Assembly (NCBI GenBank): GCA_965234725.1
Contig: CBDDUX010000048.1
Coordinates: 1 to 35,676, forward strand
Reading direction: 5' to 3'
DNA length: 35,676 nucleotides
Source of the DNA: Thermoplasmatota archaeon
Lineage (GTDB): Archaea > Thermoplasmatota > Penumbrarchaeia > Penumbrarchaeales > Penumbrarchaeaceae
Shown one piece after another: positions 1 through 35,676 of the stretch. The notes beneath the pieces were generated by a model. It was given only the letters and a program-made list of their open reading frames with translations, made no database searches and was not told where the DNA came from. Each line of letters opens with the position of its first letter. Within the stretch, counting starts at the first letter, position 1. The position numbers were made by a program, and so were the translations under genes.

Positions 1-3
1 GCC

Positions 4-3000
4 TTGATCAGGGTTCACTTATGCGACTTAAACCCTCCGCGAAAATCGGTGTTAAATGATCTTACATATGGTTTCGAATTGGGACATTATGATAGGTCAA
101 GGACAATTGTGATAGATCCCGTTGTTTTCTCCACTTATCTTGGAGGCACAACATCTGAACACGGGGAAGGCATTACGATGAAAGATAATGGAGATGTCTA
201 TGTCACAGGACAGACCTCGGCATGGGGATTTCCAACAACTACAGGAAGCTACAAGATAGAAAAGCTGGGAGGACTCGATGCTTACGTGGCCAAGTTCAAC
301 CCGGATGGAACATCACTTGACATCTGCACATTTATCGGGGGGACCGGAGATGATACGGGATTCGAGGTCCAGCTTGATCCAAACGATAATATTATAATCG
401 CAGGAAGGACAACTTCCGATGATATTCCGACGCATTCAAGTGCCTTTGATAACGAATTTAGCGGTTCATGGGATGTATTCCTCCTTAAGCTAAATCCTAC
501 AATGACAACATTCATTACAGGTAGTTATTACGGAGGCAACGGAACGGATGCAGCCCTGAATCTCGTTGTCGACCAGAACGGGAATAGTTATGTTGGAGGT
601 TGGACAACTTCAGAGGACCTTGTTATCACGAACAACAACATTGATGACGATTACGGCGGAGGAGATATCAGCGCCTTCCTCTTCAAGACAAATCCGATGA
701 TGACCATTCTTTCCTATTCGACATACGTTTCAACACTCCAGGATGATAGGATATCTGGTCTCGATGTGGACGATCAGGGAAATGTCTTCATAACGGGTAT
801 GACAAGGTCTGATCAATTCCCATTAACAGCTTCTCCACGCGACAACACTTACGAAGGATCCAGCGAGTCCTTCATCATGAAGATTAACTCAGCCTGCAAT
901 CAGATATTGTACTGCTCCTACCTGGGGGGTTCTGGAGGTGAGGGAGGGTACGGCCTGCAGCTGGATGATGAGGGAGACATATGGATATCTGGAATCACCT
1001 ATTCAAGTGAATTCCCGGTAACAACAGGTGTCTATCAATCAAATTATAACGATAACGGGGATATTTTCGTTACCGAATTGGACGGTACTGATTTCTCTGT
1101 CAAACAGTCCACATTCATTGGAGGTTCGGGAAGAGACGGACCGATCGATATGGTCATTGATGCATTCGGAAGGATTACTATTGTCGGAGACTGCTCCTCC
1201 GATGACTTACCTGTATCGGATGATGCCCTCCAATCCTCATATAACGGTGGGACCAGCGATGGATTCGTAATAACCATATCCAGCGATCTCTCCGAGTTAT
1301 TGTATTCATCGTATATCGGAGGAGATGGATGGTTTGACACGACTACATCTGTTTGTTCCGACTTGAACGGTCATATTTCCTTCTGCGGATGGACTGATAA
1401 TGAGACTATACCAACAACTCAAGATGCCTATGGCCGAGAAAATAACGGATTCGAGGATGTATACGTTATGGGTCTCCTGCTTGACACCCCTCCATCAGTA
1501 CCACTTAACTTCGAAGCGGTATCAGGGGATGGGTTCGTTCATCTCACTTGGGATGACCCGGAGGATGAAGGGTCACAGCCTTTGACAGGATTCGATCTGT
1601 TCAAATTGACCAATGGGACAGGAAATGTGGACGTCTTAGAACTTGATCTTGTTAAAGAATACAATGATACGGATGTTGAAAATGGTAAGGAATACAGGTA
1701 CTGGTTGAGAGCCTCTAATCTTGCAGCCAATTCACTCTTCACCGGGATAATTAGCACCATTCCTCTTGGTCTTCCCTCAACACCTCTTGGTTTCAATGTG
1801 TTATCCGGCATTAGGACGATAACAGTTGAGTGGGACTACTCAATAGACGACGGCGGGACCCCTATAACGGGATATATCATACAGAGGAAGTGGAACACAA
1901 CCGAAATGTCAAGAATGGAATTCGGAACAATGGATCATGGATACATCGACACAGATGTTGTACCGGGTCTGGAATATACATATTCCATTATGTCGAAGAA
2001 TATTGTTGGTAATTCTATACCATCTATCGAGGAAACCGGAATTGCAATTGATGTTCCTTCCCCCCCTGAAGAATTAATAATTGAATCAGGGGACGGATAC
2101 GATCTTCTCACCTGGGAGAGACCATTGACCGACAGAGGTTCCAAGATTAACAATTTCAACATCTACAGGACCATGGAAGGAGATCAGGTGAGACTTCTGA
2201 AGACAGTATCCTTGAACACATTAAGCTACAATGACACAAAGGTCGTAAATGGATATGAGTATACGTATTATCTAACCGCAGTGAACAGCGTTGGAGAATC
2301 ACCTCCATGCGAGGAGATAACGGTTACTCCCACGGCCGTTCCCTTAGAGCCCCTATTCTTCGATCTCTATCAGAATGGAGAAGAAATCATCATTACATGG
2401 GAAAAACCGATGGATGACGGTGGTTCGCAGATCACCGGTTATGAGATAAGAAAGGATATCGGAGGCAACTCAGAAACGATCGAGGTCGAGGCTGGTACTT
2501 ATGTTTACATCGATAGCGATTTTGCATATGGTTCGGCTTATAATTATACTATCAGAGCAGTCTCGGAAGTGGGCTTCTCTATATGGGCTCCTGTTCAAGA
2601 GATAACACCTCTGTCACCACCCGGGAAACCAACGGTGGAATTGTTGGGATATTCTGACAGATTTGTTCACATAGGTTGGACAGAAGTAACGATCACCGGC
2701 GGGACAGACATTCTCGGATATCTAATATATAGATATCAGACTGGGATTCCGTCGATCATTGGCGATGTGAATGCAAATACCCTTTCATTCAATGATTCAA
2801 ATGTGGAAAGCGGGGTCCAGTACAGCTATTCTGTTGCTGCATATAACAGCATTGATGGATCGATGTTATCGGAAAATGTCTCAGTGGAAACCATAGGATT
2901 CCCTTCAGAACCCTTAAACCCTGCAGTATCACATGGTGACGGGATATTGACAATTACATGGGACCAACCTCTTATGACGGGAGGTTCAGAGATAAGGTCA

Positions 3001-3882
3001 TTTTCTATTGAGAGAACAACCATATATGATCAGAATGTGGATATGTTCTCGGTTGAACCCAATGAAATGCAATTCCTCGATGATACAGTATCCCCTGGTG
3101 AGGAATATGGATACAGGATATCCGCTGAAAATATCAGAGGATCAGGACCATCAACCGTCATTGTTTTAACAAAAGCGATAGAAAAGCCGGACATCATGGG
3201 AAATTTTATTGCTACAACAAGTAAGGATAGGATCGACCTTTCATGGGAAGGCGTTAATAATGAAACAACGGGAGCGGTCCATATCATTCTCGAGAGGTCC
3301 GTGGATGGAGGTCAGTATTATCAAATAGCGGACCTCCCTGAAGACAAAACAACATTCACAGATACTGATATCAGGGCCGGTGTCAAATACAACTACAGGA
3401 TATTTTCAAGAAATATTGTAGGTGAATCTGAGATCCTCGAGGTTACCTCGATCTCAATTGAAGTGGGTGAAGAGGGGACATCGACTGGGATGTTCGTATT
3501 AATGTTGATCTCCTCTATCCTTCTCTTGGTAATTGCCTGCATCGTCTTCTTCTTAGCCATCAGAAAGAAGATAGAACCACAGGAACAGCAAAAGGAAGAT
3601 GAAATTATCGAGATATCACGGTATGAACAAGGAGAGGTGGAGAACGGGATTGTTAATGAGATCATGCAACCTAATGATATGTATCAGCAGCCTCCAGTGG
3701 AACCCGATATACCAGTGGATGTGAGTATGGAAAGTGAAGTGGGACCTCTTTCATCATCGGAAGATCTCGGCCCTTTACTTCAGGATATTGAACCGCATTT
3801 CGATGGTGATCCTGCAATTCCAATTGAACCGGGAACGGACCGTTCCGTTCATGAGGCTCCGATCGAGGAGGTGATATCATGA
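4..3882 (+). CDS. Cell-surface protein, 5'-incomplete: 7 SBBP-type beta-propeller blades, 7 fibronectin type III repeats, C-terminal TM anchor and acidic tail
   Basis: Blade motifs STYLGG, CTFIGG, GSYYGG, STYVST, CSYLGG, STFIGG and SSYIGG, with YVTGxTxSxxFP-type segments. FN3 motifs such as LTWDDPEDEGSQPLTGF and YTYYLTAVNSVGES. TM segment MFVLMLISSILLLVIACIVFFLA followed by IRKK. It lacks the signal peptide and N-terminal domain of the downstream paralog, and the frame is open to the window edge. Confidence 0.9.
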   Translation: MIRVHLCDLNPPRKSVLNDLTYGFELGHYDRSRTIVIDPVVFSTYLGGTTSEHGEGITMKDNGDVYVTGQTSAWGFPTTTGSYKIEKLGGLDAYVAKFNPDGTSLDICTFIGGTGDDTGFEVQLDPNDNIIIAGRTTSDDIPTHSSAFDNEFSGSWDVFLLKLNPTMTTFITGSYYGGNGTDAALNLVVDQNGNSYVGGWTTSEDLVITNNNIDDDYGGGDISAFLFKTNPMMTILSYSTYVSTLQDDRISGLDVDDQGNVFITGMTRSDQFPLTASPRDNTYEGSSESFIMKINSACNQILYCSYLGGSGGEGGYGLQLDDEGDIWISGITYSSEFPVTTGVYQSNYNDNGDIFVTELDGTDFSVKQSTFIGGSGRDGPIDMVIDAFGRITIVGDCSSDDLPVSDDALQSSYNGGTSDGFVITISSDLSELLYSSYIGGDGWFDTTTSVCSDLNGHISFCGWTDNETIPTTQDAYGRENNGFEDVYVMGLLLDTPPSVPLNFEAVSGDGFVHLTWDDPEDEGSQPLTGFDLFKLTNGTGNVDVLELDLVKEYNDTDVENGKEYRYWLRASNLAANSLFTGIISTIPLGLPSTPLGFNVLSGIRTITVEWDYSIDDGGTPITGYIIQRKWNTTEMSRMEFGTMDHGYIDTDVVPGLEYTYSIMSKNIVGNSIPSIEETGIAIDVPSPPEELIIESGDGYDLLTWERPLTDRGSKINNFNIYRTMEGDQVRLLKTVSLNTLSYNDTKVVNGYEYTYYLTAVNSVGESPPCEEITVTPTAVPLEPLFFDLYQNGEEIIITWEKPMDDGGSQITGYEIRKDIGGNSETIEVEAGTYVYIDSDFAYGSAYNYTIRAVSEVGFSIWAPVQEITPLSPPGKPTVELLGYSDRFVHIGWTEVTITGGTDILGYLIYRYQTGIPSIIGDVNANTLSFNDSNVESGVQYSYSVAAYNSIDGSMLSENVSVETIGFPSEPLNPAVSHGDGILTITWDQPLMTGGSEIRSFSIERTTIYDQNVDMFSVEPNEMQFLDDTVSPGEEYGYRISAENIRGSGPSTVIVLTKAIEKPDIMGNFIATTSKDRIDLSWEGVNNETTGAVHIILERSVDGGQYYQIADLPEDKTTFTDTDIRAGVKYNYRIFSRNIVGESEILEVTSISIEVGEEGTSTGMFVLMLISSILLLVIACIVFFLAIRKKIEPQEQQKEDEIIEISRYEQGEVENGIVNEIMQPNDMYQQPPVEPDIPVDVSMESEVGPLSSSEDLGPLLQDIEPHFDGDPAIPIEPGTDRSVHEAPIEEVIS
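1486..3465 (+). repeat. Seven tandem FN3 coding repeats (about 95 aa each; boundaries approximate)
   Basis: Units begin PPSVPLN, LPSTPLG, VPSPPEE, VPLEPLF, PPGKPTV, FPSEPLN and KPDIMGN, each with a W..P...GG..I..Y-like and a Y.Y.I.A.N..G.S-like motif. Confidence 0.8.
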
Positions 3883-6800
3883 GGACAGGGAAAATATTGA
3901 TACCCCTCACTGCCATTATCTTAATATCTGTATCCTTCTTGAGTTTGATACAAGGTGAGGGTAACGAGGAAGAATGGACCTACGGTGATCCGTCCTTGAT
4001 GGAAATGGAGCCATCGGGTCATTTCACCGAGAATCTCGGTCAATGGGATGAATCCATTTCATTTGTGGGGGACACGAATACCGGAAGGATCGGTATCGGG
4101 ACACATTCGATCTTTCATGAACTGAGAACCTATTACCCGGATAGGGAGATGGAAGTGGACCATGACGAGAACCTCTTAATCGGATATCTTCTCAAGGTGG
4201 ACATGGTGGGATCAAATGATGTAGTCCCGGTGGGATCGGAAGCACTCTCCTTCCCCTCAAGCTTCTTCAGGGGAAATGACCCTACCAAATGGGTTTCCGG
4301 AGCCAGGAGCTATCAGAAGGTCCACTATTCCGGAATATGGGAAGGAGTCGACCTGGATTACATCATATCTGAAGCCAGGCCGAAATACACTTTTACTCTG
4401 CAACCGTGCATCGATGTTGATACCATAAGAATGGATTTCAAGGGACAGTCATCTATGAATGTTGGAGGTGATGGTGCCACATTCGTTTTCGAAGATGGCA
4501 TCGAATTCAGAGATAGTGGTCTTCTTGCCTACTATCAGGATGACGGAACGGTGATCCCAGCACGTTTTATCCAGGATGGACCACATATAGGATTCGCCCT
4601 CAAGGACAGAGACCTTTCCAGGGCTGTTGTGATCGATCCGATAGTCACATCGACTTTCTACGGAGGGGCGGGAAGTGACACGGGTCACCGGATAAAGACA
4701 GATGATAATGGAGATTATTATATTGCAGGTAAAACCTATTCTGTTGATTTTCCAACAACTCCAGGAAGCCTAAAACAGGGATATTCGGGAGAGTGGGGAG
4801 ATATGTTCGTTATCAAGATGAACAAGTCCCTTAAGACCCGGGATTATTCCTTCATGTTCGGTGGGACCCACGCTGAGGAATTTGGAGATCTTGAGATCTA
4901 TAATGGACAGGCTGTTGCATCTGGTTTTACACAATCGGATGACTTCCCGACAACCCCGGGATGTTACGAGAACGAGAGCGCTGGTGGTTGGAGGGATCCC
5001 TACCTCTTGAAGATCAACAGCTCGGGTACGGGACTTATTTTCTCGACTATTATCACAGGTTCCTCCGATGAGTTTGGATATGGGATCGATATAGAAGAAA
5101 ATGGTAACATCATATACGTTGGTTACACAGGTTCCGATGACTTTCCGGTAACCTCGGATGCATATTCATCAACCAAGAATGGCTCCTATGACGCATTCAT
5201 TCTCAAGATGCTTCCAAATGGTACCGACATTGTCTACTCCTCATACTTCGGTGGAAATAATTTCGATAATCTTTATGACGTAGAGATACTCGACTCGGGA
5301 GATGTAATGTTTTACGGCGGGACCTTGTCAAACGACCTGTATTTTCCTTCGGATTCATATGACTCAACCGCATCTTCATCAGGAAATGGATTGGTAATTA
5401 GGATGGATATCAACATTTCCAAAATAAATGCCGCAACCCTGTTCGGATCTGGAATTGGAAATGGCCTGATCGATCTTGAGATCAAAAACAATGGTAATGT
5501 GGCACTTCTCTGCTATGGTACAGGTTATCCAACCACTAGCGGTACTTTTAACCCCTCTTCGAACGGGGGAAATGATTTCGTCCTGGCAGAATTGGATATT
5601 AACCTAACAACACTTGATATGTGCACATATGTTGGGGGTTCACTAGCGGATGATAATGGGAAACTGAGCATCGATAGCAAAGACAATTTCATCATATCCG
5701 GATACACTCAATCCACGGATTATCCGACCACCCCAGGAGCATACGATGAGACCTACAACGGAACCAACAATGTGAACGGAATCGTGTCAAAGATAGACGA
5801 ATCAGGAAAATATCTGATGTATTCCACCTTCTTCGGAGGGTCCGGAAGGACCTACACAAGGGATTTCGTTCTTGTATCCGATTTCAACGTGGTAATCACG
5901 GGTACCACTAATTCCCCTGATTTCCCCGTAACGGCAGGTGCTTATGATACAACAATTGGTGGTGGTCCTGATATATTCATCACGGAGTTCAGTTTCCTTT
6001 CAGCTCCAACGAGTCCAATGAACCTTACAGGGACAAAAGGATACGATTGGATCCATCTGCAATGGGAAGCTCCAAAGGATGACGGGGGCAGACCGATCCT
6101 TGGATATGAACTCCACACGGTCCAAAAGGGAGGTCTTCCCGAATTGACTACTTCCCTTTCTTTGAACACATTCGAATATAATGTAACCGGACTCAAACCT
6201 GACGGTGATTACCTGTTCTATGTTATTGGAAGGAATATCATCGGATTATCATCCCCCTCAAACAGCATCAGGTTCCATGACACCATCGCACCTTGGCTTG
6301 GAATGGACTTAACCCAGTCGGATCACTCTCCGCTTGGAACTACTACGTTCAAGATAATTGCTAGCGACAACACATTCATTGACAGTGCATACGTAGAATA
6401 CTGGATCGGGGACCGATTCGGAAACATGAATAGGACAATGGAAAGGGATGATCAATTACATTCATTTATACTGGACCATCCGGATCAGGTCTTCGAGATG
6501 CGTTACATGTTCCGTTTCAATGACACATCGGATAACTGGTTCAACAGCCGGATGTTCTCGTTTAATGTTACAGGGGAGGTTAAGCCATCTATCGTTCAGG
6601 ACTTAACGCCCTCCACGATAAAAGCGGGTGAGGTCCTGAATTTTAAGGTCGAGGCATCTGACAACGATGAGGTGAAGTCGGTGCATCTGAATTATCAATC
6701 TAACAGCGGTTTGAACAACAATGTCACAATGGACATGGTCAGCCCGAATTTATTCGAATACAAGCTTCCCACGAAGAGGTATTCACTTACACCAATCAGC

Positions 6801-8255
6801 TACAAGTATTTTGTAATGGATGCCTCCGGGCACTGGAACCAGTCCCAAGAGATGACCGTGATAATTCTTGATGTGGATTCACCGGTCCTTTCCTATGACC
6901 GGACCCCTCTTCAGGCTTTTACAGGTGAAGAACTTCTCTTCGAGATATCTGTCAGCGACAATCAGAGGATCAACGAGACATGGGTCAAATTCTCAGTAGA
7001 TGACGGACCATATGAAAATGCTACAATGGAGAAGAAACAGGGAGGTTTTTTTGAGCATACCATATTGGTTCCCCATACGCTTGGCAGAATTAGATATTCA
7101 TTCCATGCACTAGATGAGAATGGAAATATCGGATGGTTGCCTGAAAAGGAAATACCGATAATCGACATGGTCAAACCTTCGATAATTGTAGACCGAACCA
7201 ACATCACAGGTCCCACAGGCCATCAGGTACTTTTTGAATTCGAGCTTGATGACAATATAAAGGTGGGAGATGCTGTTGTTGAATACTGGTTTGGAACGGG
7301 AGATCACAGATATCTGGAACTCTTTGGGGCATCCATCTTCACCGGTCAACTGGAGATATCGTCAGGATACAAAGGATCGATATCATACAGTGTGAAGGTT
7401 TCGGACACAAGTGGAAATTACGTGAAATCAGAGATTGCCATGTTGGAGATATTTGATAATGAGCTGCCGGAGATGTTAGAGGATTTTACAGTTGGAACGG
7501 CGGAAACAGGTGGGCAGATATTGTTCAAGTTGAAGGTTTCGGACAATTCCGCTATAAAATTGGTAAAGGTTGAATACGGATGGTCCGGAGAGATATCTGA
7601 AACCGCATTAATGGATGGAGAGGTTGATGACAGCTATTTTTCTTGGTCTGTCACTGTAAAAGAAGATGATGTCTCCCCAATGAACTACAGGTTCAGGATA
7701 GAGGACACATCCGGAAATATGATCGCCACAGACATTAGGGAGATCACCGTAGTGGACACCATTTTCCCTGAGATCACACCACCGTCCCAATCTGTACTAA
7801 CCATATCAACAACAACCGAGATCAATATCCTTGTTGAGGCAACCGACAATATAGGTGTTGAGAGCCTCATTATATCCGGTAGTCCTATCGAACCGGTCTC
7901 CGGAAGGATTAGAGGTTACATTGATGAACCGGGCCACTATTTCATCGATGTGAAAGCAGTTGATGCCCAGGGAAATGAAGCATCATACAGTTTCATTTTA
8001 CGTGTTAAGGGAGATAGTATCGATGAAACCGAAGAAAGCTCAGATACATGGATGCTCTTTCCCCCAGTCATCTCACTGGTTCTGCTCATGGTCGCATTGA
8101 TCGTCCTGTTCACGAGAAAAAGGTCCAGGGACCATAGAGAAAAAGGACCTGTGGACCTATCCACCCTCAAGGTGCAAAATGGAAATAACATTCAATCCCA
8201 GTCAATGGAGAAGGATGAGGACCTCACCGAAATTAAAGATCTCTTTGGGAACTGA
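3879..8255 (+). CDS. Cell-surface protein: signal peptide, N-terminal SBBP-associated domain, 7 SBBP blades, one FN3, about 6 Ig-like repeats, C-terminal TM anchor
   Basis: ATGA overlap with the upstream gene and a GGAGGTG RBS. Signal peptide MRTGKILIPLTAIILISVSFLSL. Motifs FTENLGQW, FFRGNDPTKW and VVIDP. Repeats start DTIAPW, GEVKPS, DVDSPV, DMVKPS, DNELPE and DTIFPE, each with an (S/D/T)DN motif. TM segment followed by RKRSR. Confidence 0.92.
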   Translation: MRTGKILIPLTAIILISVSFLSLIQGEGNEEEWTYGDPSLMEMEPSGHFTENLGQWDESISFVGDTNTGRIGIGTHSIFHELRTYYPDREMEVDHDENLLIGYLLKVDMVGSNDVVPVGSEALSFPSSFFRGNDPTKWVSGARSYQKVHYSGIWEGVDLDYIISEARPKYTFTLQPCIDVDTIRMDFKGQSSMNVGGDGATFVFEDGIEFRDSGLLAYYQDDGTVIPARFIQDGPHIGFALKDRDLSRAVVIDPIVTSTFYGGAGSDTGHRIKTDDNGDYYIAGKTYSVDFPTTPGSLKQGYSGEWGDMFVIKMNKSLKTRDYSFMFGGTHAEEFGDLEIYNGQAVASGFTQSDDFPTTPGCYENESAGGWRDPYLLKINSSGTGLIFSTIITGSSDEFGYGIDIEENGNIIYVGYTGSDDFPVTSDAYSSTKNGSYDAFILKMLPNGTDIVYSSYFGGNNFDNLYDVEILDSGDVMFYGGTLSNDLYFPSDSYDSTASSSGNGLVIRMDINISKINAATLFGSGIGNGLIDLEIKNNGNVALLCYGTGYPTTSGTFNPSSNGGNDFVLAELDINLTTLDMCTYVGGSLADDNGKLSIDSKDNFIISGYTQSTDYPTTPGAYDETYNGTNNVNGIVSKIDESGKYLMYSTFFGGSGRTYTRDFVLVSDFNVVITGTTNSPDFPVTAGAYDTTIGGGPDIFITEFSFLSAPTSPMNLTGTKGYDWIHLQWEAPKDDGGRPILGYELHTVQKGGLPELTTSLSLNTFEYNVTGLKPDGDYLFYVIGRNIIGLSSPSNSIRFHDTIAPWLGMDLTQSDHSPLGTTTFKIIASDNTFIDSAYVEYWIGDRFGNMNRTMERDDQLHSFILDHPDQVFEMRYMFRFNDTSDNWFNSRMFSFNVTGEVKPSIVQDLTPSTIKAGEVLNFKVEASDNDEVKSVHLNYQSNSGLNNNVTMDMVSPNLFEYKLPTKRYSLTPISYKYFVMDASGHWNQSQEMTVIILDVDSPVLSYDRTPLQAFTGEELLFEISVSDNQRINETWVKFSVDDGPYENATMEKKQGGFFEHTILVPHTLGRIRYSFHALDENGNIGWLPEKEIPIIDMVKPSIIVDRTNITGPTGHQVLFEFELDDNIKVGDAVVEYWFGTGDHRYLELFGASIFTGQLEISSGYKGSISYSVKVSDTSGNYVKSEIAMLEIFDNELPEMLEDFTVGTAETGGQILFKLKVSDNSAIKLVKVEYGWSGEISETALMDGEVDDSYFSWSVTVKEDDVSPMNYRFRIEDTSGNMIATDIREITVVDTIFPEITPPSQSVLTISTTTEINILVEATDNIGVESLIISGSPIEPVSGRIRGYIDEPGHYFIDVKAVDAQGNEASYSFILRVKGDSIDETEESSDTWMLFPPVISLVLLMVALIVLFTRKRSRDHREKGPVDLSTLKVQNGNNIQSQSMEKDEDLTEIKDLFGN

Positions 8256-8321
8256 ATGATCGATATCTCAATCTTCATCTTCTAACCCCCAATCTATAAA
8301 ACCCGTATTATTTCAATGGGG

Positions 8322-8333
8322 GTTGTATACAAC
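8322..8333. promoter_or_regulatory. Perfect 12-bp palindrome GTTGTATACAAC, a candidate operator
   Basis: The palindrome is read directly from the intergenic sequence. Its function is inferred. Confidence 0.35.
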
Positions 8334-8482
8334 TTATAGTTTACACCCCGACCGGTCCATTCTATGTTTATTAATTTCAAGGTATTTCGAAGAATGGACC
8401 TCTCTGAGAAATGAACGTGATCACACTAGTTTGATGGTAGTTAATTTAATAGATATTTCAATCATATACTCTCCTGAGGAAA

Positions 8483-9463
8483 ATGCGTAATGTAGCAGTG
8501 ATCGGAGCCGGTATGGCAGGATTGACAACAGCAAAGATCCTCAAAGAGAATGGCTTTAATGTTTCAGTATTCGAAAGAGCAAGAGGTCCCGGAGGCCGTA
8601 TGGCCACAAGAAGGGAAGGGGCCATTCAATATGACAAGGGTGCACAGTATTTCACAGTCAAGGACGAACGCTTCGAGGTCCTTGTAAAGGACCTGATCGA
8701 AAAAGGGATCGTCTCCGAATGGAACCTTAGGATCGGGGTCTATCAGGATGGGAACATTTACCGGAAAGGGAGCTCAGTCAAACGATATGTTGGTACTCCG
8801 GGCATGTCCTCCATAACCCGATATCTCTCAAATGGCCTTGATATCAGCTTTGGTTCCGAGATCACCTCCATAAAAAGGATCGAGAACCTATGGTTGTTGA
8901 AAGATAATAATGGAAAACAGTTCGGCCCCTTCGGGATACTTGTCTTCACCGCTCCTCCACCACAATCGTGGGAGATGATAGACCCGTATGGTTCCTCCTT
9001 TGGATTGGTAGGGTCCGTTGAACCTGGTCCCTGCTGGACAGTAATGGCGAGATTCCCCGCTCCTCTGGATGTCCCATTTGATGGAATATTCTTCAACGGG
9101 CACCCTCTGGCATGGGCCTCAAGGGATTCCTCGAAACCGGGGAGACCCCAAGGTGATGTATGGGTCCTGCATGGGTCCTACGATTGGTCTTCTCGCTATC
9201 TTGATAAGAAGCCAGTGAAGATCGAAAAGGAGCTTATCAGATCATTCCTCAAGGCAGTGGATAGATCCGACAAACCGGAGATCACCTTTTCCCAAAGGTG
9301 GAAGTATTCCAGGTTTCCCAAGAAGCTATCCATTGGGTGTCTTCTGGATGAGGAAAAGATGCTTGGTATTGCAGGGGATTGGTTATACGGATCCGGGATA
9401 GAGGGTGCATATCTTAGCGGTCTGGAACTGGCCGGGAAGGTCCTGGATCAGCCGAAGGAATGA
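8483..9463 (+). CDS. Renalase-like FAD/NAD(P)-dependent oxidoreductase
   Basis: Rossmann motif [11 protein letters not shown], then [31 protein letters not shown] and C-terminal [17 protein letters not shown]. Confidence 0.9.
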
Positions 9464-9864
9464 AGACCCAGGTCGAGGAACGAGACCAAGATCGTTCCTA
9501 TGATCGAGAGGATATTGATCCCCAGGAATGTAATCTGGACCTTGAGCGGGACCTTTTTCAGATTCATGATATAAGCAATAGTAAGTGTGACGAAAACAAC
9601 GAGTGTGGCGGTTTCCTTTGGATCCCAGCTCCAGAAGGTCCCCCAGGCCAGCTGTGCCCAGATCATACCTGTTATCAGTCCGGCAAATGTCAACCACCAT
9701 GCTATTGTCAAGGATATCTTGAGGTCCTTCTCAGTAACATTTGACTCCTTCTTCAATATCACGATATCCCCTATCTTCTTGAATGCTATGAAGGTGAAAA
9801 TATATCCAAGGATGGCAATGGGAGGGTGTATCAGGATCAGGATGGAATCGAGCTCATGTGACAT
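9448..9864 (-). CDS. ccsA: Minimal CcsA-like cytochrome c biogenesis (heme attachment) protein
   Basis: WWD motif [20 protein letters not shown], upstream IHPP His, C-terminal GLHSF His and four hydrophobic segments. AGGTG RBS upstream of the ATG. Confidence 0.85.
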
Positions 9865-9873
9865 TCAGATCAC

Positions 9874-11109
9874 CTAGTAACCGATGAGGTCCCTGAACCA
9901 GAGAAAATGCGTTCCGAATAAAAGCATGTGAATTATCACAAGCACTTTGGAAGTGGCGGATCCCCATGAGTGCATTCTCTTCCAGTTCTGGAATCCGATT
10001 CTTCTTACAAGCCATCTCTGGAAGATACCGTTCAAGGCTATTATCAGCATGATTCCAAGGGCCACCCACCCAAGTACCACTTCCCACTGAAGGATAAGCT
10101 CCCGGTAGGGCCCATAGAAAAGGGTGGAGAGGTGGATCAGGACCAGTACGAGAAGTACATAAGAGAGAGCACAATGGAAGTCAACCCTTCTTTTTGCTCC
10201 TTTGAAGAATTTGTTCGCTTTTTCTTTTAGAACCGCTCCTCCTGTGAAATAACCAACGACAAGGAGAATGAAAGCTGTTATTCCGGTATATTTCCCAACC
10301 TCCCAGAGAATTTCCTTCCCACCTGATCCCTGGCCTGGGTCGGATATCAATATCTGTATGGGCAATTTCCTTTCTATCTGATCCTCTTTCCATTTCAATG
10401 TCAATCCAAGATACATGTCCGTCATGTTCTGAAGGGTGATCATTACGGTCATGGATTCTCCCTTGGAAAGATCGGATCGGGGGACCTCTATTGAAAATAT
10501 ACCATCCGCTCCTCCATTCATTTCCAGTCTGATATCTGTTATATTGTTCGATGCGTTCAGAGTTAATTCCCTTTGTTCCCCTGGACTATCAAAGAAAAGA
10601 GTACCAGGAGTAACACTGAGATCGAAGTTAGCAGAAAGCAGGGATGTGGAGGTCTTTTCCAGGTAGGATGCTTCATTGATCGCCCCTGGTGAACTATGTT
10701 TGTAGTAGACCTTGTAACCGACCTCTGCAGAAACATTGCACCATCCTTCATCCAGGGTTCTCAATTCCCATTCAACGATAGGGCCTCCATCTAAATCCGT
10801 GCCAGTGATCCCCTGGAGATCTCCTATGACCTCCAGATTATCCATGCGTCCATCCAGAGTCGCAGTAAGGTCCTTGATCTGATAATCGATTGCCCCGGTC
10901 ACCTTGAGCCTCAATGTAAATGTAGTATTGGGGGGATAGAAAGGATCGTGGATCAACGTCAAAATGGGTGGATGGTAGACCCAATTCTCGGAGGGATTTG
11001 AAGAAGAATGACATTCCTCACAGGATATTCCAGTAACTGGTCCCTGGATCATGATCAAGGTAACCAGGATCATTGAAGGAAAGATCAGTCTTAGGACCTT
11101 CAATCCCAT
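9874..11109 (-). CDS. Exported monoheme CxxCH protein fused to a C-terminal ferric-reductase/cytochrome-b-like 4-TM domain
   Basis: Signal peptide, then GISCEECHSS and a beta-rich middle region. The C-terminal TM domain has two His pairs, each 14 residues apart (RRVDFHCALSYVLLVLVLIH and WKRMHSWGSATSKVLVIIH). 10-nt overlap with the upstream gene and a GGAGG RBS. Confidence 0.75.
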   Translation of the reverse strand: MGLKVLRLIFPSMILVTLIMIQGPVTGISCEECHSSSNPSENWVYHPPILTLIHDPFYPPNTTFTLRLKVTGAIDYQIKDLTATLDGRMDNLEVIGDLQGITGTDLDGGPIVEWELRTLDEGWCNVSAEVGYKVYYKHSSPGAINEASYLEKTSTSLLSANFDLSVTPGTLFFDSPGEQRELTLNASNNITDIRLEMNGGADGIFSIEVPRSDLSKGESMTVMITLQNMTDMYLGLTLKWKEDQIERKLPIQILISDPGQGSGGKEILWEVGKYTGITAFILLVVGYFTGGAVLKEKANKFFKGAKRRVDFHCALSYVLLVLVLIHLSTLFYGPYRELILQWEVVLGWVALGIMLIIALNGIFQRWLVRRIGFQNWKRMHSWGSATSKVLVIIHMLLFGTHFLWFRDLIGY

Positions 11110-13372
11110 TCCTCCACATCATCTTCATCGAGCACAATGGCGACAATTGGTTCTTTTTTCACCTTAGGTCCGGAGGGCCTGACTAGAACAAACACTGACC
11201 AGCTGATACTTACAAGTAATGCCAGCGCACCAATGAACAGGATGATCCCAGCTCCCATATCGCCCTTAATGAATGAAAATGAACCTTTCTCATTATCATC
11301 CTTAGCTCTTGAAAGAGGTATTGCCGTGTCATCTCCATCATCTGGATCTATGGGATTGGGGTCAATGATCTCCTCCTCCAGGACCGTATATGTGAAATTG
11401 AACCATTTCACATCCCCATCGGGATTTGTCACCCTTGCAGTGAGGTTATGTTCTCCTATCTGCCCCCAGGGTCCCTGACGAAGCTGGAGATCAAGGGAGA
11501 TGTCATGGGTGTCAATTATCCTGTTGCCCACGGACCAATCGACATTGAGTTCCCTTTCGGATGGGTCCTTAACCGGAAGCAAGATGTGGAGATACTCATT
11601 CTTCTTGAACTCACCCCTTTCAGAATCTATCTCACCCGTGATGATGATCTCAACTTTGACATCCACAACATCGACTATCCAGTCTATCCTTTCAAGAACG
11701 GATTCGAAATCGGTGTCCAGCATTATGAAGGTCACGATATGTTCTCCGGCATCATCGTTATCCGGTCTGTACATGAATCCCCCTCCTCCCAGGGATTCGA
11801 CCTCATCGTCGACCAACCATTCCGTTGCATTGATCTCATGGAACCTTTCCTTATCTATCAGTACCTCGAACCTGAGTTCCATACCCTCGTCGATGGTCTG
11901 TCTGCCTTCGGGTGAGAAATCAAGGATCAGATCATTCAGGATGATCTCCTCTTCAACCTTCAATGTGATACTCTCTTCTGAATATATTCCCCACTCCAAA
12001 GAGCTCACATTCAGAATGATGGTATGGGGCCCTGGTTCCAATATACTGGTAAAGGATGGTTCAGTCCCAAATATACCGGATATGTTCGATGTCCACAAGT
12101 ACACAGCATCGGTCACAATTACATTGGAATCCATGGAGGAATCAAACACTGTTGTATAGTTGTAAGGGAAGATGGCTCCATCTTCCGGGGATGTTATGGA
12201 TGCTGAAATGACCGGTTCTTCACTTACAAGAGGCCCTTGGAATGGGCCGACCTCTGTTTGGAATTTGCCATCGGAAACATTGAAGGAGAAATCATACTCA
12301 CCGCAGTCAAGCATTAGTTCGATCTCATACCTTTCCCCATTGGATACATCACCATCAGTAAGATAATTGGAGTTCCCCCCAACCTGAGACATGGATGGGC
12401 TCATCCTCTTACCTTCTATGATCAGGACCAATCCATCTCCTGAAGGGGTATCACCTCCCCCATCCGTGTAGGTTATCGAGAATCTGAAGGTATCATTGCA
12501 GTTCCCGGATTCGGGAGATAGGTCAGGGTCCGATAGGACCGGTGGCGTATTCGCCCTCTCAACTGTAGGCCCCGAGATCTCCCCGGTCCCTGGGAATCTT
12601 ACTGTATCCGAACCATCCGTTGCTTCGAAGTGGAACGGATGGTCCCCTACTGCCAGCTTGAGCGATGCTGAATATATTTCTCCGGTCTTGATGGAATCCT
12701 GTGATCCGTCTTTCGGTGCAAGTGAGTGGGCTGTACCATCGATAAAAGCATCGATCCGGTCTGGGAGATCTCCATTGATGTCTTGGTAAGTGACCTCGAA
12801 AGTGAAGATAGAATCTGTATCACCTGATCCGGGTGATACTCCCCCCTCAGAAAGTTCAGGCGGATCATTGTTTACTGTTATGGATGAAGTATCTGTTCTT
12901 TTGATTGCATTTCCATAATGGTCCGACTTCATGGTAGCTTCTGCACGAAGAGTATCAGGACCGCCTTTCAACCCAGAAATGTCAAAGACCACATCCTTGG
13001 TCCATCTATATGGTTGGGATGAACCGGAAGGTCTCTGATTGTTGAATGTGACCTGTGACGGAACATCTACCCTGGAGTTGACCGATACGAGTTTGACCGT
13101 CATATCGAACTGCCAGTGGCTGTCTGTACCATCTGCGGTCACCTCGATGGATATCGTTACCTTATCACCCTCTCCGACATCGATATCCCCGGGTGCGGTG
13201 ATCACCGGATCATTGATAACAAGATCATATTTTCCACCGTGACAGCTGTCGCAGGAATCGACTCCCCTTGAGGGTATGCCTTCGAATAAGGTCAGAGCAC
13301 TGATCGGTCCGATCACGATCAAGGTGGCAACGATGACTAAAAAAAAGAGGATAGAAAGGGACCTTGATCCAC
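11100..13372 (-). CDS. Membrane-anchored surface monoheme CxxCH protein on an Ig-like stalk; probable start GTG at 13372 is out of frame by 1 nt (ORF track start is 13322)
   Basis: GVDSCDSCHGG near the N-terminus. Two tandem repeats (NDPPELS...FTFEVTYQD...FHFEATDG and NTPPVLS...FRFSITYTD...FSFNVSDG), further Ig/PKD-like segments and a C-terminal TM. The in-frame hydrophobic stretch SRSLSILFFLVIVATL extends upstream of 13322. Confidence 0.75.
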
Positions 13373-13477
13373 TTTGATCCTCCCTTTCCGACTGTCAGAG
13401 TACCACCTTGTTCCAAGAATGGGAATCGAAAAGAGGTTAAAAAATTATTGGAAAATTCAAGATTATAATAGAAGAAT

Positions 13478-13494
13478 GGGCGGAATTTCCGCCC
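13478..13494 (-). terminator. Hairpin GGGCGGAA-N-TTCCGCCC downstream of the CC1-like gene
   Basis: Perfect 8-bp inverted repeat 25 nt after the stop at 13520, followed on the minus strand by T/A-rich sequence. Confidence 0.6.
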
Positions 13495-13519
13495 GATACA
13501 GATATTATGATAAAACGTT

Positions 13520-13687
13520 CTATTTCAGTTCCTTTGCCTGCTTCTCGGAAAGGATCCTCCAGCACTCATGGGGCCCGGAGGGGGACTTTGCTACCGCGAA
13601 GTACCTGCCCTTTTTTTCCCTGATATCGAACTTCTCGGTCTTGAACTTGTTTTTGGCTTTCACGTCGTAGAATTCTATCTCGGCCAT
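13520..13687 (-). CDS. 55-aa basic protein resembling crenarchaeal chromatin protein CC1 (not in the ORF track)
   Basis: Hand translation gives MAEIEFYDVKAKNKFKTEKFDIREKKGRYFAVAKSPSGPHECWRILSEKQAKELK. GGAGGT RBS at 13694-13699, TTTTAATA box at about 13737-13744 and a downstream hairpin. FYDxKAK, FAVAKSP and R(I/L)L match the CC1 sequence as I recall it. Confidence 0.8.
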   Translation of the reverse strand: MAEIEFYDVKAKNKFKTEKFDIREKKGRYFAVAKSPSGPHECWRILSEKQAKELK

Positions 13688-13821
13688 CTTCAAACCTCCA
13701 CGATATTGAATCGCTATGGTCTCAATACAGGGAATCTATTAAAATCCTTTTGCCGGGAGGTGTGAATATGTTCATAATTCACCACTTGGTGTTGGGGAGA
13801 TCTCTCTAAATAAAAGAAGGT

Positions 13822-14097
13822 CTACTCCCCGTGACCTTGAAGGTACCTTTTTCCTTTATCCGTAAGTACGAGATAGTTGGGATGGGACCCATCGTCATGA
13901 CAAGTGGAAGCTACTGGACAGTTCGAGCATCTGCTTCCACAATCGGTACTGGCGATCGAGGTCTCCTTGATATATCCTGACCTCTCCAGCATGTGTACCC
14001 TTGAGTGGAGCTCTTCTCTTTCCAATCCCATCTCTCCGGCTATCTGTGAAAGTGTTTTCCCTCCCGTTTGGATATATTTCAGAAGTTTGGCCATCAT
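13822..14097 (-). CDS. feoC: FeoC-like winged-helix protein with Cys cluster (possible Fe-S site)
   Basis: HTH segment KTLSQIAGEMGLEREEL...LERSGYI, then CGSRCSNCPVASTC and YLVLTDKG. Last gene of the feoB operon, with a TAATG coupling. Confidence 0.75.
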   Translation of the reverse strand: MMAKLLKYIQTGGKTLSQIAGEMGLEREELHSRVHMLERSGYIKETSIASTDCGSRCSNCPVASTCHDDGSHPNYLVLTDKGKRYLQGHGE

Positions 14098-14561
14098 TAC
14101 TTTGCCCTCCTTATGTCAGGTCCTGAGCGGACATATTTCCATACTAACACAGACAGTATGATAATGAACGCAAGGATTATTGAAGGTTCCGCGAAATCCA
14201 GCAAGTCGGAACCCCCATTTCCGGTACCGATCAGTTCAGAAAACAGGTTTGATAGAGAGATCAGAAGTCCTGTAATACCTTGGACCACTGCAAGGAAAGC
14301 CCCAACCATGAAATAGGACCTGATATCCCCTGCCTTTCCTCCGGAAAAGAGGGCACCGGCCCAAAACGTGGAGGATATAACAAGCAGAACAAAAGCTCCT
14401 ACCAGGTCGTTATCGAGGACGCCAGAGGGATCATTGATGACCTCTGTCGAAACCATGATCTGCAATATACCCAGGGCCAAGTATATTGAGCCAAGAATTA
14501 CACAGACGATCTTAAGGATCCGAGGCACCCCAACAGGTTGGAAATTCCTATTAGAAACCAA
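14097..14561 (-). CDS. Uncharacterised 4-TM membrane protein within the feo operon
   Basis: Four hydrophobic segments. It overlaps the feoB stop and the feoC start. Confidence 0.75.
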   Translation of the reverse strand: MVSNRNFQPVGVPRILKIVCVILGSIYLALGILQIMVSTEVINDPSGVLDNDLVGAFVLLVISSTFWAGALFSGGKAGDIRSYFMVGAFLAVVQGITGLLISLSNLFSELIGTGNGGSDLLDFAEPSIILAFIIILSVLVWKYVRSGPDIRRAK

Positions 14562-16554
14562 GTAGAAGCCCCCCTTGATAGATCAATAAGGTCAAAATGT
14601 ATGCCACGGACATAGTGTAAAGGATGGAGAATATGGTCCATGCCCACGATCCCGTCTCCTGCTTGATAGCTCCCACCGTGGCCAGGCATGGGATATAGAG
14701 GAGAACGAACACCATCAGTGAGAGACCTCCAAGTGAGGTTAGCCCCGAATCGGCAGCGATCCTATCGGTGAGGGCATTGTGGTCATCACCAACATTGTAC
14801 AATACTCCCAGTGAACTCACCACTATCTCCTTTGCAACGAATCCGAAGAGAAGTGCGATGGAGATCTTCCAATCAAATCCAAGAGGAGCCATGGCAGGGG
14901 CTATGAACTTGCCTATCGATGCGGCAATTGATGATGTACTTCCGTAATCCACCCTGTTGAAGGAAAGGGAAAAACTCGCAAGGAACCACATAATGATCGA
15001 ACCCAGCAGAATTACGGTCCCTGCTTTTTTCAAATATTGGAAACCCTTTTCCCAGGTGGACTTGAGAGAAAATCTGAGATCCGGCCCTCGATATCTTGGA
15101 AGCTCCATGATGAAGGGGGCAGGTTCTCCTTTCAGTATCGTTGATCTGAAAAGCTTGGCCGAAAGTATTGCAACGATTATTCCTAGTATATATAAACCGA
15201 AAATGACCAGACCGCCGGATCCCTTGAAGAATATTCCTGCAAGAAGAATGTAAACAGGAAGTCTGGCTCCGCAAGAAACGAAGGGATTGACAAGTATGGT
15301 TACCAATCTGTCCTTCTTATCATCTATCGACCTTGCCGCCATTATGGCAGGAACATTACAACCGAAACCAATGATCATTGGAATGAAGGATTTGCCGCTA
15401 AGACCGATCCGGGACATTATTCTGTCCATTACGAAAGCCGCTCGTGCCATGTAACCTGAGCTTTCCATTAACGATATTACAAGGAACAGGACCATAATGT
15501 TGGGAAGGAAGACAAGGACAGAGCCGACACCACCAACGATCCCTTCCCCCAGGAGTGATGCAAACCATTCCGGACCCACATTATCGAGGATCAGGTCCGA
15601 TAGACCTGCAGAGAGGATATCGATCATCTCCGAGAAGGGTTGGGCGAACTCAAAGGTCAATCTGAACATGGTCCAGATAATGACGAGGAAGATCGGGATC
15701 CCCAGATATCTGTTGGTGGCAACGGTATCAATGAGGTCAGAAAACTTCTCTTTGGTCTTCTTTCCTGATGTCACCATCTTCAGGATCCTGTCCACCTCAT
15801 GATACCTTCCATCAGTAATGGCGATCTCCATCTCCAAGGGATCGGCATCTCCAATTGCCCTCCTTGCTTCCCTGTCCAATCCATTATCCTTCAGTCTGTT
15901 CCAGATCCTTTGATCGCCTTCAAGGGCTTTGATCGCCATCCATCTGTAATGATGTCCCGGCATCGGAGACCTTCCGTTCAGTGCGGAATAAACCTCTCTT
16001 ACCTTTTTTTCAACAGGGTCCTCGAAGGAGATTATCCTGCCACAGGTCGCTCCGGCACCTGCCTCGCTGACTATTGCATCAAGCAATCCCTCGATCCCCT
16101 CACCCGTGGTAGATGATGTGGTCAGTACCGGAACACCAAGCTCTCTGGAAAGACCCTGGATATCTATCTCCGATCCGTTCTTCTCCTTCTGGTCCCACAT
16201 GTTGAGGACCAGGATCATCTTGCATTGGAGCTCCATCAGCTGAAATGTCAGATAGAGGTTCCTTCCAAGATTGGAAGGGTCTACCACATGAAGAACGACA
16301 TCAGGCTCTTCATCGATGATGTAGTCCCTGGAAATGACCTCATCTTCTGAATAAGCGGTAAGGGAATATGTTCCTGGCAGGTCAACAATCTCAAGGACCT
16401 TCCCTTTATGTTCTTTAATCCCGGTGACCTTCTCAACCGTTACACCTGGCCAATTCCCAACCTTAAGGTTCTCTCCAGTCAATTGATTGAACAGCGTTGT
16501 CTTTCCAACGTTGGGATTTCCCGCGAGTGCGACCCTTATCCTTTGGCTTGGCAT
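14551..16554 (-). CDS. feoB: Ferrous iron transporter B
   Basis: G1 GNPNVGKTT, VGNWPGVTVE, G3 DLPGTYSL and G4 NMWD. Membrane motifs SGYMARAAFVMD, GFGCNVPA, CGARLPVY, FIMELP, AKEIVV and LYIPCLAT. Confidence 0.97.
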   Translation of the reverse strand: MPSQRIRVALAGNPNVGKTTLFNQLTGENLKVGNWPGVTVEKVTGIKEHKGKVLEIVDLPGTYSLTAYSEDEVISRDYIIDEEPDVVLHVVDPSNLGRNLYLTFQLMELQCKMILVLNMWDQKEKNGSEIDIQGLSRELGVPVLTTSSTTGEGIEGLLDAIVSEAGAGATCGRIISFEDPVEKKVREVYSALNGRSPMPGHHYRWMAIKALEGDQRIWNRLKDNGLDREARRAIGDADPLEMEIAITDGRYHEVDRILKMVTSGKKTKEKFSDLIDTVATNRYLGIPIFLVIIWTMFRLTFEFAQPFSEMIDILSAGLSDLILDNVGPEWFASLLGEGIVGGVGSVLVFLPNIMVLFLVISLMESSGYMARAAFVMDRIMSRIGLSGKSFIPMIIGFGCNVPAIMAARSIDDKKDRLVTILVNPFVSCGARLPVYILLAGIFFKGSGGLVIFGLYILGIIVAILSAKLFRSTILKGEPAPFIMELPRYRGPDLRFSLKSTWEKGFQYLKKAGTVILLGSIIMWFLASFSLSFNRVDYGSTSSIAASIGKFIAPAMAPLGFDWKISIALLFGFVAKEIVVSSLGVLYNVGDDHNALTDRIAADSGLTSLGGLSLMVFVLLYIPCLATVGAIKQETGSWAWTIFSILYTMSVAYILTLLIYQGGLLLGF

Positions 16555-16566
16555 TCTCGAATCCTG

Positions 16567-16622
16567 TAGGTTGGGTTCCTATTAATTAATTTTGTCACCC
16601 TAGTACTATTAGGGTATACTAA
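16567..16622. promoter_or_regulatory. feoB promoter with clustered DtxR/MntR-like inverted repeats
   Basis: TAGG-N7-CCTA (16567-16581), an AT-rich TATA-like ATTAATTAAT (16581-16590), ACCCTA-N7-TAGGGT (16597-16615) and TTAG-N6-CTAA (16609-16622). Confidence 0.55.
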
Positions 16623-16653
16623 ATAAAAATCAAAAATTTTTACCCCTGCCCCC

Positions 16654-17352
16654 TTAATTCACAACGGGGCTGAGAATGGAGATGCCTGTTTCTCCGATAT
16701 CGATAAGGTGCTTCTTCCTGGAATGATGGCAGGACCTCATCTTCAGGACCTGCATATAGAGATGAATATCATGCTGGTGCTCTATGGGGCCCATCTCGAC
16801 TATTCCGTCGGCCAGGAACATCTCTGCTCCCTGGCCCTCGATGATGTTGGAGAATCTTGGGGTTTCCATGATTATGAAGGATGTGAGATTGTATTCTCTC
16901 AGTTTCTTGAAGAAGTGGAACATCTTCGATCTGAGCTTTTCAGTCTCGATCAGTGAATAGAGACCACCAAGGGAATCCAGGCCGAAACAGGTGAAGTTGT
17001 CTCCTTCCTTATCCTTGAAGAACTTGATGACACCATCTACCATTTCAAGGAAATCAGGATGATCGTCTCCGTGGGTCTCGAACCGGGATCTGATATCACT
17101 GTAATCCGAGATAAGGAGGTTCTCCGGGACCTTTATCCCGAGGGAATCCATGTTCCTCAGATGTGAGATGGTATTCTCCTCAACGGTCAGGTACATGCCG
17201 AACTCACCGCTTGTCTGGAGATACTTGGACATGATCGAGAAGACCATACCTGATTTTAGTGATCCGGGAGGCCCGTAAACGATCACGATAGCTCCCTGGA
17301 ATATGTCGGAGTAGAATATATTGTCCATTCCCTCTATTGAATCGGTAATCAA
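16654..17352 (-). CDS. KaiC/RAD55-family single-domain RecA-superfamily ATPase
   Basis: Variant Walker A GPPGSLKS, YLTVEE, Walker B FGLDSL, FLADGIVEM and VLKMR. GGAGG RBS before a TTG start. Confidence 0.88.
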   Translation of the reverse strand: MITDSIEGMDNIFYSDIFQGAIVIVYGPPGSLKSGMVFSIMSKYLQTSGEFGMYLTVEENTISHLRNMDSLGIKVPENLLISDYSDIRSRFETHGDDHPDFLEMVDGVIKFFKDKEGDNFTCFGLDSLGGLYSLIETEKLRSKMFHFFKKLREYNLTSFIIMETPRFSNIIEGQGAEMFLADGIVEMGPIEHQHDIHLYMQVLKMRSCHHSRKKHLIDIGETGISILSPVVN

Positions 17353-17453
17353 GTGAGTCCCTCCAGTGTCCTTTTCGAAACATCACAAAACAATGATATA
17401 TCACTTTCGGAGTTTTTACTTTTAGTTGGAAACAACAAGCAGGAGGTCAGGCA

Positions 17454-17894
17454 ATGGGAGCATTTGATACTGGATTCCCCACCAATGGAAGGGAAATGAT
17501 GGATGCGGTCTTTGAATGGACAGAATCAGTAAATTCCTTCCCCGGGGAAACCCTGCTCCTGGTGGAGGGAAAAAAGGACCTTTCAGCCCTCAAGGAACTG
17601 GGCATTTCACAGGAAATATTGATAATGAACAAAGGAGTGAACCTTTTCGATCTCATATCTTCCATATCCACGGGAGATCTTCGTGAGACCAGATCACCAT
17701 TCGCAGGTACCATGATCATTTTAACTGATTGGGACCGCAAGGGAGGTATGCTTGCCTCCAGATTGAAAAAGGCCTGTCTCCATCTTGATGTGCGGTTCGA
17801 TCTGGACCTCAGAAGGGAGATCGCATCTCTCACTGGGAAGTGGATCAAGGATATTGAATCCATCCCTGCATTCCTTTCACATCTTGATCTATGA
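17454..17894 (+). CDS. Small stand-alone TOPRIM-domain protein (RNase M5/primase-like)
   Basis: TOPRIM motifs LLVEGKKDLSALKELG and IILTDWDRKG, plus KDIE. AGGAGG RBS. Confidence 0.88.
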   Translation: MGAFDTGFPTNGREMMDAVFEWTESVNSFPGETLLLVEGKKDLSALKELGISQEILIMNKGVNLFDLISSISTGDLRETRSPFAGTMIILTDWDRKGGMLASRLKKACLHLDVRFDLDLRREIASLTGKWIKDIESIPAFLSHLDL

Positions 17895-19706
17895 ACTTTC
17901 TTTCTTGTAACTGATCATCTTGACGGCCTTTCCACTGATCCCGGATGTCATCACATTACCAGGGATAAGGGCTCGGCCGACTCCCCTGAGGTCCTTTCCA
18001 TGACCTATCAGAACAATGTCCATGGGTCTGATATCTCCTGATGTTCCCATAACACCCTGTGAGAAAAGCGTTCCTTTGGGTGTGAAATCACCGGTCAACA
18101 CCCTTTTTCCCTGACCCTCTGAATTCCACATCATTTCGGCTCCCTGAAGTGTCGGGACCGGACCACCTTTCTGTAGGTCGAAGAGAGATATTTTTCCCCT
18201 CATGAGTTCTATTCCTCGCCAGCTCCTCTTTATCCGGAAACCCTCCATCGGTTCAAGATGGACCTTGAGTGAGAATTCTATGAGCTTCAGAGCCTCAAGG
18301 ATCTCGTTCCTTCTCCCCTCCATGATCACCTGGTCCTGCATCTTTGATGCAAGGACCTCGCGTAAAACATCTTCAGGTCTTCTCCCCTCCTTTTCGGAAA
18401 GGAGATGAACATCGACGAATTCGACCCCATCAAAGATACCATCCGATCCTTCCGGGAAGAATTCCCTGCTTTCCCTGTGGAAGGATACGATGGTCCGGAA
18501 ATCACCCTTTTTGATCACAGAGGAGGTCAGGCCCCTGATGATCTCGATCTCGTCATGGAACCAGGAACCTGTTACTGGTATATCGTAATGGGATGCTGGA
18601 TACAGGCTCTCCAGCTCCATAGGGACAACTCCGATCGGTGAGGTCAGGACAAGTCTCTGGCATATTGCCTTCCAACCTTTTACCGATGAAAGCTCCTTTG
18701 CTATCCTGGTATGGGTCCTGGACCCTGAATAGGGCTTGGAGGCGGAGCAGGGAAGGAGCAGGAGGACCTTCTTATGTTCCAGGGGAGTGAAATCATTCTT
18801 CAAACGCTCCCTCCATAACCTGAAATCAGGGGAATTCAGATCATCTCTGTATGTGACCGGAACCTGTTCGTTCCTCCTCCAGGAATGAGTATGCGATAAG
18901 ATATCCCAGTTATCACCTCTCTCCATCCTTCGGAGGACGGACATCCAGGCCGGTTTCCCTGACAGGACTCCCATCACATGCTCCCTGAGCTTGCCTTCTT
19001 TCAATTTGAGATGGGCCATGGCCAATCTTCGGACCATCATTGCAACATTGTGATCCGATACCGATCTGGGGGATATACCATCCTTTCCACTCTCCCGACA
19101 GGCTTTACAAGAGCAGACAGATTCCACTCCTCCTATACCGATAACAGCCTCAGTGCTGATATAGGACGACATCGTGTAAAAACGGCCTGAAAAGGCTTCC
19201 ATTTTCGCCCGTGATGTGTCGAATATTTCAACACCCAGATAGAAGAGGACCTCAAGGTCCTCGGAACCCCCGGCTCCTGGAAGATATAATGGTGATGATG
19301 ATGGTCCGATCCTCTTCATCTCTTCCAGGACCCTTGTGATCGCGTGAGGGTCATCCATTATGGTCGATGAGAGTCTCTCGGATGTCAAAGGGATCTCGGT
19401 CAGGTCCTCATTCCTTCCCATTTTGAACCTGTTCCGGGAAAGGCCGATACCAGTTGCAAGGTCGATCGCACCTGCAAGTTTCAGGGCCCTTTGAACCTCT
19501 TCCTGGATGGGACCTTTTCTGTTCAGATCCTCCGGTGTATCATGTTCGATCTTGAGTTCAGGATCAAAGGGGTAGAGGGTCCTGCATTCATCAGAAAGGT
19601 CTATGAGGATGGGAAGGTCGATCCTTTCCTTTTCCCTTTCAAGCTGTCCGCATATCGTGGGTCCGTCCATTATGTCGGTCCTGTATCTCCATGGGGAAGA
19701 TTCCAT
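17889..19706 (-). CDS. arcS: Archaeosine synthase subunit ArcS with C-terminal PUA domain
   Basis: Degenerate TGT-like N-terminal half (LFYLGVEIFD, CSCKAC...HN). Signature LLLPCSASKPYSGSRTH, LTSPIGVVPMELE and YDIPVTGSW. PUA-like segment GTLFSQGV...IRPMDIV...GVGRA. Confidence 0.88.
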   Translation of the reverse strand: MESSPWRYRTDIMDGPTICGQLEREKERIDLPILIDLSDECRTLYPFDPELKIEHDTPEDLNRKGPIQEEVQRALKLAGAIDLATGIGLSRNRFKMGRNEDLTEIPLTSERLSSTIMDDPHAITRVLEEMKRIGPSSSPLYLPGAGGSEDLEVLFYLGVEIFDTSRAKMEAFSGRFYTMSSYISTEAVIGIGGVESVCSCKACRESGKDGISPRSVSDHNVAMMVRRLAMAHLKLKEGKLREHVMGVLSGKPAWMSVLRRMERGDNWDILSHTHSWRRNEQVPVTYRDDLNSPDFRLWRERLKNDFTPLEHKKVLLLLPCSASKPYSGSRTHTRIAKELSSVKGWKAICQRLVLTSPIGVVPMELESLYPASHYDIPVTGSWFHDEIEIIRGLTSSVIKKGDFRTIVSFHRESREFFPEGSDGIFDGVEFVDVHLLSEKEGRRPEDVLREVLASKMQDQVIMEGRRNEILEALKLIEFSLKVHLEPMEGFRIKRSWRGIELMRGKISLFDLQKGGPVPTLQGAEMMWNSEGQGKRVLTGDFTPKGTLFSQGVMGTSGDIRPMDIVLIGHGKDLRGVGRALIPGNVMTSGISGKAVKMISYKKESS

Positions 19707-19722
19707 AGAAGCACCCCGGGTC

Positions 19723-20148
19723 CTAAACGTAGGACCTCATGGAATCCTTCTTGAATCCCTTCCACATCTTTGCGACCTTTTCCTTGATCTCTGTCAGATC
19801 CTCTGTGGTCTCTGATGGTTTGCCCGGTTCGGCGGTCCTGAAGAGGACCTTCTTCACATGAAAACTATCGAAGGGAACGTCTTCCCTCTTGAGCGCATTG
19901 CTGACCATGTCGTTTATGAAGAAGATCAGATCCTTGTATGTAAGCATCTGTTTTGGTATGATATGGACGGCGAAAACTGCAGCAGAAGAGATCTCCACGA
20001 TGTCAACGACCAGTTTGTCCTCTATCTCCTTCACTATCTCGTATCCGTCGAGGGCATCCGCAAGATTGAACATCTGCTCCCCGGTCAATTCTTCTTCCGT
20101 ATCGAGGGCAATGATCACATCCAGTGGGTTCTGAACAATGACCGTCAA
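19723..20148 (-). CDS. Hypothetical protein upstream of arcS
   Basis: 141-aa ORF with a GGTGA RBS before a TTG start. It fills the gap and is co-oriented with arcS, 16 nt upstream. Confidence 0.7.
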   Translation of the reverse strand: MTVIVQNPLDVIIALDTEEELTGEQMFNLADALDGYEIVKEIEDKLVVDIVEISSAAVFAVHIIPKQMLTYKDLIFFINDMVSNALKREDVPFDSFHVKKVLFRTAEPGKPSETTEDLTEIKEKVAKMWKGFKKDSMRSYV

Positions 20149-20242
20149 TTTTTCACCGAAGTGACCTAGGACCTTCTTACTTAAATCCTTTTTCTTGGGG
20201 TTAACGACAAATGAATTTGTGAACTATCAGAGAAAACACTGA

Positions 20243-20983
20243 TCATGTATTGATATCAGGCAGGTCAAGCAACTCATAGTAGACGGACCTACCTCTCTGT
20301 TCCTTGCATATCATCTCGGCCTTCTTCATCCTCTCCATATGCCAGTGGACAGTGGAGGGCGATACATCCAGGGCCTGGACGATCTCGTTCTGGCTCTTGG
20401 AACCATCCCTGAGGAGTTCGACAATGCTCCTTGACGTGTCATTCGAAAGGATCGAGGAGACCTCGTCGCTGTGGGCCTTTGCCATCGCCTTGGAATAACC
20501 CATTGAGGAGGGATAGTATCTTCTTTCCTTGGATCCCTTCTCTGAAAGGATCTTCCCCCCTTTTTCAAGTTTCATGATATGATATGATACGGCTCCCTGG
20601 GAAAGCTGGAGCTCCCTTCTTATGGAGGTAAGATTGATGCCCGGATTCACTGTTATCAGGTCCAGCAGGTCCATTCTAACGATGTTCTCTCCCCTCCTGG
20701 CCTTCATGTAGACCATTCCGGTCAATGCCAGAAAAACCGTAGCAGCGATAAGGCTTGCAGATACCAGCCCCAATATCCAGGTGGGGATCTCCTCTTCGGT
20801 CCTGATTTCAGCTGGTTGATCAGGGGATGAGGGATCCTTTTCCGGAATGATATCCTCATTCACAGTAATATCTTCTGAGAACGGATCATCCGCTATCATG
20901 ATATATGCCGAAAAAGCGGTTCCCGATATGGCTACGATCAGAGCAATGATAATACCGATTCGGAAGAGATTCTGTCGATCCAT
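20243..20983 (-). CDS. Membrane-anchored transcriptional regulator with two TM helices and tandem winged-HTH domains
   Basis: Two TM segments, then LITVNPGINLTSIRRELQLSQGAVSYHIMKLEK and KSQNEIVQALDVSPSTVHWHMERM...RGRSVYY. I prefer ATG 20983 to 21046 because a TTTAAA box lies about 25 nt upstream (21008-21013). Confidence 0.82.
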   Translation of the reverse strand: MDRQNLFRIGIIIALIVAISGTAFSAYIMIADDPFSEDITVNEDIIPEKDPSSPDQPAEIRTEEEIPTWILGLVSASLIAATVFLALTGMVYMKARRGENIVRMDLLDLITVNPGINLTSIRRELQLSQGAVSYHIMKLEKGGKILSEKGSKERRYYPSSMGYSKAMAKAHSDEVSSILSNDTSRSIVELLRDGSKSQNEIVQALDVSPSTVHWHMERMKKAEMICKEQRGRSVYYELLDLPDINT

Positions 20984-21042
20984 GGTTATTTTCCAGTGAT
21001 TTCTGAATTTAAAGTTTCCGGCTATTGAATGGAAATGAGGGC

Positions 21043-21372
21043 TCATTCCTTCTTCTTCTTTTCCTTCCTGTTATCCTCTGGCTTGGAAAGGTCCTCGAGA
21101 ACGACCGACTCCCTCATCAATCTGATGACCCCTGCACAGGATACACAGGTGAGTTCCTCATTGCTGTAGCATCCTGATCTGCAGATCCATCTTCCACAGA
21201 AAGGACATTGTGTTATCTCCGCCCTCCCGGCGGACCTCAAACACAGGTCGCAGATGTATCCTTCCATCGTCTCGAGGTCCTCTTCAGGGGGATCTCCCTG
21301 TTTTCTGACGATTTTGATCCTTTTAAGAACTTTGTTGTAGAGGGGCTCCTTCCTGGCTACGATGGTGCTCAC
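21043..21372 (-). CDS. Eight-Cys zinc-finger protein
   Basis: CDLC, CPFC, CRSGC and CVSC motifs. GTGA overlap with the upstream gene. Confidence 0.8.
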   Translation of the reverse strand: MSTIVARKEPLYNKVLKRIKIVRKQGDPPEEDLETMEGYICDLCLRSAGRAEITQCPFCGRWICRSGCYSNEELTCVSCAGVIRLMRESVVLEDLSKPEDNRKEKKKKE

Positions 21373-21827
21373 CTCCTCCCTTTACTCCCATTTCCGGATT
21401 GAGGAAAAAGTTTCTTTTCGGTATCTTTGATCTCGTCAATACGGGTTTCTGCCCATCTGAGTTCCGCACCTCTCTCAGACCTGCGTAGTCGGTCCTCGAG
21501 TTCGTTCAATTTGAAGATTGCCTTCCTTGAAACAACGGAGCTATCTTCCCAGATCGCATAGAGGTGTTCCCTCTCGCTGGGTTTAAGCATCGAGATCGAA
21601 TCCCTCAAAGCTTTCCTCTTCTGGTCCTGTGCATATCTCTTCAATTTCTGGACCTTTGCTTCCAGTTCATCCAGCTTGGTCCTGCTGGAGAGCCTTGACC
21701 ATTGATCTATCACCATCAGAACGGCTATTATGATTATGGAGATGAAAAGTGAGAGGAGCAATAGGACTATGTTGTCGGAGATGGCATCGTTGACAAGGAG
21801 CCACGGATTCAACATTGGGTCAAACAT
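21369..21827 (-). CDS. N-terminally membrane-anchored coiled-coil protein (paralog B)
   Basis: TM segment LLLLSLFISIIIIAVLMVI followed by a charged helical region ending RIDEIKDTEKKL. Confidence 0.8.
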   Translation of the reverse strand: MFDPMLNPWLLVNDAISDNIVLLLLSLFISIIIIAVLMVIDQWSRLSSRTKLDELEAKVQKLKRYAQDQKRKALRDSISMLKPSEREHLYAIWEDSSVVSRKAIFKLNELEDRLRRSERGAELRWAETRIDEIKDTEKKLFPQSGNGSKGRR

Positions 21828-21836
21828 TACCTTACC

Positions 21837-22223
21837 TCACAGAGTCATTTCATGATAGGTGCAGAAGGGACATTCCTTTCTGTAGTTCTTGAACCTTGAA
21901 CATTTGGGGCAGAAGGCCGCCCCCAATTTGAATTTGGGTGCGGGTCTTTCCGATGAGAAGAGTATGGATTCCATCTCATCTGCAACAGCCTGGGACCTGA
22001 TCTCTACTTTTGCCTGTTCAACAAGGGCATGCAATCCCTCAACGGAAAGGTCGATGTCATAGAGGTCTATCAGGTATATCTTCAATGCCTCGAGGTCCTT
22101 TCTGTCATGGCCTTCCCTGTGGGCCAGGGTGAATTCTCTCACTGCCATGGCAGAAGGTCCGGACACCTCCACATGGTCCTTGTTGACAGGTGTCTTCTTA
22201 ACCTTCTTTACGACCTTGGTCAT
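21837..22223 (-). CDS. Protein with C-terminal zinc ribbon
   Basis: FCPKCSRFKNYRKECPFC. It starts 2 nt after the upstream stop. Confidence 0.78.
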   Translation of the reverse strand: MTKVVKKVKKTPVNKDHVEVSGPSAMAVREFTLAHREGHDRKDLEALKIYLIDLYDIDLSVEGLHALVEQAKVEIRSQAVADEMESILFSSERPAPKFKLGAAFCPKCSRFKNYRKECPFCTYHEMTL

Positions 22224-22225
22224 GC

Positions 22226-22636
22226 TCAGGACCCCCTTCCCGGACCGGATTCCATCTTGTCCTCGTATGTCTTGATCTTATGGAGGGTCTCGAAAAGGTC
22301 CACGGTCTCGTTCATCAGCTCCAGCTTCTTGGTCCTGGCATCTGCCAATACCATTCCCTTGTCAAGCTTTCCCTTCAGGATCCTTGTATTCTCAATTGTC
22401 TCATCGAAATCCCTGAGGTCCTTCTGGGTCCATTCCACAGAGTCCTCGATCAGATTCTCAAGATGGGCCTGTTTTGAGAGCAGGTCCATTTTTAAAAGGG
22501 CGATCTCCCTGGAAGCATTTCTTATGCGGACTTTCCTCCTTATTATCCTGATCAGGATCACAGAGAACATCACGATCGTGATAGTAAAAAGTAGAGCAAT
22601 TATGATAAGATGTAAACTGTCCCCAATCTCAGCCAT
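22226..22636 (-). CDS. N-terminally membrane-anchored coiled-coil protein (paralog A)
   Basis: TM segment LIIIALLFTITIVMFSVILI, then RIIRRKVR and a helical region ending LHKIKTYEDKM. Confidence 0.8.
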   Translation of the reverse strand: MAEIGDSLHLIIIALLFTITIVMFSVILIRIIRRKVRIRNASREIALLKMDLLSKQAHLENLIEDSVEWTQKDLRDFDETIENTRILKGKLDKGMVLADARTKKLELMNETVDLFETLHKIKTYEDKMESGPGRGS

Positions 22637-22734
22637 ATTATATCAACTCAATATCGCTTTATCTATTATTATTTCTTTGTGGTTGATAAAATCGACCCAT
22701 TTATGGTACGATTACAATGGTTTCCCATTAATAT

Positions 22735-23415
22735 ATGAAAAGCATTGGCCACAGTATGACAACGCAGGAACCCTATGGTATGGAAAAGGACCTGAAGACG
22801 CTTCGAGGTGGATCATCCAGGCATTCCGCCAGATTGGAAGGCCAGTTCCTCGGCATATTCCCCTCCACTGACCTGGAGATAGAGACACGTGAAGGACGCG
22901 TTGAAAAGAGGGGGATGATAATAAAAGGGATCAAGGACCCCCATCTCAAGATAGATCTTGATGTCGAGGACCTCAAGAAGGACCGTGGTGCTTTCGAGGA
23001 AATGCTCCACATCATTGGACTGGACCCCAAGGAGGCGGATTTCGAGGTCCTTTCGGTTCTGGAGAAGGTCCTGAGGGCCTTCGCGAAAGCTCAGTTCAAG
23101 AACCTTGCCGAGGTGAATTTCGACGGGAAGAAGGTCTATGAACATCCGGAGCTGGATTTCGATCTCAGAAAGGTCCTGAAGAACATCAAGGACCTGGACC
23201 ACGATTTCTCCAAAGCCGAAGAAGCAGAGGCGCTCATCCTGGAGCATGAAGAGGGAGATACCAAGGCCAGGATCAAAGTTGACAGGGTCCATACGGACTT
23301 CGGCCATGATATCGATATAAGGATCGACGGGGAGATATCTGGAGAAATGCTCCGGAGAATAATCAATTATCTGGAAGAGAACCTGAAGATCGAAGAGCTC
23401 CTGGGCGGACCTTAA
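22735..23415 (+). CDS. Hypothetical acidic soluble protein (start uncertain: 22735, 22756 or 22780)
   Basis: 226-aa ORF with protein-like composition and GC-ending codons, divergent from the four-gene operon. Confidence 0.72.
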   Translation: MKSIGHSMTTQEPYGMEKDLKTLRGGSSRHSARLEGQFLGIFPSTDLEIETREGRVEKRGMIIKGIKDPHLKIDLDVEDLKKDRGAFEEMLHIIGLDPKEADFEVLSVLEKVLRAFAKAQFKNLAEVNFDGKKVYEHPELDFDLRKVLKNIKDLDHDFSKAEEAEALILEHEEGDTKARIKVDRVHTDFGHDIDIRIDGEISGEMLRRIINYLEENLKIEELLGGP

Positions 23416-24467
23416 TCCTCCTCGAAGTTCTCCCATGGCTTATCCTCATGCAGGATCAAAGCATCGACAACGGCCTTCCTAAGTTCCTCCAATCCCTCTC
23501 CGGAATCAGCTGACACATGGTATTTGCCAATGAATTTCCTACCGATCAACTTCAATGTCTCATCCAAGGGGTCGAGTGTCACATTCTCAGGGAGTTCCAG
23601 ATCGGATTTGTTGATCACTATTATTATGTCCATGTCCGGAATTGCTTCCACCGTCTTCCTAAGGAGCTCGAGTTGAGGCTCCAGTGGGAACCCGCAGTGG
23701 CCTGTTGGGTCTATCATGAAAATACAGGTTTTGGTAAGGAGATTGATTGCGAGGATGGCCTGTCTCTCTATGGAGTTACGCTCCTCGAAGGGCCTGTCCA
23801 GAAGCCCGGGTGTATCGATTATCTGATATCTGCTCCTGCGATATTCGAAATAGCCTACCGTAAGCTCCTGGGTGGTGAAAGGGTAGGATGCAACCTTCGG
23901 GTCAGCAGTTGATAGCATCTTCACAAGTTGGGATTTTCCTACGCTCGGATATCCTGCAACTACCGCTGTGGGATGTTTGGTGGAAATGGATGGGAGTGTC
24001 TTGAAAACCTCCCTGACCTCGTTCAATCGTCTGAGGTCCGAATCAAGGGCCCTTACCATGGAGGCGATCCTTCCGAAGGCTTCATGCCGTTTCAGGTCCA
24101 TATAATCCGGTTTGGAGGTCCTGGTGATCTGCCTTATGGTCTTGACCTTGATGGTATTGACCTCCTTTCTGACACCATCCAGACGACCCAGCATCCTTCT
24201 GATGTCATCTATCGGCTCTAGAATGTCGATCAAGGCTATGTAGAATGGAGAAAGATTGTTGAAAGAGGGGAAGGCCTTGACATATTTTTCCAATGTGGTA
24301 TCGATCACAGAGGCAAGGCTGTCAACCTTGGACTTGTTCAGTTTCTGCATGCGGAATCTGAAATCCGGATCGGATACCTGCACCTTCTGCGCTCTGCGAA
24401 AGGCCTTGCCAAGTAGCTCCTCGGATGTCATGATGGTGGGTATCTCGAACATCTCGATTGGCGCCAC
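23412..24467 (-). CDS. NOG1-family (Obg-like) ribosome biogenesis GTPase
   Basis: EELLGKAFRRA, FPSFNNLSPFY, G1 GYPSVGKS, ASYPFTT, G3 DTPGLLDRP...RNSIERQA and G4 NKSD. Confidence 0.95.
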   Translation of the reverse strand: MAPIEMFEIPTIMTSEELLGKAFRRAQKVQVSDPDFRFRMQKLNKSKVDSLASVIDTTLEKYVKAFPSFNNLSPFYIALIDILEPIDDIRRMLGRLDGVRKEVNTIKVKTIRQITRTSKPDYMDLKRHEAFGRIASMVRALDSDLRRLNEVREVFKTLPSISTKHPTAVVAGYPSVGKSQLVKMLSTADPKVASYPFTTQELTVGYFEYRRSRYQIIDTPGLLDRPFEERNSIERQAILAINLLTKTCIFMIDPTGHCGFPLEPQLELLRKTVEAIPDMDIIIVINKSDLELPENVTLDPLDETLKLIGRKFIGKYHVSADSGEGLEELRKAVVDALILHEDKPWENFEED

Positions 24468-24490
24468 ATGTTACTCGTAATTAAACCTTG

Positions 24491-27400
24491 TTAAGGAGTT
24501 GGTCCGTTTCCTGTCACTACTTGAGCAGGGGTCCCCTCCGTTGCAGGTTGTGAACTCTGAGAATTCAGATCGATATTCTGGGCCTTTACTCCGCCGGGAT
24601 CATTCGCTCCTGCCATCGGTCGATGGTATGATCCTCCGTCCCGCATGATCGATCCTGGTGGAAGAGTGGGGGTCTCCCTCGGCCCTAGATCCGGTCTTGA
24701 GTGGTCCATTGATGGTAGTGAGGGAGGAACATAACCACTGAGACCGGTCTGTGTTGGTGGTCCGTTGATGGGTGTGGCCATGGGAGGGGCGGGTATCATC
24801 CCTGAAGAACGCCTCCTCCTTGCAAGGACAAAGATCATTACGGAAATAAGGATAAGAAGGATGATCAAGGATAGAATGATGACAGCCATCACCAAGGAGT
24901 TATCATTTCCTCCATCCCCCCCTCCAGTATCGATTGGTTTATCTTCTTTTTCGATCTCAATATCGAATGTACCGTTCAACCAGAAATTCCTTCCCAGGTC
25001 ATCCATGACCCATAGGGATCCTGCTTCAGGAGCGGCAATAACAGTCCCTTCACCCTTCCAGGATCCGAATCCGCCTTCTTCCAGAAGGTCGATCGATGCT
25101 GCCTCCGTTCCATTCTCATCAAAGAGAAATAGGGTTACGGAAACAGGTCTGGATGAGGATGGGAATGACTGAATGGATGTTGTACAAGTGAAATTTGAGT
25201 TCAAGCGGACATAGACCTCTCCTTGATCGAACAGGGGAAGATCCGCATCCAGAACGAAGAGGACCTCCTGGAAAAGGGTGGCATTCTGCCCGTCTCCATC
25301 TATGACCTCAACATTAAGCGAATAAGGTCCGATCCCCCAAGAGCCATCCGTAGAGATCCTGGTTCTGTATTCATTGTTACCCCTGGCCTCCAAGAAGACA
25401 TCTATGGATCCTCCGTCCGGTCGTATCAGATAAGCTTCAACATCGAGAGGTAATGTTCCTCCGTCCTTATCCTCGATAGGGACGTAAAATGAGATGGAAT
25501 CTCCTCTCAGATATGATCCTCCGGGGTCACCGTTCGATCCTCCATAAGTGACAACAGGTATGGAGATCTCAGGAGCAATGGGGATCACTGTGAATATCGG
25601 TGATATGGTGAGGGTCCCGCCCTCCCTTTCATCATCCTGGTAATCCACCCTCAGAGTATAATCACCGATTGCAAGTCCTTTTCCGTCTACTTTTATGGTA
25701 TGGTTCTCGCCGTCACCGAGTTCGATATCTTTCTCGAGGATCGGTGTTCCTCCACCAGACCCTGTTGGTCCGACAACAAGCACCGAGATCGAACTTGATG
25801 GAAGACCTTCCGGATCGGAGTAACCAATTGTGAATGTGGCATCTTCCAACCTTGTGATCGTCATCCCGCCTCCATATATCAGGAACATGGAGGCAGGGAG
25901 GTTGAAGGTTCGGATGGTCTCGGACCAGGTAGCAATAGCATCATCTCTATCCCTGACCTCGGCAGAGAGCATCCAGTTCCCGGACCCCTCATCAGCAGGG
26001 ATCGTAAATTCGAACTGACCTTGATGGGATGATATATTTGTAAATCCTGAAGGTTCCAATCTACCCCCCAGGGCATCGGAACCATGCATTGTAACTTCTA
26101 GGTCCCCGTCAGGCGTATCAGGATCATCCCATGTCAGATTCACCATGAAAGTCCCCCCTCTTTCAACATCCAATGATCCTATTTTTCCAAGGAGAGAAGG
26201 TCCATAGTTGAGGACCCTGAAGGAGGAAGAGAGGATGCTCGTTGAAAAGGATCCATCCGGATCGGTATAGGTTCCTCTCAATGAATAGAATCCCAGGCTT
26301 GCATTCCAAGGAGGAGTGAAACTAATATGATAATCCACAACTTGATCACCAAGGTCGGATGTTATCAGGTCAGGAACAAATTTGCGGCCGTAAGGGCTCT
26401 CGACCAAAAGGTCCAGGTTATCAAAGGATATGTCCCGATCCTCATCTTTGATGGTTGCGGTGATGTTCAGGACCTCCGTCCTCCTGAGGGAGGTCCTCTC
26501 AATATCAAGATTGAGATCCGGTATCGAGTTCACTGTCAGGTTCCCAACGAACAGATTGTTCCTGGTATCATATTCCAGAATGGATGCGTCACCGTTCAGG
26601 ACCACCGAGAACTCATGGTTTCCTGCTATCGGTTCATCATCTGATGAGATATTGATGATCAGGTCCCCGTGGGCTGGTATGTCCACATTATCCTTCCATA
26701 TGCTATCTCCCTCGATGAAGAGCTCCACTTTTCCATCAACCACATCATTGTTACCCTTGTTATGGAGTCTGATGGAGAGATGAGGGATGCCTTCTTCATC
26801 CACAAAAGGTTCCACGGGTTCCACCCCCTCTATGAATCCCATATCCGGTCTTTCATTCAGGAAAGGAGCGCATTTTGGATCACCAACAACATACCCCATC
26901 CATGAGGCAAGCTCGGACCCCATCCAGAAGGATTCGGCCAGGTTGAATCCGCTGTAATACGCCGGCATCAGGATGTCAGCATGGGAGATGGCGGAAAGGA
27001 AAGGTTCCCATGCATACCCCTTGACCCCCGTAACACCATCGCGGATCAGGTCAGCGATCAGGGATTGCCCATACCATGTTCCATAGGTCTGGGACCTGCC
27101 TCCTGTTGATACGCATGTCTCGGCAATAGAACCCGGGATCCACTCGTTATGGGGCCTGATCACCCTGAGGTTCATCGAATCGAAGAATACATTACCTTCT
27201 CCCAAAAGCTCCAAGATGAACCTTATCTTGACAACACTGCTATCATTCTCCAAGGGGTCCTGGTAGGAGGCCCAGTTGAATGTTCCGGTCCTGTTGGCAA
27301 GTTCATGGCCCCAGACAAGTGAATCTCCCATGTCGTAGCCTTCCAGTATTATCCTGGCTCCCGGGGAGGTGACACCTTCGGCGTTGAGCTTACCATCTGC

Positions 27401-28471
27401 TATGAACCTGTGGTCCTGGAAGTTCAGGGTGATGTCCTGGTAAGCCCTTAGTGTTCCGTCACCGGTCCTTGTCATATTGAGGGACCAGCTTCCGGAATAA
27501 GCAGCATCTCTGGTCCTTTCCACCACCCCTCCCCTATCCTGGATCGTCCATGATGATGGTACACCACTGGAACCGGACTCAAATCCGGTGTTGGTCATCT
27601 GGGAGATGCCCCAGTCACCGTCGTTGGAGCCCCAGGAGAAATATGCCATGGTCTCGTTCCATCCGGTAACGAAAGTATTGTTATTATCCAGGTGAGTTTC
27701 CCAACCGTTGTCATCAAGCCATGTGTTGGCATTGTACATCCAGAGATTTCCTATGCCGTATCCTCCGGAACTGATACCCTTCCGGGGATCCATATCCAGG
27801 AGGGCCCTGCCCCTTGAGTTCAATGTATCCTCGGCAAGGTCCACCAACCTCATTGCTTCCTCTTTCGTGTAACCTGTCAATCTGGTAACGAGCCTGATAT
27901 CGAATTCATCTCGGGAGAAAGCAGTCATCTCTTCGGGGGGAACGTCTTGGAAGAAAGGATTCTCGAAGAAGTATGATGAATGGATCTGTCCCTCGTACTG
28001 GCCGTCAAGAAGCATCAGCTCCGAATCCACTGAGGCCATGTTCCAGTTCGATCCTGATACCCTCAAAGGTACGCCTTTTGTGGTCACCATATAATTGATC
28101 TTGTTCGTCAGTCCCCTTCTGGAAAGGTTCTCCTTGATCTGTCCTGCCATATCATCGAACTGGGCCCGATTGATTGTCTCCTGAGCAGGAGCGGAAATAT
28201 TGATGATATTCAATGGATCGATCCCTCTCTTCTCTGCAAAGTATGTGCCGATCTCCTTTGAGATCTCGGAGTTGTCATTCACTATCAGAGCTACATCCTC
28301 GTAGGTGACGATGCCCCCGTAAAGACCGATGGGTTCCACATCACTTCTTACGATATGATCCTCGATCTGAGGTTCGAAAATCGGTTCATTTCCATCTGAA
28401 AATGAGCCGAGAATGTTCACCGATCCCGTAATGAGGATAAGAATGGCCATCAATGGCCGGTTGATCTTCAT
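24491..28471 (-). CDS. TIGR03790-like secreted surface protein with CBM-like insert, CARDB-like and Ig-like domains, TM anchor and Pro-rich tail
   Basis: VALIVNDNSEISKEIGTYFAEKRGI, TTKGVPLR, ASVDSEL, NPFF, LVTRLTG, YFSWGSND, WIPGSIAETCVSTGGR and GQSLIADLIRDGVTGVKGYAWEPF...GFNLAES...VVGDP. CARDB-like LHNKG...ILEYDTRNN. TM segment followed by RRRR. Confidence 0.88.
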   Translation of the reverse strand: MKINRPLMAILILITGSVNILGSFSDGNEPIFEPQIEDHIVRSDVEPIGLYGGIVTYEDVALIVNDNSEISKEIGTYFAEKRGIDPLNIINISAPAQETINRAQFDDMAGQIKENLSRRGLTNKINYMVTTKGVPLRVSGSNWNMASVDSELMLLDGQYEGQIHSSYFFENPFFQDVPPEEMTAFSRDEFDIRLVTRLTGYTKEEAMRLVDLAEDTLNSRGRALLDMDPRKGISSGGYGIGNLWMYNANTWLDDNGWETHLDNNNTFVTGWNETMAYFSWGSNDGDWGISQMTNTGFESGSSGVPSSWTIQDRGGVVERTRDAAYSGSWSLNMTRTGDGTLRAYQDITLNFQDHRFIADGKLNAEGVTSPGARIILEGYDMGDSLVWGHELANRTGTFNWASYQDPLENDSSVVKIRFILELLGEGNVFFDSMNLRVIRPHNEWIPGSIAETCVSTGGRSQTYGTWYGQSLIADLIRDGVTGVKGYAWEPFLSAISHADILMPAYYSGFNLAESFWMGSELASWMGYVVGDPKCAPFLNERPDMGFIEGVEPVEPFVDEEGIPHLSIRLHNKGNNDVVDGKVELFIEGDSIWKDNVDIPAHGDLIINISSDDEPIAGNHEFSVVLNGDASILEYDTRNNLFVGNLTVNSIPDLNLDIERTSLRRTEVLNITATIKDEDRDISFDNLDLLVESPYGRKFVPDLITSDLGDQVVDYHISFTPPWNASLGFYSLRGTYTDPDGSFSTSILSSSFRVLNYGPSLLGKIGSLDVERGGTFMVNLTWDDPDTPDGDLEVTMHGSDALGGRLEPSGFTNISSHQGQFEFTIPADEGSGNWMLSAEVRDRDDAIATWSETIRTFNLPASMFLIYGGGMTITRLEDATFTIGYSDPEGLPSSSISVLVVGPTGSGGGTPILEKDIELGDGENHTIKVDGKGLAIGDYTLRVDYQDDEREGGTLTISPIFTVIPIAPEISIPVVTYGGSNGDPGGSYLRGDSISFYVPIEDKDGGTLPLDVEAYLIRPDGGSIDVFLEARGNNEYRTRISTDGSWGIGPYSLNVEVIDGDGQNATLFQEVLFVLDADLPLFDQGEVYVRLNSNFTCTTSIQSFPSSSRPVSVTLFLFDENGTEAASIDLLEEGGFGSWKGEGTVIAAPEAGSLWVMDDLGRNFWLNGTFDIEIEKEDKPIDTGGGDGGNDNSLVMAVIILSLIILLILISVMIFVLARRRRSSGMIPAPPMATPINGPPTQTGLSGYVPPSLPSMDHSRPDLGPRETPTLPPGSIMRDGGSYHRPMAGANDPGGVKAQNIDLNSQSSQPATEGTPAQVVTGNGPTP

Positions 28472-28541
28472 GGACAGACCTCGTTAGTCTTTAAGGATTT
28501 GAGGTCTATCGATATAAAACCATTGGCAGAAGGGTGACGCT

Positions 28542-29063
28542 TCATTTGATTGATGAGCAGATCCTGCCAATTTCTCGGAGCAGATCGCTTAGAGGCATTC
28601 CATGTTCCCATTCCATTACATAATTGCCTCCCGGTGTCTCCCTCAGGGATGGTATCTTCCTGTTCAGGATCCTTGAAAAATATCTCAAACCCCCGATCTC
28701 TATGGTGAAGACCATCCATGGGTCTCCCTTGTGACCTTTATATCTGAATGCATAAATGGGGAATGTATTGGACCTCCTGCATTCATCAAGGAACACTTCC
28801 AGTTGTTCCTTCAATCTGGGCTGGCTGAGGTACATCTTGGGGTGTTTTGATGATTTCACCTCGATGGGGAATGAAAGTTCTCCCCTCAAGGCTACAAGAT
28901 CAGTGCCGAAGGAACCAGCCCCTCTGATGACCATGAACGGATAGGTCTCCATTACCTCGTATCCTTCACATTGACGAGCATCGCAGGTCTTTTTCATCCT
29001 GGTGAGCTCGGCCATGTCTCCCCCTAGAAGCTTCTTGAGCTCCCTCTCGTAGTCCACGCCCAT
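28542..29063 (-). CDS. hjc: Archaeal Holliday junction resolvase
   Basis: MGVDYERELK, VIRGAGSFGTDLVA, IEVKSS (PD-(D/E)XK motif) and YAFR. I prefer ATG 29063 because a TTTTTAAA box lies about 25 nt upstream. Confidence 0.85.
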   Translation of the reverse strand: MGVDYERELKKLLGGDMAELTRMKKTCDARQCEGYEVMETYPFMVIRGAGSFGTDLVALRGELSFPIEVKSSKHPKMYLSQPRLKEQLEVFLDECRRSNTFPIYAFRYKGHKGDPWMVFTIEIGGLRYFSRILNRKIPSLRETPGGNYVMEWEHGMPLSDLLREIGRICSSIK

Positions 29064-29125
29064 TCTATTGCCATCCAATATCCCGGTTTAAAAAGGGAGC
29101 AGGGGGAGAGGAGGCCGAAGATATC

Positions 29126-30064
29126 TCAAACCTTCTCAAGCCAGGTGGGATTCTTGTCCACCATCTCTTTCAGACCTATCATCTGCCTCATAAGCTTGGC
29201 CGCCAGTCCTGGAGTGATATACCGTTCAACCTCTGGGGATACTTCCACCACATCCATGGCGATGGTGTTCCTTTTCAGTTCCTCAAGCAGTTCGAGGACA
29301 TCAAGCGATGTAAGTCCCCAGGGTTCTGGAGTACCCGTTCCAGGTGCATGGGCCGGATCTATACCATCTATATCGATCGAGAGGTAAACAGGCCTGTCCC
29401 TGAGGGATAGTGCTCCATCCCAGGATTCCACGACCCAGTGGATCCCTTCCTGCCTTACCTGCTTTGATGTTACATACCTTAGTCCCAATCGATCCGCATC
29501 AAGGACCTCTGACCTGCATCCTGACCTCACACCCACCACAACTACAGAGTCATTCCCCCACCGTTCGAGAAGCCTTCTTGTAACACAAGCATGTGAATGT
29601 GGATTATCGAGATAATCCTCTCTGAAATCCAGGTGTGCATCGACTATGACAACGATCCCGCCTTTCGAATGGTACAATTCCATGAATCCGTCGATCGCCC
29701 CTTCGGAAACCGAGTGTTCTCCTCCCATCATCAAAGGGAACTTGTTCTCTTCAAGGATGAAGGAGGAAACGGACCTCGTATCCGACATCATCTGTTTTTG
29801 TCCTTCCTCCGAATTATCAACGAGGAGGTCCCCTATGTCAACCATAGGTATATCCTCGAGGTCCACATCCAGGTCCATGAGGTATGTTTCAAAATTATAG
29901 GTCTCCTCCCTGATCGACTTTGGAGCCAATGCCGCTCCATGGGTATGAGAGACCGTTGCATCGTATGGGACGCCATAGACCACGTATTTGCCTGTCCTGA
30001 AATCATTATCGCAATCAGCGAACTTCTTTTCAGGTTGCTTTATTTCAAGGTCCCTGTCTGCCAT
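29126..30064 (-). CDS. speB: Agmatinase (ureohydrolase family)
   Basis: GVPYDAT, GGEHS, DAHLD, SHAC, SIDIDGIDPAHAPGTGTPEPWG and DVVEV. GGAGGG RBS before ATG 30064. Confidence 0.93.
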   Translation of the reverse strand: MADRDLEIKQPEKKFADCDNDFRTGKYVVYGVPYDATVSHTHGAALAPKSIREETYNFETYLMDLDVDLEDIPMVDIGDLLVDNSEEGQKQMMSDTRSVSSFILEENKFPLMMGGEHSVSEGAIDGFMELYHSKGGIVVIVDAHLDFREDYLDNPHSHACVTRRLLERWGNDSVVVVGVRSGCRSEVLDADRLGLRYVTSKQVRQEGIHWVVESWDGALSLRDRPVYLSIDIDGIDPAHAPGTGTPEPWGLTSLDVLELLEELKRNTIAMDVVEVSPEVERYITPGLAAKLMRQMIGLKEMVDKNPTWLEKV

Positions 30065-30081
30065 TGGGACCGTCCCTCCCA

Positions 30082-30468
30082 TCAGATCCTCGTGATCTGT
30101 CTTTTGCCCATGGCATCCTGGTAGGAGATCTCCTGACCTGCTTCGATCTTCCCCTTGAACTCTTCGGGTATATCGATGTTGAACATCTCGAAGGTCTCAA
30201 GGTCCATGAGCTGGACCTCGTCTCCCTGGATGGATACCACTTGAGCATTCTTCTTCTCTATCATGGGGACCTGGACCTTGTGGGTGACAGGAGCCACCAT
30301 GGACCTCTTGTTACCGGTGAAGATGCCGGTGGCAACGATCCTTGCTTTAGCTTCACCATGCTTCCCGGGTTTGGATGTGGTAAGTTCGATGATCTTGCAC
30401 GGCTCGTCATCGATAACGATGTATCTGTTGACCTTGAGCTCTCTCACCTGCTGCATGGTCCAGGACAT
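30082..30468 (-). CDS. eif5a: Translation factor aIF5A
   Basis: Hypusine loop [13 protein letters not shown], plus IDDEPC and [10 protein letters not shown]. Confidence 0.97.
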
Positions 30469-30548
30469 TTTTCAACTCTCCATTGATTAGACTTCCCTTA
30501 AATGTAGGTCTATTATAAATATTTTGAATCAAGAAAAAGAAAAATAAT

Positions 30549-30567
30549 GGGAGGTCTAGGACCTCCC
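30549..30567 (-). terminator. Intrinsic-type terminator hairpin after the 30585-31214 gene
   Basis: Perfect 8-bp stem GGGAGGTC-TAG-GACCTCCC, followed on the minus strand by ATTATTTTTCTTTTTCTT. Confidence 0.75.
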
Positions 30568-30584
30568 TATTGAAAAATTCATTA

Positions 30585-31214
30585 TTAATTGAATAAATTA
30601 ATAATGAGCCTGACCACGAAATAGATGATCCACAAGAAGACTGACGCAACAGGGAGACCGATCCCAATCCACGCCTGTATCTTTTTTGAACCTGCTCCCA
30701 TGACCAACGCAATGATACCTAATGCGATGGCTACGAAAAAGGCAAGACCATTAAGGGAGAAGACGGGCCATAGAAGGCAAGCAAAACATCCCCCAAATGG
30801 AATGATGTTCAGGATTATTCCTACTATTGTGACAACAATGACAAAGATGCCAAGGAACATCGCAAAGGAAGCGAATTTCTCTCCCTTCCCTGAATCATCA
30901 TCGGATACCTTCAGTTTCTTCTTCTTATCCTTTTTCTTTGGTGCCTTCTTCTTTGTCTTCTTTTTTACTTCGGATTCCTCCTCATCGGACTCATCTTCGT
31001 CATCGGAATCTTCATCCGGTTCGGCTTCCTCTTCCTTTTCATCCTCGGTATCTTCATCGCCCTCTTCTTCATCTGAGGATTTCTCATCTTTCTCCTCATC
31101 GGGCTTATCGTCACTCTCTTCTTCCGGAGGAATTGGAGCTTCCTCGGGTTGGAGATCTTCATCCTCCACTTTCTTTTCTTCCTTCTTTTTCTTGGACCCT
31201 TTAGCTTTCACCAT
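30585..31214 (-). CDS. Membrane protein with a low-complexity Lys/Glu/Asp-rich N-terminus and about 3 C-terminal TM helices
   Basis: Basic, acidic and basic blocks, then hydrophobic segments including GGCFACLLW. Followed by a terminator hairpin. Confidence 0.78.
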   Translation of the reverse strand: MVKAKGSKKKKEEKKVEDEDLQPEEAPIPPEEESDDKPDEEKDEKSSDEEEGDEDTEDEKEEEAEPDEDSDDEDESDEEESEVKKKTKKKAPKKKDKKKKLKVSDDDSGKGEKFASFAMFLGIFVIVVTIVGIILNIIPFGGCFACLLWPVFSLNGLAFFVAIALGIIALVMGAGSKKIQAWIGIGLPVASVFLWIIYFVVRLIINLFN

Positions 31215-31310
31215 ATTTATGCCCCCACATAAGAATGATACACTTTCTATAAAGAGATGGAAAAGATATAAGGATTGCCTCGGTTGAGTAGATGGATCTC
31301 CCTTGATTCC

Positions 31311-32582
31311 TTATATTCCTGTTATAACCTCTTTTTCTTTACTTGGCTGGGCTTCATCCACCATCTCCTTGCCCCATTTCTCGATTACCCCAGCAAGCCT
31401 CTTGACCCCTATGAGGATCTTTTCATCGTCCGCATGGGTGAAGTTCAACCTCATGCAGTTGGTTCCGGTACCATCAGCAAAGAAGGCGCTTCCGATCACA
31501 TATGCAACGTTCTCTGCAATTGCATCATGGAACATATCGGTGGTATTGATATTCTCATGCAGGGTGGCCCAGAGGAACATTCCACCCTCAGGCACTGGCC
31601 ATCTGATATATTCCTTGGGCATCTCTTCGTTCATTGCCTTGGTCATGATCCTCTGCTTCCGACCATAGAGCTCGATGATCTTCTTCAGATGTTCATCAAT
31701 ATAACCCCTATTCAGATACTCCTTGGCAATGTGCTGTGTGAAGGGAGGAGTGCACAGGTCAACCGCCTGTTTGGCGACCACCATCTTCTCTATCACCGGT
31801 TTGGGTCCGTAGGTCCATGCGATCCTGAAACCCGGGACCAGGGTCTTGGAAAATGTTCCCAGATAGATCACTCTTCCCTCGTTGTCAAGTGATGCAAGGG
31901 GTGGAAGGGTATCTCCCTCATATCTCAGCTCACCGTAGGGATCGTCCTCTATGATCATGAAATCATATTCGTGGGAGAGGTCGATCAGCTTCCTTCTCCT
32001 GCTCTGGCTCATGCAAACACCTGCAGGATTGTGGAAGGTAGGGACAGTGTAGAGGAACTTCAGATGGATGGAATGCTTCTGGACGGTCTTCAGGTAGTCA
32101 TCCAGACGATCTACTATCATTCCATCATCATCAAGGGGGATCGAGATAATGCTTGGATCGTATACATTGAATGCGTTCAGGGCTCCCAGGTAAGTTGGTG
32201 CTTCCATTATTATCGATGAGGTAGAACCTATGAACACCCTCCCTAAAAGATCCAGCCCCTGCTGGGATCCCACTGTTATGAGTATGTTCTCATGGTCGGC
32301 ATCGATGTTCCATATCTTCTTCAGCCGTTTCCCTATTTCTTCCCTAAGGGCAGGGACACCTTCTGTCGAACCATACTGCATTATTGTTTCTGGCTGATCC
32401 CTAATGAGATCGTTGACGATCTCGTTGATCTTCTCCACCGGGAATGCAAGAGGGTTGGGGAGTCCGCCTGCGAAAGATATGATCTCAGGTTTCTGGGTAA
32501 GTTTTAAAAGCTCTCTGATAACGGATGCCTTCATCCTGTTGGCTCTGTGTGAAAAAAGACTTTCGTAAATTGGTGATACCAT
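31311..32582 (-). CDS. PLP-dependent class I aminotransferase (LysN/Aro8-like)
   Basis: SVIRELLK, ISFAGGLP, GSQQGLDL, PTFHNPAG, EDDPYGEL, PLP-Lys motif GTFSKTLVPGFRIAW, PEGGMFLW and MRLNF. The GGAGG RBS favours ATG 32582 over 32597. Confidence 0.94.
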   Translation of the reverse strand: MVSPIYESLFSHRANRMKASVIRELLKLTQKPEIISFAGGLPNPLAFPVEKINEIVNDLIRDQPETIMQYGSTEGVPALREEIGKRLKKIWNIDADHENILITVGSQQGLDLLGRVFIGSTSSIIMEAPTYLGALNAFNVYDPSIISIPLDDDGMIVDRLDDYLKTVQKHSIHLKFLYTVPTFHNPAGVCMSQSRRRKLIDLSHEYDFMIIEDDPYGELRYEGDTLPPLASLDNEGRVIYLGTFSKTLVPGFRIAWTYGPKPVIEKMVVAKQAVDLCTPPFTQHIAKEYLNRGYIDEHLKKIIELYGRKQRIMTKAMNEEMPKEYIRWPVPEGGMFLWATLHENINTTDMFHDAIAENVAYVIGSAFFADGTGTNCMRLNFTHADDEKILIGVKRLAGVIEKWGKEMVDEAQPSKEKEVITGI

Positions 32583-32762
32583 TTTATCTTCCTCCATTGA
32601 GTGGGATCAAGTTGATAGATAGGGGTATTCCGAATAACCCCATTAATATATCGGTCCATCCAGATAGATTTGGAGTACCCTTTATAAAGCCTAAATGCTT
32701 GAAATAGGTCTACCAACTGACGTTGAGGTGATGCTTTTAGAATACCATGAGAATGGAATTGG

Positions 32763-33251
32763 TCAAAGAGCCGCATTCCAGATCTCATCACCTACGTAGT
32801 GGAGTGTTTTGATGGCTTTTCCCGTATCCGATCTCACCATCTCCACCCCTCCCATCAATGCCCTTCCGACACAAAGGGGTCTTTTATGGTTTACATCCCT
32901 GACGTAGACCAGATCGTCCTTCTCGATGGTTGGATCCGCATCTACAATTCCGGGCGACATGACATCGGCACCGTTTGCCAGGAATCGGACAGCACCCATA
33001 TCCACCGTTACATGTTTTTTCGATGGAGAGAGGTCCATTATACCATGGAGGGTCAACAGGAGGCCACCTTCCTCCTCCACTCCAATTATCCTTCCTCCCA
33101 GCAGGTATGAGGCCCTGCCGCCAAGTGTACCTGTTTCCATGTCGGTCCCAGGATCCATGGTTATGCCCCATTCATCCTCCATCCAGGAAATTATCTTCTT
33201 GGCATCTTTGGACCTTAACTTGGTCCTTCGCTTGAGAACGAGGTCCTTCAT
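32763..33251 (-). CDS. PUA-domain RNA-binding protein (Tma20/MCT-1-like)
   Basis: VTVDMGAVRFLANGADVMSPGIVDAD and GKAIKTLHYVGDEIW. Confidence 0.92.
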   Translation of the reverse strand: MKDLVLKRRTKLRSKDAKKIISWMEDEWGITMDPGTDMETGTLGGRASYLLGGRIIGVEEEGGLLLTLHGIMDLSPSKKHVTVDMGAVRFLANGADVMSPGIVDADPTIEKDDLVYVRDVNHKRPLCVGRALMGGVEMVRSDTGKAIKTLHYVGDEIWNAAL

Positions 33252-33331
33252 GCAGACTTCCAGGGATTATGGGTATATCAGATTATCGAAGAAGGGACCC
33301 TAAAAGGTGTCATGATAATGGAGGAATTCTT

Positions 33332-35638
33332 CTATTCCTCATGCCGGATGCCATATGTTGCGTTTCCTCTATTTCCCGTTATGAAGTGAACGGATAACCC
33401 AATCACCACGAGAATTACCATAATAAGAGTGATTATCAAAGGGATCGATATGCCTGGCCCTTCTTCGGACTCCTTTTTCAGCGGTGTTTCGGAAAGGTCC
33501 AATTCCGTCTCTTCCATTGCTTTCACAGAGGAGGTACCTGATATTGGCACATATCCTTCCAAGGTGATCCTCCAATTGAAATTACCTTCGATGACATCGA
33601 TTGAGAATATTCCGTTGGGATCTGTTCCTGTCAGGTATGTCCTTCCATCGGATCCAGTGATCCATACGCCTGCGCCATATACGGGATAACCATTATCGTA
33701 GAGGACCGTTCCTGTTACTCTCCCGGTATCAACAACGTTTATTGTGATAACGTCTTGATCAATATTTCCAGCTCTATCCGTGACTATCAGAGTGATCTCA
33801 TAGACTCCAGCTTCCTCGAAGGTGTGGCTTGCTTTCTCTCCCCGAATATTCCGTTCCTCTCCCCTATAGGTAAAAAACCAGGAATGGTCCTGTATTAAAT
33901 CGTTGTCGGACGATAGAGAAGCATCCAGTATAACCTCGCTTCCAACGGGAACGTCCCGATCCTCTCCGGCTTCCGCCGTCGGCTTGGTTCCATCCCGGAC
34001 GGTAACGATCATCGTATCGATATTCCAGTTGTCCTCAGAATCAGTAACGGTCAGTTCAACAACGAATACTCCCGGGTCCTCGAAAATGTATGTGGGATCT
34101 TTTCCGTAAAGATAGATCAGATCCAATTCATTGAAGTTCCATGTCCAATTTGTTATAATTCCATTATCAGTGCTTGCTCTTCCGTCGAAGGTGACCTCCG
34201 TGTTATCCTTGACCATTTGATCCGGCCCAGCATCTGCAACAGGTGCTGTAATATCCAAAACGGTTATGGTCATTGTATCCGTGTCCCAGTTACCTTCTCC
34301 GTCAGTCATGTTGAGTGTCACAATGAATACTCCCGGATCATCAAATAGATATGTTGTTTCTGGTCCGATCAATGATATCGGCTTTCCCTCAAAGAAATTC
34401 CATGTCCATTCCGTGATCCGGACATTGTCGGAACTTGCCCCGCCGTCAAATACCACTTCTGTCCCTTCGTCCACTGTTTGATCAGGTCCAGCATCCGCAA
34501 AGGGAGATGTGATATCAAGAACGGTTACAACCATGGTATCCGAGTTCCGGTTGCCTCCCGTATCGGTTATGGTAAGTGTTACATCGAATACTCCCGGTTG
34601 GTCAAATATGTAAGTTGGTTTTGCTCCCTGTAATATCATTTCCAGTCCGTCGTTGTATTTCCATGTCCAGTTGACAATTTCACCATTGTCAGTGCTTCCG
34701 CTTCCGTCGAATGTCACTTCCGTGTCTTCATTCACAATCTGATCCGGTCCGGCATCAGCAAGTGGCGAGGTTATGTCTGATACGGTCACATTCATGGTAT
34801 CCTTGTCCCAGTACCCCGTCTCATCGGTTACGTTCAGTGTGACTGTGAAGATTCCGGGATTAAAGAATTGATATGTCGTTCTCTCACCATACAGGGAAAT
34901 TGGATATTTATCTGTGAAAGTCCAGGCCCACATGATGATCATGTCATTGTCCCTGCTGGCGTTTCCGTTCAGGGTGACTTCGGTTCCCTCGTTCACTGTT
35001 TGATCCGGTCCCGCATTGGCTTCGGGTGGAGAAAGATCCAGGACCGTGACGTTCATGGTATCGGTATGCCAATTCCCTCCGAAATCACTCACATTCAGTC
35101 TAACGTTGAATTCCCCCAGATTATCGAAGAGATAGGTAGGATTTGATCCGAAAAGAGTTACCTGGTTTTCGTAATCGGTCAAAGTCCATGTCCAGTTTTC
35201 AACTTCCAGGTCATCGGTACTTCCGCTTCCGTCAAATGTATGGAAAGTTCCCTTATCAACGATCTGATCGGGACCTGCATCCGCTTTCGGTGGATGGGTG
35301 TCCTGCCATCTCAGGAAAGGATAGGTGGTGTTTTCGATGATCGCCCAGATTCCCGTGAAATTCCATCCGGCTTCGATAAACGTGCTCCTTGTCTTCATCT
35401 CCCCGGTTGTACTTCCCGAACCTCCCGAGCTCGAATTCTGACCCGACGTTTCCTTGTCCCAGAAGCTGTTTGATACTGTTCCAGAATTATATCCCACAAG
35501 TCCGCCTAAATTCGAATGCCCGTTCACATTTCCAGATGAATAGCAGTAGGATAAAGTTATTCCATTCGATCCAATGAGTCCACCAACATATTCATTTCCA
35601 ATAACGTATCCATTTGCATAACTGGAAAGGTCCAACAC
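33332..35638 (-). CDS. 5'-truncated surface protein: GLUG-type repeats, six PKD domains, carboxypeptidase-regulatory-like domain, TM anchor
   Basis: YVGGLIGSN and NLGGLVGYN, SFWDKETSGQ, six A(D/N/E)AG(P/E)D(Q/R) units and GRVTGTVLYDNGYPVYGAGV. C-terminal TM. No signal peptide, and the ORF begins mid-repeat. Confidence 0.85.
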   Translation of the reverse strand: MLDLSSYANGYVIGNEYVGGLIGSNGITLSYCYSSGNVNGHSNLGGLVGYNSGTVSNSFWDKETSGQNSSSGGSGSTTGEMKTRSTFIEAGWNFTGIWAIIENTTYPFLRWQDTHPPKADAGPDQIVDKGTFHTFDGSGSTDDLEVENWTWTLTDYENQVTLFGSNPTYLFDNLGEFNVRLNVSDFGGNWHTDTMNVTVLDLSPPEANAGPDQTVNEGTEVTLNGNASRDNDMIIMWAWTFTDKYPISLYGERTTYQFFNPGIFTVTLNVTDETGYWDKDTMNVTVSDITSPLADAGPDQIVNEDTEVTFDGSGSTDNGEIVNWTWKYNDGLEMILQGAKPTYIFDQPGVFDVTLTITDTGGNRNSDTMVVTVLDITSPFADAGPDQTVDEGTEVVFDGGASSDNVRITEWTWNFFEGKPISLIGPETTYLFDDPGVFIVTLNMTDGEGNWDTDTMTITVLDITAPVADAGPDQMVKDNTEVTFDGRASTDNGIITNWTWNFNELDLIYLYGKDPTYIFEDPGVFVVELTVTDSEDNWNIDTMIVTVRDGTKPTAEAGEDRDVPVGSEVILDASLSSDNDLIQDHSWFFTYRGEERNIRGEKASHTFEEAGVYEITLIVTDRAGNIDQDVITINVVDTGRVTGTVLYDNGYPVYGAGVWITGSDGRTYLTGTDPNGIFSIDVIEGNFNWRITLEGYVPISGTSSVKAMEETELDLSETPLKKESEEGPGISIPLIITLIMVILVVIGLSVHFITGNRGNATYGIRHEE
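33730..35293 (-). repeat. Six tandem PKD coding repeats (about 88 aa each; boundaries approximate)
   Basis: Repeated ADAGPDQ.V.E...V.FDG..S.DN..I..WTW.F.....L.G....Y.F..PGVF.VTL.VTD..GN...DTM.VTV.D. Confidence 0.85.
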
Positions 35639-35676
35639 ATCGTTTACCCTAAAAGGCTCAACACATCGTTACCCTC
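35623..35676. mobile_element. Possible IS terminus with a tandem 26-bp subterminal repeat
   Basis: AAAGGTCCAACACATCGTTTACCCT (35626-35650) and AAAGGCTCAACACATCGTT-ACCCT (35652-35675). The repeat begins just after a TG, exactly where GLUG-repeat similarity stops. Confidence 0.35.

Follow-up and report, generated by a model that had tools for sequence, protein, structure and literature searches.

A 55-residue open reading frame (ORF) on the reverse strand of the window, i.e., the whole 35,676-nucleotide stretch of Thermoplasmatota DNA analysed here, was confirmed to be a genuine and strongly conserved gene. The explanation that accounts best overall for our results, and which we favour with some confidence, is that its product is a basic barrel of the Cren7 type within the CC1 superfamily that binds nucleic acid without sequence specificity, and that the gene is expressed from a promoter of its own and passed on vertically.

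The gene, its putative signals, and its nearest named neighbours are listed in Table 1. The longest frame in the ORF listing (13520–13693, reverse strand) encodes 57 residues from a TTG codon at 13693–13691; because this TTG lies only 1 base past the GGAGG, we consider the ATG at 13687 to be the credible start. The resulting protein has a mass of 6.5 kDa and a pI of 9.5 and contains 11 lysine and 3 arginine residues, in agreement with the earlier note, which had described a Lys-rich product. The TATA-like box, ribosome-binding site, and terminator that the same note had reported were all located, and TTTTAAT was kept at a fixed spacing from GGAGG in 16 of the 16 aligned orthologous upstream regions. 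Downstream, a G+C-rich hairpin that differs from the one in the window, with a T-run after it, appears to be present in most orthologues, as judged by eye from unaligned sequences and without a count.

Table 1. Features of the small gene and of the adjacent FeoB operon (window coordinates)
Feature	Positions	Strand	Details
FeoB	14551..16554	-	Pfam FeoB_N, E 5.7e-64
91-aa weak winged-helix (wHTH) protein with a Cys-rich tail	13822..14097	-	Between the small gene and the 154-aa ORF that follows FeoB
Promoter-like element, putative TATA/BRE	13737..13751	-	Purine-rich AAAAGGA, then TTTTAATA (box at 13744-13737); about 50 nt 5' of ATG
Shine-Dalgarno-like GGAGG	13695..13699	-	7 nt 5' of ATG; invariant in 16/16 orthologous upstream regions
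CDS of the 55-aa protein	13520..13687	-	ATG 13687-13685; stop TAG 13522-13520
Terminator-like hairpin GGGCGGAAATTCCGCCC with a T-rich tail	13468..13494	-	Stem-loop 13494-13478, 26 nt past the stop; 7 bp, 6 of them G-C (hairpin scan)

When an 1801-nt stretch around the gene was compared with RNA libraries, two metatranscriptome contigs from different studies matched, one of 263 nt over 13545–13807 with 1 difference and one of 154 nt over 13537–13690 with 0 differences. Both cover the small gene alone within this stretch, and contigs of this kind carry no expression level; a further RNA run showed coverage of 13227–13445, which lies outside the small gene. The contigs are a weak hint of transcription and no measure of its level. 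The small gene is probably transcribed monocistronically from its own promoter.

Homologues were readily retrieved by sequence searches. All 60 candidates from a word-indexed search were homologues at E ≤ 0.01 (56–93% identity, 49–89 residues), an exhaustive phmmer search of 1.84 billion representatives recovered 91 at E ≤ 1e-3, and a profile of 34 diverse members (alignment A1) recovered 1651 proteins at E ≤ 1e-3 among 2296 candidates. For 15 orthologues from the window's family (105 pairs), the mean pN and pS were 0.074 and 0.67, respectively, with a pN/pS of 0.11. The small protein is conserved better than its neighbours: it is 84–96% identical across the 15 named Thermoplasmat* loci, in which the FeoB stretch and the wHTH neighbour are 45–93% and 29–90% identical, respectively. 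Conservation in relatives had been set beforehand as a test of the ORF, and the 60 homologues together with the pN/pS value bear it out. The description of the gene as hidden or overlooked did not hold, since orthologues in public MAGs are already annotated as 'hypothetical protein'; the gene is thus unnamed rather than hidden. Searches by sequence gave no match to the small protein in Pfam, NCBIfam, or the PDB, and the best match in the PDB profile search, ribosomal protein L36 (E 0.46), was rejected as noise.

The window's genome (3.54 Mb in 114 contigs, 97.65% complete) contains 1 copy of the gene. Among 301 Thermoplasmatota genomes, the gene was present in 17 of the 23 other members of its own family and in the window's own genome (18 of 24), and in 0 of the 277 genomes of other families; the 6 own-family genomes without a match are 62–90% complete. 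A scan of GTDB species genomes with a narrower alignment (A3) gave 280 confirmed stretches, the best 80 of which were characterised. According to their NCBI labels, these 80 loci comprised 15 from Thermoplasmat* MAGs (84–96% identity) and, all at 57–75% identity, 31 from Omnitrophota, 17 from 'Planctomycetales/Planctomycetia', 7 from Flavobacteriia, 3 from Spirochaetia, 1 from Elusimicrobia, 3 from Woesearchaeota, and 1 each from Nanobdellota, an unlabelled archaeon, and 'Methanosarcinales'. Within this set, the nearest relatives outside the window's own family belong to DPANN archaea and bacterial Omnitrophota, and no Thermoproteota locus was among the 80. The protein atlas gave unnamed clusters and a lead to DUF5679, with no taxonomic link to crenarchaea. 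Regarding the labels, at least one 'uncultured Planctomycetales' MAG (L071 = G434) was placed, against its NCBI label, in one phylum with the Omnitrophota genome G301, and a 1.2-Mb 'uncultured Methanosarcinales' MAG (L078 = G303) shares its phylum with the Nanoarchaeota genome G302.

The distribution is patchy, with matches in 9 of 151 genomes sampled from the Omnitrophota phylum and in 8 of 151 sampled from the Nanoarchaeota phylum. In a quick maximum-likelihood tree built on 56 columns, in which resolution was poor and 51 of the 88 inner branches were open, the Thermoplasmatota sequences formed one clade (SH-aLRT 99) that adjoins DPANN sequences (support 88), and both lie inside an Omnitrophota-rich group; because of the poor resolution, the tree gives no direction of transfer. 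As for carriage on mobile elements, 0 matches were found in phage records, 0 were confirmed in IMG/VR, and 0 were found in plasmids. Within the one Thermoplasmatota family, the gene would be inherited vertically.

The AlphaFold2 model based on A1 (pLDDT 88.1, pTM 0.63) contains strands at residues 4–8, 13–17, 21–25, 28–34, and 41–46 and a helix at residues 48–54, the latter corresponding to the extra C-terminal helix that had been proposed from the sequence. The protein is accordingly modelled as a five-stranded SH3-like barrel of the Cren7 type, apparently capped by this short helix. Among 48,161 chains, the top structural match was Cren7 (4r55_A; Z 5.6, rmsd 2.3 Å, alignment over 51 of 53 residues). 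The second-best chain had a Z of 3.5, and after it came zinc ribbons of NrdR and ZitP, ribosomal proteins with zinc ribbons, and Tudor domains. As a Z of 5.6 is below the structural search's own caution level of approximately 8, we read the match as a common small-barrel arrangement and not as homology. Foldseek returned no row at E ≤ 0.001, and its top rows mixed Sso7d/Sac7d and Cren7 (TM 0.50–0.60) with SH3, Tudor, and unrelated chains. Neither the window protein nor any of the 34 members matched the Pfam models Cren7 and 7kD_DNA_binding.

Cren7 (PDB 4r55, 6a2i, and 5wwc) is a small basic five-stranded SH3-like barrel, as is predicted here for the small protein, but the two are only 8% identical in the structural alignment and show no sequence similarity, and Cren7 is not known to have a C-terminal helix. 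The topology of Sso7d consists of a hairpin, a three-stranded sheet, and a C-terminal helix. This architecture is common to Sul7d (Sso7d/Sac7d) and the model of the small protein (Foldseek TM 0.50–0.55 over 55–58 columns), although the Foldseek E values of 0.5–1.3 were not significant and no sequence similarity was seen. Sul7d is described, in the source passages available, as confined to Sulfolobales.

We infer, from a comparison drawn with CC1 through its published descriptions, that the small protein probably belongs to the CC1 superfamily. CC1 was reportedly described from Thermoproteus tenax by Luo et al. in 2007. The T. tenax protein has 56 residues and a pI of 10 (Hocher et al. 2022, Table 1), i.e., a size and charge like those of the small protein, and in the review passages available CC1 is a 6-kDa, monomeric, beta-sheet-rich protein; binding to both dsDNA and ssDNA has also been reported for it. 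Both are stand-alone small genes. The length of 55 residues, the basic character, and the predicted beta-rich fold of the small protein agree with these published descriptions and in this respect support the resemblance to CC1 that the earlier note had proposed. According to the accessible text of Hocher et al. 2022, no HMM for CC1 existed, and jackhmmer started from G4RKF6 at E 1e-5 was used instead. Table S1 of that study holds 230 CC1 rows, and the approximately 140 examined are basic proteins of 42–79 residues. Their sources include Thermoproteus, Pyrobaculum, a Desulfurococcaceae MAG, many Thaumarchaeota, DPANN archaea (GW2011-AR genomes, Pacearchaeota, and Micrarchaeota), a Bathyarchaeota MAG, ten 'Euryarchaeota UBA' MAGs, and two Methanomassiliicoccales MAGs. 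The claim that the gene extends CC1 beyond the crenarchaea was thus pre-empted by this table, whatever the CC1 membership of the small protein turns out to be.

The small-protein family shows the same length classes as the approximately 140 of 230 CC1 rows examined, and both the family and the published list include DPANN archaea. No Thermoplasmat*-named organism was found among those rows, and none of the 80 occurrences of 'Thermoplasmat' seen in the table stands in a CC1 row. Members of the family are 45–60 residues long, with the consensus FYDVK.K.KF...GR.FAVAKSP.G.HECWR. The small protein differs from CC1 in being a long form with a C-terminal helix, which is common to DPANN and Omnitrophota and not to the characterised crenarchaea, and in being encoded by a single-copy gene, as opposed to the four T. 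tenax CC1 rows of Table S1. The domain was also seen at the C-terminus of proteins of 117–260 residues (P0070, P0088, P0091, P0093, P0097, P0117, P0118, P0123, P0130, P0134, and P0148), whose N-terminal parts appeared, by eye, to be hydrophobic or membrane-spanning, coiled-coil-like, or unrelated.

The protein atlas lead concerned DUF5679 (PF18930), which was present in 17% of the members of the rank-4 cluster and, for a short-form member of the family, in 40% at rank 12. The comparison set consisted of 16 stand-alone DUF5679 proteins of 46–55 residues from Thermoplasmatota genomes. Using hhalign, A1 was aligned with this set over the full length (48 collinear columns) with a score of 22.5, a P of 2.8e-4, and a probability of 41%. 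Column shuffles scored 7.8 ± 1.6 (maximum 14.1; 0 of 200 reached 22.5), the reversed profile scored 8.9, and the control zinc-ribbon families S27e and L37e scored 8.3 and 7.4, respectively. With a 232-sequence family alignment, the alignment was recovered at a score lowered to 17.7 and a probability of 11.5%. Cross-family HMM scores were weakly positive throughout, with 15 of the 16 DUF5679 proteins at a per-sequence E ≤ 0.011. The Pfam DUF5679 model matched 0 of the 34 members at E ≤ 1 and did not match the window protein at E ≤ 10. The AlphaFold2 model of DUF5679 (pLDDT 83) has the same five-strand order as that of the small protein, and its best structural match was also the 4r55 Cren7 chain (Z 4.2).

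In the hhalign alignment, D8 and A11 lie opposite the first CxxC knuckle of DUF5679, and S35-P36 and G38 lie opposite the second, CPxCG. Across 259 members, the knuckle positions carry D8 (245), T/S/A at position 11, S35 (214), and G38 (204). A cysteine was found at position 8 or 35 in 2 of the 259 (P0139, at both 8 and 35, and P0129, at 8), and these two proteins may stand midway between DUF5679 and the family that lacks the cysteines. The two families have in common their length class and the motifs K-x-K, GR/GK, xP, and (Y/F/W)RI(L/G)G; they differ in that the family of the small protein has all four zinc-binding cysteines replaced and an extra C-terminal helix. Taken together, this is moderate evidence, and not proof, that the small-protein family is a cysteine-free derivative of the DUF5679 zinc ribbon. 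Two neighbouring genes on contig C3 of the window's genome (G000, 86861–89968), one of 394 residues and one of at least 165 residues in a frame of approximately 400, encode internal DUF5679 domains with an intact CxxC...CPxCG pattern, so that zinc-bound and cysteine-free forms coexist in this genome.

For Cren7 and Sul7d, Kaur et al. 2018 (PMC5906684) argued for this same route, from a zinc ribbon to a cysteine-free derivative; the available text of that study mentions CC1 once and does not tie it to zinc ribbons, and a link between CC1 and zinc ribbons was found nowhere in the literature searched. DUF5679 itself appears, in the literature excerpts available, in connection with polintoviruses and virophage-related elements. 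We tentatively advance the reading, which we regard as a serious possibility a little short of probable, that CC1-like proteins, the small protein among them, are DUF5679-type ribbons that lost their four cysteines and closed to an SH3-like barrel, and that the long form with a C-terminal helix crossed the domain boundary. This long form would be common, at 57–75% identity, to one Thermoplasmatota family, DPANN, and a subclade of Omnitrophota, in the last of which it would stand in the fixed order M16 - CC1-like - rsfS - argS. If this is true, zinc ribbons gave rise, through repeated 'de-metallation', to these small barrel-type chromatin proteins of archaea.

By analogy with CC1, Cren7, and Sul7d, the small protein would bind nucleic acid without sequence specificity. 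The candidate binding face is the beta3-beta4-beta5 sheet with R28, K34, W43, and R44, which are the family's most conserved basic and aromatic residues and lie on this sheet (240, 219, 233, and 224 of the 259 members, respectively). The protein might act as an architectural or protective DNA binder, possibly also on ssDNA or RNA. One Alba gene (69 bits) and one histone-fold match (33 bits) were detected in the window's genome, in which neither HU nor MC1 was found; with Alba and a histone-fold gene present, there is no chromatin 'vacancy' to fill. Two CC1 homologues of N. maritimus account for only 0.071% and 0.025% of protein intensity in the data of Hocher et al. 2022, which lends no support to the abundance that the earlier note had proposed as probable. 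A major chromatin role is counted against by the presence of Alba and the histone fold, by the scarcity of these N. maritimus homologues, and by the rsfS and argS genes beside the bacterial relatives, which point to translation over chromatin.

Those bacterial neighbours bear on the alternative that the protein is RNA- or ribosome-associated, i.e., a degenerate module resembling a zinc ribbon, with rRNA, tRNA, or single-stranded nucleic acid as its ligand and a role in translation or in protecting RNA. Among the best 80 of the 280 loci, 59 are bacterial, mostly from Omnitrophota, and in these the small gene stands on the same strand between a peptidase M16 gene (40 loci) and the genes for RsfS (46) and arginyl-tRNA synthetase (45), one example of each neighbour having been confirmed by Pfam. 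No description seems to exist of a CC1-like protein with a fixed place among housekeeping genes of bacteria. Zinc-ribbon folds are frequent in ribosomal proteins, and L44e and other ribosomal chains were among the weak structural matches; the reported binding of ssDNA along with dsDNA by CC1 and the low amounts of its N. maritimus homologues for a nucleoid protein, both taken from the published passages available, also fit this alternative. Gene order alone, however, is weak evidence, in the window's own family the gene has FeoB and a surface protein for neighbours in place of translation genes, and the hhalign comparisons with the ribosomal zinc ribbons S27e and L37e were at noise level. The gene is moreover restricted to 9 of 151 Omnitrophota genomes, 8 of 151 genomes of the Nanoarchaeota phylum, and one Thermoplasmatota family, and this distribution is too patchy to fit a core translation factor. 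We consider an RNA- or ribosome-associated role less likely than the favoured reading of a CC1-type barrel with general affinity for nucleic acid, but a serious rival to it.

The neighbourhood in the window offers a further candidate function. The small gene lies between the FeoB operon, which consists of FeoB, a 154-residue ORF, and the 91-residue weak winged-helix protein, and a 740-residue ORF without a Pfam match. The helix-turn-helix matches of the 91-residue protein were weak and all under the Pfam cut-offs; by its position, it may be a FeoC-like regulator. Across the 15 named orthologous loci, FeoB is beside the small gene in 12, the wHTH protein is kept in 10, and the large ORF is kept in 10. 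The small protein could, on this basis, be an accessory of the adjacent Feo iron-uptake operon, such as a metal-binding or regulatory partner acting through D8, H40, and C42; these residues are conserved in 245, 190, and 211 of the 259 members, respectively, and metal binding is possible in principle. Against this, the small gene has a conserved promoter, Shine-Dalgarno sequence, and terminator of its own, 2 of the 15 own-family loci have none of these neighbours, FeoB included, and no match to the window's Feo proteins was found beside the gene in the 59 bacterial and 6 other archaeal loci. Because of these separate signals and because Feo adjacency is limited to one family, we regard a Feo role as very improbable. 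That the frame is open by chance or is an artefact of annotation, as might be supposed from its length of only 55 residues and from the lack of a matching curated family, is already refuted by its conservation pattern (pS 0.67 versus pN 0.074), along with hundreds of same-length homologues, conserved transcription and translation signals, and a confident fold prediction, and has practically no probability left.

Several other genes were noted in the course of this work. At 4–8255 on the forward strand of the window, adjacent ORFs of 1292 and 1458 residues contain fibronectin type III domains, beta-propeller repeats, and DUF7948, and are probably surface proteins. On contig C7 of the window's genome (G000, 65320–66217, reverse strand), Alba (66059–66217) and ribosomal protein S27e (65320–65484) are encoded on the same strand within approximately 600 bp. 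Matches to ribosomal protein L37e in two Thermoplasmatota genomes, L180 (G009:C37:1776-1910) and G024:C25:496-645, are each interrupted by a stop codon in frame (TAG in one, TGA in the other), which could reflect sequencing errors or recoding.

Archaeal chromatin is a patchwork of small proteins, of which CC1 is the least understood; it has no Pfam model, and no solved structure of it was found in our searches. The small gene opens no new kind of system. It contributes a further member, single-copy and well conserved, from a Thermoplasmatota family that lives in sediment, shows close relatives in bacteria (Omnitrophota), and offers a testable origin of the family from a DUF5679 zinc ribbon that has lost its cysteines and folds like Cren7. 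The family alignment would serve in building the missing family model. Two points deserve further attention, namely, the possibility that the whole family descends from zinc ribbons and its occurrence, in a fixed gene order, in Omnitrophota. Confirmation of the zinc-ribbon origin would provide CC1 with both a fold and an ancestry and would widen its range considerably.
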